Shown here: piece by piece, positions 1 to 64,000 of the stretch | Layout of the letters: every line of letters begins with the position of its first letter | Position numbering within the stretch: position 1 is the first letter of the stretch | DNA from: a virus | DNA length: 64,000 bases | Reading direction: 5' to 3' (one strand) | IMG/VR virus record: IMGVR_UViG_3300025127_000012 | Notes under the pieces: generated by a model | What the model was told of the DNA's origin: nothing | The model's input: only the letters and a program-made list of their open reading frames with translations | Databases searched by the model: none | Translations under genes and position numbers: made by a program

Positions 1-1441
1 CTCCACCTGGTCCTTCAATTCCTGGGTCTGAACATTCGGTGGTGCCTAACAGTGGCATCCACCCCTTCGCCCTTGGTTTTCGACTCTTCCTCCCACACGA
101 AGTGAACTGTGCAATGAATCCGATGATTGCAGCGATGATATCTAAAACGCTGCTGAAATTTAATGCTGAGAAATTAACAGAGAAGATGCTACTAATACCA
201 TTAGCAATCTTTGATAGATTCTTGAATGTATTGATAGCAGATAACACTGTGTTTGCTATCTTATTAAATGCTGCAAGTGCTCCACAAATCTTTGATTGAA
301 TACCCTTCATTGCTCTCTCAACGAAGTCAGTAATAGATGCCAACATGTCATCAATCTTATTCATAACAAAGTCCATGACTCCTTGCAGGAATCCTCCCAG
401 ATTCCCGACTATCCCACTTATAGCACCAAGAAATCCTGGGACTGGTTTACAGAATATATCTTGAATGATTGACTGTATGATTGCCATGATCTGTTTGACC
501 ACGATCAATGGAACAAAGTTACTGACCGCTTTCATTATAAGATCAATCGCCATTTGCATCTTCTGTGCAAGAAACTCTTTCAATGGTGCCAACATACCAC
601 TGATACCATTGGTGATAAAGTTTGTAAGGTTAGTTAACTGATTGAGTGCTGCCTTACCTTCTATAACCATACCAGTGATAGCAGATACCATGTTGCCATC
701 AGAGTCCTGAGCGATAGATCCAAATGCCATACCAAGATCCGTCAACATACGTTGTAGATCTTTTTGAAATCCTTCGTTTGCTGGTCCAGTTGTACCATCA
801 GCGATACCACCTATGTTAGACGGTACACCAATAGGGTTAGTATATACATTAAATGGTGTCTCTACTTCTGCTCTATTAACTACACCACGAGATTGTTCTT
901 CCCCACCTGTTGCAGATCCTGGGGTTTGACCTTGTGCTTTTACATATGGATGTCCACCACCAGCATAGGTATTATTTAAACCTGTCTGTGCAGGGGTATC
1001 TGTTGCATTCTCATCAGCGATCTTATTGTTTGCGATGATAGTACGAGACATCTGGTTTGATGATCCTCTACCTTCTGATGTTCCCTCTGCATGTCTAAAC
1101 GTACGGAAAGCACCTAGCACACATGGTAGTTGTGCTTCTTCTCCATCTAAGAAGAAACCAAGAACCTCTGACCCTGGTTGTAATTCTGTTGTTGTACCAC
1201 CGTTCTTAGTTTGTGGTTTGTCTGTTGGTAGTAGTACAGTTGCCCACGGTAACATTTCCGTTGGAAGTGTTTGTAAGTAACTATCTGAACCATCATCTTT
1301 TGTTCTATTACCAGTATACCAACCGATAATACGCACACGAACTCTACCCAACTGGGCGGGATCCATGTGGTCTTCTACCTCACCAATCCACCAGTGAAAT
1401 CCGTCTCTGCCTGCGAAGTCAGTTTTAGTTCCTAGTGACAT
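1..1441 (-). CDS. gp5: Baseplate hub/central spike gp5 (5' part; runs off the window)
   Basis: Hand-translated from ATG 1441: MSLGTKTDFAGRDGFHWWIGEVEDHMDPAQLGRVRVRIIGWY...VLGFFLDGEEAQLPCVLG, the gp5 N-terminal OB-fold signature; not in ORF track because it has no stop in the window. Confidence 0.9.
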   Translation of the reverse strand, partial: MSLGTKTDFAGRDGFHWWIGEVEDHMDPAQLGRVRVRIIGWYTGNRTKDDGSDSYLQTLPTEMLPWATVLLPTDKPQTKNGGTTTELQPGSEVLGFFLDGEEAQLPCVLGAFRTFRHAEGTSEGRGSSNQMSRTIIANNKIADENATDTPAQTGLNNTYAGGGHPYVKAQGQTPGSATGGEEQSRGVVNRAEVETPFNVYTNPIGVPSNIGGIADGTTGPANEGFQKDLQRMLTDLGMAFGSIAQDSDGNMVSAITGMVIEGKAALNQLTNLTNFITNGISGMLAPLKEFLAQKMQMAIDLIMKAVSNFVPLIVVKQIMAIIQSIIQDIFCKPVPGFLGAISGIVGNLGGFLQGVMDFVMNKIDDMLASITDFVERAMKGIQSKICGALAAFNKIANTVLSAINTFKNLSKIANGISSIFSVNFSALNFSSVLDIIAAIIGFIAQFTSCGRKSRKPRAKGWMPLLGTTECSDPGIEGPGG

Positions 1442-1925
1442 TTGTTAAATCGTACTCCCTTTCAGTATTTAGACGTTCAAAACGGAAGAGTCCTTCCTCT
1501 TCTTCTTTACCCCATCTAAATTCTCCTGTATCTATATCTATACCAGTATCACGAGACTGATATAGAGAACCGTTAAAACATATCTCACTCTTTACTCTTG
1601 TATTTCTTAGGATGCAATCACCTCTTACTTCACCAAACCACCAACCACCGTAGTAACCCCATTGTAATTGGCAACCATCTGACTGTGAGTCTATATTAAA
1701 TGCTGATGTAACAACTGTATGCTCATCAATATACTCACACGTTAAATGATAATGTCTATATGCTGTGTCTTCTGTCTGGTAGTTATACCACTGCTTTAAG
1801 TCTAATACATTCTCTGCAATCTTTTGGTATAACACGTTTATCTGTGGCCATTTAGTTGGGTTCGTAAATGCCTGTTTTCTGTTACGGAATTGTCCAAGTA
1901 TCATGGACTCAAATAGTGAGGTCAT
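1425..1925 (-). CDS. cpeT: CpcT/CpeT-like bilin lyase
   Basis: G-x-F-x-N-x-x-QA-x-x-NP-x-x-W, QWYNY..YR, SRDTG.D..TG...WG motifs; typical cyanomyovirus position next to gp5. Confidence 0.85.
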   Translation of the reverse strand: MTSLFESMILGQFRNRKQAFTNPTKWPQINVLYQKIAENVLDLKQWYNYQTEDTAYRHYHLTCEYIDEHTVVTSAFNIDSQSDGCQLQWGYYGGWWFGEVRGDCILRNTRVKSEICFNGSLYQSRDTGIDIDTGEFRWGKEEEEGLFRFERLNTEREYDLTNVTRN

Positions 1926-2487
1926 ACCATCCAGTGATAATCATTTTCTCTTCGTTGGGTGCGGGGCATCCTTTGTGAAAATGTGTCCAGTCTGCTGGCC
2001 AGATCAGGGTTAATCCCTTCTTTGCTCTTACTTTACACTGTTGATACTCGAAGTATGTTTCACCACCTGTCTCAATAGTGTTAAGAAAAGTCATCCATGC
2101 CATGACTCTGCCTGCACATTGTGGGTGTGCATTACTTCTCTCACAGTGTAGCGAATGAAATCCACCACCGCGAGGATACCATTGTATATTGAAGTCCTCT
2201 AATAGGTCCCATTTGATAGATTTAAGAGTATGATAATGTTCAACATACTTTATAGTCACCTCTGCAAGGGCATCAATATATGCAGTTATTCGTTTGTCTT
2301 TTATATATCTAGGAATTGTCAAGTCAAGAGAATCTTTCATACTCTTGTCTACACCATGACCTGTGTGACCTTCTTCTTTATCGAAGTAATCACAGTCATT
2401 CCAGTAGTCAACAACTCCATCTACTATTTCATGATCTATCTTTGCACCACCGATAAAACTCTTTGGTGCATCCACATCAATAAACAT
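1909..2487 (-). CDS. 2OG-Fe(II) oxygenase
   Basis: FNIQWY..GGGF..LHCER, WMTFLN..GGET.F, IWPADWTHFHKG, KMIITGW. Confidence 0.9.
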   Translation of the reverse strand: MFIDVDAPKSFIGGAKIDHEIVDGVVDYWNDCDYFDKEEGHTGHGVDKSMKDSLDLTIPRYIKDKRITAYIDALAEVTIKYVEHYHTLKSIKWDLLEDFNIQWYPRGGGFHSLHCERSNAHPQCAGRVMAWMTFLNTIETGGETYFEYQQCKVRAKKGLTLIWPADWTHFHKGCPAPNEEKMIITGWYDLTI

Positions 2488-2490
2488 AAC

Positions 2491-2703
2491 TTAGTCGTCG
2501 TATACTAAGCACTCTGGTTCTTCTGGATTCTGATCACAAAATAGTTCAAGTGCGTTTGGATCATGGTGATCCTCTGGATGATGTTCCTGATATTCTACTA
2601 AGTCGTGAAGTTCTGCTTTTGCATGTCTGCGTGCAGCAGGACTTACTAATGGATCATGAATAATATCCTGATCCTTTTGGATGTGTTCTTCTATACTTTT
2701 CAT
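2491..2703 (-). CDS. cp12: CP12 Calvin-cycle inhibitor
   Basis: C-terminal LELFCDQNPEEPECLVYDD; marine picocyanobacterial-type N-terminus without the first Cys pair. Confidence 0.95.
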   Translation of the reverse strand: MKSIEEHIQKDQDIIHDPLVSPAARRHAKAELHDLVEYQEHHPEDHHDPNALELFCDQNPEEPECLVYDD

Positions 2704-2730
2704 TTTATTACTCGGTATTTACTACTATTT

Positions 2731-2760
2731 ATTATAGCATTAGTTCTTAGTGACTGGCAA
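2731..2760 (-). promoter_or_regulatory. Sigma70-like promoter upstream of cp12
   Basis: Minus strand TTGCCA-18nt-TATAAT with extended TGn, followed by an AATAAATA late-like box. Confidence 0.55.
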
Positions 2761-4299
2761 GGAACCCCTACACAAGTAAAGTTCTGTTGTTATTCCCTGT
2801 TTTTTATAGGTATGTCTTAGTCCTTTTACCAAATATTTACCAGAATATGTCTGGTCTCTTGCCACGTTTTTCTTACTCTCTTGTTTAGATGACGGTAAGT
2901 TTACTGTGACTACACACCCTGCATATAGTTTAGTATTTCCAGGGACTTTGATAGTAAGAGTGTGTGTATTTAATAGTGACCAACGTGCAGCAGAATATGT
3001 TGCAGCAGTTAGTACACTCTCATCTGCATCATCAGCACCACCTTTGGGTGCATTTGCTGTCTGATTATTGAACCCTGGCAGGATCTTGAACTTAGTTCTT
3101 GTAGGATATAGATCTGTATAAAAATCTAGATGCTCTTCTCTGTATGGTAAACCATCATGCAGTTTAGATGCTTTGGCAAATGTTTGTTTTAGATTAGATA
3201 CCATAGGTCCACTAATCGTTCCTGACGGTTTACCTGTCTTATCTTTATTTGCCAACTGTCTTTCAGTTAAATTATCCTTACTACCTAGTGACTTAGGTTT
3301 CCATGTGAATGATGTATCACTACCAGCGTTATTAAATGTTATATCAAGGTCCTTTGATGCATTATATAACGTCAGCAACTGTTCATTATTCAATGACCCA
3401 GCACTACCATCATTAGCAGTGTATGGTACATTGAGTTTTACCCACTCATCAAATGTTGTAGATGATGTAGCACCAGCATTAGGCATGTAACTATCAGTTA
3501 ACTGTGCCATGACAATACCATATGTACATTGTTTATATACACCCTGACGTAACTTATCTAATTGGTTTGCTCTTTCTGGATATATTACTTGCTCTATCTG
3601 ATAGAAATTTGTCCCTGGATTATACTGTCCTACGTTTGCTTGTGCATAGGTGTACTTTGCAATACTCTCCTGTTCACATAAAAGATCCATAGACTTAAAG
3701 TTCCATCCATCTCTGTTCTCGTAGAATAAGAAACCACTTTGCTTCTTACCTTTACCACTCTGTCTACTGCCTGCCTTTGTTCTACTAACCTTATCAGACA
3801 TATAAGATATGAGATCAACAGGTCGCCAGTTAGGTGACAACACATTTATATTTGTATGTGCTTCTATATGTGTTTTCTTAGATGAGTTCAAATGATCTTT
3901 AACCATTCTTTTGACTATATCTGTCTTACCAGATACAGGTCCGAACTGTCCAAAGGCACGGTTTGCTTCGTTCTCATATATTTCGGGTGACGAACAATGC
4001 AGAATATACATCTTTGCTCTTTCTTGTTTTACTATACTACCTATCTTGTATATCTGTAAGGTATGTTGTATCCTAGATTTCTTTTCTGTTGTAGATTCAA
4101 ATGTTATGTGAACTATCTCACTACCAAGTAAGTTGTCATCAAACTGTACAGTATCTAAGATAGTAAAATCACATCTTATAAATGAAGAGTCTATTGACTC
4201 AAACCAGTTAAATTCACTGACGAGTTCTCTTATATCTACCTTCTTATCTCCGATAAGAACATCAATTTTACTTAGTTTATAACTCTTAGCACTACTCAT
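2740..4299 (-). CDS. Baseplate hub/tail protein (gp27-like)
   Basis: FLFYENRDGWNFKSMD and VPGNTKLYAG...YSGKYLV..L.H motifs of hub proteins; lies between tape-measure-like genes and gp5. Confidence 0.6.
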   Translation of the reverse strand: MSSAKSYKLSKIDVLIGDKKVDIRELVSEFNWFESIDSSFIRCDFTILDTVQFDDNLLGSEIVHITFESTTEKKSRIQHTLQIYKIGSIVKQERAKMYILHCSSPEIYENEANRAFGQFGPVSGKTDIVKRMVKDHLNSSKKTHIEAHTNINVLSPNWRPVDLISYMSDKVSRTKAGSRQSGKGKKQSGFLFYENRDGWNFKSMDLLCEQESIAKYTYAQANVGQYNPGTNFYQIEQVIYPERANQLDKLRQGVYKQCTYGIVMAQLTDSYMPNAGATSSTTFDEWVKLNVPYTANDGSAGSLNNEQLLTLYNASKDLDITFNNAGSDTSFTWKPKSLGSKDNLTERQLANKDKTGKPSGTISGPMVSNLKQTFAKASKLHDGLPYREEHLDFYTDLYPTRTKFKILPGFNNQTANAPKGGADDADESVLTAATYSAARWSLLNTHTLTIKVPGNTKLYAGCVVTVNLPSSKQESKKNVARDQTYSGKYLVKGLRHTYKKQGITTELYLCRGSLPVTKN

Positions 4300-6488
4300 A
4301 ATATCTCAACTGGTTGTGTTGCAAGATCAGCAAGAAGTCCGAACCTTGGTTGGATGTAATCATTTGCAGGGATCACATATGGACTACCTCCACCTGTTAC
4401 GATTGGTGGTGTTTCCATAGGTGCTGCTGGTTGTTCAATAGGTTTCAAGTCTCCTGCCATTATTTGTGTTGATTTTTCATTTGATTCTACTGCATCTAAC
4501 GCATTGTTGTTTATCATGTCACCTGACATGAAACCTTTGACTGCTTCTTTTATCTGTGTAACTTTGTTTATTATCTGGTTCTTAACGTTACTTACATTGT
4601 TTATCGGTGGTGCTGTTATCTTTGCTGCTTGGAATGCTGCTTTGAGTTTATCAGAATACTGAGTTCCCTTTGTACCAAAGGAATCCTGACCTACTTTGTT
4701 TTGTGTTATATGAACCTTAGCACCCTGCCATCCTTGGTTATGTGCATACGCTAGTATCTCCATCTTTCTAAGTAAATCTGCGTCTGCATATTCTTTTACT
4801 GAGGAAAGATAGTTGTGGTTAGCGATGGTAAATCCAGCAAACAATCTCTCTTGTAATGCTCTATTGTTTCTGAACATAACACGCATGAACTTCCTAGGAT
4901 CTTCATCATGACCTGGGTCTCTCATACCCATGATGCGTGCACCGTCTGTCTTAGCAAGTGGACCCATCTGGTATCTACCATCATACATGTCATTGTTACC
5001 ACCAAATACTCTATACTTACCACTTGACTCTATGTCAGCAATAGTATTTCTGAATGTATCCCACATCTTTTTATTTGCACCTATCTTACTTTCAATCTTC
5101 TTATAAGGAACATTTGGTGCATTGATTGTATTACCAATCGCTTCTAATAGTCCACCCGCTGCCATAGGTGCAACATTAAATCCAGCAGACTTTGCTTGCA
5201 ACAGTCTAGTGTTAGTTAACCCTGGATTCTGTCGTGTTGCTGGTGTGTCATATGGTATAACAAATGCTTGCCCAAGTGGTCCACCACCCTGTGCCATTGA
5301 TGCAACATACTCTGTACCATGTCCTATGAATGATGTAGATCTACCACCATCTAATGATACAGGATATCCAGACATAGGACCTTTGATCCAACCACCCTTT
5401 GCCATTGGTGTAAATGCACCCGAATTAATGCTCACATTTCGTGCGTTTTGTATTGCTTCAAGATGTCCAGGATCACCTGGGTTTAATACCGTACCATCTT
5501 GTAATTGGATTGGTATATCATTATTAGGCATATTAGCAGTAAATGTCTCGGTTTCGTTACCCTCTCCACTATTTCGATACTCACTAAAAGATTGTGCTGC
5601 TTCTTCATCTTCTCGTGGTTTTTCTAATTCTTCGGCAGGATCACCAGTAGCACCTAAGAGAAACTTCGCTAATCCTAAACCAGTAATTAAGTTCACCAGT
5701 CCATTAATTAAACCACCAACACCTTCCATAAATTGTGTCAATGATTTCTGCAATTTACCTGATTTCCAGAACTTTATAACTTTCGCTATAACAGAAGGAA
5801 TACCTAACATTGCTAGGTTCATGGTAAACTTAACAAATTCAAATATCTTCTTGTATGTTTCTGGATCAAAAACTGCTGCGAGAGTATTCAGTCCTGTACT
5901 GATTAGAAAACCAGCAACTTTTGAAAAGAACTTGACTATATGTCCTATACCCTCGATAAGACTTTTCATCTTCTTCTGAGACTGTGGATCAGACATCCAC
6001 TTCATTACTTGATAAGCTATAAACTTACTAATAAGACCACCAAATAAAGTCGCTATGTTTTCTAGGAAACCAAATGCTGCCTTCCCAACCTTTTTCATAA
6101 CACCAAGACTACCCTTCAATGCAGTCTTTAACTTACTTTCCTGCTTTCCTTCTGACTTATCATCTTTCTTTCTACCCGCTTCATTAATTAATCTTGCTTT
6201 TTCGTCTTCTCTTTCCTGCTGCTCTACTTCTAAATGCTCTCGTCTCTTATTAAGTTGCTCTTCGTAATTTGATATAGTGGTTTTTGAATATTCTTGAAAT
6301 GTCTCTTTTAGATTCTGTGTAAGAATTGCAATACTATTAACAGTAGCACCTAAACTATTAAGTGCCTTAACGTTCTTAGTAAAATTGATAGTTGGTTGAG
6401 TAATAGTCTTATCCCCAACCTTAACTGTGATACCACCACGCTTGACAGTACCCGCGTTTACCATTTTGTATAGTCTTGCTTTTGCCAT
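4296..6488 (-). CDS. Tape-measure/gp29-like virion protein with lysozyme-like domain
   Basis: Coiled-coil then amphipathic helices; IADIESSGKY...DGRYQMG...AYAHNQGW resembles a lysozyme/transglycosylase fold; baseplate operon context. Confidence 0.6.
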   Translation of the reverse strand: MAKARLYKMVNAGTVKRGGITVKVGDKTITQPTINFTKNVKALNSLGATVNSIAILTQNLKETFQEYSKTTISNYEEQLNKRREHLEVEQQEREDEKARLINEAGRKKDDKSEGKQESKLKTALKGSLGVMKKVGKAAFGFLENIATLFGGLISKFIAYQVMKWMSDPQSQKKMKSLIEGIGHIVKFFSKVAGFLISTGLNTLAAVFDPETYKKIFEFVKFTMNLAMLGIPSVIAKVIKFWKSGKLQKSLTQFMEGVGGLINGLVNLITGLGLAKFLLGATGDPAEELEKPREDEEAAQSFSEYRNSGEGNETETFTANMPNNDIPIQLQDGTVLNPGDPGHLEAIQNARNVSINSGAFTPMAKGGWIKGPMSGYPVSLDGGRSTSFIGHGTEYVASMAQGGGPLGQAFVIPYDTPATRQNPGLTNTRLLQAKSAGFNVAPMAAGGLLEAIGNTINAPNVPYKKIESKIGANKKMWDTFRNTIADIESSGKYRVFGGNNDMYDGRYQMGPLAKTDGARIMGMRDPGHDEDPRKFMRVMFRNNRALQERLFAGFTIANHNYLSSVKEYADADLLRKMEILAYAHNQGWQGAKVHITQNKVGQDSFGTKGTQYSDKLKAAFQAAKITAPPINNVSNVKNQIINKVTQIKEAVKGFMSGDMINNNALDAVESNEKSTQIMAGDLKPIEQPAAPMETPPIVTGGGSPYVIPANDYIQPRFGLLADLATQPVEIL

Positions 6489-9043
6489 TATGTGAGTAAG
6501 GGACTAGGAGATTTTGAACCACTGATAACTTTTGGTGGCGGTGCTTGTACAGAACGTATGATCTGTTGCCTCGCTACCATGATTATTTGTTGTTGAGTAG
6601 ACTCTTTACTACGTTGAACCTTTGCTTCTGATGAACCTGTGAGAGTATCTACCTTGTTATTTATTGCTGATGTTGGTGAAGATTGAACTTGTTTTGGTTT
6701 AACCCTTGTATCATTTTTAGGTTTAACCATACTTGTCATGGGTTGTACTTTCGTTGACTCTTTATTCTTAATGTTATTAACCATTTCTGTATAGAGATTA
6801 TTCCATACAGTTGGTTTACCTTTGATCTTCTTACTTGTATCTTGGTTTGGAGTTACAAGACCACCTTTGGAGAAACCATCAGAATCAGTTACTGTTATTG
6901 TACTTCCATCTGATTCTTTCAGCGTTGTTGTACTCTGCCAAGTGGAGTGTCCAGTATTACCACCATTTGCATCTTGAAGCATTTTCTGCATATTTCTTCT
7001 CGCTTCAAGATACTTTATCGCTGCCTCATCACCATTCTTCTCCATGACATATAGTTCGTTAAGACTATACATTTGATCGTCAACACCACCAAAATCTAAA
7101 AGACTTATGTTCTTCCTATCCTGTGGGTTGATTCTAATGTCGTCGTCATTAAACTCTGCGTCAGTTTCTTCGATGAATTTCTTCATCTTCTCATCATTTT
7201 CTTGCTTCTTCTCTACGTCTGGGTCTCTAAGTATTGGTCTTGGACTTAATCCTAATGCATTAGCGAGTGGATCCTCTACCTCTGTTAACTTCTTGAATCC
7301 AGGCAATTTACCTAGACCTCTTAATAATTGTGCACCAATAAATTCTCCTGCCATACCTCCTGCTGCACCTGTGATGAATCCAGGAAAACCACCAAACGGT
7401 GAACCGATTGCAAAACCAGCAGCATATCCTAGTAGTCCAGATGTTGCACTTACAATAGCATTAATAGGAGACTCACCCATACCATAGTCTATGAGTCCCA
7501 TGACTGCTGCTATGACTTTATCAATACCACCTATCTTTACTCTTCCTTTTGCTTCTTTCAAGAACTTAGATAGGTTTGCCATCTCCTTGCTCTTCATTGC
7601 AATCTTAACATTCTTGATCGCAAAGTCTTTTGCATTCTTTAATCCAGTCTTTGCATTTTTAAGAGACAGTACCTTCTTAATGTTAGGGTTCTTTTCAATA
7701 ATAGGTTTAATAGTATTCTTTATCCTCTCCATCACAGGTTTGAACATCGCCTTCGGGTTCTTCACCATTTCTTTCAACTGGTTCATCTTTGCCCCTATCT
7801 TCTTACCCCAATCAAAGACACCACCCTTTACTTTGGTTGCAAGGTTCTTCATTCTACCAATATTCTTTGATGCCCACTCACTAGCACCCTTATATAAGTT
7901 CTTACCTTTCTCTACTGTATCCAGAGCAAAGTTCTTTGTCTTACTTGCAATATTCTTACCTCTGTTCCATATATTCTTACCAAAATTCATCACACCATCT
8001 TTCATCCCTTTCAGACCTTTCGATATGTTCTGGGGAGCATTCTTTACCGTAGACACTATATTGTTTTTGAAGTTCTTTACCTGTTTAATCTTGTTCCCTA
8101 TTTTTGATTGGATATTTCTTCTCATTCTACGAAGACGATCACCCAATGAATTCGGTTTCCTTGTTGGTTTTCCAGGTTTTCCAGGTTTTCCTGGTTTGCC
8201 AGGTTTCCCAGGAGGTCTAGGTATATTTGGTTTCCTCTGGAAGAAATTCTTGATTTTGCGTAGTGTATCACCAAGTTTCTTCATCTTCTTGTAGTCACCT
8301 ACAAGTTTCCATGGCATTAATAGTCTTGACGCTGCCCACAATGACCCTAATCCACCAAATATCTGTAAAACACCAAATATCTTATCAAATGCCTTACCTA
8401 TACCTTTACTGTCTGGGTTGGTGCCAAATACTCTGGTGATACCTTCCATAATTTGAGATACACCAAAACCACCAATCTTTGCAGCAGCACCTACTATGGC
8501 ACTTACTGCCTTTAATAATATCTCTGCGTTCTTTTGATTCTTAGGGTCACTCAACCAATCAAACGCTTTATATGCTACGAATGCTGTAAATGCTTTACTA
8601 ATAAAATTGACAATGGGTGCGAAACCTTTTAGAAGTCTCTCCCACCATTTCATCTTTTTCCCTTCTTTTTCTGCTATCTCTTCACCTACTTCTTCTCCAT
8701 CACCCTCTTCTTCTTCCTCTTCATCTTCTTGTGCACCTTCTGCTTTTTCGTCCTGCTTCCTTCCTTGCTCTACCAAAGGGGAGATAGGAGTTAAAGGTTT
8801 GATTAATTCTTTACGATGTTCATGCTCCTCATCTAGTAATGTATCTTCTTCTGTTACTAATGCAGAAGCAATATCTGCATGAACCGTCATGACCTCACTG
8901 AGATCTTTTATCTGCTGACCAAAATATGTGACTGCCCCACCCATCCTGTTCTGGGCAACTATGAGAGGACGCATCGCTTTGACCTGTGCCGAATTACCAC
9001 TAGGCGGTTTGACGTTAATATATTGTCTTAGCGTTGCTGCCAC
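6488..9043 (-). CDS. Tape-measure/gp29-like virion protein
   Basis: Long Lys-rich helical protein with a glycine-zipper segment (GLLGYAAGFAIG..GFITGAAGG); similar to downstream 730-aa ORF; follows gp26/gp51. Confidence 0.55.
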   Translation of the reverse strand: MAATLRQYINVKPPSGNSAQVKAMRPLIVAQNRMGGAVTYFGQQIKDLSEVMTVHADIASALVTEEDTLLDEEHEHRKELIKPLTPISPLVEQGRKQDEKAEGAQEDEEEEEEGDGEEVGEEIAEKEGKKMKWWERLLKGFAPIVNFISKAFTAFVAYKAFDWLSDPKNQKNAEILLKAVSAIVGAAAKIGGFGVSQIMEGITRVFGTNPDSKGIGKAFDKIFGVLQIFGGLGSLWAASRLLMPWKLVGDYKKMKKLGDTLRKIKNFFQRKPNIPRPPGKPGKPGKPGKPGKPTRKPNSLGDRLRRMRRNIQSKIGNKIKQVKNFKNNIVSTVKNAPQNISKGLKGMKDGVMNFGKNIWNRGKNIASKTKNFALDTVEKGKNLYKGASEWASKNIGRMKNLATKVKGGVFDWGKKIGAKMNQLKEMVKNPKAMFKPVMERIKNTIKPIIEKNPNIKKVLSLKNAKTGLKNAKDFAIKNVKIAMKSKEMANLSKFLKEAKGRVKIGGIDKVIAAVMGLIDYGMGESPINAIVSATSGLLGYAAGFAIGSPFGGFPGFITGAAGGMAGEFIGAQLLRGLGKLPGFKKLTEVEDPLANALGLSPRPILRDPDVEKKQENDEKMKKFIEETDAEFNDDDIRINPQDRKNISLLDFGGVDDQMYSLNELYVMEKNGDEAAIKYLEARRNMQKMLQDANGGNTGHSTWQSTTTLKESDGSTITVTDSDGFSKGGLVTPNQDTSKKIKGKPTVWNNLYTEMVNNIKNKESTKVQPMTSMVKPKNDTRVKPKQVQSSPTSAINNKVDTLTGSSEAKVQRSKESTQQQIIMVARQQIIRSVQAPPPKVISGSKSPSPLLT
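8165..8212 (-). repeat. 9-nt tandem repeat encoding (PGK)x5
   Basis: PPGKPGKPGKPGKPGKP in the 851-aa ORF. Confidence 0.85.
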
Positions 9044-9234
9044 TACATTGAAGTCCTATTCTTGTTCTGTTGTCTCTTAATTCGCTCTTCTTCTTCCTTC
9101 AAGTGTCCTATTAATAGGTTGACATACACATCACGTTCCCATGGAATCATATCGTTTAACTCCGTCAAACTATACTTGTGATGCTGCATTAATGCGAAGT
9201 TCGTCTTATAGTGATTCATAAGACTGTCATGCAT
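9043..9234 (-). CDS. gp51: gp51-like baseplate hub assembly protein (possibly the C-terminal part of a gp26-gp51 frameshift product)
   Basis: NFALMQHHKYSLTEL..MIPWERDVYV.LL..HL motif. Confidence 0.85.
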   Translation of the reverse strand: MHDSLMNHYKTNFALMQHHKYSLTELNDMIPWERDVYVNLLIGHLKEEEERIKRQQNKNRTSM

Positions 9235-9239
9235 TAATG

Positions 9240-9941
9240 CTATCCGAAAAAAGCAGCAAGTCCCTCCAATACCACTTCATTAACAACTTTGGTGTTGGGA
9301 TTTTCTACCTTCAATGTATGAGTTAATTTCGGCATAGTCTCAAAGAAGTTCTGGATCTTAGTAAACTGTGCATTATTCATATCACCTATAAAGTCCTTTG
9401 CTTCTTTCGATGTGAAAGAATCATAGATCTCGTCTCCATCATATACTTTGTCAATACACTCTGCTGCAAGAGCAAATACATCTTCAACATCTGGATTATC
9501 CACCATATTACGGTCAACAAATGCATCCAATGCTGGATATTTCATCTGTAATTTGATGTCGTCACTCAATGGTATGATAGTCTTATGACCTTTTGGTATA
9601 TTTACTTGGACTTCATTTAAGTCAAGTTTAACGTCTACCTCTGTTTTACCATCATCTTCACATACTATCTTGAACTCACTCTCTTCTCCAACTGCTTTGG
9701 ATCTAATCTGTAAGAACAAGAATTCTAGTTCAAATGTTGGTAGACTATCTACACTCTTCAAATCAGTACAAGATTTTAATATATTCTTGACTGCCTTGAT
9801 CATCTCTTTCTCTTTCTGCGTCTCCATTGCGAGATACAGTAATTTCTCTTCTTTTACGAGAAATGGTCGAAAGTTGACCTTTTTCCCTGTGACTGGTAAT
9901 TTACAGTCATACTCAGGCACTACAAGTTTTGGTAATGGCAT
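9240..9941 (-). CDS. gp26: Baseplate hub protein gp26
   Basis: MPLPK..VP.Y...LP..GK.V.FRPFLVKEEK, LQIRSKAVGE, FFETMPKL. Confidence 0.9.
   Translation of the reverse strand: MPLPKLVVPEYDCKLPVTGKKVNFRPFLVKEEKLLYLAMETQKEKEMIKAVKNILKSCTDLKSVDSLPTFELEFLFLQIRSKAVGEESEFKIVCEDDGKTEVDVKLDLNEVQVNIPKGHKTIIPLSDDIKLQMKYPALDAFVDRNMVDNPDVEDVFALAAECIDKVYDGDEIYDSFTSKEAKDFIGDMNNAQFTKIQNFFETMPKLTHTLKVENPNTKVVNEVVLEGLAAFFG
9246..9267 (-). promoter_or_regulatory. Putative -1 ribosomal frameshift signal (internal SD GGAGG, 10 nt, T TTT TTC)
   Basis: GGAGG-GACTTGCTGC-T TTT TTC GGA TAG; the -1 frame reads R-I-A-L-M-H-D-S into gp51. Confidence 0.7.
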
Positions 9942-9963
9942 GATGAATTTATAATATCATTTG

Positions 9964-9971
9964 TATTTATA
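9964..9971 (-). promoter_or_regulatory. T4-type late promoter
   Basis: Perfect TATAAATA 22 nt upstream of gp26 ATG. Confidence 0.85.
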
Positions 9972-9975
9972 GCAC

Positions 9976-10674
9976 TTACGCTGTGAATGATCCACCGATA
10001 GGTGGGAAGTCTCCTATGAGAGTATCAAGGAACTGCGGTATGCTAGTGTCAGTATATAGGTCTTTTGGTGTGAATTTTACAGGTTTTGCCCTTAATGTCT
10101 GTGGCATGGTCTGATCCATCCTATATCTCTCGAAATAAAACGCAACATCTAACTGTACTAGGTTTGTTTGTTCGTTATTGAGTTGTATTTGACCCACATT
10201 GTGTGGAAATGCACCGTATAACTTATATGCAGCAGTCTGTTGATGTCCTTCTGGTCCGTTTTCGTACTTCAAGATCTCCATGTCTATAACATAGTCATCA
10301 TAGAATGCTACTGTATTATCTCCATCTGATGCTGTGTGATTCATCCATTGTTCAAAGAAATATCTGTGTCTCTGGTCTTTTGAAACTAAAAACTGTATGC
10401 TAATCTCTGATACAGTCTGTCCTGTTGCAAATCTTCTTATCTGTCCTATATTATTCAACTCACCAGTTGTTACTGCTCTACTAGGTAGAGTAACACTACT
10501 AGCATAGTAGTCAACAGTTCTTTCCGCTTCTATCAACTTTACTGGATCGTAAATACCTTCACGCAAGATATTAGGTGCACCCAAATTAACCTGATACAGG
10601 TTACTGGTCATGGGCATAGCACCCGCTGACCTACCTATCATGTCTTTAAATTCTTTAAAACTATTTGGTTTCAC
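9976..10674 (-). CDS. Tail-tube family protein (gp54/gp19-like tube initiator)
   Basis: SVTLPSR...I.F.....R.FFEQWM...FYDDY..D.EI...Y.L.GAFP..VG.I.L. Confidence 0.65.
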   Translation of the reverse strand: MKPNSFKEFKDMIGRSAGAMPMTSNLYQVNLGAPNILREGIYDPVKLIEAERTVDYYASSVTLPSRAVTTGELNNIGQIRRFATGQTVSEISIQFLVSKDQRHRYFFEQWMNHTASDGDNTVAFYDDYVIDMEILKYENGPEGHQQTAAYKLYGAFPHNVGQIQLNNEQTNLVQLDVAFYFERYRMDQTMPQTLRAKPVKFTPKDLYTDTSIPQFLDTLIGDFPPIGGSFTA

Positions 10675-11138
10675 TACAACCTACTCCAAATGAAACTACT
10701 GGGTATCTCTATTCGTACACCACCAAGTTCTCTAACAAACTGTTCAGAGGGTAGTGGAACGAAATCTCGAAGATCAACAGGAGGGACTAATCGTATATTA
10801 GATGCCCTACCTATAAAGTATTTATGATGACAACGCATAGGATATGATATAGAACCACTACCCCATGTTTTTGCAATGCTTTGACGTGCTGCTGGACGTA
10901 GATAATGTAAGTTACCACCAGAAAATTGTCCGTTTATAGGATCAATGTCAACAACAAGAGTCATTGGAAATGTATCAAAGAACGGTAACGACTCAGTAGC
11001 AGCACTATAACTGTAATATATGCAATCACCTACCTTGACCTCACCTGGGTCTAATTTACCAAATAACTCTCCTCTATACCAGTCCTTTGACTTTGCTTTA
11101 CCTTTTGTTGCTTCTTTGATGTCCTCGAATACACTCAT
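10674..11138 (-). CDS. gp2: DNA end protector protein gp2
   Basis: LPFFDTFP..LV...F.G.NLHYL.P..R; adjacent to gp4. Confidence 0.75.
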   Translation of the reverse strand: MSVFEDIKEATKGKAKSKDWYRGELFGKLDPGEVKVGDCIYYSYSAATESLPFFDTFPMTLVVDIDPINGQFSGGNLHYLRPAARQSIAKTWGSGSISYPMRCHHKYFIGRASNIRLVPPVDLRDFVPLPSEQFVRELGGVRIEIPSSFIWSRL

Positions 11139-11569
11139 ACTTGTAACTCGTGTTCTGTAAGTATCTTAAAAGTCATACGTCTGTCTTTACAGTATTCCAC
11201 TGCTGCTTTCCACTTCGCTTCATTTATAGCATATGTCTTGATTTCAGTTATATACTTCTTTGTACGTCTGCGTTGTTGCTTGGGAGGTGTCGTCTGCTTA
11301 TTAGGTTTGACCTCAATAATAAACTTCTGCGTCCCCCCAGTTTTAGTCCTTGCTCTGACGTAAAAGTCTGGGAAATAACGATGCACCCTCCCATCAAGAG
11401 GACTGATATAAGGTATGATAATCTCCTCTGATCCCCATTCCAAGATGTTTTCATTTTTGTCGCACCATACCATGAACTTTCTTTCCCATAAACTCCTATA
11501 AATAATAGCGGTAGGATCTCCCTTGTATTTATTTTTGTTAGTAGGTCTATAACGTCCAGAATATGCCAT
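11135..11569 (-). CDS. gp4: Head completion nuclease gp4 (TnsA-like)
   Basis: MAYSGRYRP.N..KYKGDP..IIYRSLWERKFM.WCD...WGSEE...HRYFPDF..IEVKP; start set at ATG 11569. Confidence 0.93.
   Translation of the reverse strand: MAYSGRYRPTNKNKYKGDPTAIIYRSLWERKFMVWCDKNENILEWGSEEIIIPYISPLDGRVHRYFPDFYVRARTKTGGTQKFIIEVKPNKQTTPPKQQRRRTKKYITEIKTYAINEAKWKAAVEYCKDRRMTFKILTEHELQV
11497..11504 (+). promoter_or_regulatory. T4-type late promoter for gp48-gp53, inside gp4
   Basis: Perfect TATAAATA on the plus strand 63 nt before gp48 ATG. Confidence 0.75.
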
Positions 11570-12725
11570 GTCAGCAAAACAACGATTAATGTATCCCATG
11601 ACCAGTCCGAGAGGACCGAGTAAAGGGGATGAAAGTATAAATCCAGAATCACAATTTAGTACTAAGGCATTAGATTACCTTAAATTTACTGTTTATGATC
11701 CAGAGTCAGGTGCGAACCCATATAACTATGTATCAGGACCATTGGGCGGAGGACCAGGTGCAAAGCAAATAGGGAACGATACTACTCAAAAGAATAGCAT
11801 ATATAAGACAATTTATCTGTATTTACCACATCAGTTAAAAGAATCATATACTACAAACTACGAAAAAGCAGCGTTAGGTGCATTTGGTGCTGCTGGTATT
11901 GATGCAGTTCAAGGTGATGCTACTAATGAGGAATTAACAAAGAGGTTAGCAGATGCAGCAGATAGTGGTAAATCAGAGGTAGCATTTAGTGCGATGTCGG
12001 GTATATTTAATAATGCATCCCAGTCACTAGGACTAGAAGGTAATATATCAAAGAATCAGATTGCTGCACTTGCAAAGGGAAAAGTATTTAACCCTTATGA
12101 AGAGACTGTGTTTAAGGGAGTTAACTATCGCTCTCATGCTTTTGACTTTGATATGTCACCTCGTAACCCAAAGGAAGCGATGGAGATACAAGGAATAATA
12201 GATTGTTTCCGTGAGAGTATGTTACCAGATACTAACGGTATCAATGCTCGTTGGTTGACTATCCCTAGATTCTTTGGTTGTGAGATAGTAAGATATACAC
12301 CTAGGGGTTTTGGTGGAGAAGTTGCAGGAGAGGGTCTTAACAAACCCGCTTCACTCGCATCATTACTAAGATTCCCTACAAATTTAGTGCTAACAAGTAT
12401 GAATGTTGACTTGACACCATCAGGTCAGAATACATCACTTAGACAGGGATTCAATGAACTAGAAAATGGAACATTGGAAGACTATGGTCCTGCATCATAT
12501 AAGTTATCACTATCATTCGACGAGACTGCATTTGTTACTCGTAACATGATTACAGGTGTAGATAGAGATCCAACTGCTAACCTTGGTACTAAATCTGGTC
12601 AGTTTAATTTAGGTACAGAAGGTAAGGGTATGCCATCTAATCCGAAAGGGAGGTTACAAGTGGATAGATCAACTACTCCAACATATGCTAAGAGAACGAG
12701 AGGATCAGGAGCAGGAGGACGCTAA
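11568..12725 (+). CDS. gp48: Baseplate tail-tube cap gp48
   Basis: IYLYLP..L...Y...Y; FNPYEETVFKGVNYRSH.F.F.M.PRN..EA..I..II..FR. Confidence 0.88.
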   Translation: MSAKQRLMYPMTSPRGPSKGDESINPESQFSTKALDYLKFTVYDPESGANPYNYVSGPLGGGPGAKQIGNDTTQKNSIYKTIYLYLPHQLKESYTTNYEKAALGAFGAAGIDAVQGDATNEELTKRLADAADSGKSEVAFSAMSGIFNNASQSLGLEGNISKNQIAALAKGKVFNPYEETVFKGVNYRSHAFDFDMSPRNPKEAMEIQGIIDCFRESMLPDTNGINARWLTIPRFFGCEIVRYTPRGFGGEVAGEGLNKPASLASLLRFPTNLVLTSMNVDLTPSGQNTSLRQGFNELENGTLEDYGPASYKLSLSFDETAFVTRNMITGVDRDPTANLGTKSGQFNLGTEGKGMPSNPKGRLQVDRSTTPTYAKRTRGSGAGGR

Positions 12726-13687
12726 TGAGTTATTTTAGTTATCTACCAAGAGTCGCAGTCAGAACTTCTACATTTAGACAAAATAATGTAGAACCATCTG
12801 TTATTGCAAGAAACATATTCAGAAAATGTACTCTTATCGAAGAAATGCAGGAGAGTGTTCTTGGATTTCAACAGTATTCTATCGCTAATAACGAAAGACC
12901 AGACCTTATTGCAAATAACGTATATGGAAACTCCTTATATGATTGGATCGTGTTAATATGCAACAACATAATTAACGTATATGACGATTGGCCCTTGTCT
13001 GAACAGGAACTCCAAGATTATGTAAAAGACAAATATAGGTTCTCAACTGGTGTACATCATTATGAGACAAATGAAATAAAAGACTTAGATACAGGAAGAG
13101 TGCTTGTGAAGGCAGGAATCACAGTAAATGAGAATTGGTCATATATTAGGTCAGATGGCACAACTGTTCCAAACACCACATATCCAGTTTCTAACTATGA
13201 GCACGAGAAGAGCATAAATGACTCGAAATCAAATATTTGGTTATTACGTCCAGAATACGTTGAGGACTTCGTTGATGAATTTGAGAATTTGATGAAATAT
13301 GCTCCAAATGAAGAATTAGACCCCGAATCCGATATTAAGGTAACTCCTAATATCATCAAAGAGGTCTTTATAACAAGAAAAGACGAATATACAACAGAAT
13401 ACGGTTTAGCACCATCTATTGAATTCGCCTCTGCTATTGAATTAGTAAATAAGACAGTTACCACTACTACGACTGAAAGTGGTGCTACTCAAACTACAAC
13501 TATTACATCTACTGACGTAAATTCATCAGGTGTAGTCGCAGGAACCACAGATGCTTCATCTACTGCATCACAGACATCTACCGACACATCATCGTCATCT
13601 AGTTCTAGTTCTAGTAGTTCCAGTTCTGGATCTAGTTCCTCTGGTGGATCTAGTTCTTCTGGTGGTGGCGGTTACGGTGGTTACTAA
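12725..13687 (+). CDS. gp53: Baseplate wedge gp53 with Ser/Gly-rich tail
   Basis: YFSYLP; ERPD.IA..VYG...YDWIVL..NNIIN.Y.DWPL; HHYET; C-terminal poly-S and GGGGYGGY. Confidence 0.9.
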   Translation: MSYFSYLPRVAVRTSTFRQNNVEPSVIARNIFRKCTLIEEMQESVLGFQQYSIANNERPDLIANNVYGNSLYDWIVLICNNIINVYDDWPLSEQELQDYVKDKYRFSTGVHHYETNEIKDLDTGRVLVKAGITVNENWSYIRSDGTTVPNTTYPVSNYEHEKSINDSKSNIWLLRPEYVEDFVDEFENLMKYAPNEELDPESDIKVTPNIIKEVFITRKDEYTTEYGLAPSIEFASAIELVNKTVTTTTTESGATQTTTITSTDVNSSGVVAGTTDASSTASQTSTDTSSSSSSSSSSSSSGSSSSGGSSSSGGGGYGGY

Positions 13688-13958
13688 TATAACGTGGTAG
13701 ATAAAATATACAAAACGACGCAAACCAGAATATAAGTACAAAACTCAAATGTGCGAGTCTATTGGGATTTATTATCAATCCTAGTGTGACGAGTCCTATC
13801 CATGTGTAGTCCAAAGTGCCATGGAGACGATACCACACGTTTTCTCCTAATTTCTTAATTACCTTCTTTCTCAAATTATCAAAGAAAGGAGATATATGTC
13901 TCATCATGACAAAACCCTCATTTAAGACCATGAGGGTGAATCCTATCCAAAATACCAT
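13650..13958 (-). CDS. Hypothetical membrane protein
   Basis: Three hydrophobic segments; start abuts upstream stop. Confidence 0.7.
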   Translation of the reverse strand: MVFWIGFTLMVLNEGFVMMRHISPFFDNLRKKVIKKLGENVWYRLHGTLDYTWIGLVTLGLIINPNRLAHLSFVLIFWFASFCIFYLPRYISNHRNRHHQKN

Positions 13959-14233
13959 TAGTAACGATCTGGTATATTTGCCTTATATGCTTCTGGGGTG
14001 TGATCCTTGAATTTGTCGTGATTACCATCCCCAGGCATTTTGCCATATGCAACGTATTGTATTGCTTGCATGGAACCTTCCAATCTCTTTAAATCGCTCT
14101 CATTTTTAACATACTCTTCATACCAACCTTTTAGTTCATCTTGTCTGGCATTGAGTTGCATTGTACGCTTAGTAAAGCGTTGAATTAGTTGTTCGTAGTT
14201 TTCAGTAGGTTTAGTCACGTTGTCTCCAATCAT
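13958..14233 (-). CDS. Hypothetical coiled-coil protein
   Basis: ORF track; tight operon packing. Confidence 0.7.
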   Translation of the reverse strand: MIGDNVTKPTENYEQLIQRFTKRTMQLNARQDELKGWYEEYVKNESDLKRLEGSMQAIQYVAYGKMPGDGNHDKFKDHTPEAYKANIPDRY

Positions 14234-14528
14234 CAGGTTTCTTGCGGTTGAACCATTCGCCTATATCGTCAGCACTGTTGAACCCTTCTCTATAATCAGA
14301 TGGGTCGGGTTCTCCTAATCCCATCTTATTCAGAAAATCGTCGGTCCCTCCCTCCTTCATGTTGGGATTTGCTGCTCGCTGTCGTGCTTGACGCAACCAT
14401 GTGGCAGCAGTAGTATTTGACTTTGCTAGTTTTTGTGCCCATATCATTTCTGTGAGATTCACCTCTTTTCCTTCGGCAATCAGTTTGCAGACTTTATCGA
14501 GTCTGAGTCGATATTGGGTTGATAGCAT
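14211..14528 (-). CDS. Conserved cyanophage hypothetical protein
   Basis: MLSTQYRLRL...DDFLNKMGLG.PDP...DDWRQRD, a familiar cyanomyovirus ORF. Confidence 0.8.
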   Translation of the reverse strand: MLSTQYRLRLDKVCKLIAEGKEVNLTEMIWAQKLAKSNTTAATWLRQARQRAANPNMKEGGTDDFLNKMGLGEPDPSDYREGFNSADDIGEWFNRKKPDDWRQRD

Positions 14529-14717
14529 TTACAGGTCCTTTTCTAGTTTTTCGATTCTAGTAAATTCTTCGCGTGCGTGCGAGGAGCGTTCTGAGAGCAC
14601 TTGATGGATATCAGCAATAATTACCTCATTACTAATATAGTCATCTAGGTACTTATCAATCGCTTCTTTCAGATAACGATATCTGTGCCATTCGAGCGAG
14701 TAAGGTCGATAGTTCAT
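14529..14717 (-). CDS. Conserved cyanophage hypothetical protein
   Basis: YRPYS.EWHR.RYLKEAIDKYLDD; abuts next gene. Confidence 0.75.
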   Translation of the reverse strand: MNYRPYSLEWHRYRYLKEAIDKYLDDYISNEVIIADIHQVLSERSSHAREEFTRIEKLEKDL

Positions 14718-14730
14718 GTTATAAAATTAT

Positions 14731-14797
14731 GAAAAACCCTGGGGGCGAAAAATTACCGCGAATTTTTTTCCCCCCTTTTCTTGTTTCAAAAGTGAAA
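14731..14797. other. Intergenic G-tract/A-tract inverted repeat
   Basis: Minus strand GAAAA-GGGGGG-AAAAAAATT-CGCGGT-AATTTTT-CG-CCCCC...TTTTC forms a long hairpin. Confidence 0.6.
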
Positions 14798-14808
14798 TAA
14801 TATATGGG

Positions 14809-15117
14809 TTAGTGATGATGATGTGGGGAGTGGTAGTGGTAACCATCATGTAGGTGACAGTTGATCCACTTACTCCTCTTCTCCCACTTCTGTGTCCTAG
14901 GAACGTAACGTCGTCCGTTATAGTACCCAGGAACCCAGTAGTAGTAATCGTAATCCACTCGGTAGCAACCGTCTTCCTTGTAAGGAGAACCTCCATACCC
15001 TGAGTGATGGTGGTGATTGCTGTATTCAACAAACGGTTCCCAAAACTCTGCCCAAGTTAGTGCGTTGGCAGGGGTTGCAAATGACAGTGCTGCAAGTGCA
15101 ATTACGATGCGTTTCAT
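14809..15117 (-). CDS. Secreted His-rich hypothetical protein
   Basis: Signal peptide MKRIVIALAALSFATPANA; two HHHH tracts; two Cys. Confidence 0.75.
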   Translation of the reverse strand: MKRIVIALAALSFATPANALTWAEFWEPFVEYSNHHHHSGYGGSPYKEDGCYRVDYDYYYWVPGYYNGRRYVPRTQKWEKRSKWINCHLHDGYHYHSPHHHH

Positions 15118-16034
15118 TATTCTTCTGCTAGTTTAGCAAAGTAGGATAGATCAGGATCTTCCTCTTCTTTTAATGATGATACAGCATTACCGAACCCTGG
15201 TGTTGGAGGAGTAGACACTTCTTCAACTGGTTGTGCAATCTGATCTTCATAATCTAAACCATCGTCGTCTTCATTAATAGCAGACGCACGACTTGTTTTA
15301 CCAAGAACGAGATTCAATCTTGATTCTAGTTCTTCGTATGACTTGAAGTTCTTAGAATCAGTAAAGTCTTTTAAACTATACTCCTGATTATATATCTCTT
15401 CAAGTTTGGTGTCTTCAAAGTTACCGAGTGTACCCGCAGAAGCAAACTCAGAACGATCATAGTTCCAGTATCCATCTTGCTTGACTATCTTTAACTTGAA
15501 GTCAGCACCCTTCCAGAAACAGAAAGGATTGATAGGATCTTCATCTTCAAACTGAGGTTTCATTGCCTCAGCAATCTTATCATGTATCTTCTTACCATAC
15601 TTATAAAGGAAGACTCTTCCTTCATTCTCTGGATGTAGAGGATCTTTTACAACGTAGATGTTTGAGTAGTAGGAGAGTTTCCTCTTTTGTTTCCTTGCTA
15701 CATCTTTATCTGAGTCTAAACCAGAATTCCAGAGCACGCGGTTAAGGTCACCGACTGGATCTTGTTGACCAACAGTAGTCAACGAGTTCTCGATGTACCA
15801 ACCACCAGGACCCTGGAATGCATGAGAAAAGACTTGTGCCCAAGGTAGATCTTCCTTTGCAGGAGCAGGAAGGAATCTGATTACTGCGTAACCGTTGCCT
15901 GCTTTGTCCACCTCTGGTTTCCATAGACGCTCGTCGGGACCTTTGCCCCCACCCTTAGTAGTCATCTTGTCTAGTTCTTTTGTTAGTGAACTGATAGATG
16001 AACTGCTAGACTTTTTAAGCGATGAAAATGACAT
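15117..16034 (-). CDS. gp32: Single-stranded DNA-binding protein gp32
   Basis: DERLWK..VDKAGNGYAVIRFLPA, HAFQGPGGWYIENSLTT, acidic tail LSYFAKLAEE. Confidence 0.97.
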   Translation of the reverse strand: MSFSSLKKSSSSSISSLTKELDKMTTKGGGKGPDERLWKPEVDKAGNGYAVIRFLPAPAKEDLPWAQVFSHAFQGPGGWYIENSLTTVGQQDPVGDLNRVLWNSGLDSDKDVARKQKRKLSYYSNIYVVKDPLHPENEGRVFLYKYGKKIHDKIAEAMKPQFEDEDPINPFCFWKGADFKLKIVKQDGYWNYDRSEFASAGTLGNFEDTKLEEIYNQEYSLKDFTDSKNFKSYEELESRLNLVLGKTSRASAINEDDDGLDYEDQIAQPVEEVSTPPTPGFGNAVSSLKEEEDPDLSYFAKLAEE

Positions 16035-16080
16035 CTGTATTCTCCGTATTGTTTTGTATTTGGTATGTTCGCCACCATAA

Positions 16081-16109
16081 ATGATAGCATACTATTTATG
16101 CGATGACAA
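16081..16109 (-). promoter_or_regulatory. Sigma70-like promoter of gp32 with nested late-like box
   Basis: TTGTCA-17nt-TATCAT; CATAAATA in the spacer. Confidence 0.65.
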
Positions 16110-16113
16110 CCCC

Positions 16114-16515
16114 CTATATCTGGAAGTCGTGACCACTCTTTCCATCCTGCAAGTCCTTCTTCCAACCCATTAGTTTGTCCTCCATGACTTGCAATATACT
16201 CAGCAGATTACCTCCGCCAGAGTACATTGATGACATCTGATCTATTCTTTCTTTCATTTCACTTATCTCTGACTTCTCTGTATCATCTTCGCTATTTACT
16301 TGAACATATCCTGCCATCAGTTGCAGTCTTGAATAGAATACCTTCTGTTTTGCAATCAAATCTAGTGTCTTATTGATATGATTTAGTCGTGCTTCTTTAT
16401 CAAAGGACTGGAACCCCTGAGACATCTGTAAGAGTTCAGTATAACACTCTTGTAGATCATCTAGTTCTTCTTTTACTACTTCTGATTTAAAGAAGTCTTC
16501 ATCTTCAATTTTCAT
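16114..16515 (-). CDS. DUF1825-like hypothetical protein
   Basis: FF.SEVV.EEL...Y.EL....F....L.H....LI.KQKVFY.RL.L. Confidence 0.7.
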   Translation of the reverse strand: MKIEDEDFFKSEVVKEELDDLQECYTELLQMSQGFQSFDKEARLNHINKTLDLIAKQKVFYSRLQLMAGYVQVNSEDDTEKSEISEMKERIDQMSSMYSGGGNLLSILQVMEDKLMGWKKDLQDGKSGHDFQI

Positions 16516-16757
16516 AAGGGTAATACACCTCTACTGGTTCGTTTGATACAGTTAAGTTGCTGTGCGTTTGCTTTGATCTTATCTTTGAGTGGTTTAGAAA
16601 TGAGTTTACTAACTCTTTCAATTTCTATCTCATACTCTTCACATACTGATGCAACTGCTTCAATATAATTTATAAGACCATTATTATTCTGAACTGTGGT
16701 CTCGACGAGAGCACTGAACTTATTCTGTGTCATAAAATTCTCTTCGAGATCCTTCAC
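16512..16757 (-). CDS. gp33: Late transcription co-activator gp33
   Basis: NYIEAV..VCE...IE.E.V.KLISKPLKDKIK..A..LN.IK..SR..LPL. Confidence 0.92.
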   Translation of the reverse strand: MKDLEENFMTQNKFSALVETTVQNNNGLINYIEAVASVCEEYEIEIERVSKLISKPLKDKIKANAQQLNCIKRTSRGVLPL

Positions 16758-17437
16758 GATTTGATGCCCTCTAAGTAGTAACGGAACTCTTTAATCCACT
16801 CACATAATACATCGATGTACTGTGTCTTGTCATACTTTTCTACTACCTGTGTCTGTCCGTCTTCTGCCACAGATATAGTAACAAGTTTCTTTACTTCACA
16901 ACCAGTTCTTTCCCAATACATGTAAGCATATGCTGCTTCTTGTACAAAGTATTTGTGCAACCACTCTTCACGTTTTAGTTCCTTGGTTGTTTTGAAGTCT
17001 ATTATTGCCAACTCCCCACAATATTCAGCAATGCAATCAACCCTACCAGCAATCCGTAAATCATCACTGTAAAGAGGTGCTTCAATAGCGTGAACATTAT
17101 CAATGTTATCAAGAACCTCACGACTAAACCTAAAAAGGTACGCGGGAAGACCCTCGCTTTTGTCCACTGTTTTAGTGTCACCTTTAAGGTACGCTTCCAC
17201 GATGCCATGATACTTAGTTCCTCTTAATGCTGATGTACGACGGACTTTCTCCGCTTCTTCAAATCCTACACGTTCTTCCCATGCTTTTAGAGTCGCACTA
17301 GATATGTGACTCACAATGGTGGTGACGGAGGGATACCAATTATCTTCGGGAGTCTTATAGAAACGTCTCCCTTTCACCTGTGTTGCTGATAAAGGTTTGA
17401 GTTCCTTAACAGCACCTACATGATTAAATGTTTTCAT
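16754..17437 (-). CDS. PD-(D/E)xK (Cas4/RecB-like) exonuclease
   Basis: YPSVTT, RGT.YH, AGRVDCIAEY.G.LAIIDFKT, YFVQ..AY. Confidence 0.9.
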   Translation of the reverse strand: MKTFNHVGAVKELKPLSATQVKGRRFYKTPEDNWYPSVTTIVSHISSATLKAWEERVGFEEAEKVRRTSALRGTKYHGIVEAYLKGDTKTVDKSEGLPAYLFRFSREVLDNIDNVHAIEAPLYSDDLRIAGRVDCIAEYCGELAIIDFKTTKELKREEWLHKYFVQEAAYAYMYWERTGCEVKKLVTISVAEDGQTQVVEKYDKTQYIDVLCEWIKEFRYYLEGIKS

Positions 17438-18183
17438 TAAGTTTGAAATCCAAGATTGATTTTGCTAACAAGATACTCTCTTACCATACCAGATCTTACG
17501 ATATCTTCAATACCAAACTCTGTACAATCAAATGATGGCATTGTCTGTAAGATCTTCATGAAGTCTAACACACCTGTTCTCTCGTTTGTTTTTGTCAGGT
17601 CAGACTGTGTGTAGTCTCCTGAGAATATGATCTTAGCATCTTCACCTACACGAGTAATGATTGAATCAAGTTCGTGGAAGTTTAGATTACTAAACTCATC
17701 TACTATTATAACACACTTATCCAAAGTGACACCCCTTATAAATGATGTCGACCAAAAAGAAACTGTCTGCTGTGCTCTAAGATTATCGTATAGCATTTCA
17801 AATGATGAATCATCAGGCATCTTGAACATGTACTTCACCATATTCTTATATGGTATCTGATACAGGTTACTCTTGTCCTCATGATCACCTGGGAGGAATC
17901 CTATCTCTCTTGTAGGTACAAGTGAACGCACCATGTACACCTTATCGTATGGAGTAGAAGGATCTAATACATCTTGCATTGCAAGATACAAACTAATAAA
18001 AGTCTTACCTGTCCCTGCTGCACCATGAAGGACTAAGTTCTTTCCTTCTTTGTATGCATCAAAGACTTTCTTTTGGTTATCTGTAAGAGGTTCAATCACA
18101 CTGAGGTGATCGATATTAATTGGTGTCTTTCTACGCATAACCTTAGTGGGTATGTTTGCTAATGACTTCTTTGGTCTAGGCAT
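17437..18183 (-). CDS. phoH: PhoH-family ATPase
   Basis: GAAGTGKT Walker A, RSLVPTREIGFLPGD, FIRGVTL, IVDE, TRVG, GD..QSDL, DIVRSG. Confidence 0.96.
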   Translation of the reverse strand: MPRPKKSLANIPTKVMRRKTPINIDHLSVIEPLTDNQKKVFDAYKEGKNLVLHGAAGTGKTFISLYLAMQDVLDPSTPYDKVYMVRSLVPTREIGFLPGDHEDKSNLYQIPYKNMVKYMFKMPDDSSFEMLYDNLRAQQTVSFWSTSFIRGVTLDKCVIIVDEFSNLNFHELDSIITRVGEDAKIIFSGDYTQSDLTKTNERTGVLDFMKILQTMPSFDCTEFGIEDIVRSGMVREYLVSKINLGFQT

Positions 18184-18413
18184 TATGTGTATTGAGAAAG
18201 GTTCGCTTTCGGATGTTCTGCTGAGATCTTTTGCATGACCTCCTTGAATCCATCAGTCTGTTTTGGTTTACCATATATGGTACCACCAGTTCCTGCTGAC
18301 CAGTCTTTATCCCAGTCTGGATTCGCTGCTCTCCACTCATCGTATGCTTTCATACTCATAGAGAGTTCTTTCTTTTCTCCTGTTTTCTTATTTATTAGAG
18401 GGTAGGTAGGCAT
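18183..18413 (-). CDS. Conserved hypothetical (FmdB-like) protein
   Basis: MPTYP..N..TGE.KE..MS...Y..W...NPDW; start set at ATG 18413. Confidence 0.75.
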   Translation of the reverse strand: MPTYPLINKKTGEKKELSMSMKAYDEWRAANPDWDKDWSAGTGGTIYGKPKQTDGFKEVMQKISAEHPKANLSQYT

Positions 18414-18414
18414 G

Positions 18415-18705
18415 TTACTGGATAATAGGCATTTGATTTGTTGGATAATCTTCTGGTGAAGGTCCAGGCATAGGTTCATATCTCGGTGCTCTGTCAGCAG
18501 GAGAAGGACCAGTTGGTCTTCTGTAAAGCATAGTCTCTATGAGTAAGTTTATATCAGCAGAGATTTGCTGATTTGTCTCCGCCATAGTTCGGTACCCTGT
18601 ACCTACTACGATCTGCCCCGCCACCACTGAAAGACATGCAGTCCCCCAGAAAATATAATACCATTTAGTTTTCACTTGGTTTTTAAGTTTGCGTACAACT
18701 TTCAT
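18415..18705 (-). CDS. Hypothetical membrane protein
   Basis: WYYIFWG..LSVVAGQ hydrophobic helix, Pro-rich tail; start set at 18705. Confidence 0.7.
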   Translation of the reverse strand: MKVVRKLKNQVKTKWYYIFWGTACLSVVAGQIVVGTGYRTMAETNQQISADINLLIETMLYRRPTGPSPADRAPRYEPMPGPSPEDYPTNQMPIIQ

Positions 18706-18707
18706 AA

Positions 18708-19415
18708 TTAATCGATCCTCAAACAAGGTTGTATTGATGCTGCGTAGTCATCTAATTCATCACAATCACAAGAACCATCACACCATTCTAGTGCTTCGGA
18801 TATGATTGGAAACTGACATACGAAATGACGTTTAGCGAGTGAGACTACATCCATGTGTTCCTTCTGTGTACCGTTGGCACTACGAAGTTCTATGTAATGT
18901 ATCCACGATCTCAAACTACCTGTCATGTATAGTTTGGTTGGAGTTGCAAGAGGGAGTACAAATCTAGCACACTCTTTTGCAATGCCATCAGCAAGCATCT
19001 TCTTATATAATTCCATACCATGCTCGAAGTGATCTTGGATCAAGATCTCATACTTCTGGATCATAGTAGGATCAAGGTCATTGATACTGTTCTGTCTGTT
19101 CTTACTGTCTTGTCGACGTAACTCAGGAACTTCAATGTCACCTAGCATACTGCTGTCAGCATATCTCTGACTAAATTCTTGGAATGTAAAAGAACGATGT
19201 CTAAGTATCTGTGCAGCAAGTCCTCGTGTAGTTTCAATTTGTAATGTCATACTTGCCTGTTCAAATACAGACCAGTGACCATGCTTAATACAATACTTTA
19301 ATAGTCCTGCAACCTTTGGATTATCTTGGTTGTTAGGGTTACTAACACGAGCAATATATCCTATTGTTTTTTCTGCATCAGGTGTCACAGAAATTAAACA
19401 TACTTTTGGGTTCAT
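18708..19415 (-). CDS. thyX: Flavin-dependent thymidylate synthase ThyX
   Basis: H.SVFE, QILRHRSFTFQEFSQRY ThyX signature, ECARFVLP, LRSW.HYI.LR. Confidence 0.96.
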   Translation of the reverse strand: MNPKVCLISVTPDAEKTIGYIARVSNPNNQDNPKVAGLLKYCIKHGHWSVFEQASMTLQIETTRGLAAQILRHRSFTFQEFSQRYADSSMLGDIEVPELRRQDSKNRQNSINDLDPTMIQKYEILIQDHFEHGMELYKKMLADGIAKECARFVLPLATPTKLYMTGSLRSWIHYIELRSANGTQKEHMDVVSLAKRHFVCQFPIISEALEWCDGSCDCDELDDYAASIQPCLRID

Positions 19416-19696
19416 CTTACAATAAATCTAGTCAAAATATATAATGCTACCGATTTCACATATCCGATAGCGGGTAATCCAAATAGAGCAGGCATACATA
19501 TGTTCCATGCTGCCCAAACAAAAAATGGTAGGATTGCTATGCCAAGTAAGAAGTCAAGAAGCACCTCACCTTTATTAAAACCCCACATATATGCAGGATC
19601 ATCTTTTGGGTCTGGTTCCTTCTTAAAAGGAGACATGTTATACATCACCTTCTTTTGCGTTTCTTCTTCCCTGTGTCCTCCTGTTGTTCTAACCAT
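19412..19696 (-). CDS. Hypothetical membrane protein (start uncertain)
   Basis: WN..MP.LFGLP.IGY...ALY.L two-helix motif. Confidence 0.65.
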   Translation of the reverse strand: MVRTTGGHREEETQKKVMYNMSPFKKEPDPKDDPAYMWGFNKGEVLLDFLLGIAILPFFVWAAWNICMPALFGLPAIGYVKSVALYILTRFIVR

Positions 19697-19911
19697 AATC
19701 TTGGTTGTATTCTCCCTTCGGTTTGTTTCCAGATCATCTTTGTGTCTTTGTAATTATCATAATAAAAGTCAAAGATGTCTGCTTGTTTAGATGACATTAC
19801 TATGTCGTGTGCGATCTTGGTACCATCGTTATACGAGATGAGGTATGAGTTTGATGGTAGTGATCTATCGTTTGCGTCTTCTGGTTTACAATCTCTTTTG
19901 AGTTGTTTCAC
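19645..19911 (-). CDS. Conserved cyanophage hypothetical protein
   Basis: DC.PE.A.DRSLP.NSYL..Y; GTG start at 19911 overlaps upstream stop. Confidence 0.7.
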   Translation of the reverse strand: MKQLKRDCKPEDANDRSLPSNSYLISYNDGTKIAHDIVMSSKQADIFDFYYDNYKDTKMIWKQTEGRIQPRLWLEQQEDTGKKKRKRR

Positions 19912-20339
19912 CCTCGATTCCCCCACTTGATTTGTGGAAATGTTTCTTCGACGCATGCCTTAGTAATTTTGTATCTCTTGTTAAGGATACCATCCTTTGC
20001 AAGAATAACAACCTTCGCTTCATCAGGGTGAAGTCCTTCTAGTAATTGAATGAACATTTGTTCACGTCTCATACGAGGAATGTTAGAACCACCTTTAAAG
20101 AAGTGATGTAGGATTCTACCTTCTTTCTCTAACTTGGTATGCTCTGTACCTTCGGGTGCATCATTCTCTTTGAAAGGAGGTGTACCCTCTGGCAATAAAC
20201 ATTGTAATGAATCATCATAGTTGATGATAAAGATAGACCTAAGCGTTTGAGAATCATTATCTCTAAGGATTTTGATCTTCTGTGCTTTTGTCTTTGCATT
20301 ATGTGCTTTTTGTAGCACCTCTGAGATCAGTAGTCTCAT
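19908..20339 (-). CDS. Conserved T4-like hypothetical protein
   Basis: LLPEG.PP....D.PEG; RRE.MFIQLLEGLHPDEA. Confidence 0.8.
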   Translation of the reverse strand: MRLLISEVLQKAHNAKTKAQKIKILRDNDSQTLRSIFIINYDDSLQCLLPEGTPPFKENDAPEGTEHTKLEKEGRILHHFFKGGSNIPRMRREQMFIQLLEGLHPDEAKVVILAKDGILNKRYKITKACVEETFPQIKWGNRG

Positions 20340-20375
20340 AATTAAAAATCAGTTGTTGGTAGGTAAGAATATTTA

Positions 20376-20618
20376 TTAGTCTTCTTCCTCATCATATATT
20401 GTATCATCATCATCGGGAAAACGCAAGTATATCATCTCTTCCCCACTTAAATTACCTTCTTCGTCATACATTTCTGGATGTAAGACTGCCTGTGTGTAGT
20501 CTTTACGTTCTACCCAAGTATCATAAGCATCTTTCAACTGCCATGATAGGCATGCACCTATTAAGAATGCTCCAACAGTCAAGACGGATACAATGTAAAT
20601 GAATGCGGGATCTGCCAT
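20376..20618 (-). CDS. Hypothetical membrane protein (DUF2973-like)
   Basis: N-terminal TM helix, HPEM.DE.G motif, acidic tail. Confidence 0.7.
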   Translation of the reverse strand: MADPAFIYIVSVLTVGAFLIGACLSWQLKDAYDTWVERKDYTQAVLHPEMYDEEGNLSGEEMIYLRFPDDDDTIYDEEED

Positions 20619-20639
20619 GTCTCTCTCCTGTTGTTTTAG

Positions 20640-20996
20640 TTATTTAGTCGCTTTCTTTTTACGACCTGGTTTGCGTTCAGCATGGTAGGTCCATGCATCA
20701 TTCAACATACCATAAAGGTAGTCTTTAATCTTTCTTGCCTTTGGTTTTGGTATGTGACCGTACGCTTCAAGCAACTGTTTGTCACCACCTTTGATGTAAC
20801 CTTCCAGTTGCATTATGATGTCATTGATTTCAGTTGCTGTGGTTGACTCAATAAATCTGTCTACTGAGGGACGAGTCCACTTCCCTGCTTTTAGATATGG
20901 ATAGACCTTGAAGAGAAACTTACCATCTGGTTTCACTGCTGCATCTATTGCACGTTCAATCAGTTCGTAAAATTCCTCTTCATTAATCTGGTTCAT
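20640..20996 (-). CDS. Conserved cyanophage hypothetical protein
   Basis: FIES.TA, GG.KQL.EAYGHIPKPKARKIK; start set at 20996. Confidence 0.8.
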   Translation of the reverse strand: MNQINEEEFYELIERAIDAAVKPDGKFLFKVYPYLKAGKWTRPSVDRFIESTTATEINDIIMQLEGYIKGGDKQLLEAYGHIPKPKARKIKDYLYGMLNDAWTYHAERKPGRKKKATK

Positions 20997-21244
20997 AGAT
21001 AGTTGCCTTCTCTCAAATATGAAATGGTCTCGGTGCAACCACCTTTCTTGACTCCATTGATAAGAATCTGTGGGAAGGTTGCAGTCTGTCCGAACTCTTG
21101 TTTGAATTGTTCGCGAGTAAACTGTTGACCGAGTGAGTACTCAGTATACCCCCAACCCTTTGTTTTGTAAACCTCTTTGATTTTTGTGCAGTAAGGACAA
21201 CCAGATCTAGTATAGATTACGGTGCCACCAGGATTCTTTGACAT
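20993..21244 (-). CDS. nrdC: Glutaredoxin
   Basis: CPYC active site, TFPQI, GGC. Confidence 0.93.
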   Translation of the reverse strand: MSKNPGGTVIYTRSGCPYCTKIKEVYKTKGWGYTEYSLGQQFTREQFKQEFGQTATFPQILINGVKKGGCTETISYLREGNYL

Positions 21245-21257
21245 GTTAATAAAGGAA

Positions 21258-21281
21258 TAAAAAAGGGAGCGTAATGCTCCC
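21258..21281 (-). terminator. Rho-independent terminator
   Basis: Minus GGGAGC-ATTAC-GCTCCC-TTTTTT. Confidence 0.8.
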
Positions 21282-21304
21282 TGATATTTAGTTTGGTATT
21301 GAAC

Positions 21305-21676
21305 TTAGAATGTGTACTTTACACCCGCCTTACCAGACCAGTCTACGTCGTCTTTGTTAGTAGCACCAGATAGTTCTCCGTATACACCAACTTTATCGTT
21401 GATTGCCTTACCACCACCGATGTAACCGATTAGTTCAGTGTCACCGAACTCATCAGCAGTCTCTGTGTGAGTTGTTGTAGGACCACCAGATACATACCAG
21501 TCAATTCCATTAGGAGTTGTTCCTTCGTATCCAAGTTGGAATTCCCATGTACCAGACTCATATGCTCCATCAGGATATGAACCACTTGCTTCTACATTAA
21601 CGTAAGGACCTGCAAACGCAGCACCAGAGAATAGAAGAGGAGTTGCAGCAAGTGCTGCGATTGTTGATTTGATCAT
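21305..21676 (-). CDS. Small outer-membrane beta-barrel (porin-like) protein
   Basis: Signal peptide ..GAAFA|GPYVNVE; amphipathic beta strands; C-terminal KAGVKYTF. Confidence 0.7.
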   Translation of the reverse strand: MIKSTIAALAATPLLFSGAAFAGPYVNVEASGSYPDGAYESGTWEFQLGYEGTTPNGIDWYVSGGPTTTHTETADEFGDTELIGYIGGGKAINDKVGVYGELSGATNKDDVDWSGKAGVKYTF

Positions 21677-21689
21677 TGTTGTTTTTATT

Positions 21690-21775
21690 ATCTCGCAAGA
21701 AAAATCCCTGCGGATGTGAGACTACACCGACATGTGTGTCTATTATCTACGCAGGGGCACGATCTTTCGATCCCT
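21690..21775 (-). ncRNA. Structured 5' leader of the porin-like gene (unassigned motif)
   Basis: GATC-GAAA-GATC hairpin; CCCTGCG...CGCAGGG stem enclosing AGAC/GTCT and ACAC/GTGT. Confidence 0.5.
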
Positions 21776-21789
21776 TTGTAATGTTATTT

Positions 21790-21818
21790 AGTATACATTT
21801 TCTTTGGGATCTTGTCAA
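21790..21818 (-). promoter_or_regulatory. Sigma70-like promoter
   Basis: TTGACA-17nt-TATACT followed by a CTAAATA late-like box. Confidence 0.8.
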
Positions 21819-21821
21819 GCG

Positions 21822-22370
21822 TTAGGAAAAGGTAACAACCAACACTACCCTGCGTTTGCTGATAGGAGGTTTCATACAGTGCCAACCATCAAAGATAACG
21901 ATGTCATCCTCTAAGGGTTGGTGCATTTCCTGCGTGACAAATTCCTCATTAGTTATGATAGTCGGACCTCCTGCATCTGTCAAGTACACGATCAGATTAT
22001 GATGTGGGAACTGGTGATCTATGTGAGGAGGAGTGCTCCTTGGATTGTTGGAAGGGTGTACACAGTTAGCATTGACCCTGTATATACAGTTGACTGGTAT
22101 GTTATTGAAATCAAAGATCTCATGTACCATTGGATAAACATTCTGGAACTGCTGTGATTGAACAGTAGGGAAGTAATGCTCTCCTATCGTACCAAACTTA
22201 GGACGTGATAATAGTTCATGACTATACCACCCATCTAAATTGTAGTCAGTTCCTTCTGAACCTACGACTGTGGTTGGTTTATAGTACCATGCAAAGTCAC
22301 CTTTGAGTAGTAACTCTTTTGTCTGATGATATAGTTGAGTGTCGGGACACTTCAAATGTGTGAATGTCAT
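21822..22370 (-). CDS. 2OG-Fe(II) oxygenase
   Basis: R.N.N, PHIDH (HxD), IVYL...G.T, FDG.H, RRVVLV. Confidence 0.8.
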   Translation of the reverse strand: MTFTHLKCPDTQLYHQTKELLLKGDFAWYYKPTTVVGSEGTDYNLDGWYSHELLSRPKFGTIGEHYFPTVQSQQFQNVYPMVHEIFDFNNIPVNCIYRVNANCVHPSNNPRSTPPHIDHQFPHHNLIVYLTDAGGPTIITNEEFVTQEMHQPLEDDIVIFDGWHCMKPPISKRRVVLVVTFS

Positions 22371-22663
22371 TTAGATAGGAAGTCTTTTACGTCTTTTACT
22401 TCTTCTGGTGTTAGTTCTGGTTTCTCTTCTTCCTTCACCTGTTCTATTCTAGTGGGTGGTGCAGGCATGTCAACCTCTTTCATATCTATTCTGTCTAATT
22501 CACCTTGCCAACCATGATAATATTTCTTCATCTTTTTCAGCATCTTCTTACGACCCTTGGGATCGTTCTCATACTTACCTAGGACCTTCGTCAAGGCATT
22601 CATTCTACGGACCGAGTGCATAAGACTACGATCAACTGCATTCTCACCAAATCCTTGTGGCAT
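22367..22663 (-). CDS. Hypothetical protein
   Basis: ORF track; overlaps neighbours operon-style. Confidence 0.65.
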   Translation of the reverse strand: MPQGFGENAVDRSLMHSVRRMNALTKVLGKYENDPKGRKKMLKKMKKYYHGWQGELDRIDMKEVDMPAPPTRIEQVKEEEKPELTPEEVKDVKDFLSK

Positions 22664-25600
22664 TAGTAAACCTCATCAATAGTTAGTTTAAATTTAATTC
22701 GATCAACTTTCTGATCTGACTGACAGAGATACCAGAGATTAGAATCTCTATTGTGTGACTCCTGATAGAAAACTTCACGAGGTGTGAATCTTTCTGGATC
22801 GGATTCTCTATCCTCTGCTTCTAGTATGATTTCTCTGGGTAGAGAAACGTTAGTACCATTATCCCTAGGATAGTATGGAGTTACAGATCCTGCAACGTTC
22901 TGATATTTATTCTTCTGTGCTTGGACAGGAGGGTATTCAAATTCAAACTCTTGATTTATTTGGTATGCGTCACCTTCGGTAACACCAAATACTTCTACCC
23001 CTGCACACCAGTATATACTATTTCCATACCTTAAATCAACCCCATCTACAAAGTCAGTAGGAGGTACAGTATATGGCCAGAATGCCATCCTTACCTTTCC
23101 GTTGGGAAGTGTATCTACGATACGTTCCTGTGCACCAAACTCACCTAACACATAGTCATGCATGAATGACATCTTACTATACTGTCCGTTAGATGTTGGT
23201 ACAGTACCCATAGGATATCCTCCTGCGTTACCGTTAGTAATACCACTAGCATAGTATGCATCAAGTAAGTTATGGAATGCTTGTTTGTTTGAACCACTTG
23301 CCCCAGGTGCTTTGTAGTGTCCAAACCATGCAGTAAATCCATTCTTGTTACTGTGCTGGAAGAAGTTACTGTCTACCTTCAATCCTAAGTCACCTTCGAT
23401 AGTCTCAGAGGGTCTACATATGAGTCCACGATTGAACTCAAAGAGTGTGTTGTAATAGATACCACGATCACCAGTGGTACCAGACCTTGTGTATGAACCA
23501 TCAGCATCATGATTACTAGACATGATGATACCTCTTCTACCATTGCTACCACCCTCATAGAATCCAGGGAATCCATTCCTGCTATTGTCACCCATTTGTT
23601 GTCCCCACTCAGAACCACCATAGTAATTGTCATTCCAGTATGTGTTATCAGCAACCTGTTGTCCGTTGTCCCACACTACAACCTTATCAGTCCATGACTG
23701 TGCTCTGTTGTCCCAGAGTTGTATGCTGAGTTTCTTGATCCTACCTTGGTTACCTGTGTCAGTGTCTGTCCTAGGTGAGTTAGATGCAATTCTACTACGT
23801 CCTGCTGCTTCTCCTGCTGCTGGTGACGTAACTAGATTAGTTGACCATGGTTTCTCGAACTGTTGTGATGCTACATCCATCATGATCAGACCAAAGGAAC
23901 ACGATCCTGCTGCTGGTCCCTTGCTTATCTCTTCGAGTTTATATGTCAGTGTGTCACCATCTGCAACAGTAAACTGTGCAAATGTATGTCCTATCCTTGG
24001 CCATGTTGCAACGTTTGCTGTGTAATCTACGAGAGTAGAACCATTCTTCTTAAATGTAAACCGATACTTAATCTCCTCTGCCTCTGGTGCACGAATCATT
24101 ATTCCATATGCTTTCAGTTCCAGTGTGCCTGCTTTCAATGCTGTAATAGTTTGTGTCCTATTAACCTCTGCTGAATACTCACCACTACATACACCAACAG
24201 ATGCATTCTCTTGTCCAGTAGCAGAACTCTGAGGTACAGGTGAACCACATCCAGTACGAGTCACAGTAGTCTCTTCAAAACAATTATCAAACTGTGGATC
24301 AGTGCATTTCTCTTTTACAATGACAGGTATCTTAACTGGGTCAGGCATGTCCTCACCGAACACATATCCTTCTATACCTTCATACTTGTAGTCAGACCCA
24401 GGTTGCATCATTTCATAGTACACCTTGAAGTCATCGTAATCATCATCACCATTCAATAGATCTTCCCACCACTGCCAGTTCTCTGAGTTGAATCTAACCT
24501 TAGATACATCATCTGGATTCATCCTCCTATTAGAGAAGAACACCCAGTCAGATTGTGACGATGCACTGTTCTTATACCCACCACTGTTAGCAGTAAATGT
24601 TATGGTCTGTCCATCTGTCAGTCCATTGTTACCACCGTTAGGAACTAAGAAGAATACAATCTCTTGGTTAGGATATTGTTCTAGTACACTGATAGGAATC
24701 TTATACTGTGTTGTATCAACATTCTGTTTTACTCTTCCTTTAATAACTCGTGCCCAAGATATACTATCTCCTGCTGCATTTGTAATAGCAACACCCCATG
24801 AACTATCATACCCTGCATTTCCAGCAATAATATTATATGAAACGATGACAGGTGCTGCTGGTCTGTTCATGATCCTATACGACAATCTGTTTGGTAAGTA
24901 TGTCGCTGGTTTATCTGTCTGTTGTGCTTTGACTAATGAATACTTGTGGTCAGGAGAAGGACCAGGGGTTACTTCTGTTAGAGTTCCTATCCTGAGTGTA
25001 GCATTACAATCACTACCATCACCGTCTCTTAAACATAAGAACTCACCCCCATCTTTCACAGTGGAGGAATAGTTTATACCAGACACAGCATACGACTGTC
25101 CTGCTGTCACATTAACCATCGTTGATGAGTTACCTTTCCTACCTGATCGTGTGAACGTTGCTCCTGCAACAGTCAGTGTATCAAATGCAGTTCCTGCTGT
25201 GCTTGGATTATCTGACCATCTCATATCCAACTTCACACTACCAGTTCCTGATCCACCTATCACTAAGTCAGTGCCTTGGAATGATGCTGTTATTGCTGGT
25301 GATCCTCCACGATAATATCTGTGTAGTTCTTCTACCTGTTCACCTTGTGACAATGCTGCTACTGCATCCGAAGGTGTCTTGTACACATACCCTAGTATCT
25401 CACCATTCATCATGCCTGCTGCGTTCATAGTAGCACGTTCTCCACTTCCCGCAGAGTCAGGTACACCTGGGTTAGTAACTAAGAATGTATCTTCTGTACT
25501 TGGAGAATAGAATCTATAAAGTGGTACAGTTCCATCTAATTGTTGACCTAGGATATAGAATGCAGGGTCTGATCCCACAGAGACGTATCCTGCTTTATCT

Positions 25601-27081
25601 GGGGCGGGTGTGAGACCATATCTACTGTCCTCTGCACCACCACCTATGATTTCTAATGTGACAGTTAGGTCTCTCAGACCTGGGTTCCATGTATGTGTTG
25701 CTGTTGTACCTATCGCAGGCAGTGTACCTGTCCATGACTCTACCCACCACTCAGAGTCATACTCACTACCATTTACTACACCTCTTGCTTTGAATGTAAT
25801 AGTGGCACTACCCATAGTAACTGTTCTTGTTTGTGTTGTAGTGCTATTGAAATATAAAGTACCTGATTCACTGAGTACTTTACCACCCTTATAGTTTCCT
25901 GCTACATCAGTAGTAACAACTCTAAGGTTATGTTTAAGAGCAGCAGAACTACCACCAACTGCATTAGAGAATGGTGCTATTGATACATTGGGTTGTGCAT
26001 TTCCTTTTGCATACTCATATATTCCTATGCGTGGACCGTTGCAGTTCTCTATACATATCTCACCAGTGGTAGCATTCTCTCCTCTGAAATAGAATGACTT
26101 ACAGTCAGCACCTGGGGTTCTCCATGTGCCTGTGACATAGGGTTTGAATATACAGTCGACTGCATCTTTAACACACTGTTCCCACCCTGGATCTCCATCT
26201 TCATTGAGTCCTTTACATACGAGTTCTCTACCACTTTCTAATACAATATAGATTCCTTCTTTTGCTTGTTGTGGATCTGTACTTTTCTTAACACTACCAT
26301 CTGCCAGTCCATTCATGACCTCTTCACAGTCATCATTAAGATCACCTGGGTTTGGCATCGTGGGTGGCATTGAGATAGGACCTACGTCACCGAACTGACA
26401 TATAGTAAGGTCAGGGAAGAGTTCACATAACCAATCAATAGGACCAACAGGATCTAGTTTGATTACATCAATACCACTAGGACCAATCGCTTCTTGTACT
26501 GGTGCTAGATCAACAGCAGGGTAACATCTTTGTACTATATCTCTGATGACCTGACCTGGGTTGATCGTTGCAACAGCAGGAGGTTCACCCTGTCTATTAC
26601 GAATTGGTTTACCAGTAGAAGGTGTGAGTGGTGGAGAGATAGGACCATAACACTGGTCTACGATCTGTCTTATTGCTTGTCCTGCTGGTGTTGCTGCTGG
26701 TGGTGATGGTTCTCCTTGTCTTTGTCTAGGATACGCACCCTTATTTGATGGTGCTAGTGCAATAGGTGTACCATCATAACAATTATCTACAATTCTTCTT
26801 ATTAAATCTGATGGAGACGCAGCAGGAGGTGGTACTGAGTCATCTACTGTCGGTGGTCTTGCTGTACTTACTCGTGGTGACCCTGGTGCATCAGGTGTAA
26901 CACTAGGTATACTCTCAACAACATAGCATCCACCAACAGATATCCGAATGTTCTCACCCGCAGGAGTGGGTGGAGTTGGAGGAACTTCACCCTGTCTTGC
27001 TCGTGGATAACTATTGCTTGTGGTACTACTGGGTAGCAGTGGTATTCCGTCCGAACCGTAGCAAGGATTTCCTGCAACCAT
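22663..27081 (-). CDS. Large multidomain virion structural protein (1472 aa)
   Basis: Pro-rich repeated N-terminus; beta-rich modules incl. VPLYRFYSP..DTF and WEDL..GD.DYDD; late-like GATAAATA upstream. Confidence 0.75.
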   Translation of the reverse strand: MVAGNPCYGSDGIPLLPSSTTSNSYPRARQGEVPPTPPTPAGENIRISVGGCYVVESIPSVTPDAPGSPRVSTARPPTVDDSVPPPAASPSDLIRRIVDNCYDGTPIALAPSNKGAYPRQRQGEPSPPAATPAGQAIRQIVDQCYGPISPPLTPSTGKPIRNRQGEPPAVATINPGQVIRDIVQRCYPAVDLAPVQEAIGPSGIDVIKLDPVGPIDWLCELFPDLTICQFGDVGPISMPPTMPNPGDLNDDCEEVMNGLADGSVKKSTDPQQAKEGIYIVLESGRELVCKGLNEDGDPGWEQCVKDAVDCIFKPYVTGTWRTPGADCKSFYFRGENATTGEICIENCNGPRIGIYEYAKGNAQPNVSIAPFSNAVGGSSAALKHNLRVVTTDVAGNYKGGKVLSESGTLYFNSTTTQTRTVTMGSATITFKARGVVNGSEYDSEWWVESWTGTLPAIGTTATHTWNPGLRDLTVTLEIIGGGAEDSRYGLTPAPDKAGYVSVGSDPAFYILGQQLDGTVPLYRFYSPSTEDTFLVTNPGVPDSAGSGERATMNAAGMMNGEILGYVYKTPSDAVAALSQGEQVEELHRYYRGGSPAITASFQGTDLVIGGSGTGSVKLDMRWSDNPSTAGTAFDTLTVAGATFTRSGRKGNSSTMVNVTAGQSYAVSGINYSSTVKDGGEFLCLRDGDGSDCNATLRIGTLTEVTPGPSPDHKYSLVKAQQTDKPATYLPNRLSYRIMNRPAAPVIVSYNIIAGNAGYDSSWGVAITNAAGDSISWARVIKGRVKQNVDTTQYKIPISVLEQYPNQEIVFFLVPNGGNNGLTDGQTITFTANSGGYKNSASSQSDWVFFSNRRMNPDDVSKVRFNSENWQWWEDLLNGDDDYDDFKVYYEMMQPGSDYKYEGIEGYVFGEDMPDPVKIPVIVKEKCTDPQFDNCFEETTVTRTGCGSPVPQSSATGQENASVGVCSGEYSAEVNRTQTITALKAGTLELKAYGIMIRAPEAEEIKYRFTFKKNGSTLVDYTANVATWPRIGHTFAQFTVADGDTLTYKLEEISKGPAAGSCSFGLIMMDVASQQFEKPWSTNLVTSPAAGEAAGRSRIASNSPRTDTDTGNQGRIKKLSIQLWDNRAQSWTDKVVVWDNGQQVADNTYWNDNYYGGSEWGQQMGDNSRNGFPGFYEGGSNGRRGIIMSSNHDADGSYTRSGTTGDRGIYYNTLFEFNRGLICRPSETIEGDLGLKVDSNFFQHSNKNGFTAWFGHYKAPGASGSNKQAFHNLLDAYYASGITNGNAGGYPMGTVPTSNGQYSKMSFMHDYVLGEFGAQERIVDTLPNGKVRMAFWPYTVPPTDFVDGVDLRYGNSIYWCAGVEVFGVTEGDAYQINQEFEFEYPPVQAQKNKYQNVAGSVTPYYPRDNGTNVSLPREIILEAEDRESDPERFTPREVFYQESHNRDSNLWYLCQSDQKVDRIKFKLTIDEVY

Positions 27082-27104
27082 AAAAAAAGACCTAGTATAG
27101 GTCT
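27082..27104 (-). terminator. Rho-independent terminator downstream of the manA-like RNA
   Basis: Minus AGACCTA-TAC-TAGGTCT-TTTTTT. Confidence 0.7.
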
Positions 27105-27128
27105 AGTTATTTATCCATGATATAGAAG

Positions 27129-27298
27129 GGTGGAAGGAGGGAATACATTTTACCCTCATGCTATGGGAATCGCTAGTGCGAAAATTAGTACATAACAACA
27201 ACAGTTCTATTGGTAATAGTTCTACCGAAGTAGCGGGCACCACCCCTAACTGTTTACATTACCCCGCCTAATTCCAACAGGGTTATTCAGTCACTTCC
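27129..27298 (-). ncRNA. manA-like RNA motif
   Basis: GGAAGTGACTGAATAA...GGTGGTGCCCGCTACTTCGGTAGAAC...ACCAAT...CCTTCCACC resembles the manA pattern as I recall it; 5' GGAAG pairs with 3' CTTCC; own promoter. Confidence 0.75.
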
Positions 27299-27450
27299 AT
27301 GTCGGTTGATCGGTCCGACACTGATAATATAGCAGACTCTTCACAGGTTGTCAACCCCTTATGAAAATTAATATGTAATGCCTCGATGAAGACAAGAGAC
27401 CCTACAATAATTAGATTACATACGGTCAGAGGATGGGTAAGATATTTCAC
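27283..27450 (-). CDS. Small membrane protein (55 aa)
   Basis: Hand-translated from GTG: MKYLTHPLTVCNLIIVGSLVFIEALHINFHKG...DMEVTE*; stop lies inside the RNA 5' end. Confidence 0.55.
   Translation of the reverse strand: MKYLTHPLTVCNLIIVGSLVFIEALHINFHKGLTTCEESAILSVSDRSTDMEVTE
27326..27354 (-). promoter_or_regulatory. Sigma70-like promoter of the manA-like RNA
   Basis: TTGACA-17nt-TATATT with TGn extension. Confidence 0.8.
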
Positions 27451-27455
27451 GACAT

Positions 27456-27485
27456 AAAAAAGACCCCTACTATGTAGAGGTCTTT
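27456..27485 (-). terminator. Terminator of the psbA transcript
   Basis: Minus AAAGACCTCTAC-ATA-GTAGGGGTCTTT-TTT. Confidence 0.85.
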
Positions 27486-27493
27486 GATACGGA

Positions 27494-27592
27494 TTATGTT
27501 AGGACTGGTCCTAACGTGATACCTATTGCAACAAAGAATATGAATTCAAATATTGAGAAGTATCCTCCATACTTTACGAGAAATTGAGTCAT
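27494..27592 (-). CDS. 32-aa single-TM peptide between psbA and its terminator
   Basis: Hand-translated MTQFLVKYGGYFSIFEFIFFVAIGITLGPVLT*; GAGGAG SD upstream. Confidence 0.65.
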   Translation of the reverse strand: MTQFLVKYGGYFSIFEFIFFVAIGITLGPVLT

Positions 27593-27618
27593 TTGTGCTT
27601 GTGCTCCTCAGCATTAAG

Positions 27619-28710
27619 TTAACCGATTGATGGTGCAGTTAGAGCAACAGTTGTTGACTCAGCACATGCAAGATCAAGTGGGAAGTTGTGTGCATTTCTC
27701 TCATGCATTACTTCCATACCTAGGTTTGCTCTGTTTAGGATGTCGCCCCATGTTGGGATTACTTTTCCATTAACATCAACTACTGACTGGTTAAAGTTGA
27801 AACCATTTAAGTTAAATGCCATTGTACAGATACCCATAGAGGTTAACCATACGCATACCACAGGGAACACTGCAAGGAAGAAGTGTAGTGAACGAGAGTT
27901 GTTGAATGATGCATACTGGAAGATTAATCTACCGAAGTATCCATGAGCAGCAACAATGTTGTATGTCTCCTCTTCTTGTCCAAATTTATATCCGTAGTTT
28001 TGACTTTCGTCTTCTGTTGTCTCTCTAATTAAAGAAGATGTAACCAAAGAACCGTGCATTGCACTGAAAAGACTACCACCGAACATTCCTGCTACCCCTG
28101 CCATATGGAATGGGTGCATTAGAATGTTGTGCTCTGCTTGGAACACAAACATAAAGTTGAATGTACCTGAGATACCTAGTGGCATACCATCAGAGAAAGA
28201 ACCCTGACCGAATGGGTACACTAAGAATACTGCGAACGCAGCAGATACTGGTGCTGAATATGCTACACATATCCATGGTCTCATTCCTAATCTATAAGAT
28301 AGTTCCCACTGTCTACCCATGTAGGCAGAGATTCCGATTAGGAAGTGGAAAATAATTAACTGATAAGGACCACCATTGTACAACCATTCATCGACGGTTG
28401 CTGCTTCCCATATAGGGTAGAAGTGTAGACCGATAGCGTTTGAAGATGGTACAACTGCTCCTGAGATTATGTTGTTACCATACATGAAAGAACCCGCTAC
28501 TGGTTCTCTGATTCCGTCGATATCGACAGGAGGTGCTGCTATGAAAGCAACGATAAAGCATGCTGCTGCTGTTAGCAGGCATGGAATCATGAGTACACCG
28601 AACCAACCAACATATAGTCTGTTGTTTGTTGATGTTACCCACTCGCAAAACTCAGGCCACCCTGCTAGGAGTCCTTGTTGTCTGCGTGAAGTTGTGTTTA
28701 GGGTTGTCAT
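27619..28710 (-). CDS. psbA: Photosystem II D1 protein
   Basis: [14 protein letters not shown]...HNILMHPFH...[14 protein letters not shown]; Q130 form; no intron. Confidence 0.99.
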
Positions 28711-28723
28711 TTAAAAAGACGTG

Positions 28724-28821
28724 TAAGTAGGGCATCGAGGGTTAGATGCGAAACTTATTTCCAGAAATCCCTTACTTCTGGATAAAAGACGAAGTATTAT
28801 ACTGCCCATAGGTCTTGGTTG
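28724..28821 (-). ncRNA. PhotoRC-II-like structured psbA leader
   Basis: AAGAC...GTCTT, TCCAGAAGT-aaggg-ATTTCTGGA and GCATC-taaccctc-GATGC hairpins with complementary loops (AGGG/CCCT, pseudoknot); directly 5' of phage psbA. Confidence 0.7.
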
Positions 28822-28880
28822 AAGCAGTCTGGGATGGCGATCCTTTCGAGTCCCAAGATGTGAGGAAATCCTCACTGATT

Positions 28881-28914
28881 TATTTATATTAACAAAACTT
28901 TACAAATTTGTCAA
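28881..28914 (-). promoter_or_regulatory. psbA promoter: sigma70 TTGACA-17-TAATAT, overlapping late TATAAATA, HLR1-like repeat
   Basis: -35 at 28909-14, -10 at 28886-91, TATAAATA at 28881-88, TTAACAAA-ac-TTTACAAA at 28889-28906 (plus strand). Confidence 0.85.
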
Positions 28915-28917
28915 GTT

Positions 28918-29157
28918 TTATGAAGCACTTCTTTCGTACTTCCAAGTATCATATGCGTCTTTGATTTGTTGCCATAGATATGTTTGCCCCTTCTCATGGA
29001 ACTCGTCCACTAATGCTTTGCAGTTGCCACTCTCTGTATACTCATGGCAAAAATAGTATGCGTCTTTGTCTATGGTCACCTCGAAGAACATAAGTGCTCC
29101 AAGACAAAAGCGTCTCTCTTCGAGACGCTCGGGTGTGTATCTCCACTCTTCAATCAT
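28918..29157 (-). CDS. Hypothetical protein
   Basis: EWRY..ERL..R..CL motif; ORF track. Confidence 0.7.
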   Translation of the reverse strand: MIEEWRYTPERLEERRFCLGALMFFEVTIDKDAYYFCHEYTESGNCKALVDEFHEKGQTYLWQQIKDAYDTWKYERSAS

Positions 29158-29314
29158 GCTGTGCCATCCTGATTTCTTGTTTAGAATTGGTTGCCCACGT
29201 CATAGTATGACATAGGTATTGATAGAATGCTGCCTTGTGTTTAGACAGGTTGGTGTAGCGATTAAGTTTAACCCACTCACCATTCTTATTGTATTCTAAT
29301 GCAAAACGATCCAT
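29150..29314 (-). CDS. Small hypothetical protein (54 aa)
   Basis: Hand-translated MDRFALEYNKNGEWVKLNRYTNLSKHKAAFYQYLC...; overlaps next start. Confidence 0.6.
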   Translation of the reverse strand: MDRFALEYNKNGEWVKLNRYTNLSKHKAAFYQYLCHTMTWATNSKQEIRMAQHD

Positions 29315-29333
29315 CGTCAAGCAGTAACTATTT

Positions 29334-29420
29334 TTATATAGCGAATACAGGAAGTCCGACTGTTGCTGTTACACTTGTTAAGCATAGAAATGCTAGTAGT
29401 GGTGCTACTTTTTTAATCAT
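29334..29420 (-). CDS. 28-aa hydrophobic peptide
   Basis: MIKKVAPLLAFLCLTSVTATVGLPVFAI*; ATGA overlap with upstream stop; GGAG SD. Confidence 0.5.
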   Translation of the reverse strand: MIKKVAPLLAFLCLTSVTATVGLPVFAI

Positions 29421-29569
29421 GTTGCTCCGTATACTGGTTGTAATATTCCGCCCCCTTGATCATTGTCATCATCATCCCCATCGGAGGCACGAAGGAATAA
29501 TTCCACAAGAACGAGTGCCCCTACTGGATAGAGGCACCACATTATTGCTTGGAAAGGACTGATCTCCAC
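29417..29569 (-). CDS. Small membrane protein (50 aa) following the hli genes
   Basis: MEISPFQAIMWCLYPVGALVLVELFLRASDGDDDDNDQGGGILQPVYGAT*. Confidence 0.65.
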   Translation of the reverse strand: MEISPFQAIMWCLYPVGALVLVELFLRASDGDDDDNDQGGGILQPVYGAT

Positions 29570-29692
29570 TTATACAAACCCAGGAATAATTTGTCCTGTT
29601 GTTAGATAAGCACCTAGTCCTGCGATAATACCTAGCATTGCTAGTCTACCGTTTAACTTTTCTGCTACTGTTTTTGATTGTAGGTCTGTCAT
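29570..29692 (-). CDS. hli: High-light-inducible protein
   Basis: AEKLNGRLAMLG...TGQIIPGFV. Confidence 0.95.
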   Translation of the reverse strand: MTDLQSKTVAEKLNGRLAMLGIIAGLGAYLTTGQIIPGFV

Positions 29693-29799
29693 TAGAAAAT
29701 ACCTGGAACGATTTGTCCTGTTGTGACGTATGCGCCAACTGCTGCTACGAATCCAAGCATTGCTGCCCAACCGTTAAATCTTTCTGCTTCTGGTGTCAT
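29692..29799 (-). CDS. hli: High-light-inducible protein (in-frame upstream ATG at 29856 also possible)
   Basis: Hand-translated MTPEAERFNGWAAMLGFVAAVGAYVTTGQIVPGIF*. Confidence 0.95.
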   Translation of the reverse strand: MTPEAERFNGWAAMLGFVAAVGAYVTTGQIVPGIF

Positions 29800-29858
29800 G
29801 ATAGTGTACCGTTTTTGTGTTGATTGTGTGTATAAAATAGATTCGATGATCGTCATGG

Positions 29859-30059
29859 TTAGAAACCAAGAAGACCAAAGAAGAAGAAGTTGCCTGTGTA
29901 AGCGTATGAAATAAAACCAGTAACAAGTCCAATCATAGCAAGTCTACCATTGATTTGTTCTGCATTTAGTCCATAACCTTTGTATGACTCATCTAAGTAA
30001 GGACGAGGTTCAGTCGGGTACATGTTTTGTCTTCCCCCTGATTCTGTTACTGTTGTCAT
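29859..30059 (-). CDS. hli: High-light-inducible protein
   Basis: GGRQNMYPTEP...NAEQINGRLAMIG. Confidence 0.95.
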   Translation of the reverse strand: MTTVTESGGRQNMYPTEPRPYLDESYKGYGLNAEQINGRLAMIGLVTGFISYAYTGNFFFFGLLGF

Positions 30060-30072
30060 TTTGTTTAGTTTT

Positions 30073-30117
30073 ATTAAGAACTGTTACAATTATATATAAT
30101 TTCTTAACATTTGTCAA
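30073..30117 (-). promoter_or_regulatory. hli operon promoter (consensus TTGACA-17-TATAAT) with HLR1-like repeat
   Basis: -35 at 30112-17, -10 at 30089-94; ATTAAGAA-ct-GTTACAAT at 30073-90 (plus strand) over the start site. Confidence 0.85.
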
Positions 30118-30142
30118 ATGCTTTGTTGCAGTTCTCTAACCG

Positions 30143-30583
30143 TCACACTCTCTGAGTAAAGTTGATGCCCTCCATGTGATCGTATTCGTGTAGAAATATT
30201 CTTGCCATCAGTCCTTCCATCTTGATCTTATGTACTGTCTTCTCTTCGTCCTCAAACTTTACCACGATACTATATGGTCTTTCTATTTGAAGGAATGTCT
30301 CTGGATAGGATAGACACCCTTCTTCCATGGTTTCCTTTTTATTATACTCTTTGATGATCTTAGGATTGAACACCACAATAACTTGCATGGTCTCTATGTC
30401 TGACACCATAGCAAATGCTCTCTCGTTTATGCCAATCTGATTAGCAGACAGACCCACACCTCTATGGTGTAGCATACTCTCTACTAATGTCTGTGCCAAC
30501 TCAGATCTATCTAAGTTGTACGAGCAATTATTAACCCTCCGTGAGAGGAGGGTGTCTGTGTTGTTAATTAGATCTTTAATCAT
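30143..30583 (-). CDS. def: Peptide deformylase
   Basis: GVGLSANQIG, EGCLS, HEYDH motifs. Confidence 0.96.
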   Translation of the reverse strand: MIKDLINNTDTLLSRRVNNCSYNLDRSELAQTLVESMLHHRGVGLSANQIGINERAFAMVSDIETMQVIVVFNPKIIKEYNKKETMEEGCLSYPETFLQIERPYSIVVKFEDEEKTVHKIKMEGLMARIFLHEYDHMEGINFTQRV

Positions 30584-30809
30584 CTTGTTTGCTGTATGCT
30601 CTCACTTCTGGATCTGGGTCTAACCACTTGGTGTACTCGAAGTCCTCCATAGCGGTTTCTATTTGCATTGCATTGTCACATAGATACATGTCTTTGTATC
30701 TACCTGACGTACCTAACTTCTGAATTCTATAATCAGATGTTCCATTGTCTAATACCCCTGCATCGACGTAACGATAGGGTTCTCTCTCCATAAGAATGAT
30801 AGGTGTCAT
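30576..30809 (-). CDS. Conserved cyanophage hypothetical protein
   Basis: ER.PYRYV..G.LDNG..DYRIQK...Y.DMYLCDN..Q...A.EDFEYTKWLDP. Confidence 0.75.
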   Translation of the reverse strand: MTPIILMEREPYRYVDAGVLDNGTSDYRIQKLGTSGRYKDMYLCDNAMQIETAMEDFEYTKWLDPDPEVRAYSKQDD

Positions 30810-30844
30810 AAAAACTTTACCGAGTCTAGGCATAGTATAACACG

Positions 30845-31465
30845 TTATACGAAATGATACCACCCTGTTGCTATAAGTTTATCTGATGTATCTGATTTGC
30901 GTCCCTTATGATGATACGTCCAGTCCGCTGGCCAGATCACAGTTAGTCCTTTTTGAGCAGGAATATATGTTTCTTGATGGAACCACTCAGTGCCACCGTC
31001 AGGAACGTCATTCAGATAGGTCATCCAGACCATGTGTCTATATGTGTTAGACCGAGAAGAACTTTGACGTTCGCAGTGCCACAAGTGGTATCCCCCACCA
31101 GGTTTGTAATATTGTAGGTTGAAGAACTCTTCCATCTTCCAACCAGATGTTTTGCTACACAGTGGAAATATCTCAACGTAATTATTCATTACCCTGTTTA
31201 CTTCTGCTGTGAAGTTTCTGACTCTTTCGTCAGAGATTCCTACAAAGACAGGATTGTCTAGGGAATCTTTTATTTCTGTATTGACTAGACCAGTACCGTC
31301 ATCAGCAATAGTTTCTCCTGCCCACTTCTCAAATATGTCCTGTGTATGATAGAAGTCTATGATACCATCAGTAACACTTTCATCTATCTTTTCTGAGTAG
31401 ATGAAGTCAGTGCGAGGAAAGGCAACCTTGCCATCATAATATATTGGTTCTGGTTTGAATGTCAT
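30845..31465 (-). CDS. 2OG-Fe(II) oxygenase
   Basis: FNLQYYKPGGGY..WHCER, WMTYLNDV..GGTEW, IWPADWTY.HKG. Confidence 0.9.
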   Translation of the reverse strand: MTFKPEPIYYDGKVAFPRTDFIYSEKIDESVTDGIIDFYHTQDIFEKWAGETIADDGTGLVNTEIKDSLDNPVFVGISDERVRNFTAEVNRVMNNYVEIFPLCSKTSGWKMEEFFNLQYYKPGGGYHLWHCERQSSSRSNTYRHMVWMTYLNDVPDGGTEWFHQETYIPAQKGLTVIWPADWTYHHKGRKSDTSDKLIATGWYHFV

Positions 31466-31656
31466 TATACAGGTTGTGCGTGGTAGAAATCAACCGTTAG
31501 ATTTTCTACCAGTGTGAGGTCATTGTTACTATGTTTCTTATAGAATAGTTGTAACTGTCTTGAAAGAAATGGATGCTCTTTTTCGAGATCAATTTTCCCG
31601 AGTGTAGCATCGTGAAGAATTTGCAGTTTGTCTGCAAATAAGTTGTGGATTGTCAT
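31465..31656 (-). CDS. Hypothetical protein
   Basis: ORF track; operon packing. Confidence 0.55.
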   Translation of the reverse strand: MTIHNLFADKLQILHDATLGKIDLEKEHPFLSRQLQLFYKKHSNNDLTLVENLTVDFYHAQPV

Positions 31657-31677
31657 AGGAATCGTATGACAAATAAT

Positions 31678-32196
31678 CTACTGCCATGGAGGTCCTAAGA
31701 CCCAACCCACCAAGGAGTGTCTTACACCTGATTTAACAGGGTCAACTCCATGATAGTCGTCGGAATGAAAGAAGACCATTTGTCCTTTCTTTAATGGTAC
31801 GGTTTGATTGATGAGTTGAAAGTCTCCGCCTTCAAAGTCATCGTTGAGTAAGAGGGTGAAAGATATCTTTCTTATCTTTCCATTCGTTCTCTTCTCAGCG
31901 TGCCATTCGGATTCGTCTTGATGCCAGTCATAGTGGTCTCCTTCTTTATAGCGTGTAAGTTGTAACGGTTCAAGGAAGTCTACATCAAAGTTCCAGTTTG
32001 CTGCTTCATTTACTTTCATTACATAAGACAAAACGAGATCGTCAAGGTCTTTATCCTGTACGAATATTACGTCAGAGGTTCTAACCTTATCAATCTCGGT
32101 GGATTCATATCCTTTCTGCAAAAATAGAAATTGTTGTAGTGAATTAAATTCAGCGTCGTCTAAGTCGACGGTAACATAACGATCACGATAGTTCAT
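31678..32196 (-). CDS. 2OG-Fe(II) oxygenase (PKHD-type)
   Basis: LQLT.Y..GDHYDWH.D, RKISFTLLLNDDFEGG, H.V.PV.SG.R.SLVGW. Confidence 0.92.
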   Translation of the reverse strand: MNYRDRYVTVDLDDAEFNSLQQFLFLQKGYESTEIDKVRTSDVIFVQDKDLDDLVLSYVMKVNEAANWNFDVDFLEPLQLTRYKEGDHYDWHQDESEWHAEKRTNGKIRKISFTLLLNDDFEGGDFQLINQTVPLKKGQMVFFHSDDYHGVDPVKSGVRHSLVGWVLGPPWQ

Positions 32197-32199
32197 ATA

Positions 32200-32784
32200 T
32201 TATATAGTTCGTGGGTGAACCTTGTGGGGTACCATTTCTTTACCCATGATATTAAATGATACAATAGTCCTTGAAACACCAGTAAAGTTAGGTTCCTGCA
32301 TGTGTGGTAAGTATGAGGGAAAGAACACAACGTCTCCTTCCTCCACGTCAGGCATATAATCTACCACCTCACCATTGATATAGTTATGGAAAGGTGCAAA
32401 GAATGTTGTTGCCTTATGGATACTAGGATCAAAGTCAACATATAATACTGCTGTGATGCCAACAGGACCATGGTTATGTACCCCATGGAACTGACCATTT
32501 GCTGTGGTCTGATGCCACATTGCTACTAGATTGTATATGTCTAACTCGTAATCATGTTGCATCTCATCCATGATAGGTTTGAGTGCATCTAATACTGTCC
32601 AATAATATTTTGGCATTGACTTGTTAGTAACCAAGTCATGATAGTCTGTGTCCATTTCATGTGTGTTGACACGTCCACCAGTTATGTGTGCCTGTGGACT
32701 GTTCTCATCACATTGAGACAATATAAGTGGTTTCCATTTGTCCCAGTCAGGAACTTTAAATGATTCAATCGGTATAGTGAACAT
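32200..32784 (-). CDS. 2OG-Fe(II) oxygenase (HNH...FFPSYL.H type)
   Basis: H.VHNHG, AVLYV, EGDVVFFPSYLPH, RTIVSFN. Confidence 0.85.
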   Translation of the reverse strand: MFTIPIESFKVPDWDKWKPLILSQCDENSPQAHITGGRVNTHEMDTDYHDLVTNKSMPKYYWTVLDALKPIMDEMQHDYELDIYNLVAMWHQTTANGQFHGVHNHGPVGITAVLYVDFDPSIHKATTFFAPFHNYINGEVVDYMPDVEEGDVVFFPSYLPHMQEPNFTGVSRTIVSFNIMGKEMVPHKVHPRTI

Positions 32785-33103
32785 GTTTAATAAACCATTC
32801 AGCGTCTACAACTACAAGAGGTTTCTTGCGATTCTTCTTCATGAACAAGATAGGTTCATGCTTACCTGAGTTCGCTTCTGCCTGTGAATATGCTTCATAT
32901 ACATTCAACTTCTCTACATTCTTACACTCAATACTGAAAGGAAACTTTGACCTAGCGTCTCTCGCCATAATCAAATCTTCCCCTCCTGCACCCATGCTTC
33001 GAGACTCTATGTCCTCTGGGTGGATATTACGGTGTTCTATGAGCATGTCACGAACCCATTGTTGGAATCGTCTGCCCTTACCTTTTGCACTCTGTGGTTT
33101 CAA
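32765..33103 (-). CDS. Holliday-junction-resolvase-like endonuclease
   Basis: SAKGKGR..QQWVRD; MGAGGEDL; IECKN (PD-(D/E)xK). Confidence 0.8.
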   Translation of the reverse strand: MKPQSAKGKGRRFQQWVRDMLIEHRNIHPEDIESRSMGAGGEDLIMARDARSKFPFSIECKNVEKLNVYEAYSQAEANSGKHEPILFMKKNRKKPLVVVDAEWFIKHVHYTD

Positions 33104-33276
33104 GTTCCCTCATAGTCATCACTATATGTATATGGTTTAGGTGACTTCCATAAACCAGTCTTAGGATCTACATCTGATTTAAGATAACTCTCAGGATCTT
33201 CTTTGATAGCATCCTCTAAACTCTCTGCTAAGAGTTTGAGGTTGTGTGCAATTAGTTTTACTTTGTCTACGTTCAT
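33100..33276 (-). CDS. Small hypothetical protein (58 aa)
   Basis: Hand-translated MNVDKVKLIAHNLKLLAESLEDAIKED...; fills gap with 4-nt overlaps. Confidence 0.65.
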   Translation of the reverse strand: MNVDKVKLIAHNLKLLAESLEDAIKEDPESYLKSDVDPKTGLWKSPKPYTYSDDYEGT

Positions 33277-33953
33277 GATGCCATTACCTTTGCCCAGTCT
33301 TCGTTGAATTTAGCGAGTCCTTCGCGTGTAAGTACATGATCATACATCTTCCAGAATATCTTAGGAGGCATGGTAACTACATGAGAACCACGTTTAAAAC
33401 ATTCTGATACATCTTTCACATTTCTTAGTGATGCTGCAAGAACTTCGGTCTCGATACCATGTTGACAGTATGTTGCAACGATATCTCCTACCAAGTCTAC
33501 ACCACTGAATGAGTTGTCGTCAACCCTACCCACGAAAGGTGATACGAAAGACGCTCCTGCTTTTGCTGCTAGGATTGCCTGTGCAACTGAGAATATAAGA
33601 GTAACGTTTACTTTTATATCATCACTTGCTAGGTCATTACATACTTTAAGACCCTCGACTGTGCAAGGGACCTTGATTGTAATGTTTGGATTAATTTGTA
33701 CATATTCATCTGCCATTTCCAGCATTTCTTCTACGGTATCTCCTGACACCTCTGCTGATACTGACGCATCCCAACCAAATAATTGTGTAATAGATTCAAG
33801 TACATCTTTTGGATTCAACCCTGACTGTAACATCAGTGTTGGGTTAGTAGTAACCCCATCTATAAGACCAGTGTCTACTGCCTTAGTGATCTCATTAACA
33901 TCACTACTGTCTAGAAAGATCTTCATGGACTTACGTTCTAATTCTTCACTCAT
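33273..33953 (-). CDS. talC: Transaldolase (TalC/FSA family)
   Basis: KIFLD, DGVTTNPTL, IKVP, VNVTLIFS, AKAGA.FVSPFVGR.DD, AAS.R; start 33953 or 33926. Confidence 0.96.
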   Translation of the reverse strand: MSEELERKSMKIFLDSSDVNEITKAVDTGLIDGVTTNPTLMLQSGLNPKDVLESITQLFGWDASVSAEVSGDTVEEMLEMADEYVQINPNITIKVPCTVEGLKVCNDLASDDIKVNVTLIFSVAQAILAAKAGASFVSPFVGRVDDNSFSGVDLVGDIVATYCQHGIETEVLAASLRNVKDVSECFKRGSHVVTMPPKIFWKMYDHVLTREGLAKFNEDWAKVMAS

Positions 33954-33968
33954 ATTTATTTTGGATAA

Positions 33969-33993
33969 TAAAAAGGACACCCGATGGTGTCCT
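33969..33993 (-). terminator. Terminator of the riboswitch operon
   Basis: Minus AGGACACC-ATCG-GGTGTCCT-TTTT. Confidence 0.85.
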
Positions 33994-33996
33994 CAT

Positions 33997-34025
33997 ATTG
34001 TAACACTTAATTTTACTTTTGTCTA
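33997..34025 (-). promoter_or_regulatory. Putative talC promoter
   Basis: TAGACA-17nt-TACAAT with TGn; predicted start site falls inside the terminator stem. Confidence 0.55.
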
Positions 34026-34192
34026 GGATTGAATAAGTTCCAGTTATTAATATTGAAGTTATCTAGGTAAACCCATTTGGCATAGTGGACCCCTCTGTAA
34101 CAGAGAAATGCGAATACTTTTTCTGGATTATGAATCTCAGGATCATATTCTGGAATGTTGTGGTCCCAATCGAAATGGATTTTTAACTTCAT
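34013..34192 (-). CDS. YRG-motif (DUF4278-like) small protein, 59 aa
   Basis: Hand-translated MKLKIHFDWD...FLCYRGVHYAKW... Confidence 0.65.
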   Translation of the reverse strand: MKLKIHFDWDHNIPEYDPEIHNPEKVFAFLCYRGVHYAKWVYLDNFNINNWNLFNPRQK

Positions 34193-34194
34193 GA

Positions 34195-34290
34195 CTAGAA
34201 CCCTTCCTTTTGTAAGAGTCTAACTTCCGTATAGATTATTCCTAAGAATAATGCCATTCCAAGGGAGATACCACCTACTGTCAGTAGCAT
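34195..34290 (-). CDS. 31-aa single-TM peptide
   Basis: MLLTVGGISLGMALFLGIIYTEVRLLQKEGF*; AAGGAGG SD. Confidence 0.65.
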   Translation of the reverse strand: MLLTVGGISLGMALFLGIIYTEVRLLQKEGF

Positions 34291-34292
34291 GA

Positions 34293-34415
34293 TTAGACCT
34301 CCTTGTTTACTTTAATTCCTCGATATACGAGTTGTGTTTGATCAGTGTTTACGTTTGTGTCCTTGCGTGTACGATTTGTGTCATACTGAACACCGCGATA
34401 AGTAACTTGTGCCAT
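34293..34415 (-). CDS. DUF4278 / 'Downstream peptide' (double YRG), 40 aa
   Basis: MAQVTYRGVQYDT...LVYRGIKVNKEV*; directly 3' of the glutamine aptamers. Confidence 0.85.
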   Translation of the reverse strand: MAQVTYRGVQYDTNRTRKDTNVNTDQTQLVYRGIKVNKEV

Positions 34416-34447
34416 TTGATTTTTAGTAATAGGATGTTTTTAAGATC

Positions 34448-34656
34448 CGTTCCTTCAATCTTTTGCGTCCTTACAATACACTCCTTGTACCTCACCAAAC
34501 TCATAGTAAAGATCAATAATTTCTTGTCTATCTTTATCACTAAGATCTGGATAGACCTTAGCACGATCTACAAGTTCATTGATGTCTCCACATGTAACGC
34601 TAACTGCACTGGCAGATGCTAATAATAAGGCAAGCATATGTATCATAGGATGAACG
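34448..34656 (-). ncRNA. Glutamine riboswitch-type aptamer 2 (glnA/Downstream-peptide family) with ORF in P2 loop
   Basis: CGTTCATCCT...AGGACGCAAAAGATTGAAGGAACG. Confidence 0.8.
34455..34646 (-). CDS. Secreted two-Cys small protein nested in aptamer 2
   Basis: Signal-like MIHMLALLLASASA; TC.D...C; stop codon inside aptamer 3' strand. Confidence 0.7.
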   Translation of the reverse strand: MIHMLALLLASASAVSVTCGDINELVDRAKVYPDLSDKDRQEIIDLYYEFGEVQGVYCKDAKD

Positions 34657-34659
34657 TAC

Positions 34660-34909
34660 CGTTCCGAGATTTACTTGCGTCCTATCTGTAAAGGTTCGCA
34701 ATTTCTATCTTCAACTTTGGTAAAGAAGTAATCAATAAGATACTCCTTAGCATCACGATTAAGGTTACTATCTGTTAGAACCTCAATCCTGTTGGTGTTC
34801 CACTCTTCACATGTCATCTGCCAGTGGGCAGGGTAATGTTCTGAGAGGAGCGTCGCTGATAGTGCGATACCAATCATAAGATGAACTTATGTTACACATA
34901 AGATGAACG
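34660..34909 (-). ncRNA. Glutamine riboswitch-type aptamer 1 with ORF in P2 loop
   Basis: (C)GTTCATCTTAT...ATAGGACGCAAGTAAATCTCGGAACG. Confidence 0.75.
34671..34877 (-). CDS. Two-Cys small protein nested in aptamer 1
   Basis: Hydrophobic N-terminus; MTCEE...L...K.YLIDYF...C; stop codon inside aptamer 3' strand. Confidence 0.7.
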   Translation of the reverse strand: MIGIALSATLLSEHYPAHWQMTCEEWNTNRIEVLTDSNLNRDAKEYLIDYFFTKVEDRNCEPLQIGRK

Positions 34910-34916
34910 TAATGTT

Positions 34917-34976
34917 ATTATATCATAACAATACTATTTATGCGAATTAACATTCTCTTAATGTTACAATCGCTAC
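34917..34976 (-). promoter_or_regulatory. Extended -10 promoter (TGA-TATAAT) with upstream NtcA-like site
   Basis: TGnTATAAT 34917-25; predicted start ~34910 at aptamer 5' end; GTA-N8-AAC at 34963-76; CATAAATA late-like box between. Confidence 0.6.
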
Positions 34977-34991
34977 TATTTCTTCTTTCGT

Positions 34992-35111
34992 CTAGTCAGA
35001 CCACTCTTTTTCAAGTCTCTCTTCACCTTCTTCAAAAAAGATAAGTGGTCCCTGATACCAATTTTCGGGTCTATGACAGAGAGGATCAGTCTGTCGTTCT
35101 TCTTCTTCCAT
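34992..35111 (-). CDS. Small hypothetical protein (39 aa)
   Basis: MEEEERQTDPLCHRPENWYQGPL...; ATG 13 nt after nrdB stop. Confidence 0.4.
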   Translation of the reverse strand: MEEEERQTDPLCHRPENWYQGPLIFFEEGEERLEKEWSD

Positions 35112-35124
35112 TTGTCCAACAAGG

Positions 35125-36285
35125 TTAAAGTTTAAACCCTGCAAAAGTTTTTGCATCCACATCTTGCTTAATGCCTCCGACAACATAAGATTCGATTTCA
35201 GTTTCCTGGGGTGCGTTTTGTTGACCCTTACTATTTAGCCAGTGTTCTGTCCATGGTAATGGGTTATTTGATGCAGGGATATCGTATATTGGTTTGATAC
35301 CTAGTGCTTTCATACGTCTGTTTGCTATCCACTCGACGTACTGTGATAATAATCTTTCGTTTAGTCCTATGATACTACCTTGTGAGAACAGATAGTTCGC
35401 CCAGTCTTTCTCTTCATCGACTGCTGCTTTAAACATAGAGATAACATTCTCTTTCTCTTCTTCGTGGATTTCTTTCATGATAGGATCGTCTCCTTTCCTC
35501 CACTTGTACATTATCTTTTGAGTAAGTGCAAGATGCTGACTTTCGTCTCGTGCGATGAGAGAGATAATCTTAGCGGATCCTTCCATAAGTTTGAGTTCAC
35601 CAAATGCAAACGAGCAAGCGAACGAGACATAAAACCTGATACCTTCGAGGATGTTAACATTGGCAATAGCACGGTAAAGAGAACGTTTCATATCTTTCAT
35701 TGTCCAGTCAGTAGTCGGAGAACCTTTCCAGTCTTTCTTCCACATGTTACTTTCTGCCCATGCTCCTGCACGATCTAGAAATTCATCGTATGCTTTTGTT
35801 ACTGACTTTGCTCTTGCTATGATCTTTTCGTTGTCTAGTACAGTGTCTAAGACCTCAGCAGGATCTGGATATACATTCTTAATGATATGAGTATAAGAAC
35901 GAGAGTGGATTTGTTCCATGAATTGCCAGACACCCATGCAACCTTCCAACTCAGGAAGAGAACAGTAAGGAGTAAATGCCATCCCTGGTCCTCTACCTTG
36001 TACCGAATCCAATAGGATTTGATACTTCAAGTTACTTGTATATATGTGCTTTTGTTGTTCGTTTAGGGTTTTGTAATCCCCTCTGTCTTTTTGTAGTGAT
36101 ACTTCCTCTGGTCTCCAAAAGTATCCTAGTTGTGTCTGTGTCAACTTGTCGAAGTCTGGGTACTTAAAGTTGACATACTGTTGCATCCCTAGGGGTGCCC
36201 CAAAAAACATTGGTTGTGTTGTTGTGTTATTTTTCTTTGAATTAAAGACAGTGGTCCCCATTCTCGTCCTCGGTTCGGTGTGCAT
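35125..36285 (-). CDS. nrdB: Ribonucleotide reductase class Ia beta subunit
   Basis: FWRPEEV, LDSVQGR, E.IHSRSY, LEGIRFYVSFACSF, IARDE..H, APQETE..SY. Confidence 0.97.
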   Translation of the reverse strand: MHTEPRTRMGTTVFNSKKNNTTTQPMFFGAPLGMQQYVNFKYPDFDKLTQTQLGYFWRPEEVSLQKDRGDYKTLNEQQKHIYTSNLKYQILLDSVQGRGPGMAFTPYCSLPELEGCMGVWQFMEQIHSRSYTHIIKNVYPDPAEVLDTVLDNEKIIARAKSVTKAYDEFLDRAGAWAESNMWKKDWKGSPTTDWTMKDMKRSLYRAIANVNILEGIRFYVSFACSFAFGELKLMEGSAKIISLIARDESQHLALTQKIMYKWRKGDDPIMKEIHEEEKENVISMFKAAVDEEKDWANYLFSQGSIIGLNERLLSQYVEWIANRRMKALGIKPIYDIPASNNPLPWTEHWLNSKGQQNAPQETEIESYVVGGIKQDVDAKTFAGFKL

Positions 36286-36302
36286 TTATTGTTAATAATA
36301 TA

Positions 36303-38594
36303 TTAGACGTTGCACGCATCACACTCTGCTTCGTTGCCTGACATAATATCGTTTATCAAATTGTCAAGCACCTCAGTGTTGTCTGGTGTCTCTTCGTCTT
36401 TCTTGATGTCGTAGGTATTCTGATAGTAACTTGTTTTCCAACCATACTTATAGGTTGCAAGTAAGTCTCCTGCCATGACAGATACAGGTACCTTATTATC
36501 AGGGTAGTTTTCTGGATTGTATGACCAGTTACCAGAAATTGCTTGGTCAAAGAACTTCTGCATAACTGCAACTATTTTAATGTATCCTTCATTTGATTCC
36601 ATATCCCAGAGAAGAGTGTAGTTATTCCTGTAAGTATTGTACTGGGGTACAATTTGTTTGAGTGGTCCTTTTTTACTCTTCTTAACGGACAAGTAATCTC
36701 TTGGTGGTTCAATTCCGTTGGTAGCGTTAGACACAATGGAACTGCTCTCCGATGGCATCTGTGCGGACAATGTTGAGTGTCTAAGACCGAACTCTTTGAT
36801 GTCATCGCGTAGAGAATCCCAATCATAAGCAAGTGTATTTTCTACTATCTCGTCTACCTCCTTCTTATATGTATCAATAGGAAGTATTCCATCAGAATAC
36901 TTTGTGTGTTGGAAACCATCACATGCTCCACGCTCTTTTGCTAGGTTGTTTGATGCCTTCAAAAGGTTGTATTGGAATGCTTCTGTAAGGTCATGAACCA
37001 ACTGCCATGCACCCTTGTCAGCATAGTGTTCACCATTCTTAGCAAGGTAATGTGCTAGTCCTATGTAACCTATACCAAGTGAACGACGTGCTATTGTACT
37101 ACGCTCTGCTGCCTTGACTGGATAGTTCTGATAGTCTATCAGTTCTTCTAGTCCTCTGACTGCCAGATCACATAGTCCTTCTAGTTCTGTTAGTTTTCTT
37201 ATCTTACCTACATTGATAGCAGATAATATACACAATGCTATCTCTCCTCCTGCGTCATCTATATGACTGATAGGATCTGTCGGTAGAGTGATCTCTTGAC
37301 AGAGGTTACTCATGCTTACCTTATCTTTGAATGAACTATGAGTATTAACATGGTCAATGTTCATCAAGTATATACGTCCTGTCTCTGCTCTCTCTTTCAA
37401 TAGAGATAGTATCAGTTCTTGACCTCCGATTGTTGCTCGTGGGACGGACTTATCATCTTCGTAATAGCGATATAACTCATCAAACTTATCGGTCCCAAAA
37501 CTCTCAAACAAACCAGGACAATCATGAGGGGAAAAAAGCGAGACTTCTTTATTTTCGATAAACCTTTCATAAAATAGTTTGGATAGTTGGATACTGTAAT
37601 CAAGTTTTCTTACTCTATTATCTTCTGTTCCCTTATTGTTCTTTAATACTATTATGTCTTCTATTTCTCGGTGCCAGATGGGGAAGTGGACAGTCGCTGA
37701 TCCACCTCTAATGCCATTCTGAGTGCAACATCTGACAGTGCTTTCAAACTTTTTGAGGAACGGTACAACACCTGTGTGTTGCACTTCTCCACCCCTGATT
37801 TTACTGTTGACCGCACGGATTTTGCCTGCGTTGATACCAATTCCTGCCCTTTGAGCAACATAGTACCCAATAGCCATATCACTTGCAAAGATACTATCGA
37901 GGGTGTCATCAACATCAACAAGAACGCAGGAAGCAAACTGTCGAAGTGGAGTTCGCACCCCTCCCATGATAGGTGTGGGAATGTTGATTTTGTGCGTGCT
38001 GATCGCGTCGTAGTATCTTTGGACATAATCGAGTCTCTTTTCTTCTGGATATTTCTGGAATAATGTAGCAGAGATCAACATGTACATGAACTGAGGTGTC
38101 TCAAAGATAGCACCTGTACTTCTATCTTGTACTAGATATTTATCTACCACCTGTCTCATGCCTGCATAGGTAAACAGGTAATCTCTATTGTGATCTATGT
38201 ATGAGTCGAGGGATGCCCACTCGTCCTCACTGTATGCTCCTGCAAGGGCACTGTCATATATTCCCTGTGCGATTCCCTTGTCAAGATGTGATTTAATAGT
38301 AGGATGATTGTCGGGATGCCCCTTGTAGACTTCTTTCCTGACATCAAACAGTAATAATCTAGCAGCAACGAACTGATAGTTTGGAGCGTCTAATGAAATT
38401 AAATCATTAGCAGACTTAATTAGAATGTCTTGTATATCTTGTGTTCTAATACCATCGAAGAATTGTATATTAGAATTGATCTCAACTTGTGATTCGGATA
38501 CTCCTGCGAGTCCTTCACATGCATACTCAACCATCTTGTGTACCTTTTCTAGGTTGAGAGGAGTGGCAGTGCCATCCCTTTTAATTACGTTCAT
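36303..38594 (-). CDS. nrdA: Ribonucleotide reductase class Ia alpha subunit
   Basis: ATP cone, PTP, ASCVL, SNLCQEI, ALCIL, MPSESSS..SN.TNGIEP, KTSYY, C-terminal CDAC. Confidence 0.98.
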   Translation of the reverse strand: MNVIKRDGTATPLNLEKVHKMVEYACEGLAGVSESQVEINSNIQFFDGIRTQDIQDILIKSANDLISLDAPNYQFVAARLLLFDVRKEVYKGHPDNHPTIKSHLDKGIAQGIYDSALAGAYSEDEWASLDSYIDHNRDYLFTYAGMRQVVDKYLVQDRSTGAIFETPQFMYMLISATLFQKYPEEKRLDYVQRYYDAISTHKINIPTPIMGGVRTPLRQFASCVLVDVDDTLDSIFASDMAIGYYVAQRAGIGINAGKIRAVNSKIRGGEVQHTGVVPFLKKFESTVRCCTQNGIRGGSATVHFPIWHREIEDIIVLKNNKGTEDNRVRKLDYSIQLSKLFYERFIENKEVSLFSPHDCPGLFESFGTDKFDELYRYYEDDKSVPRATIGGQELILSLLKERAETGRIYLMNIDHVNTHSSFKDKVSMSNLCQEITLPTDPISHIDDAGGEIALCILSAINVGKIRKLTELEGLCDLAVRGLEELIDYQNYPVKAAERSTIARRSLGIGYIGLAHYLAKNGEHYADKGAWQLVHDLTEAFQYNLLKASNNLAKERGACDGFQHTKYSDGILPIDTYKKEVDEIVENTLAYDWDSLRDDIKEFGLRHSTLSAQMPSESSSIVSNATNGIEPPRDYLSVKKSKKGPLKQIVPQYNTYRNNYTLLWDMESNEGYIKIVAVMQKFFDQAISGNWSYNPENYPDNKVPVSVMAGDLLATYKYGWKTSYYQNTYDIKKDEETPDNTEVLDNLINDIMSGNEAECDACNV

Positions 38595-39580
38595 ACTTTT
38601 TTCCAGTCTGCTAATTTAAGTGTTGCCTCTAATCCAGAGAAAGTGTTGTGTTTAATAATAGCATAAGGATCATAACCTTGCAACACCATTTCATTGATGT
38701 CCTTTTCCTTTATGTCCTTATCCCAGATGACTACTTTGTCACCTCGTTTAATTGCGTCTGCAATTCTATCGACGATTTGTTTGCTTCTTGGTTCGTTGTC
38801 GAAGACCCATACTTTATCTCGAACATCAATGGACCGATGATCAACATCGCTGCCACACATAGCAAGAGCGTTGGGAATGAAAACGGAGTCGAAGGGTCCT
38901 TCTGTGACATAAACAGTCTCGTCTAAGTTTACTTTGTCTTGACCAAACACCTTGGGTTGGTCCTCAAACATTATAGTTATGTATCGTAGGTGGGGGTTTG
39001 CCTCCAAAGATCTACCCTGGATTCCAAACATAGTACCATCATGACGTAAGAGAGGGATAATAATTCTAGGTCTGTCATACTTTAAGTCAGTAAACGTTCT
39101 TGGTTTTTGTGTGTTCACCCACTCTTTAAACTTACTGACATAGTAGAAACGTGACAAGTCAGGTATCTTTCTACTTTGTAAATATACTTTCGCTGGATGC
39201 CCATTATTTAGTAAATCTACACTCGTCAAGTCTAACGTTTTCTTAGCAAAATAGGGAGTTGAGTCAGGGACTTCTAACTTCTTAGTTGTAGTTCCCTTTC
39301 CTGTTCTCCCTGTTCTATACTTTTCCATCTGGTACTCAGCATAGATCTCTGGTGCTATGTCTTTGAGGAAGTTAGGTGCTGTTCTACCTACACCACAGTT
39401 GTGGCATTTGTACACCATCCTCTGTTTAATCGCAAAGAAATACCCCCGCGCTTTATTGCGGTGCTTTTGACTGTCACCACAATAAGGACATCGGAAGTTG
39501 TATAGTCCGTCCCTTACCTTTTTAAATTTCTCTAAGCGATAAGATACTTTGTCGATGTAATGCTCATCAACTGCGCTCAT
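38591..39580 (-). CDS. gp61: DNA primase gp61
   Basis: NFRCPYCGDS..K.RG, CHNCG, TEGPFDS TOPRIM, DNEPR, KDINEM. Confidence 0.96.
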   Translation of the reverse strand: MSAVDEHYIDKVSYRLEKFKKVRDGLYNFRCPYCGDSQKHRNKARGYFFAIKQRMVYKCHNCGVGRTAPNFLKDIAPEIYAEYQMEKYRTGRTGKGTTTKKLEVPDSTPYFAKKTLDLTSVDLLNNGHPAKVYLQSRKIPDLSRFYYVSKFKEWVNTQKPRTFTDLKYDRPRIIIPLLRHDGTMFGIQGRSLEANPHLRYITIMFEDQPKVFGQDKVNLDETVYVTEGPFDSVFIPNALAMCGSDVDHRSIDVRDKVWVFDNEPRSKQIVDRIADAIKRGDKVVIWDKDIKEKDINEMVLQGYDPYAIIKHNTFSGLEATLKLADWKKV

Positions 39581-39965
39581 ATAAAGGTTGTACTTGCTCA
39601 GTTAGTGTAGCACTATTAGATTGAGTTTGCAACCCCTGTAATAATTTCTGACCTGGTGCTGATACGAGGAAGCATATAACAGATAGTGCTCCTGCTATTG
39701 ACCACATCTTCTTCTCCATCAACCTGAGTCTATCATCTACCTTTCTTATATCTCTCTCGCATCCTTTCTTTATAGCACTTGTCTCTCTATTAACATCAGC
39801 AGATAGTCTATCGATCTTCTCAAATAATACTTCGTCTATCTTATCTTGCTTATCTAACTTCTCATTATGCACAGCAAGAAGTTGACCCATCTTTACAGAG
39901 TTCTCCTGTAAGGTGTCAACGACTCGTTCGAGTCTTTCTATAATAGCACTGTTTATATCTGACAT
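39567..39965 (-). CDS. Coiled-coil protein with C-terminal TM helix
   Basis: LLAVHNEKL...RL..MEKKMW.IAG; usual neighbour of gp61. Confidence 0.75.
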   Translation of the reverse strand: MSDINSAIIERLERVVDTLQENSVKMGQLLAVHNEKLDKQDKIDEVLFEKIDRLSADVNRETSAIKKGCERDIRKVDDRLRLMEKKMWSIAGALSVICFLVSAPGQKLLQGLQTQSNSATLTEQVQPLYERS

Positions 39966-40357
39966 TATTTCAGAGACGCTTGTCTTTTGTCCCAGTAGAA
40001 TTTGATCACCTGATTAGGATATAACCTCTTGACTGAGAAATACTTTGCTTTCTCTGGACGAAATATCTTTCTTAGTTCTAGTCTGATTGCTTGCTCAGAC
40101 TTTCCATATAATATAAAGTCCATCGCTTCGTCCTTATAGGAAACACGGAAGGGCAATGCCATGGCAGTCTTTTGTTCTAGGTCTACACTTGCGTTAGAGA
40201 CCTCTTCCTTAACGTACTTTCTACGCTTAGGTTTCTTCTTAGTTAGTTTACTAACTCCCATCATAGAATCAAACCCTGCAACAGGTCCATTAGCAGCAGA
40301 GGATCCTGAGAATCCACCTGTGCCAGCACTCATTGTTGGGGCATCTTCATTAATCAT
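39965..40357 (-). CDS. Hypothetical protein (possible internal head protein)
   Basis: MINE|DAPTM..G.GGFSG...GPVAGFD. Confidence 0.7.
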   Translation of the reverse strand: MINEDAPTMSAGTGGFSGSSAANGPVAGFDSMMGVSKLTKKKPKRRKYVKEEVSNASVDLEQKTAMALPFRVSYKDEAMDFILYGKSEQAIRLELRKIFRPEKAKYFSVKRLYPNQVIKFYWDKRQASLK

Positions 40358-40719
40358 AGTGAGTCTAACTCTTTCTTAACATCATCATCGATAGGGACGT
40401 TGGCAATACTACCACCATCTTTATAACGATTGAGGTAGATAACAAATGTTTTGAGAACAGACCAATACTCACGTTCTAACTTGTACATGAGTAGTGGTAA
40501 CGTTCCTTCTCCAAACACATTGAACAACACTATCAAATGATTGAGGATCAAGTTCGTACGAAGCACACCTGTCTTGATGTACCTTTTAAGTAATCGTTTC
40601 AGATACTTAAACTTCTTCATGTCTTCCATGAAGTCGTCTATTGTAACTGAGTGTGGGTTTTCGTAATACTTGATTGCAAACATTAAATGATTCTTCTCAT
40701 TTAATTCATCAAATCTCAT
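40354..40719 (-). CDS. Conserved T4-like hypothetical protein
   Basis: FAIK.Y.NP...F.ED.K.FKY.KRL...LILNHLIVL.NVFG. Confidence 0.85.
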   Translation of the reverse strand: MRFDELNEKNHLMFAIKYYENPHSVTIDDFMEDMKKFKYLKRLLKRYIKTGVLRTNLILNHLIVLFNVFGEGTLPLLMYKLEREYWSVLKTFVIYLNRYKDGGSIANVPIDDDVKKELDSL

Positions 40720-40736
40720 AACATAAAACTTTTAGA

Positions 40737-41564
40737 TTAAGAACCGAAGGTTAGAGTAGCAGCACCGTCAGTGTACTTTGTCTCAGCACCTTTGCTTGTA
40801 TTTAACACACAACGATACTTGTATCCGTTAAGTGTTGTTCCTGCTAGTCCACTGTATGCAAGAGTTGCAGTAGTGAAGTTAGCATAGGTAATACCAGTGT
40901 CAAGTGAAGCACTAATATCTACCCAACGAGTAGTAGCACTTGCTGTCTGTCTCTGCCATTTGTAAACCTTAGTACCAGACTGATCAACTGTGAATGCAGC
41001 AACGAATGTTCCAGCACCACTAGATGAAGTAGAGTTAGCGGGTTGTGTACCAACTGTGATAGTTTCAAGTACGTCTGCTACTACTGTCTCGTCTGCTGCG
41101 TCACCTGATGTTCCTGCTGCCACTCTAAGTGATGCAAGTTTCTCTGCCTTATGACGCTCGGTACCATTATGTGTCTGGTATGTTCTATACAACCACCATC
41201 CAGGTCCGTCAATTCCTCTTGTTTTGTTAGATGCAATACCGTCTTCTGTGGTATCTACAAATACTAACTGGTAATTAGAGATACTATCTCCACCCTTGAT
41301 TACATACTCTGCAACCGCCTTTGGTGGTGTTCTCTTGATTACGTTTGCAGCAGTAACTGTTGCAGTTGACCCTGCGTAATTCTTGTGAAGTTCAATAGCA
41401 GTTGTGCTAGTGACTTGCTTTACAATATATGCAACGCTACTAATTTCTAGTACGTCACCTGGGACTACGCTATCAGCAGCATTCTTAGTAACAGTAGCGT
41501 CTCCATTGGTGACTCCTATGTTCTGTGTGAATGCAGCAGCGTCAATCTTACCATAGATCGCCAT
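40737..41564 (-). CDS. Virion structural protein with C-terminal Ig-like domain
   Basis: PGWW.Y.TY....G..RHKAE.L; TQPAN...Y.WQ...L.GYKYRC; late promoter upstream. Confidence 0.7.
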   Translation of the reverse strand: MAIYGKIDAAAFTQNIGVTNGDATVTKNAADSVVPGDVLEISSVAYIVKQVTSTTAIELHKNYAGSTATVTAANVIKRTPPKAVAEYVIKGGDSISNYQLVFVDTTEDGIASNKTRGIDGPGWWLYRTYQTHNGTERHKAEKLASLRVAAGTSGDAADETVVADVLETITVGTQPANSTSSSGAGTFVAAFTVDQSGTKVYKWQRQTASATTRWVDISASLDTGITYANFTTATLAYSGLAGTTLNGYKYRCVLNTSKGAETKYTDGAATLTFGS

Positions 41565-41598
41565 TCTTTACTCCAAGTACAATGTGTTTCCTATATTT

Positions 41599-41628
41599 TA
41601 TTTATAAAAAAAGGGAGGTTGCCCTCCC
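41599..41628 (-). promoter_or_regulatory. Terminator immediately followed by late promoter
   Basis: Minus GGGAGG-GCAA-CCTCCC-TTTTTT then TATAAATA (41599-41606). Confidence 0.8.
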
Positions 41629-41636
41629 TGATTATC

Positions 41637-41834
41637 TTATTCGCGGTTCTTGATCGCTTCTGCTACCGTCGCCAGTAACTTATCGTCAGCATCCGTCTTA
41701 GTTAGTTTTACTGCCTTTCCTAGTATAACTAGGCAGATGTCGATGAGTTTCTCACCGAGTTCAGCATCATCTGGTATTTTATCTACTGCGTCAGAGATGA
41801 TCTTTGAGGCAATAGGTAGTAGAAATCCGAACAT
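41637..41834 (-). CDS. Conserved cyanophage hypothetical protein
   Basis: LLPIA.KII..AV.KIPDD.ELGEKLI.ICL. Confidence 0.75.
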   Translation of the reverse strand: MFGFLLPIASKIISDAVDKIPDDAELGEKLIDICLVILGKAVKLTKTDADDKLLATVAEAIKNRE

Positions 41835-41865
41835 AATTAATTATTGTAGATCTACTCTATATATA

Positions 41866-42102
41866 CTACTTATCTGCGGTAAACTTTCGGTCCTTCATGT
41901 AACCCCACTTACCTTTATGCAGTGCTCGTATACCTCTCTTGTCTTTGACGACCTCTGTCTTTTTCTTAACGAAATCCTTGTAACCCTTCTTATCCTTTGC
42001 TGCTTGATGAGCATTTCTAGATTTAGTCAGAAGTTCATGCTTTACTCCTTTGCTCCATTGAGCACTATCTAATTCGTTAAGTTCCACGGTTTCATTTAAC
42101 AT
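41866..42102 (-). CDS. Basic hypothetical protein (possible internal head protein)
   Basis: LNE repeats then Lys-rich region. Confidence 0.65.
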   Translation of the reverse strand: MLNETVELNELDSAQWSKGVKHELLTKSRNAHQAAKDKKGYKDFVKKKTEVVKDKRGIRALHKGKWGYMKDRKFTADK

Positions 42103-42544
42103 TCATCCCTGCTTTCTTTCTATCATGGTCAGCAGTCATCTGCATCATCTTAGATTTCATTCTATCCTTGATAGCAGTCTTCTTAGCAGAGGTATCAACA
42201 GAAGCATACTCCTGTACAGTCTCTTCTTCTACTTCATGACCCTCTTCTGGTGTGTTGTCAACTGCACCTTCACCTTTGGGTTGTAGTTTCTTCTTACGAA
42301 GTTCGTCGAGCATAGACTCTTTCATTTTAATAATCTTAGATCTGACTTTACGTCTGTTCAATAGATACTTATCAGACTTATCATGGTCACCGTCATTGTC
42401 GATGTCCTTGTCTTCTTTACCTACTGGATCTAATTTCTTCTCGTCTAAATTCTTTTCCTGCATGAGGTCCTCCTTTTTGGGATTAATAGTCACACCGTTC
42501 TTCTTTACAGTGGTAGTGACTCGCTTGTCTTGGTCTGGTTTCAT
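42092..42544 (-). CDS. Charged hypothetical protein (possible internal head protein)
   Basis: LDE|KKLDPVGKED.DIDNDGD.DKSD.YL..RRK. Confidence 0.7.
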   Translation of the reverse strand: MKPDQDKRVTTTVKKNGVTINPKKEDLMQEKNLDEKKLDPVGKEDKDIDNDGDHDKSDKYLLNRRKVRSKIIKMKESMLDELRKKKLQPKGEGAVDNTPEEGHEVEEETVQEYASVDTSAKKTAIKDRMKSKMMQMTADHDRKKAGMNVK

Positions 42545-43242
42545 GATTCGATTCCTAGTTCATTGCGCCAAGAGTACTTTTCGACATTGAGTGTTTTAGG
42601 ATAGTCTTTGTCCCCTGGTTTTGCTGGTTTCTCACCACGCTTTCTCTTAGCATGGATATTATCCCACAAACCTTTCTTTTCGTCTAGGGGTTGTTCGTCT
42701 TCCTTAACACAATTTGGTACTTGCTTACCACCTTTTGTTTTGGTGCCCTTTGCTTTGTACCCATCCCAACATTTGCCTGCACCCACGTTCTTGCGTGCCT
42801 GCTTCAAACTCTCGACCATTTCGTTGTGTAGTGCATCTATATCTATGCCTTCTGTCACACCACCTGGTCTCTGTAAATTTAATCCTAGGTCTCTGGGTTC
42901 CTTAGCAGTCTTTTCTCCCTTCTTACCCATGATTTGATAGCGTCCGTCATTCTTCATACCTGTTATGACAAATGACTCTCCGCCCTGTGATATCACTCTA
43001 CCAATGTTACGATCCTTGTCGAACTTGATCTTGTTCTTGTCGATTAGTTTCTTTTCAACTGGGAATCCTGCATAACCCTCGACAATCTCCTCGTGATTCA
43101 TAATGATGTCAACGATTGCTCTGCCTGCGTCCTCTATACGCTTGGTCTTTGGATCTTCTCCTCCGTAAACGCAGTCTAGGATTTGTGTTTGCTCTTGCAA
43201 ACTGTACCCTAATAACACAGATCCTATCTTAATATCTAACAT
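42541..43242 (-). CDS. Modular hypothetical protein (possible internal head protein)
   Basis: CWDGYK..GTK.K.GK.VPNCV and GLWDNIHAKRKRGEK modules separated by L/V-x-E. Confidence 0.7.
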   Translation of the reverse strand: MLDIKIGSVLLGYSLQEQTQILDCVYGGEDPKTKRIEDAGRAIVDIIMNHEEIVEGYAGFPVEKKLIDKNKIKFDKDRNIGRVISQGGESFVITGMKNDGRYQIMGKKGEKTAKEPRDLGLNLQRPGGVTEGIDIDALHNEMVESLKQARKNVGAGKCWDGYKAKGTKTKGGKQVPNCVKEDEQPLDEKKGLWDNIHAKRKRGEKPAKPGDKDYPKTLNVEKYSWRNELGIES

Positions 43243-43262
43243 GGTTTGATAAAGTGGTATTA

Positions 43263-44480
43263 CTATTTAGATTTGACAGACTTTCTGAACTCAGCAAACT
43301 TCTTGGTTGCTTGCCCAGGAGTCATCGCCTGTACTGCCTGTCTATATTTATCTGTTCCTATCTTCCAATCGTTACCTGACCCATCATCCGCACTGTAATT
43401 ACTCTGATCATTCCTGTGAATGTGACCTTCCTTTGTTACTCCTGCTTTGGATCTTTCTCTCTCTGCTACTGACTTGATAAGCATCTTCAATACTGCACGC
43501 TTACCATATGGATTACTCTTACGTCCTAGTGGTACACCCTTATCCTTTTTAGGATTCTTCATTGCTATCTCTGTAATATCTCCCAACCATGCCTTGAACT
43601 CATCACCGTGCTCATCTTTAAATATGACATGATTAGTTCCTCTGTGTACTATGTGACCTCTAATACCTGTGTTGTCATGCTCTATGAGTGTACCAGTATC
43701 AAATATTTCACCTTGAATATAGTGTTCTCTCAAATCTTCTAGTGCCAACTTAGGAGAAAACTCCCATGTTTCCTTGACTGTCTTTTCCTTTGTACCTGTT
43801 GCTGTACTCAACTTCGCCTTTGCTTTCTTCGCTGCCTTTGCTGCCTTTTCTTTTGGTGTCATCCCTGCTGCAACGTCTGCCATCATCTGCTTACTGTTCT
43901 TATACCCACCAGTGCCTGCATGGAATGCTTCGTGGTCTCCCTTTGTAGCATGCTTACGCAAAGCACTTGCACTAAGTCTCTCCAAAGGATCCTCAGACTT
44001 AGGATCACGCTTACCAGCAGACTTAACATTAATACTCTTGAAGTCATAGTGCACTCCATTGTATTTCTTGGTAAGTTTATCAAATTCTTTGACTCTATCG
44101 TCACCAACTACCATGGTTACATGCTCATGACCTTCATCGTTAAGGTCTTTCATGATGTCAAATATATTTCTATGTGCTTCGCTGTTCTGAATCTTGTCTT
44201 TATGGTCTTTAAACATCGCACGCATGTGCTTTATCTTCTGGTCTGCTGACAGTGGGTTCTTCTTATTGTCTTGCGTTCTACTAGGATAGATCCTGTAATT
44301 ACCTGTGTCTCCACCATATGATTTCACTGCGTCCATCATCTTACCATGTCCTGCATGAGGAGGATTGAACCGTCCAAAGGTAAATGCGACGTGCTTATCC
44401 TGCACCTCTTGCTTTTTAGCAGAGGATGTAGGTTTCTTCTTAGGCGTTTCTGCCTCTATGATGAACTGACGAAATCTCAT
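43263..44480 (-). CDS. HxGH nucleotidyltransferase (cytidylyltransferase/NMNAT-like)
   Basis: FTFGRFNPPHAGH, KNPL, MVVGDDRV, SASALR; N-terminus MRFRQFIIE. Confidence 0.85.
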   Translation of the reverse strand: MRFRQFIIEAETPKKKPTSSAKKQEVQDKHVAFTFGRFNPPHAGHGKMMDAVKSYGGDTGNYRIYPSRTQDNKKNPLSADQKIKHMRAMFKDHKDKIQNSEAHRNIFDIMKDLNDEGHEHVTMVVGDDRVKEFDKLTKKYNGVHYDFKSINVKSAGKRDPKSEDPLERLSASALRKHATKGDHEAFHAGTGGYKNSKQMMADVAAGMTPKEKAAKAAKKAKAKLSTATGTKEKTVKETWEFSPKLALEDLREHYIQGEIFDTGTLIEHDNTGIRGHIVHRGTNHVIFKDEHGDEFKAWLGDITEIAMKNPKKDKGVPLGRKSNPYGKRAVLKMLIKSVAERERSKAGVTKEGHIHRNDQSNYSADDGSGNDWKIGTDKYRQAVQAMTPGQATKKFAEFRKSVKSK

Positions 44481-45670
44481 TTAGACCAATTCTTTGCCAC
44501 AGTAAAGTTTGCACGAGAGAATTCAAGTCTGTCAACTAATTTGACTGCTGAACCATCTTTGATAGCAACAAATCCTTCTGGACTTGTAACTCGGTATCCA
44601 TCCTCGTCTTCAAGGAACGTGCCGACACCTTCTATCTTCTTCAATTTATTTATAATCTTAACCTTTGCCTTCATCAACAGTTTGAATCCAGTAAGGGCAG
44701 AGAAAATGACACTCTTGTTACTATTTAGATAAGTTAGGTTCTCTTGCTTCTGTTTTCTCCATGTTTCTTTTCCCTTCTCACTCTTTTTCTTATCAATTTC
44801 TTTACCAAATTCTTTCTCAACATAGTATATGTAACCCTTTGCCATCTTCTCTGCACTGTCGGGGATACTATTCTGTCTGACTAAGATGTTTATATACTTC
44901 TTGAACATAGCAGCATAACTAAATGGTTTTGTACCACCACCTATTGCATTTAAGAATGTCTTAGAGCGTAGTAGATTAGTCTTTGCCATTCTAATATCAT
45001 TCTTTACACTTGATAGTTCTGTTGGTGTTAAGTTTGCAACTCCATTTACATTAGAGAATGCAGACGAGAACACTGCTACAAGTTTGTTGTTCTGCATACC
45101 TGATACATCTACACCAAATCCTGCTGTCATAGTGCTGACACTGGTGCCAGTATATCTTGTATGAAATACTATACCTATGTCAGATTGTCCTACCTTCTTT
45201 CCCATTTCTGTATTCTTTTCTACACAGTATGTGATAGTGTTAGGTTTAAACTTATAGCATACCTTACCACCCATGGTAACAACAGGAGGTGTCTCTGTAT
45301 AGAGAAGGTCACCTTGTATCACACCCTTGATATTCAACTGTGATAGGTGATCAAATGCTTTCTTTAACTTATCATTTAACTCACCTTCATAGAAAGAATC
45401 AATGTCATCATGTGAGTAACATATCTTTGGATTGTTCTTATTAAATACAGACTTAGTTCCTACAAAGAATAGATCAGACTCAGGATCTATGCCACATATA
45501 ACAGCAGGAGCACCATCCCACTTAACTGTTACCTTTGTATTGTTACCACCTTTACCAGTGGTCAACATATCTACAAGTGAGTTTAAGAAGTTGATGCCAT
45601 TCAATGCACCAGAATATCCATCATTAAATATATCATCTTCCAAATGTTCGAGGTGTGTATTCTTGCTCAT
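44477..45670 (-). CDS. DUF6267-type protein with ligase-like motifs
   Basis: KNTHLEHLED; KWDG (motif I), QGD (III), EGFV (IV), KLVDR (V). Confidence 0.75.
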   Translation of the reverse strand: MSKNTHLEHLEDDIFNDGYSGALNGINFLNSLVDMLTTGKGGNNTKVTVKWDGAPAVICGIDPESDLFFVGTKSVFNKNNPKICYSHDDIDSFYEGELNDKLKKAFDHLSQLNIKGVIQGDLLYTETPPVVTMGGKVCYKFKPNTITYCVEKNTEMGKKVGQSDIGIVFHTRYTGTSVSTMTAGFGVDVSGMQNNKLVAVFSSAFSNVNGVANLTPTELSSVKNDIRMAKTNLLRSKTFLNAIGGGTKPFSYAAMFKKYINILVRQNSIPDSAEKMAKGYIYYVEKEFGKEIDKKKSEKGKETWRKQKQENLTYLNSNKSVIFSALTGFKLLMKAKVKIINKLKKIEGVGTFLEDEDGYRVTSPEGFVAIKDGSAVKLVDRLEFSRANFTVAKNWSK

Positions 45671-46980
45671 GGTTGTACTCCGACTGTCTCTCTGTATGGT
45701 CTGCTCTTAGATGACTTGTTACGCAAGTAGAAGTTTGCGTTGTTTGGTATTTTATTATATAGATCATTCGACATAAAGAACTCAGGGTTTCCTTTATTAA
45801 GTTTAAATTTGTAGAAAGATACTTGCTTCATTACAACATCAACAATGATGTCACGATAGTTCCACAACTTCTCTCCCTTGGTCATTTTCTCCAATGCTGT
45901 TTGACAAGTTAGACTTACGACTCCTAACGGACCATCTGTAAAGTCTGGTTGTTCCCAGTAATCTATACCTTCATTATAATATACAGACATAACCTTTGTC
46001 CACTGTGGTTGGTACACTAATACATCTGGCACAGCGTTGTCTGGTATCATCCCTTCTATGTTCCAGTCTAACCCTGCCTGTTTAAGTTTCATCTGCACTT
46101 GTGGGAACCTCTTATATGCTTCTTTGAATGCATAGATTGGTCCTAGTTTGATACTATTCTCTGCTAATACTTTTAGTATCTCATAATTATCTTCACCTTT
46201 ATATGCTCCTTTCAAATCACCCATCAATTCTATTATATCTTTTGGTTTGACTGTGTTAGTAACACCAGTTGCTTTCTTAACTGAAAACTTATACTCTCTA
46301 CCATCCTTACCATACAGTGCAAAGTCCATCAATGGTTCGTTACCTCTCTTGGGTACATATATCATTGTGTTTTCTTTGGTCAAACCTTTGAATCCCATCT
46401 TCTCTAACTCTCTTTGACCTCTTTCTAGTACACATAGAGGTGCCATGATCTCAGAGAAGTCTGCTTCAATCTCACTGATCACACCCGCATACTTAGTGTC
46501 CATAAGGTTCTCATATGTCTTCTTTAAATTCTGGTGATCCTTATGTTCATAACAATACTTCACCAATGCTTTTAGATATGCTCTTATAACCAAGGGAACA
46601 TCGTCTCTCTCACCTAGTGCTGACATCACACCGTTGTAATACTTGTTGAATGACACTTTCTTATCCAGTGGCATAGCAAAGTCTTGTGGTTTTAAATTCT
46701 GTTTTAATATCTGACCTGGTTTTGCACCAAGTTGTCCTAACGATACAAAACCTTCGAGAGATTTCATGTTCTCTGCGAAGGTTATATGTACTCTGGATGG
46801 TTGACCAGTTAGTATCGGTGTTGTAGTTATCTCGTGTCCTTTTTTAAGAAGAGTTACAGTCTCATTACCTTTCTCTTTTTTATATACAGGTAAGTCTCTC
46901 TTTATTTGACAGGCAAATCCCTCCTTGTAATACCAAGAATACTTCTGCCATCCTGCTGCTGATGTTAGTGTCGTTGCCAT
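45667..46980 (-). CDS. Hypothetical protein, PD-(D/E)xK nuclease-like
   Basis: FSEIMAP...P...NEPLMDF......FSVK pattern; late-like GATAAATA upstream. Confidence 0.55.
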   Translation of the reverse strand: MATTLTSAAGWQKYSWYYKEGFACQIKRDLPVYKKEKGNETVTLLKKGHEITTTPILTGQPSRVHITFAENMKSLEGFVSLGQLGAKPGQILKQNLKPQDFAMPLDKKVSFNKYYNGVMSALGERDDVPLVIRAYLKALVKYCYEHKDHQNLKKTYENLMDTKYAGVISEIEADFSEIMAPLCVLERGQRELEKMGFKGLTKENTMIYVPKRGNEPLMDFALYGKDGREYKFSVKKATGVTNTVKPKDIIELMGDLKGAYKGEDNYEILKVLAENSIKLGPIYAFKEAYKRFPQVQMKLKQAGLDWNIEGMIPDNAVPDVLVYQPQWTKVMSVYYNEGIDYWEQPDFTDGPLGVVSLTCQTALEKMTKGEKLWNYRDIIVDVVMKQVSFYKFKLNKGNPEFFMSNDLYNKIPNNANFYLRNKSSKSRPYRETVGVQP

Positions 46981-46991
46981 GACACTATTTA

Positions 46992-47123
46992 TCAGTCAGA
47001 CTTTAATGGGTACCAACCTTCTTTGATTTCCTCTTGAACGTCTTGCTCATGATCGTAATCATCATGCATGACCTCTCTGAGTACCCTTTCTTCTGGGTCT
47101 AGTTTTCCATGTTTAGATGTCAT
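46992..47123 (-). CDS. Small hypothetical protein (43 aa)
   Basis: Hand-translated MTSKHGKLDPEERVLREVMHDDY... Confidence 0.5.
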   Translation of the reverse strand: MTSKHGKLDPEERVLREVMHDDYDHEQDVQEEIKEGWYPLKSD

Positions 47124-47757
47124 CGGGTGCTCTGTTTTCTGAATCGCTTACGTTGAACTCTCCACCACTATAACGCTTTGCAAGTTTAAGTGTGTTCACA
47201 TAGATTATATCATCTAGTCTTTGACCAAGTGCCATGGATGCTTGTGCAGCATACCACATGATGTCACCTAGTTCTTTGATTAGATGTTCCTTGTTTGCTT
47301 CGTCCCATGGTTTACCCTGGAACTTCATCTTCTTAACTATTTCCATGAACTCACCCGCCTCAGCAGAGAGACCATTAGCAGCAGTATCTAGAAGAGAAAT
47401 GTTACAACCAAGTTCGTTTAAATCATTCAACCTTTTTATATATGCTGCGTGATCTTTTGAGAAATTACTACATGTATTCTCACAAAATTCAAGGTATTTG
47501 TCTAGGTCAACTGCAAACTTTTCTTGATCTTCTTTTGCTTTCTGTTTCTCCTTGACCTCCTCTGCTGCTCTCCATGCAGTAAACCCTTTCTTATTAATAA
47601 ACTCTTCGGGTGTGGTAGGTGTGTCCTCTGCAACCTTCTTGGCATTGTCAGACATACCCTCCTTCACATCTTGCATGTGATTCATGACATTCTCTGCTGC
47701 CTTTGATGCTTTGTCAGCACTATTGTAATCGACGTTTACGTCTTCTCTTTTAGTCAT
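47113..47757 (-). CDS. mazG: MazG-like NTP pyrophosphatase with N-terminal extension
   Basis: GLSAEAGEFMEIVKK, ELGDIMWY, N..KL.KRY; downstream of gp41. Confidence 0.9.
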   Translation of the reverse strand: MTKREDVNVDYNSADKASKAAENVMNHMQDVKEGMSDNAKKVAEDTPTTPEEFINKKGFTAWRAAEEVKEKQKAKEDQEKFAVDLDKYLEFCENTCSNFSKDHAAYIKRLNDLNELGCNISLLDTAANGLSAEAGEFMEIVKKMKFQGKPWDEANKEHLIKELGDIMWYAAQASMALGQRLDDIIYVNTLKLAKRYSGGEFNVSDSENRAPDDI

Positions 47758-49136
47758 ATTTTAAAACCGTCAAATTTGTTTTGAGTTTTGAGTTCAAGGA
47801 AGTTGTCTTTGAGGGTGTCCCCTGCATCAACAATATCCTCTTGTGCTTTCTGATCACAATCATACAACCTCATCTTCGCTCTGTCAATACCGACAATGAA
47901 ACGTTTGTGTATGGTAGGGTCATTATATCTATTCTTCAACTGCTTGACCATAATCTGTCCTAGTTGTTCTAACTCTTCGGTAGAAATAAGAGCAAACATA
48001 AGGTCAGCAGTTGCAGGGAGACCGAAAGACTCACTTGTGTCAGTAAGACTAACGTCACTACTCCCATAACCCGCACGAGTAGTCTGAGTAGCAGTGACGA
48101 TTGGTACATTGCATTCAACTGCAAGACCACGAAGTTCTTCTGCAATCGCTTTAACAAAAGTGTATGAGTTTACGATGGTTCCTTTATATCTAGCACTCGC
48201 ACAGATGTTTAGATAATCAATGAACACAATGTCAGGTTGGAATCCCTTCTTCATAGACAACTCATTCAATAATGATTTGAAATGATTTACATGTGCTGAT
48301 GCTGTTGGGTATTCTTTTATAATTATCCTACCTTGTGTCTTCTTATTTAATACATCTACTTTATTTCTAAACTGTTGCTTACTAAACAGAGGGTCACTTA
48401 ACTGTTTGATCGGGACGTCGAGGAGGTTGCTGTCAATTCGTTCAGCAATTTTCTCTTCTGCCATTTCAAGTGTAATATAGAGAACGTTCCTCCCCTGCAT
48501 GAGACAGGAACTAGCGACGTGGCACATGAATAGAGACTTCCCGACACCTGTACCAGCAAGTGCGACATTGAGAGTCTTGCTAGGTAAACCACCTTTTGTA
48601 ATCTTGTTGAAGTATTCAAGATCGAATGGAATTTTGTCTTCTTTTTTGTGATAGAAGTCGTACCTTTCATCTGCGTCCTGTATGTAATCATGCCCTACTG
48701 TTTCATCAAAACATGTGCCTAGTGCTTCCGACATTATGTGTGGAATGGCATCCTTTTGACGTGTCTTATCCTGACCGTCAGCAATCTTAATGCTATCCAT
48801 TAGAGCAAGATAGATAGCACGTTCTTTACACCACTTCTCTGTGGTCTCTACTAACCAGTCATCATTATATTGTTGATTGTCAATGTTTTCGTCAAGAAAC
48901 TTCTCAATCTCTGTTACAATCTCCTGACTAAGATCTTTCCTCTTATCTATCTCAATTTTTAAGGCATTGATCTCAGGTACTTGATCGTACTTTGTGAAGT
49001 AATCATTTATCTCACCGAACAGTGTCTTCATGTCCAGTGTTTCAAAGTAATCTTCCTTTATAAAAGGTAATACTTTGCGTGTGTATTCCTCACTGGTAAT
49101 GAGTTTACTGATCGCAATAGTTTCTATGCTTGGCAT
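47754..49136 (-). CDS. gp41: Replicative helicase gp41
   Basis: LAGTGVGKS, YITLEMAEE.IAERID, IDYLNIC, IAEELRGLA, SESFGLPATAD, KQLKNRY. Confidence 0.97.
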   Translation of the reverse strand: MPSIETIAISKLITSEEYTRKVLPFIKEDYFETLDMKTLFGEINDYFTKYDQVPEINALKIEIDKRKDLSQEIVTEIEKFLDENIDNQQYNDDWLVETTEKWCKERAIYLALMDSIKIADGQDKTRQKDAIPHIMSEALGTCFDETVGHDYIQDADERYDFYHKKEDKIPFDLEYFNKITKGGLPSKTLNVALAGTGVGKSLFMCHVASSCLMQGRNVLYITLEMAEEKIAERIDSNLLDVPIKQLSDPLFSKQQFRNKVDVLNKKTQGRIIIKEYPTASAHVNHFKSLLNELSMKKGFQPDIVFIDYLNICASARYKGTIVNSYTFVKAIAEELRGLAVECNVPIVTATQTTRAGYGSSDVSLTDTSESFGLPATADLMFALISTEELEQLGQIMVKQLKNRYNDPTIHKRFIVGIDRAKMRLYDCDQKAQEDIVDAGDTLKDNFLELKTQNKFDGFKI

Positions 49137-49702
49137 TAAACGTAATGTAAATAGGTTCCAATAATGTATTTGTCCTCAGTTATAGGTGCTGCTCCTGCGT
49201 GTGGGAACATCCACATAGGAGGAAATGCTAGGCATCTACCTTGAACTGGTTTGATCGAGCGATGCTCGAACTTTGTTTCACCACCTTTCTCTACATCATT
49301 TAAGTAGAAAAACATTGCGAGAAATCTACGAGCAGATGCATGGTCTCCCACGTCTGCATGCTCATCAAATCTGTCATTCTGATCTACCTGATAGTGTTTC
49401 AGTCTGACTTGTTCCAAAGCATTTGAGTATGGCCATTGCTGTTGGCAACCGACCTCTTCCATATATCTGTTAGATATATCTTTGACTGCTTGGATGACTT
49501 GATTGTGTATGATATTCCAGACATCATCATCTGGAAGATCTTTGTTCTCTGCGTGGTCAGTAATATTGAACTCATTGAACTGAGGACGACCACCACGATC
49601 CCACCTCGTCATTTCAACATTCTTACATGCAGATAAGATATTGCGACATAGATTTACATCAAGTGCATTATCGTATACTTTGATGTACTTGTCAAGATCC
49701 AT
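49136..49702 (-). CDS. 2OG-Fe(II) oxygenase (prolyl-4-hydroxylase-like)
   Basis: F.EHADV, R.LA.FFYLNDV..GGET.F, FPP.W.FPH.G, KYI.GTY; start set at 49702. Confidence 0.9.
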
Positions 49703-50705
49703 AGGTAAATTCTTTTTGTGCTGCTTCATCTAACTTCTCCATTACTTCTTCTGTGAAGTACTTGTTAGGATCGGCAAGGACAGACTTAGCAAAAACATTA
49801 GATTCACCAATGCGATAACGAGTCCCGATCCTCTCGAAGACTCCATGTTTCTCACCCAGTTCCAATAGTCCGTAATACTTGTCCAATCCACGTTCATCAT
49901 AAAATAAACGTGTTTCAATTTTAACATTCTCCTTTGTGAAACGAGACTTCTTAGTCTCGCATTTGATTATATTACCAATCACTTCTTTACCATCCTTCTC
50001 TTTCGACTTAGAGAGATAGATGATTGTACTTGCTGCATATTTAAGACCACTTCCACCACCCATTTCTTTCATGGGAACGTAAGATCCAACCACGTCATAG
50101 GTGTGGTTAGTAACTAACATAGGTACGTTTGCTTTACCTAGTTTCAGTGTCAGAACTCGGAAGATAGACTTGACAACCTGTGCTCTTGTCATGTCTCTTG
50201 TGTCTTTACCTTGTTCAGTATCGTCGACCTCCTTAGAGGTAGAAAGCATACCCAAAGAATCAAGACAGAACATTAGAGGTTTCCTTTCCTCTTCCTTCTG
50301 TGCCAAGTATTTATCAATAATCTTGATTGCTTGTTGTCTAAACTCCTGTACTGTGACCACAGGAACTATAATCATACGGTTAGAATCTATACCTCTGGAC
50401 TCAATCATATCCTTAGAGATGGCAGACTCTGACTCAAAGTATACAACTCCTGCATCAGGGTTTGACTCTAAGAAATGCTTGACAACACTCAGACAAAAGA
50501 ATGTCTTACCTGTACTAGACTCTCCTGCAATAGCAGTGATCTTATTAGAAGGTAGACCACCAAAGATAGAACCAGAAACTACTGCATTGAACACATAACT
50601 TCCTGTGTCAATAAAAGACTGTACGTCTCCTGCTGATACACCGTCACTAACGATGCCTGCATACTCATTACCAATATCTTTTACGATATCTTTTAGAAAA
50701 CTCAT
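49692..50705 (-). CDS. uvsX: RecA-like recombinase UvsX
   Basis: [35 protein letters not shown]. Confidence 0.96.
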
Positions 50706-53188
50706 GCGAATAAAAACTCCAATGTGTTACGTTTAACTGGTTCCCAACCTATGACGTCAAGAACAAACTTGACTGGACTTAGGAAACCTTTTTCAAATTG
50801 CATATCCCAATCGATAGCACCGTGTATGTCAAATTCCTTTGGCATAGTCTGGAAGAATGACATAACATTCTCACCAGTTTTGTTTGGCATTTGTAAATAG
50901 ACAAACTTGATCTTCTCACCCTCTTGAATCAGAGGATACTTGTGTTCTAGTTTCATCCTTTTGACATAATAATTATACATCAAAGAACCACGAACGTGCA
51001 TGGGGCAACCCTTACCATAGATGGTTCTTGGAGACGAAAATTTACCTATGTTGTTACAACTTCTAGGAAATGCTACGTCTTCGAGAGGCATCTTCTCAAA
51101 CTCTTTTCTGAACTTAGCAACGTACGTCTGAACTTCTTCTTCTGTACCACTCATGATCAGTTTAAGTGCTTCTTTAATGGCAGTTCGGCATGGTGCAGGA
51201 GTCGATGACTTGACTGCTTCAATACCGTTGATCTTTAACTTAGGTTCAGCAAATCTTACACCCTCAATGTCCCATGCGTTGAGGATATATCTCTTCTTGG
51301 CAGTCCATACACCACGATCAGCGATGGTCTCCCTCTTCATGATCATTTTCTGTTCGTAAGCGTTAGTGTACCGTGCCAGTTTTTCGTAAGTACGCGAAAT
51401 AAAAGGTTCAAGTTCCACTTCACAGACCTTGTTAAGGAACCCAACAATGCTTTCATTAGTCTTTTCTCTGCCCTCGTATACACGTTCCACCAGAGGACCC
51501 AGATGGAGGTAGATACTATCAGTATCACTAGCAATAACATAATCATCATTTGTCTTTAATATTTTACCAAGGTATGCATTTACTTTGTCCGCAACCCAGC
51601 GAATCGCAACCTGACCAGAGAGTGTGATTGCCTCAGCGTTTGCCAGATTGTAGTATCGGAAGTATTGGTTTCCGATTGCACCATAGGCACTGTTGAGTTG
51701 AATCTTTCGTGCCATCTGAATGTTATTGAATCGTGCGATATCTTTTTCGAGTGCCACGGTTGGTGCTGTTTCATACTCTTGTTTTGCTCTAAGCATTTTA
51801 GATTTGTAGATCTTACGTTCATCGTAGATCCTTTGCATCATCTCTGGTAAGAACCCATGAATGTCTTTTCTATACTGTGCACCGTTGGCACATACAGCAT
51901 AGTCACCATCAAGGTTTATATCCTCTTGAAGTATAGCCTCGATACTAACCGTTGGGTGTTTTCTTTCTGCTAACGTCTCGGGAGAAATGTTGTACTGCAT
52001 TATTAGATGTGGGTACAGACTGTTAAGGTCAAAAGAGACCACCCAGTCATACATCCCAGGCACAGGTTCTTTGACGTATGCACCCGCATACTGGTCATTC
52101 TTCTGTGTATCTACCTTGGGAGGAACTACAATGTTTCTCTTAGATAGATCGTTGTATATGAGAGTATCCCACATACGAACCTGTGAATATACATCAGTAA
52201 GATTAACCTTAGCATCATAAGATAAAGTCAATGCCAACTCAATGAGTTTCATCTTGTCTTCCAGACGGTCAACAAGTTCAACGTCCTTTATATTATACTC
52301 GACAAACTTCTGCCAGTTCTGAGAATAGAATGCTTTAAAGTTCTCGAACTCAGAGTGATCAAGTTTCTTCTCACCTAGTTCAACAAATGCAATGTGATCT
52401 AAGCGATAGGATTCCTTCGCTGAGTATGTAAACTTCTGATAGAGATCATAATAATCAAGTGTAGCAATGCCACGAATGTCATAAGCAATTTGTTTACGAC
52501 CCTTGATGAAGACTTCACGTTCAAGAACACCGTTCCATGGTGAAAGTGACTTCTTCCACTTCTCTCCTAGCACTCTGTCTAATCTACGACATAAGTATGG
52601 AATATCATATAGTTGACAGTTCCATCCAGTAATAACGTCAGGTGTATTTTCACACCACCATGTATGGAAATCTTCTAGCATCGCTTGTTCAGTCCAGAAC
52701 GTACGATACTCAGTCCCATTAGGTATGAACTCCCTAGTTCCCCATGTAATTATCTTCTTAGACATGATGTCTTTGATAGTAATACACAGCATTTCCTCAG
52801 CACATGCTTCTACTGAGGGGAATCCATTGTCGCATGCAACCTCGATATCAATAGCATATATCTTCATCACATCCATATCAAATTCCACTGTGTTAGGGAA
52901 CTTCTGTGCGATGAATTGGTATGCAAATCTATCATACCCATGAACTTCTAGTCCATCTACATTCTTATACTTGTCAATGAACCCTCTTGCTTCACGAGCA
53001 CCATCAAATTTCTTTGGGTGTGCGTATCTACCGTCAAGTGTTTTCCAACTTGACTTCTTAGATTGTTCTCTTGGTACAAAATATAGAGTAGGACGTGACT
53101 TTTCACGATACTGAACGTGCCTCCCATCTTCATACCCTCGATAGAGGATATCATCACCAAGGAGTAACACGTCAGTGTAGAAATTCAT
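50702..53188 (-). CDS. gp43: Family B DNA polymerase gp43
   Basis: DIEV Exo [32 protein letters not shown]; unsplit, no intein. Confidence 0.98.
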
Positions 53189-53457
53189 TAAGGGGTGTTG
53201 TTTGCTGCTTTAATGTCACCTGTACTGGTAACGTAAGTTGCCAATAAAGTGCTGGATGGATCTATTATAGTAAAGACTACATCAGAAGTCAAGAACAGAT
53301 CACGTTGGTCTGTAAACTTAGGGTATTTCTCGATGTCTTTCTCGTCTCTGACTTGATAAACATTCTCTATGAGTAACGATGGTTCCTCATCTAGTTCTGT
53401 TATCTTTCCAATAAGATACTTATTGATGTCTGCTTTAAGCAGGATTAGTTTTACCAT
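53188..53457 (-). CDS. Conserved hypothetical protein
   Basis: LI..I.E.DEEP..L..N.Y; usual position upstream of gp43. Confidence 0.7.
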   Translation of the reverse strand: MVKLILLKADINKYLIGKITELDEEPSLLIENVYQVRDEKDIEKYPKFTDQRDLFLTSDVVFTIIDPSSTLLATYVTSTGDIKAANNTP

Positions 53458-53776
53458 GATCTAGTAATTGATTGTACTTTTCTACGAGATTATCTGATGG
53501 TTTGTAGATAAACATCACAGATGGGAGAGGTAGGAAGATGTGCTCCTCTGCTGAAAAAGGTACATAAACTGTGAACTCTACATCTAAATGTGTAAAGTCT
53601 GTTATCGCTGTTTCTGTATCAGTTTCAAACGTAACCTCGGGAGGTTGTTGAATTGTAACGGTGTATGGTTGCGTAAGTTTATAAGCAAGTGCAGGACCGT
53701 CGTTAGATTCACGAACTTCCTTGACGTCAGCGATTACGTCTTCTCCGTTTATCATTCTTACGACTCTTGCGCTCAT
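53435..53776 (-). CDS. Conserved hypothetical protein (Sm-like)
   Basis: M.NGEDVIADV.E...Y.L..PY...VP.S. Confidence 0.75.
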   Translation of the reverse strand: MSARVVRMINGEDVIADVKEVRESNDGPALAYKLTQPYTVTIQQPPEVTFETDTETAITDFTHLDVEFTVYVPFSAEEHIFLPLPSVMFIYKPSDNLVEKYNQLLDHGKTNPA

Positions 53777-53969
53777 AATCTTTCTCCATAAGGGTGTCAA
53801 ATGTATATCTTAGCATATCATTGAACGCTCGTCTAGCGGATATGTTCTTTTCGTCAGATAAGGTATACACATATTGCATAAAGTGTTCCGTCATGTCAGG
53901 CGGAACGTCCATAGTTACTGAGTCACTCTTCTGTGTATATGCAGGACACAGATTGACATACATGTTCAT
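53727..53969 (-). CDS. Hypothetical protein
   Basis: ORF track; start set at 53969. Confidence 0.6.
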   Translation of the reverse strand: MNMYVNLCPAYTQKSDSVTMDVPPDMTEHFMQYVYTLSDEKNISARRAFNDMLRYTFDTLMEKDYERKSRKNDKRRRRNR

Positions 53970-53982
53970 AAAATTCTCCAAT

Positions 53983-54008
53983 AGAAAAGAGACCACTGGG
54001 GGTCTCTT
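53983..54008 (-). terminator. Terminator after hsp20
   Basis: Minus AAGAGACC-CCCAGT-GGTCTCTT-TTCT. Confidence 0.7.
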
Positions 54009-54027
54009 CGGTTGTCTATTATATAGA

Positions 54028-54471
54028 CTACTTTATGTCATAGACTTTTCGTTTCTGACTCTCTGGAACTATCTTCTTTAATTTGATAGTAAGTAATCCA
54101 TCTTTGAAGGTTACATCACCGACTTCTACATCATCTGCAATGTTGAATCTCTTTGAGAATCCTCTCTGTGCGATACCACGGTGGAAATACTCACCCTGTT
54201 CATCAGGTTCCCAACGATCATCATTGTATTTTGATTGGACTAAAAGAACATTAGTCTCGGTGCTAATTTCTATTTCCTCTTTTCCAAATCCAGCGAGTGC
54301 TACGTCTATGCGCCACTCTGTCTCTTGTTCTTTGACTATATTATATGGTGGATACTTATCTCTTGGTGTAGTGTGTATCCTGTTGAATAGATCATCAAAT
54401 CCAACGCTGTAAGTCATCGCAGCGTCAAAAAGTTTGTCCATATCTTTGGACGAGAAGTTAAATGTTCTCAT
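54028..54471 (-). CDS. hsp20: Small heat-shock protein
   Basis: YPPYNI, ALAGF.KEEI, HRGIA.R.F...F, DGLL.I.L.K.VPE. Confidence 0.95.
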   Translation of the reverse strand: MRTFNFSSKDMDKLFDAAMTYSVGFDDLFNRIHTTPRDKYPPYNIVKEQETEWRIDVALAGFGKEEIEISTETNVLLVQSKYNDDRWEPDEQGEYFHRGIAQRGFSKRFNIADDVEVGDVTFKDGLLTIKLKKIVPESQKRKVYDIK

Positions 54472-54520
54472 GGTTCTCCTTAGTAAGCGAGTTTGTTTGT
54501 AGTCCCCGAAGGCAACTACC
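54469..54520 (-). promoter_or_regulatory. ROSE-like RNA thermometer in hsp20 5' UTR
   Basis: C(UUCG)G hairpin, then CUCGCUU-ACU-AAGGAG pairing a U(U/C)GCU motif with the SD. Confidence 0.65.
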
Positions 54521-54577
54521 TATATTTAGTACACATTTACTGTTTTTACAAGTACGGAAAACTGTAATAATTTTAGG

Positions 54578-54585
54578 TATAAATA
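54578..54585 (+). promoter_or_regulatory. T4-type late promoter
   Basis: Perfect TATAAATA 24 nt before ATG 54610. Confidence 0.8.
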
Positions 54586-54609
54586 TGGGTGAAGGTAGTA
54601 TAAAAAATC

Positions 54610-55116
54610 ATGAAACGATTATTAATCTTCTTCGGTATGATGCCTTTCTTAGGTGTAGGTGCTGCTCATGCAGACATTACACATAAGTTAAGTTCATCAG
54701 TTCAGTTACAAGTAAACGCAGCAGCGACTCAGGTTGAGCGTATTGGTTCAACGTACTCTGTAAGTGGTAACAATGTGACCACACAGTACACACCAACAGG
54801 CGGTAGTGCAACATCATCCATAGGTAGTATGACTATCTCATCAGGTGTTGGTGCTATACCTACGTTATCAGCAACCCAGGCAACAGCAGGGGAGAGTTGG
54901 AGCTTTACTCAGTCATTCACCCAAGGTGATGCTATATCAGGTAGTGCACCGACTGTTGGTGAGGTTGGAAACTTTTCCAGTCAAGTATCAACAGCAGCAG
55001 GGTCAGCGGGTAGTCTAGCGGGTACAATCGACACATCAGGAACCATTGCATTAACTGCTGGTGGTGCTGGTACACAAGCGACTGGACAGGTGGTCAGCGA
55101 ACTAACAGTGAGATAG
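54610..55116 (+). CDS. Secreted Ser/Thr/Gly-rich beta protein
   Basis: Signal peptide ..GAAHA|DITHKLSSSVQL. Confidence 0.8.
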   Translation: MKRLLIFFGMMPFLGVGAAHADITHKLSSSVQLQVNAAATQVERIGSTYSVSGNNVTTQYTPTGGSATSSIGSMTISSGVGAIPTLSATQATAGESWSFTQSFTQGDAISGSAPTVGEVGNFSSQVSTAAGSAGSLAGTIDTSGTIALTAGGAGTQATGQVVSELTVR

Positions 55117-55554
55117 GTGAGACATATGAGGAGTAACATAAAACTACTTCTTATATGCTTTGCCATGGGCGCAAACCCAGTGTTTGCAGTGCCTGTGGTG
55201 CCTAATTTTACACAAGGTAGTATGACGTCTCACACTGAGACGACTACGACAGTCACTGAGACTATAAATTCGATGGATTATAATACTGGGTACCAGTGGA
55301 CCGCAACAGGCACTGGTGTTACAGCATCTGGTAATCTATCACCAACAACTACAAGTAATAATGTAACTATTGAAGGAGTTGCTTCAACATGGACAGGAGT
55401 GGATACAAAACCGACGTTTACACAGACAACGCCAGGTGCGAACTTCCAATTCACAGAGACATACAGCGGACCAGGGTTGTCGAATCACACCGTGATAAAT
55501 CGAACCACCACTATCCAAAGCGTCACAGACACAACCAGTATCTTTCAGCAATAG
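55117..55554 (+). CDS. Secreted Thr-rich beta protein
   Basis: Signal peptide ..PVFA|VPVVPNFTQGSM. Confidence 0.8.
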   Translation: MRHMRSNIKLLLICFAMGANPVFAVPVVPNFTQGSMTSHTETTTTVTETINSMDYNTGYQWTATGTGVTASGNLSPTTTSNNVTIEGVASTWTGVDTKPTFTQTTPGANFQFTETYSGPGLSNHTVINRTTTIQSVTDTTSIFQQ

Positions 55555-56384
55555 GAATATCCCTTGCTATCACTGGGTTTATGCCTAGTGTTCGTGCTGA
55601 AACTGTTGGTGGTGTTAGTGCTACTGCATCGCCCATCGCGAATAGCAGTGGGTCAGTGACCAACCAAGCTATTCAAGTTTTACAAGGACCGTATATAACA
55701 AACACATATGGTAATGGTATCCAGTGCCAAGGTAGTACTCTCAACATAACTCCCTACGTTACTGGATCAATTTCTGGACAAAAACCATACGAAGCATATT
55801 GGAATGATCCAGTGTACGACATACATGACGCTGATGATGACGGTCAGATCGACAATCCAGGGAATATTTTATATTACATGCCTACTCGTACAGGTCAGAA
55901 AGATCAACTGAACGCATCTGTTGGTGTGTCTGCAACATGGTCAATACCATTAGATAAAAAGGCACAAGAGCAGTGTAAACTAGCAGTAGAGACACAGATA
56001 GCATTACAAACACAAAACATCGCCAATAAAAGATTAGACTTTGAGATAGCAAGATTAAAAAACTGTGGTGAACTCGCCAGGGACGGAATTCGGTTCCATA
56101 AAAACTCACCGTATCATAAGATATGTGCTGACGTCGTTGTGGACGGTGTACATGTAGTGAAACCACACGTCCATCAACTTAACCCTTCTTCTTCGGAGGA
56201 GAAAAAGGATCTAAACCTTTCTTTTTCCGATACTGATTCGTCTGGATCTCAGAGCGACTTAACTGCCTCGGTGCCTTCTTCAAAATCTTGGTTTGGAAAG
56301 TGGTCAATCCCTTTTTTATCGCGGGACGAAAAACCCTCAACAACAGGTCTGCAAGAGGTTTCGCTAGGAGCGCAGATCCCGTAG
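55389..56384 (+). CDS. Secreted protein with Cys pairs and coiled coil (start uncertain)
   Basis: ..SVRA|ETVGGVSATASP..NQAIQ; IQCQG; RLDFEIARLKNCG; ICADV. Confidence 0.75.
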   Translation: MDRSGYKTDVYTDNARCELPIHRDIQRTRVVESHRDKSNHHYPKRHRHNQYLSAIGISLAITGFMPSVRAETVGGVSATASPIANSSGSVTNQAIQVLQGPYITNTYGNGIQCQGSTLNITPYVTGSISGQKPYEAYWNDPVYDIHDADDDGQIDNPGNILYYMPTRTGQKDQLNASVGVSATWSIPLDKKAQEQCKLAVETQIALQTQNIANKRLDFEIARLKNCGELARDGIRFHKNSPYHKICADVVVDGVHVVKPHVHQLNPSSSEEKKDLNLSFSDTDSSGSQSDLTASVPSSKSWFGKWSIPFLSRDEKPSTTGLQEVSLGAQIP

Positions 56385-56988
56385 CAACTGTTGCTATGAC
56401 TGCGGTAGTACTCACTGTCTGAACGTCTGGTAATAGTGCTTCTAGTGGTGGTATATCCTCATACAATGTCACACAGATTTCCTTATTAGTTACAGGGTCA
56501 ATCTGTTTTTCAAAACCTGATACTTTCTCTTCCTTGTTCTGTGCTATGTCACCTATTCTAGGTGCATTTGGTCCAGGGCAGGGAAGTTCTTCGTTTGTGG
56601 GTGGTATATCTGGTGCTTCTACTTCTGGTGTCTCTGGTGGGGGTGGTGCATCTACCACAGGTGTCTCTATATCTCTCGTTATTATTAAATTCTCTGGTGT
56701 ATAGTCCATCGCATCAAAGGATGGCATACCAGCGTCACAATATACCTTTGCTCCGTCCTCATCATCCTTGACTAAGTTATCATTTGGGTTCTGTGGTTTA
56801 CTTTCTGGGTGTGCTTCTACACATCCAGGCATTAGAATCAGAGGTACACCAACTGGTACCGTTACTGGGTTATAAAATGGCAATGCCCCTGGTGTCACGC
56901 TATATCTTTGCGTGATCGGGGGCAATGTTATGTCAAATACATTGACATCGTTTATATTAATCGGTTGTATCAGGGTCACATGCTTCAC
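56179..56988 (-). CDS. Pro-rich membrane-anchored protein
   Basis: PGCV.AH, CDAG.PSF, CP..C, TM helix TTAVIATVATGSALLAKP, basic tail. Confidence 0.75.
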   Translation of the reverse strand: MKHVTLIQPININDVNVFDITLPPITQRYSVTPGALPFYNPVTVPVGVPLILMPGCVEAHPESKPQNPNDNLVKDDEDGAKVYCDAGMPSFDAMDYTPENLIITRDIETPVVDAPPPPETPEVEAPDIPPTNEELPCPGPNAPRIGDIAQNKEEKVSGFEKQIDPVTNKEICVTLYEDIPPLEALLPDVQTVSTTAVIATVATGSALLAKPLADLLLRVFRPAIKKGLTTFQTKILKKAPRQLSRSEIQTNQYRKKKGLDPFSPPKKKG

Positions 56989-57514
56989 TCCATTCAGTCG
57001 CTATCTGACCACCTATGTCAGCACCTTTATCAGCAGCACCTAGTGCTACAAGACCTCCTAGAACTGGACCTACGAATGGTACAGCAACTACCTTTGCACC
57101 AGCAGCAGTACCAACAGCAGCACCTACTACCTTGCCTGTCTGTTCACCACCACCTTCTGCCTTGATGCATGCTACGTTGAGTGCATTTGCTTCTGCCATG
57201 CCTAGTACACCTAAATGGGTCTTACCATCCATTGTATACTCATCTACAACAGTCTTTTCTGTTTTCTTTGTTAGACCTTTAACGATAGTTGATGTGCTCT
57301 TGACCATAGTCTTAGGGTCATTCGCTTGATAACTTACCTTATACCCATCCTTAGATGCTGATATAGCATATGATGTATATGGTCCTACTGGTGGACTGAT
57401 AAGTGGTATCTGGTCTTTAACTCCGACTCGTGATACGAGGAGTGCAATCATACCTATATGTGAGAGTCCTACTAGACCACCCACTGTCGCTATAAGTATG
57501 TTTCTGCTCTTCAT
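56957..57514 (-). CDS. Glycine-zipper membrane protein
   Basis: N-terminal TM; CIKAEGGGEQTGKVVGAAVG...GGLVALG...GADIGG...C. Confidence 0.75.
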   Translation of the reverse strand: MKSRNILIATVGGLVGLSHIGMIALLVSRVGVKDQIPLISPPVGPYTSYAISASKDGYKVSYQANDPKTMVKSTSTIVKGLTKKTEKTVVDEYTMDGKTHLGVLGMAEANALNVACIKAEGGGEQTGKVVGAAVGTAAGAKVVAVPFVGPVLGGLVALGAADKGADIGGQIATEWSEACDPDTTD

Positions 57515-57729
57515 TTTAGTGGTAAAGCGGGTCCAGAGAAGTCGGGTAGAGCATCTGGAACCATGTCAGGTAACGAACCAGACACTGCACCGAGTGCTGC
57601 TCCTGTTACTTTTGTTTTAATGTTGTCAATGATTGCATCCTTACGGATGAATACATATCCACCGAGTCCTACGACTGAAAGTGACACCACACCACCAAAA
57701 ATGGCGATAGCATTAACGAGTTTTTGCAT
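57511..57729 (-). CDS. Small membrane protein
   Basis: MQKLVNAIA...VSLSVVG.G.Y signal-anchor; Pro-rich tail. Confidence 0.75.
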   Translation of the reverse strand: MQKLVNAIAIFGGVVSLSVVGLGGYVFIRKDAIIDNIKTKVTGAALGAVSGSLPDMVPDALPDFSGPALPLK

Positions 57730-58025
57730 TACTTTTTACCTTCTGTTTGCATGTACTTGCATGTTGTTCCTTTGGGTGAGTCACCATTCTTTTTGGACGT
57801 GGCGACACCGAAAGTGGCAAGTGTTCCTGTGAAAACGCTGGCTATGAAAGTGGGATCGATGTTTGTCTTTGCAAGTCCTGGGACCTGTAAGTAATTAATT
57901 GTGAGGATCGCAGCGGACCATCCTAGAATCACCAGACGGACCAGTGTTGCAACTGCATCGTCGTCTCTCTCATGCTTAACTATTTTCTGTTCTGGTTGTA
58001 CGACCTCTGTCTTCGCTGTTGACAT
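57729..58025 (-). CDS. Two-TM (holin-like) membrane protein
   Basis: LVRLVILGWSAAILT and IDPTFIASVFTGTLATFGV helices; basic tail. Confidence 0.7.
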   Translation of the reverse strand: MSTAKTEVVQPEQKIVKHERDDDAVATLVRLVILGWSAAILTINYLQVPGLAKTNIDPTFIASVFTGTLATFGVATSKKNGDSPKGTTCKYMQTEGKK

Positions 58026-58046
58026 AAGATAGAGGGGGTAGCACCT

Positions 58047-59492
58047 TTATTTAGACAATTTATCATTTCCAATATACATTTCTTCAATTCCTTTCTTAGA
58101 GAATAATTCTTTTGCTTCCCACATCTTAGATGCTATTGGTTTACCACCCATATTCAGTGATGTATTGAGTAAAACAGAGTCACCTGTCAGTTCTTTGTAC
58201 TTACGAAGCAACTTAGCGAAAGAATCATCACCCTCCACTGTTTGTATGCGGCTACTGCCATCTACATGTGTCACAGACAACAATTCTTCGTCGTGAACGT
58301 ATGCACATGTGTTCATATATGGACTCTTACCCTTAAACTCGAAGTATTTTTGTGTATCTTCCAGTAGTACCGCAGCACCGAAGGGTCGGAAGTGTTCTCT
58401 ATGTTTAACCTTACTGTTCAATTCGTTCTTAGCGTTCGGTAATCTGGGGTTTACAAGGATAGAACGGTGTCCTAGTGCTCTTGGACCTATCTCACCATGA
58501 CCTTGGTACCAACCAACAATTTTACCCTGTGCAAGTGACTCTGCTGCCTCTGTAATGGTCTTATCAGTGGGTTCTTCGGGTGCTTCATCGTCCTGCCAGA
58601 AGGGGAACCCAGTAGTATCGAAGGGTTCTTCATGAAACTTCTGTCTTAAAAATTCTACCGCACCTAGTGATAGTCCACAATCGTTAGCATGAGGTGGAAT
58701 TCGTACATCTATGCCTGATTCATGCAGTTTTCCATTGAATACAGAGTTTTGTGCTACACCACCAGTGTAGGTCACAGGTCCATCACCAGTGCGACTCATG
58801 TACTCTACCAGTTTGTCACCAGTTATCTCATGTACAGTGCGTAACCAGTTAATATCGAACTCATTATCCCATTTTCTGATCCATGAATCATAGTTCCAGA
58901 TCTTTTTGATCTCTTCAATACTATACTGATCCATCAGGTTATAGTAGTTGGGTTCATTCATGCCATATGACTGCAATCCCATCACTTTTCCTGCTAAATC
59001 TAGTCCCCACTCGTCTGCTGTGAACCCACAAGTCCTACCCACATATGCCATTTCAACACCGATAGAACCAGTCTTCTTGACACTGTGTGAACTCTTCAAT
59101 TTACCGTTCAAATACAGTGAATGTGACCTATCATTGTTCCCAAACCCATCAAACACATAGTTTACCTTGGGTATGTCACCAAGCATCCATGTGCTCAACA
59201 CATGTGCCCAGTGGTGGTCGACTGCATACGTCTTACATGGCAGTCCTAAGTCTAAATCTCTATAATTTTCGTTCTCTGCGAAGCAAATCTTGTCTGTGAT
59301 CATAGCAATAGCATCTATGTCACTTAATTTTACACCCCAAGAATCTAGCACATCTGACCACTGCCAAATGTTGTCGTATCCATGATGTTTAATGCCGAAA
59401 AGACGCTCAGTTGCACAATACTTTACTGTTTTACCATCAGTATATGTAATGTTGGAATCATGATCATCAATTCTTAATCCTAAGAATTTCAA
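58047..59492 (-). CDS. Carbamoyltransferase (NodU/CmcH/TobZ family)
   Basis: HD, ER....KH, HH.AH, DGFG, GKVMGL..YG, GGVA.N, E.GPRALGHRS, K.RE.FRPF, HVDG.SR.QTV, LNTSLN..G.PI. Confidence 0.93.
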   Translation of the reverse strand: MKFLGLRIDDHDSNITYTDGKTVKYCATERLFGIKHHGYDNIWQWSDVLDSWGVKLSDIDAIAMITDKICFAENENYRDLDLGLPCKTYAVDHHWAHVLSTWMLGDIPKVNYVFDGFGNNDRSHSLYLNGKLKSSHSVKKTGSIGVEMAYVGRTCGFTADEWGLDLAGKVMGLQSYGMNEPNYYNLMDQYSIEEIKKIWNYDSWIRKWDNEFDINWLRTVHEITGDKLVEYMSRTGDGPVTYTGGVAQNSVFNGKLHESGIDVRIPPHANDCGLSLGAVEFLRQKFHEEPFDTTGFPFWQDDEAPEEPTDKTITEAAESLAQGKIVGWYQGHGEIGPRALGHRSILVNPRLPNAKNELNSKVKHREHFRPFGAAVLLEDTQKYFEFKGKSPYMNTCAYVHDEELLSVTHVDGSSRIQTVEGDDSFAKLLRKYKELTGDSVLLNTSLNMGGKPIASKMWEAKELFSKKGIEEMYIGNDKLSK

Positions 59493-59677
59493 TGTCTGTC
59501 GTATTCAGTTCGTTTATGTTTTTTGTACACCTTTTTTAGTGCTTTTCGCTCTATTTTGAGGTGTTGGTATGCCTCTTCTGCTTCTAACTTCTTCCCCATC
59601 ACCATTGCATGAAGTGCTTCTACTCTCTTAGCGTAGAGGTAAAATGCTGATTCAAGATTGGTTGACTGAGAGTACAT
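59489..59677 (-). CDS. Hypothetical protein
   Basis: ORF track; operon packing. Confidence 0.65.
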   Translation of the reverse strand: MYSQSTNLESAFYLYAKRVEALHAMVMGKKLEAEEAYQHLKIERKALKKVYKKHKRTEYDRH

Positions 59678-59859
59678 TAATGTGAAGTTTCAAGGTCTGC
59701 TGTCTCGTTACCTTTCAATCTGATGTAAGATAACTCATCGTTGTAGGAGTGCATGATCTTTTCCCATATCATAAAGAAATCATCCTCTTCTAGGTTCTTA
59801 AAAATAGGTCGATCTTTCCAATATATGTGATATGTGTGCATTTGCATACTTGTAAACAA
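59677..59859 (-). CDS. Hypothetical protein
   Basis: YHIY.KD..IFKNL.E..F...W motif. Confidence 0.6.
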   Translation of the reverse strand: MFTSMQMHTYHIYWKDRPIFKNLEEDDFFMIWEKIMHSYNDELSYIRLKGNETADLETSH

Positions 59860-59862
59860 ATA

Positions 59863-59891
59863 ATTTTAACATGCTTACATTATATAGTCAA
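59863..59891 (-). promoter_or_regulatory. Sigma70-like promoter of the carbamoyltransferase operon
   Basis: TTGACT-17nt-TAAAAT with TGn. Confidence 0.65.
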
Positions 59892-59892
59892 C

Positions 59893-60366
59893 CTACTCTC
59901 CCAGGGTGTGTACCACTGGTTTCTCATGCATCAATACCTTGTATAATTTAGGTACAGAAGCACAAGATACAGGTATAAATTCAGACTCACTATCGAATCC
60001 TTCATACCTCTGTGACTGGTTGATTACAATAGACCCTGACTCACCTGATTTAGACCTATGATAGGTCATTTTAGGTATCATTAGGGCACCACTAGCACGA
60101 TTGAGGTGTACTATGTGGTATGGATATTTCCAGTCAAAGTTTACTAACTCGAACTGTCTCTCTCCTGATACAACTCTGTTGTAATCGTCCTGATATTTGT
60201 GAATATAGAACTGTTTTGCACCTACCATGTCGTCAGGTGGTGATGTAGCAGGACCATCATGTATCACTAAGTCAGATGCATTAGATTCTTCTACCGAAAT
60301 GTCATAAAATATGACATCTTGGGTCTCTCTGAACACCCGATGCTTCTTAAAATGGACTTCGCTCAT
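59893..60366 (-). CDS. Cyanobacteria-like cupin-fold hypothetical protein
   Basis: FRET..V.FYDI, DLV.H.GPA.SPP, QFYIH..Q.D, L.IP...YHRS.SG..GS.VINQ. Confidence 0.75.
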   Translation of the reverse strand: MSEVHFKKHRVFRETQDVIFYDISVEESNASDLVIHDGPATSPPDDMVGAKQFYIHKYQDDYNRVVSGERQFELVNFDWKYPYHIVHLNRASGALMIPKMTYHRSKSGESGSIVINQSQRYEGFDSESEFIPVSCASVPKLYKVLMHEKPVVHTLGE

Positions 60367-60655
60367 TGTAGTTTATCTCCATGTCATCGAGTCCTTTGAC
60401 CTCTGATGGAGTTGTTTTAATTGTTGCCTTTATCTTAGCATCTTCTTCCCATTTTTGCAATATTTCCTCTGCCTGTGCGTCAACACTTGTCATTTCCATG
60501 TCAACCTTACCTTCTATCCATTTCTCTTTTAACCACTCTATAAGTGCCTGTGCTAAAAAAGAGATAGGAAAGCGTTGTTTGCTTGCCCACCTCTCATATT
60601 TGACGTACCATGGTTCTTTCCCTGGTCCAAATGTTTTGTGAAACTTTATCTCCAT
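60347..60655 (-). CDS. Hypothetical protein
   Basis: ORF track; operon packing. Confidence 0.65.
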   Translation of the reverse strand: MEIKFHKTFGPGKEPWYVKYERWASKQRFPISFLAQALIEWLKEKWIEGKVDMEMTSVDAQAEEILQKWEEDAKIKATIKTTPSEVKGLDDMEINYNERSPF

Positions 60656-60906
60656 TTAGATAGTGCTTTTACGTCTGCTAATTTTGCTGTCTCTATCTCA
60701 TCGCTCTCATCAGCATGTGTATGGTGTGTGACTTCTCTTAATGTTTTAAGATACTTTAACACATGTTCTCGGATCTCCATTAACTCATCGAAACACCCTT
60801 GATTATGTGCACAACCCCTGAGTTTGTGGTCTGGTGCCAATACTGACTCTTCAAATAGTGTCAGTGCTCGATCATATTTGATCTCTGGTGTTTCTTTTCC
60901 GATCAT
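60646..60906 (-). CDS. Conserved cyanophage hypothetical protein
   Basis: RAL.LF.ESV..PDH.LRGCAHNQ.CF.EL..IR.HVL.YL. Confidence 0.75.
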   Translation of the reverse strand: MIGKETPEIKYDRALTLFEESVLAPDHKLRGCAHNQGCFDELMEIREHVLKYLKTLREVTHHTHADESDEIETAKLADVKALSKWR

Positions 60907-61163
60907 ACCTTTGCCTTCTCGATTAGATACTTTTCTTTTGCTCCTGCTTTTTCAGCAGCATAGAGTGCAAATGATTTAGTAGCAACTAATGACAGTATAT
61001 GTTTGATATTGTTACTATCATTCTCATCAAGTGGTCCTGCAATGCCAGAAAGAGCAGCACCAACGAAGGTTAGTTCTGCCATTACGACAATAAAGATTAA
61101 CTTCAATGCCCAGTTTCCTGTTTCAAAGAACCTTTTGATTTGTTTTACTGCAAATTCTTTCAT
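60903..61163 (-). CDS. Hypothetical membrane protein
   Basis: WALKLIFIVV.AEL...ATKSFALYAAEK. Confidence 0.7.
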   Translation of the reverse strand: MKEFAVKQIKRFFETGNWALKLIFIVVMAELTFVGAALSGIAGPLDENDSNNIKHILSLVATKSFALYAAEKAGAKEKYLIEKAKV

Positions 61164-61579
61164 GTTTCTGCTACTACTTTCTTTTTACCTATGTTGTACT
61201 TGGATTCAAGAATCCAGTCTGCCTTGTCTTTGTATGATAGTACCTTGATTTGATTCAATGGTGCTACCTCTGTTAAATCTTCTGCTTGGAAGTCTACTAA
61301 CCCCCAATCAAATAGTAACTTAGCAATTCTGTTACGTCTTTCAACATCATTCTTAGTGATGTTTGCTGGTTTCCCATCTAACGCAAACAGTTCTTTAAAG
61401 TGTACTATATAATACTTGCCTTTTTTGTGTAATATGTGACAGGATTGATATAGTTTGTGGTCTTTTCTTGACGCTACACCGATACGAGTAAGGGTCTCGC
61501 GGACTTTTAGGAAGTCATCAGGTTCCTTCAAAGTCACTTCTAACATCATATCCTGAGACCATGAGATCTCATCAGTCAT
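61160..61579 (-). CDS. regA: Translational repressor RegA
   Basis: PDDFLKVRETLTRIGVAS...LYQSCHILHK.G.YYIVHFKEL..LDG. Confidence 0.97.
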   Translation of the reverse strand: MTDEISWSQDMMLEVTLKEPDDFLKVRETLTRIGVASRKDHKLYQSCHILHKKGKYYIVHFKELFALDGKPANITKNDVERRNRIAKLLFDWGLVDFQAEDLTEVAPLNQIKVLSYKDKADWILESKYNIGKKKVVAET

Positions 61580-61968
61580 TTTTTTCCTCCAACATTTAGT
61601 TTCGCTTTGATGACTTCAAGTTGACCCTTGCTCAGTAGTTTCAATGCATCTTGTGCCTTGTCGGTACTATATCCGTAGAACTTTTTCACAAGTTCTAGGT
61701 CATTATCTGTCGATTTTTTATTCCAGGGAGAAAACCTCTTCGATTTCCTAATACTATATAGATAAAAATTATATTGAAGATCGTTGTCTAAGTCATAATA
61801 TCTGTTCATCTCATTACTGTACATAATACAGTCAATATAGTCAGACATACACTTGTTTATTACAAACTTTGGGTACTTCTTCATGGCACGTTCATCCTGT
61901 TCAACGTTGCCTTGTTTTAAGTTTATGCCATTGAGATATGTGGTGAGAGAATATTCAAATTTATCCAT
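61576..61968 (-). CDS. gp62: Clamp loader small subunit gp62
   Basis: YP.F.IN.C.S..D......EMN; RKSKRFSPW; VK..YGYS..KA. Confidence 0.93.
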   Translation of the reverse strand: MDKFEYSLTTYLNGINLKQGNVEQDERAMKKYPKFVINKCMSDYIDCIMYSNEMNRYYDLDNDLQYNFYLYSIRKSKRFSPWNKKSTDNDLELVKKFYGYSTDKAQDALKLLSKGQLEVIKAKLNVGGKK

Positions 61969-62800
61969 AAAGTAGTTCTTCTAGGGTGTTTTGAGGTTGA
62001 TCGTAGTTTGTTATCAGCAGTTCTGCCTTCTTAGTGTTGTCAGGTCTGTGTTGCATACCATATGTCATGGAGAAGTATCTCTGGTTGTAGTCCTTAAACA
62101 TTTCTTCGATCTCATCGTCAATGTTATAGGTTATCATCCACTTACCTTCTGCATCTTTACAATCCTCTGCAAACTTAACATGATCAAACTCCTTATGCAA
62201 CCCTGCATCACGTCCATATAGGTATGATCCTATCTTATATGGTGGATCTAGGAACTGAAATATGTTTTCACCTTCTTCTTGTAAACATTCAGTGTAATCA
62301 AGACATGTGATCTCCCATTTAGATATGACTTCTTGATACTTTTTGAGGTTATTTGCACCTCTCAGGGTGAAGTTCTGCTTTGATGCTGACTGTGAGAAGG
62401 AGGAGTTCTCTGTCAGTCCTGAGTAACTACACTTGTTAAGCACCCAAAATAGAACTGCCTGTCTAAAACTGTCTGCTGTCTGTATTTCTACCTTACTTTT
62501 ATCAAATAGTTCTCTGGCAAGGTCGGGTGTAGGGTGGTCTTGTTTGATAGCATAACAGGTGTCACTCAACTCATCACCTCTGTCTCTTAAATTGATCCAG
62601 AAATGGTACAAAGGGGTGTATAAATCATTGATCCACACTGGTACATCAGGGTGTAACTGACTGAAATATAATGCTACTGAACCACCACCTACGAATGGTT
62701 CTCTGAACTCCTCTATATCAGCAGGAAACCAGTCATATAGACGTACACATGCCCTTGATTTACCACCTGGGTATCTGAGTGGAGTTTTTAATAATCTCAT
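61961..62800 (-). CDS. dam: DNA adenine methyltransferase (Dam/D12 class)
   Basis: LRYPGGKS, EPFVGGGS, INDL, DPPY, W.ITYN, ELLITNY. Confidence 0.92.
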   Translation of the reverse strand: MRLLKTPLRYPGGKSRACVRLYDWFPADIEEFREPFVGGGSVALYFSQLHPDVPVWINDLYTPLYHFWINLRDRGDELSDTCYAIKQDHPTPDLARELFDKSKVEIQTADSFRQAVLFWVLNKCSYSGLTENSSFSQSASKQNFTLRGANNLKKYQEVISKWEITCLDYTECLQEEGENIFQFLDPPYKIGSYLYGRDAGLHKEFDHVKFAEDCKDAEGKWMITYNIDDEIEEMFKDYNQRYFSMTYGMQHRPDNTKKAELLITNYDQPQNTLEELLYG

Positions 62801-63423
62801 AATACGTTTATCCTCGCCATTGGTACACCTTGTGGTCCTGCATTGACAGCACCATGAGGTAATGAGTTAAAAGACATAGACCACCTGTCTTTTTTGCCTG
62901 CATGTGGGTCACTGTAATGTCTTAACCACCCAGGAAATATAACAAGTTTCCCTGGTTCTGCTTTTATCCTCTCAAATGGACCATCAAAGTAGTCTCTGGT
63001 AATTTCTAGTGTGTCTAGGTTACGAATGTCTACTGGGTCTTGGAAGATAGTATCACTACCCTCTGTAAAATAGAATACACCAGACAAATATGAGTAATTA
63101 TGTCGGTGTAAAGGGTGTCCTACACCTGATCCTGCGGGTGCAAAGTTTGCCCATGCGAGTGAGATTTTAAGTGCTTCTGCTTGTAGTGCAAGATCACATC
63201 TAATATAGTCTAAACAGTCCTCAAAGAACCCACATAGAGGTTTCATGGGTTCTTCTTTGTGTATGTCTCCACGACTTGTCCTAACACCCGCAGGAAAATT
63301 ATACATTGCCATTTCCAGAGTCTTTGCAAACTCATGTGCCTGATGCATCATTTCCATATCCTCCCCTTCTAGTCTAAATTCATAGACTGTTGTAGGAAAT
63401 AAATCATGCTTCTTGATCGTCAT
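62797..63423 (-). CDS. 2OG-Fe(II) oxygenase (H..H.H...IFP.WL.H type)
   Basis: WAN, H.LH.H..S.LSGVFY, GKLVIFPGWLRH, R.S.SFN. Confidence 0.85.
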   Translation of the reverse strand: MTIKKHDLFPTTVYEFRLEGEDMEMMHQAHEFAKTLEMAMYNFPAGVRTSRGDIHKEEPMKPLCGFFEDCLDYIRCDLALQAEALKISLAWANFAPAGSGVGHPLHRHNYSYLSGVFYFTEGSDTIFQDPVDIRNLDTLEITRDYFDGPFERIKAEPGKLVIFPGWLRHYSDPHAGKKDRWSMSFNSLPHGAVNAGPQGVPMARINVL

Positions 63424-63577
63424 CGTCCCACTTCTTTGGTGAATGATATACTAAAACAAACGCATCACATTTAGGACACGATAGGTTAGTAACTATATTG
63501 TATTCTTCATTGCAGTAGTCCTCACCATCGTGATCACCACCCCAAATCAGTTCGGTATTACAGTGCCAACAGTTCAT
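63404..63577 (-). CDS. Small Zn-ribbon protein (57 aa)
   Basis: Hand-translated MNCWHCNTELIWGGDHD...TNLSCPKCDAFVLVY. Confidence 0.7.
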   Translation of the reverse strand: MNCWHCNTELIWGGDHDGEDYCNEEYNIVTNLSCPKCDAFVLVYHSPKKWDDDDQEA

Positions 63578-64000
63578 TGAAATTCACACCTCATCATTAG
63601 TTCTGTCATGAATGCAACCAGATTAATTTCCTGATCCATAACAAAGTTTGCTTTGTATTGATACTCACCCATGATGAGAACCGCTTCGGGTATACTCTTT
63701 GGTTTCATGTAAGTGTACATGGTATCGTATACCTTCCTCATAATTATCTGAGGTTCATTATCTAGGTTCTGAACAACCCACTTCTTCATGTTTGTAAACT
63801 CTCTCTTTTTGAGATAGGTTACCAGATCAGATACTGCCAGATCTGCACCACTACCAAGAATCCCAGTATCAATTTTGCCTTTACTAGAATACTTCTGTAA
63901 TTCATTTAATGTTCTCCTAAAATCTGGAAAGTATTTCTGTATGATTAGTGCTACAACTTTCTTTTCATACTCAATCTTGTTGATATCTAGTATTGTTTTG
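63574..64000 (-). CDS. gp44: Clamp loader large subunit gp44 (3' part)
   Basis: YFPDFRRTLNELQKYS..G.ID.GIL...F..MKKWV...EYQYK.NFV.DQEINL.A. Confidence 0.93.
   Translation of the reverse strand, partial: KTILDINKIEYEKKVVALIIQKYFPDFRRTLNELQKYSSKGKIDTGILGSGADLAVSDLVTYLKKREFTNMKKWVVQNLDNEPQIIMRKVYDTMYTYMKPKSIPEAVLIMGEYQYKANFVMDQEINLVAFMTELMMRCEFQ

Follow-up and report, generated by a model that had tools for sequence, protein, structure and literature searches.

A riboswitch aptamer is generally seen as a compact domain of ~50-200 nt that does not code for protein and that folds during transcription. Can such a sensor be built around whole protein-coding genes? The question is raised by a locus of an ocean cyanophage, analysed here within a stretch of 64,000 nt (the window), in which two sets of glutamine-aptamer core nucleotides, on the minus strand at 34910-34447, lie upstream of a gene for a DUF4278 (IF17-like) protein, the usual target of both types of glutamine riboswitch (PMC6212724). 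A sequence-only reading had described the cores as an interlocked tandem riboswitch with an ORF inside each P2 loop; its central observation, a glutamine-riboswitch double core whose P2 stems enclose ORFs, is confirmed. The best explanation of the locus, with a probability of about 70%, is a nested double glutamine aptamer with genes enclosed by its P2 stems.

Layout of the element

All motifs that had been named were found on the minus strand where they had been placed (Table 1). The only ACGCA...GGAACG halves with aptamer features that a regular expression detects in the 64 kb are the two of the element; a third match, at 9165, lacks such features. The positions that contact the ligand in solved glutamine riboswitch structures (C1, G2, the CGC strand, GGAACG, and the linchpin; PMC6698751) are all present in both cores; glutamine binding by the element is a prediction.

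The genomic region that holds the element, with nrdB and talC on either side, is variable. Its transcript probably starts at about A34910, as judged from a −10 box that ends 7 nt before CGUUCA; a TAnnnT box is found 4-10 nt (mostly 7-8) upstream of CGUUCA in 117 of 123 unique relatives, and no canonical NtcA box (GTA-N8-TAC) was found in the window. The rest of the operon probably consists of a 31-aa ORF, a 59-aa ORF, and a terminator (33973..34290). A lineage-specific partial duplication of 24 nt at the 5′ end, also found in relatives L004, L005, and L021, forms a local hairpin (CAUAAG/CUUAUG) that is part of the minimum-free-energy fold. The full CGUUC stands only at the first copy and the AUG of ORF A (34877-75) lies within the second UCUUAUG copy; the duplication moves this AUG beyond the stem that closes outer P2. 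At the other end, the hairpin GGAU/AUCC of the probable expression platform shares the last two G residues of the aptamer, and the AGGAG Shine-Dalgarno sequence of relatives is absent before the DUF4278 gene of the window.

Table 1. Features of the double-core element and its operon in the window.
Feature	Position	Strand	Details
σ70-type promoter	34917..34946	(-)	TTCGCA-18-nt spacer-TG-TATAAT; 10/12 matches
CGUUCA, unit 1 5′ side	34909-34904	(-)	followed by UCUUAU 34903-34898
Outer P1 5′ strand CGUUC	34905..34909	(-)	partner GAACG 34452-34448, 457 nt downstream; assigned by linchpin covariation
Outer P2 5′ strand	34875..34903	(-)	24-nt partial duplication (UCUUAUG, UGUAA, CAUAAG, UUCA, UCUUAUG)
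ORF A	34671..34877	(-)	68 aa, ends IGRK*; inside outer P2 loop
Inner extension of outer P2	34696..34867	(-)	UCGCA 34867-63 / UGCGA 34700-34696; covariation
Outer P2 3′ strand and following strands	34672..34685	(-)	AUAGGA 34685-80; CGCA 34679-76 (linchpin C34677); E-loop AGUA 34675-72
P3 5′ strand AAUCU	34667..34671	(-)	pairs with AGAUU 34461-57 across ORF B
Inner P1 hairpin	34652..34665	(-)	G-GAACG 34665-60; loop G-UA (linchpin G34659); CGUUC 34656-52
CGUUCA, unit 2 5′ side	34656-51	(-)	
Inner P2 5′ strand UCCUAUGAUACAU	34638..34650	(-)	includes ORF B start codon 34646-44
ORF B	34455..34646	(-)	63 aa, ends KDAKD*; inside inner P2 loop
Inner P2 3′ strand GUGUAUUGUAAGGA	34481-68	(-)	
Unit 2 CGCA	34467-64	(-)	linchpin C34465
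P3 3′ strand AGAUU	34461-57	(-)	followed by E-loop GAA 34456-54
Outer P1 3′ strand G-GAACG	34453-48	(-)	outer linchpin G34447
Probable expression platform	34416..34448	(-)	hairpin GGAU/AUCC (34448-45 with 34435-32), then A/U-rich leader
DUF4278 (IF17-like) gene	34293..34415	(-)	40 aa, two YRG motifs; PF14105 29.1 bits, cut-off 25.3
Hydrophobic ORF	34290-34195	(-)	31 aa
ORF, phrog_6192	34192-34013	(-)	59 aa
Intrinsic terminator	33994-33973	(-)	

Relatives and family membership

The same layout is common to many related phages: a pattern scan recovered at least 87 unique complete double-core phage loci, and among the matches listed 72% hold an ORF within at least one of the two P2 loops. Either P2 may be compact or ORF-bearing, and each of the four possible combinations was seen. 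A Y[RK]G ORF follows the element in every one of the 122 loci, among 127 unique relatives, for which a downstream ORF was found. The corresponding scan of genome contigs is uninformative on hosts, as all 80 hits among the matches listed are non-cyanobacterial and resemble chance.

Rfam gave no glutamine-riboswitch match in the window, even at E ≤ 10, and none in P-SSM4; a weak aspC match (24 bits vs. 100) is due to chance. ORF-sized insertions account for the missing match in the window, and family membership rests on relatives, among which natural loop-less forms served for scoring of the core. Those with both P2 stems compact reach 36.7-43.6 bits against RF01739, at or above its gathering score of 35 bits, and three of the compact relatives align to it as a single aptamer over both units with an insert of 38-41 nt in P3. 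In P-TIM40, unit 1 is compact and scores 31.2 bits with RF01739 and 22.3 bits with RF01704; one relative reaches 34 bits with RF01704 (threshold 33). Both the earlier assignment of the cores to the glutamine riboswitches and the expectation that covariance models would miss ORF-bearing forms are borne out by these results.

Pairing across the enclosed ORFs

Pairing was assessed in an alignment of 24 compact loci (A1) and in an alignment of 35 loci, the window among them, that carry both ORFs (A2). In A1, 94.9% of cells are paired and 12 pairs have changed on both sides; none of 500 shuffles was as high. In A2, 94.8% of cells are paired, vs. 29-53% in slid controls, and the core nucleotides show no variation, at a mean column identity of 64% over these loci. 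This combination of core conservation and pair covariation exceeds what chance would produce. The sequence-only reading had proposed that homologues be compared at the 5′ and 3′ ends of the ORFs and in AAUCU/AGAUU, and covariation was found there. The AAUCU/AGAUU helix (P3), which has the E-loop strands AGUA and GAA on its flanks as had been described, covaries across ORF B in A2 (GC 31, AU 3, UA 1 at one pair; GC 31, GU 2, UA 2 at another), with variants that include AGUCG/CGACU, AAUCG/CGAUU, AUUCG/CGAAU, and GGACGG/CCGCCC. There is a single E-loop, that of the outer core; the inner core has none of its own.

A P2 hairpin follows directly on CGUUC-A, closes beside the ACG(G/C)A strand, and covaries in compact and ORF-bearing forms; where it encloses an ORF, its loop measures 190-220 nt, vs. 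~4 nt in the usual glutamine aptamer. Each of the 142 ORF-bearing units has a P2 stem with 3 or more uninterrupted base pairs. In A2, outer P2 pairs are UA 34, GC 1 and CG 26, UG 7, UA 2, and the UCGCA/UGCGA helix inside ORF A (columns 49-53 with 240-244) shows CG 20, UA 6 and GC 10, AU 10, GU 9. The pairings proposed for the two P2 ends hold accordingly: UCGCA/UGCGA covaries in relatives, and UCCU-AUGAUACAU with GUGUAUUGU-A-AGGA belongs to the unconstrained minimum-free-energy fold. The 486-nt window RNA has a minimum free energy of -140.2 kcal/mol (z = -4.6), and the full nested fold costs only 3.4 kcal/mol more. In the unconstrained ensemble, pair probabilities are 0.85-0.97 for inner P1 and 0.98 for the central pairs of inner P2; for outer P1, which spans 457 nt and has both ribosomes and alternative folds as competitors, the value in the plain thermodynamic ensemble is ~0.08.

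The enclosed ORFs as genes

Purifying selection acts on the nested ORFs, which are thus true genes. Within subfamilies dN/dS is 0.188 for ORF A and 0.214 for ORF B, and it ranges from 0.19 to 0.38 across all ORF subfamilies; the sequence-only reading had named a ratio near 1 as evidence against its claim of whole protein-coding genes in the P2 loops, and that claim is upheld by ratios of ~0.2 together with compensatory P2 changes across the ORFs. Both products have a hydrophobic N-terminus and two Cys residues (conserved in ORF A); ORF A belongs to phrog_6471 (E 3.5e-26) and ORF B to phrog_504, the two are probably paralogous, and one family holds 134 of 142 nested ORFs. A Pfam search gave no match for ORF A or ORF B. 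The predicted fold of ORF B is a two-helix hairpin (pLDDT 81.9), too generic a shape, for which no match in the PDB was found at E ≤ 0.001.

Reading frames and sensor share nucleotides at both ends. Start codons lie within the P2 5′ strands, the ATG standing 3-7 nt past CGUUCA in 139 of 142 units and 10 nt past it in the remaining 3, and stop codons lie within the E-loop strands, either as UAA in AAGUAA or as U(G/A)A in CU(G/A)AAGG. In the window, the last codons of ORF A (GGA CGC AAG UAA) are aptamer core nucleotides, and the UGA of ORF B (34457-55) shares nucleotides with the end of P3 and with the GAA strand. Synonymous diversity is 0.03 and 0.22 at the ORF ends, vs. 0.29 and 0.38 inside. 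The ORFs of P-SSM4 and S-CAM3 end before the conserved nucleotides, which are thus not retained for coding.

It might be supposed that the genes are passengers, a family that settled behind a strong promoter in a P2 loop tolerant of insertion, and that the riboswitch controls DUF4278 only. The P2 of compact forms does vary freely in length and sequence, ORF presence changes between close relatives (ORF A is the sole difference between L006 and L020), and the predominance of one ORF family means that the AUG-in-stem layout could stem from a single event. Against this, the AUG stays paired to CAU while the adjacent stem pairs covary (UCCCAUG/CAUGGGA, UCUAUG/CAUAGA, UCUUAUG/CAUAAGA), stop codons are kept in the E-loop strands, and an ORF is found in so large a share of the elements listed; moreover, translation must physically unfold the aptamer whatever the selective reason for the arrangement. 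A passenger origin is therefore judged unlikely, although it deserves serious consideration.

Nested or tandem cores

The CGUUC and GAACG strands of P1 are present and invariant in all relatives, leaving no variation from which covariation could be read, and a search for natural variants of either strand that would identify the P1 partners found none. The partners can be judged from the linchpin, a pair known to covary within the glutamine riboswitch family (PMC8250186). In the phage element, X of ACG-X-A in unit 1 matches the base after GGAACG (Y) of unit 2, and the reverse also holds. The linchpin bases are C/G/C/G in 108 and G/G/C/C in 17 of 127 unique loci, and the swapped pairing is consistent with 125 of the 127; one locus has A at Y1 and one apparent exception is a parsing artefact. 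In A1, X1-Y2 is CG in 18 and GC in 6 loci and X2-Y1 is GC in all 24, while X1-Y1 is unpaired in 6 of 24. This covariation points to a nested fold, in which an outer glnA-type aptamer has its P3 capped by a permuted inner core, and favours it over two self-contained interlocked units. Because both P1 helices are invariant, the choice rests on one pair, changed seemingly in a single clade.

The interlocked tandem of the sequence-only reading would pair CGUUC with GAACG within unit 1 and again within unit 2, the two units being locked in trans by an AAUCU/AGAUU pseudoknot. By sequence either P1 pairing is equally possible, overall pairing is almost as good (93.1%), Rfam aligns unit 2 by itself in three relatives (L072, L073, and L090; RF01739, 36.7-38.1 bits), and the RNA might alternate between the two pairings. 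Nevertheless, both linchpins of the tandem would be G·G and C·C mismatches in 17 of the 127 loci (6 of 24 in A1), where the nested fold has G-C and C-G; the local hairpin GAACG-NNN-CGUUC forms first, with a probability of ~0.96; the linker between GAACG and CGUUC, which is the loop of this inner hairpin, is held to 3-5 nt in every locus; and RNAalifold predicts the nested P1 pairs from the relatives, a topology to which the Rfam alignments of three compact relatives also conform. Unit 1 lacks a GAA strand and unit 2 an AGUA strand, so that P3 is shared and the linchpins cross between units. The helix that was said to join the units stands, the self-containment of the units does not, and a tandem is improbable. 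A circular permutation of the junction alone (AGGA...GGAACG-GUA-CGUUCA-UCCU) is identical with the inner core but does not stand alone.

That the flanks are relics or recombination scars, cassette boundaries of the kind seen in T4-type promoter-stem-loop repeats, or translation signals or protein ends, is very improbable: motifs do recur at gene boundaries, in a variable genomic region and beside probable paralogues, but the core is invariant although the ORFs have diverged to 35-65% identity, the long-range pairs covary, and ORF-less forms retain the motifs and pass Rfam.

Proposed mode of action

Under the nested double aptamer, the first 464 nt of an operon of ORF A, ORF B, the DUF4278 gene, and two more small ORFs would form one sensor. 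Its outer core would be a type-1 (glnA-type) three-way junction with P1 at the two extremes, P2 around ORF A, and a P3 made of the AGUA/GAA E-loop and AAUCU/AGAUU, capped by the circularly permuted inner core in place of a loop; the inner core would comprise the local P1 hairpin GAACG-GUA-CGUUC, a P2 around ORF B, and an ACGCA strand and linchpin of its own. Outer P3 can form only after compaction of the inner region, and this probably couples the two cores.

The fold stabilised by glutamine would hide both start codons and so turn ORF A and ORF B off, and the folded RNA may set the small platform after the last GGAACGG and thereby control the DUF4278 gene. Ribosomes that translate either of these ORFs would open P2, P3, and outer P1, making translation and sensing mutually exclusive. 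The direction suggested for DUF4278, on with glutamine, is borrowed by analogy from host riboswitches; computed platform folding gives no consistent on/off direction: among the 100 loci with a Shine-Dalgarno sequence, its pairing goes up in 25, goes down in 6, and stays the same in 69. A sensor that forms only around ribosome-free genes, with Cys proteins made at low glutamine and the IF17-like peptide at high glutamine, is thus put forward tentatively, as a possibility at slightly less than even odds.

Comparison with known RNAs

Group I and group II introns carry ORFs in peripheral loops, where a stem closes around a whole protein gene, and these ORFs encode homing endonucleases or maturases that serve the intron. 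The phage RNA differs in being a putative metabolite sensor, in enclosing small Cys-containing proteins, and in having start and stop codons that are part of the sensor.

Among glutamine riboswitches, type 1 (glnA motif, RF01739; as in the Synechocystis gifB (IF17) leader, PMC6212724) shares with the outer core the order CGUUC, A, P2, ACG(C/G)A, AGUA, P3, GAA, GGAACG, and linchpin, as well as the DUF4278 family of the downstream gene; it differs in that the phage P2 loop holds a gene, P3 is capped by a second core, P1 spans hundreds of nucleotides, and the phage linchpin is mostly C:G, as in type 2. The latter, glutamine-II (Downstream-peptide, RF01704; marine Synechococcus and Prochlorococcus; PMC6698751, PMC6212724), has in common with the phage element the CGCA strand, GGAACGG with a C:G linchpin, a plain helix (beside the inner core in the phage), a marine picocyanobacterial host range, and a short DUF4278 target. 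Its H-type pseudoknot is absent from the phage element, in which the partner of the post-junction helix precedes GGAACG and does not follow it: AAGAUU/GGAUCUU is possible in the window but missing in S-CAM3 and P-TIM40, and the strand that follows CGCAA in unit 2 has its conserved partner upstream, in unit 1. A glutamine-II-like local hairpin after this CGCAA occurs in the window and P-SSM4 and is not conserved.

Tandem riboswitches, such as glutamine doublets and tandem glycine riboswitches, likewise place two cores for the same ligand in one leader, with coupling possible; 157 glutamine doublets have been counted and treated as independent, pseudo-cooperative units (Sherlock et al., 2022; PMC9481103). 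In the phage element, however, one core lies inside the P3 of the other, helix and E-loop are shared, and P1 partners are swapped, so that neither aptamer is complete by itself with its own platform. The annotation of glnA in cyanophage S-CREM1 is a 99-nt RF01739 match of 44.0 bits, taken as a single aptamer, with ORF-bearing forms unreported (PMC9964418); in length and score it resembles the compact loci L104 and L087 and thus is probably the same double-core element. In the literature searched, which did not extend to Ames and Breaker (2011) or Ren et al. (2015), neither a gene enclosed by the stem of a riboswitch nor a nested double core was found described.

Implications

Surveys with covariance models undercount phage riboswitches: only two glutamine aptamers were recorded in phage genomes (McCown et al., 2017; PMC5473149), vs. 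at least 87 double cores here, and most of these (the 72% with ORFs, among the matches listed) carry genes that conceal them from Rfam. Selection has kept intact a sensor whose helices reach across 200-460 nt of translated sequence and whose own nucleotides include start and stop codons. If the element works as proposed, it would be a natural example of direct competition between ribosome and aptamer, and a reciprocal switch in one RNA in which the translation state of the mRNA itself gates ligand sensing. It would also give cyanophages a route to read the nitrogen status of the host, probably acting on glutamine synthetase via the IF17-like peptide.

Setting and layout of the locus

The window is from a T4-like cyanomyovirus. 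Its top DNA matches are the Prochlorococcus and Synechococcus phages P-SSM3, P-SSM4, P-RSM3, P-HM1, S-CAM1, S-CAM3, and P-TIM40, in whose records the ORFs are hypothetical proteins and the RNA is unannotated. The locus lies between nrdB (upstream) and talC (downstream); in P-SSM4, the homologous riboswitch locus is immediately preceded by a manA RNA. All of the motifs listed in the sequence-only reading were found on the minus strand, each where it had been placed: a sigma-70-type promoter ends 7 nt upstream of the first CGUUCA, two sets of core motifs (CGUUCA to GGAACG; units 1 and 2) have their P2 loops filled by ORF A (68 aa) and ORF B (63 aa), respectively, and the IF17-like DUF4278 gene scores above the Pfam cut-off. 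This gene lacks the AGGAG Shine-Dalgarno present in nearly all relatives and retains a small GGAU/AUCC hairpin.

The aptamer 5′ end contains a 24-nt partial duplication (CGUUCA-UCUUAUG-UGUAA-CAUAAG-UUCA-UCUUAUG), missed in the earlier reading and common to the window and three relatives (loci L004, L005, and L021). Of the two copies, the first alone retains an intact CGUUC; either CUUAUG is a possible partner of CAUAAG, and the duplication places the ORF A start codon in the second UCUUAUG. In sequence, it resembles a compact P2 hairpin joined to the front of the ORF-bearing P2.

Features in and around the riboswitch locus of the window
Feature	Position	Strand	Remark
manA RNA	27127-27320	-	Rfam, 130 bits
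PhotoRC-II RNA	28747-28840	-	Rfam, 61 bits
59-aa ORF	34013-34192	-	phrog_6192 protein; after DUF4278 gene, before terminator
31-aa hydrophobic peptide ORF	34195-34290	-	after DUF4278 gene, before terminator
Site of missing Shine-Dalgarno	34416-34431	-	DUF4278 gene
Two-unit element	34910-34447	-	
24-nt partial duplication	34875-34909	-	aptamer 5′ end
Inverted repeat	34948-34966		TAACATT-N5-AATGTTA

Relatives and family assignment

Relatives were gathered through ORF B (68 loci) and through the junction pattern CGGAACG-N2-5-CGUUCAT (at least 119 stretches); parsing and removal of duplicates left at least 127 complete elements. In the less biased, pattern-seeded set (at least 87), units 1 and 2 were compact/compact in 24, compact/ORF in 46, ORF/compact in 9, and ORF/ORF in 8. 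An Rfam scan of the window for a glutamine riboswitch gave no match, even at E ≤ 10, in line with the earlier expectation that long insertions would probably defeat covariance models; the compact/compact forms, at 36.7–43.6 bits, pass the gathering score (35 bits) of the type 1 glutamine riboswitch (glnA, RF01739). The window's outer core shares the P2, E-loop, and linchpin features of RF01739 and has both P1 strands, but falls below its score because of the insertions. P-TIM40 lacks ORF A, and its unit 1 is a compact aptamer (CGUUCA, UCCC-UUAG-GGGA, CGCAAGUA...GGAACG) with an RF01739 score of 31.2 bits. In 122 of the 127 loci an ORF was located downstream of the element, and in every one of these it carries Y[RK]G. 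The relatives' scores, the coexistence of compact and ORF-bearing forms, and the Y[RK]G ORF indicate, at the sequence level, that the element is a widespread phage relative of the glutamine riboswitch, with genes as optional contents of its P2 hairpins. The pseudoknot of glutamine-II riboswitches is not conserved in relatives.

Topology of the two cores

The sequence-only reading took the units for two self-contained aptamers interlocked through AAUCU/AGAUU. That helix (P3) stands, and covaries; the self-containment of the units probably does not. AGUA occurs in unit 1 without GAA and GAA in unit 2 without AGUA, thus the two cores have a single E-loop helix. Because the P1 strands are invariant across relatives, topology was judged from the linchpin pair, which covaries in the glutamine riboswitch family (PMC8250186) and was recorded for each unit as X of ACG-X-A (X1, X2) and the base following GGAACG (Y1, Y2). 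Among 127 unique loci, the pattern is C,G,C,G in 108 and G,G,C,C in 17; the latter is Watson-Crick only when X of each unit is matched with Y of the other. In the 24 compact loci, X1-Y2 is CG (18) or GC (6), and X1-Y1 and X2-Y2 would each lack a pair in 6. Rfam alignments of three relatives (L104, L087, and L167) cover both units with a 38–41 nt insert in P3, although unit 2 alone can also be aligned with similar scores; RNAalifold predicts, for the relatives, both a local GAACG-loop-CGUUC hairpin and an outer P1, and the linker between units is 3–5 nt without exception. We therefore favor, at roughly three chances in four, a nested fold in which a type 1 outer core, with its P2 around ORF A, has its P3 capped by an inner core, with its P2 around ORF B. 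Read as a circle, the elements of the inner core (P1, A, P2, ACGCA, P3) come in the same order as those of the outer one, with the opening at P3 and the closed end at P1. The topology evidence may stem from a single evolutionary event.

Pairing across the genes

The 486-nt RNA folds at −140.2 kcal/mol (z = −4.6), and even without constraints its predicted fold includes the inner P1 hairpin, together with the 13-bp pairing that had been proposed from sequence around ORF B (inner P2); imposing the full set of five helices raises the energy by only 3.4 kcal/mol in a model that omits tertiary contacts and ligand. At least three contiguous closing pairs are present in all 142 ORF-bearing P2 units, and at least five in most; the ATG follows CGUUCA by 3–7 nt in 139 and by 10 nt in the other 3. 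The covariation of ORF ends and of AAUCU/AGAUU, which the earlier reading had proposed to seek in relatives, occurs at both sites: P2 varies in a compensatory manner at pair 3 (CG, UG, or UA) and pair 4 (UA, AU, or CG), in one ORF A locus the closing pair is G-C instead of U-A across 230 nt, and the counterparts of AAUCU/AGAUU include AGUCG/CGACU, AAUCG/CGAUU, AUUCG/CGAAU, and GGACGG/CCGCCC; the longer P3 class covaries at a third position as well (U-A, G-C, or A-U). In the 24 compact loci, 94.9% of cells are paired (31–52% when slid), with both-side changes in 12 pairs and none of 500 shuffles equally high; in the 35 loci with both ORFs, including the window, 94.8% are paired vs. 29–53% when slid, and P3 pairs covary across ORF B. 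The second pairing proposed inside ORF A likewise covaries, U(C/U)(G/A)CA with UG(C/U)(G/A)A, its 3′ strand being a conserved Cys codon. The long-class P3 (e.g., L001 1683-1690 with 1874-1884) is an 8-position helix with two A.C/C.A mismatches at fixed positions in most sequences, repaired to A-U or C-G in a few.

The nested ORFs

The matching protein families are phrog_6471 for ORF A and phrog_504 for ORF B; a single BLAST cluster holds 134 of the 142 nested ORFs, and the two profiles align (E = 2e-4) with both Cys matched, so the ORFs are probably paralogues, judging by sequence. Values of dN/dS are 0.19–0.38 across all subfamilies (0.188 in the group to which the window's ORF A belongs and 0.214 in that of its ORF B), which indicates that the nested ORFs are genes, as had been claimed. 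The predicted structure of ORF B is a confident two-helix hairpin preceded by a hydrophobic N-terminus; a structural search with this fold gave no informative match. Stop codons lie in the E-loop strands (UAA of AAGUAA in unit 1; U(G/A)A of CU(G/A)AAGG in unit 2) and synonymous variation falls steeply at both ends of the ORFs, thus the end codons serve protein and RNA alike. The ORFs of P-SSM4 and S-CAM3 terminate sooner, with the core nucleotides still unchanged, which places the conservation at the RNA level. In a 109-aa metagenomic protein (P0036), an ORF B homologue and a DUF4278 domain share one chain, either as a read-through gene call or as a real fusion.

Proposed regulation and relation to known systems

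The inner P1 hairpin would form immediately on transcription; once ORF B is transcribed, the inner P2 and inner core would close, then P3, and finally the outer P1 and P2, leaving both start codons within stems. A ribosome on ORF A would end at one E-loop strand, covering P3 and the inner P1, and one on ORF B at the other, covering the outer P1, which would make translation and sensing mutually exclusive. In the host switches, glutamine activates DUF4278 genes (PMC6212724); by analogy, the folded state should favor the IF17-like peptide. The direction obtained from folding the expression platform alone is ambiguous. Several relatives (L010, L013, L030, L045, L088, and others) have an optional module of ~45 nt in this platform, between GGAACGG of unit 2 and the DUF4278 Shine-Dalgarno, with the GNRA-capped hairpin CGGAUCACUC-GCAA-GAGUUAAAGG. 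A perfect NtcA-box consensus (GTA-N8-TAC) lies 45–58 nt upstream of the first CGUUCA, at a mostly fixed distance, in 86 of 123 unique relatives, which suggests NtcA input. No such box was found upstream of the element in the window, where only an inverted repeat takes its place.

Independent tandem riboswitches, as described in a review of tandem arrangements (PMC9481103), do not fit this element. The compact double core is probably what has been annotated as "glnA", at about 99 nt, in cyanophages (PMC9964418). A literature search, whose coverage did not extend to Ames and Breaker 2011, found no description of genes inside an aptamer stem or of nested cores. The structural case is strong, glutamine binding and the switch logic are predicted, and the element is a real and conserved, if unusual, member of an established class of riboswitches.
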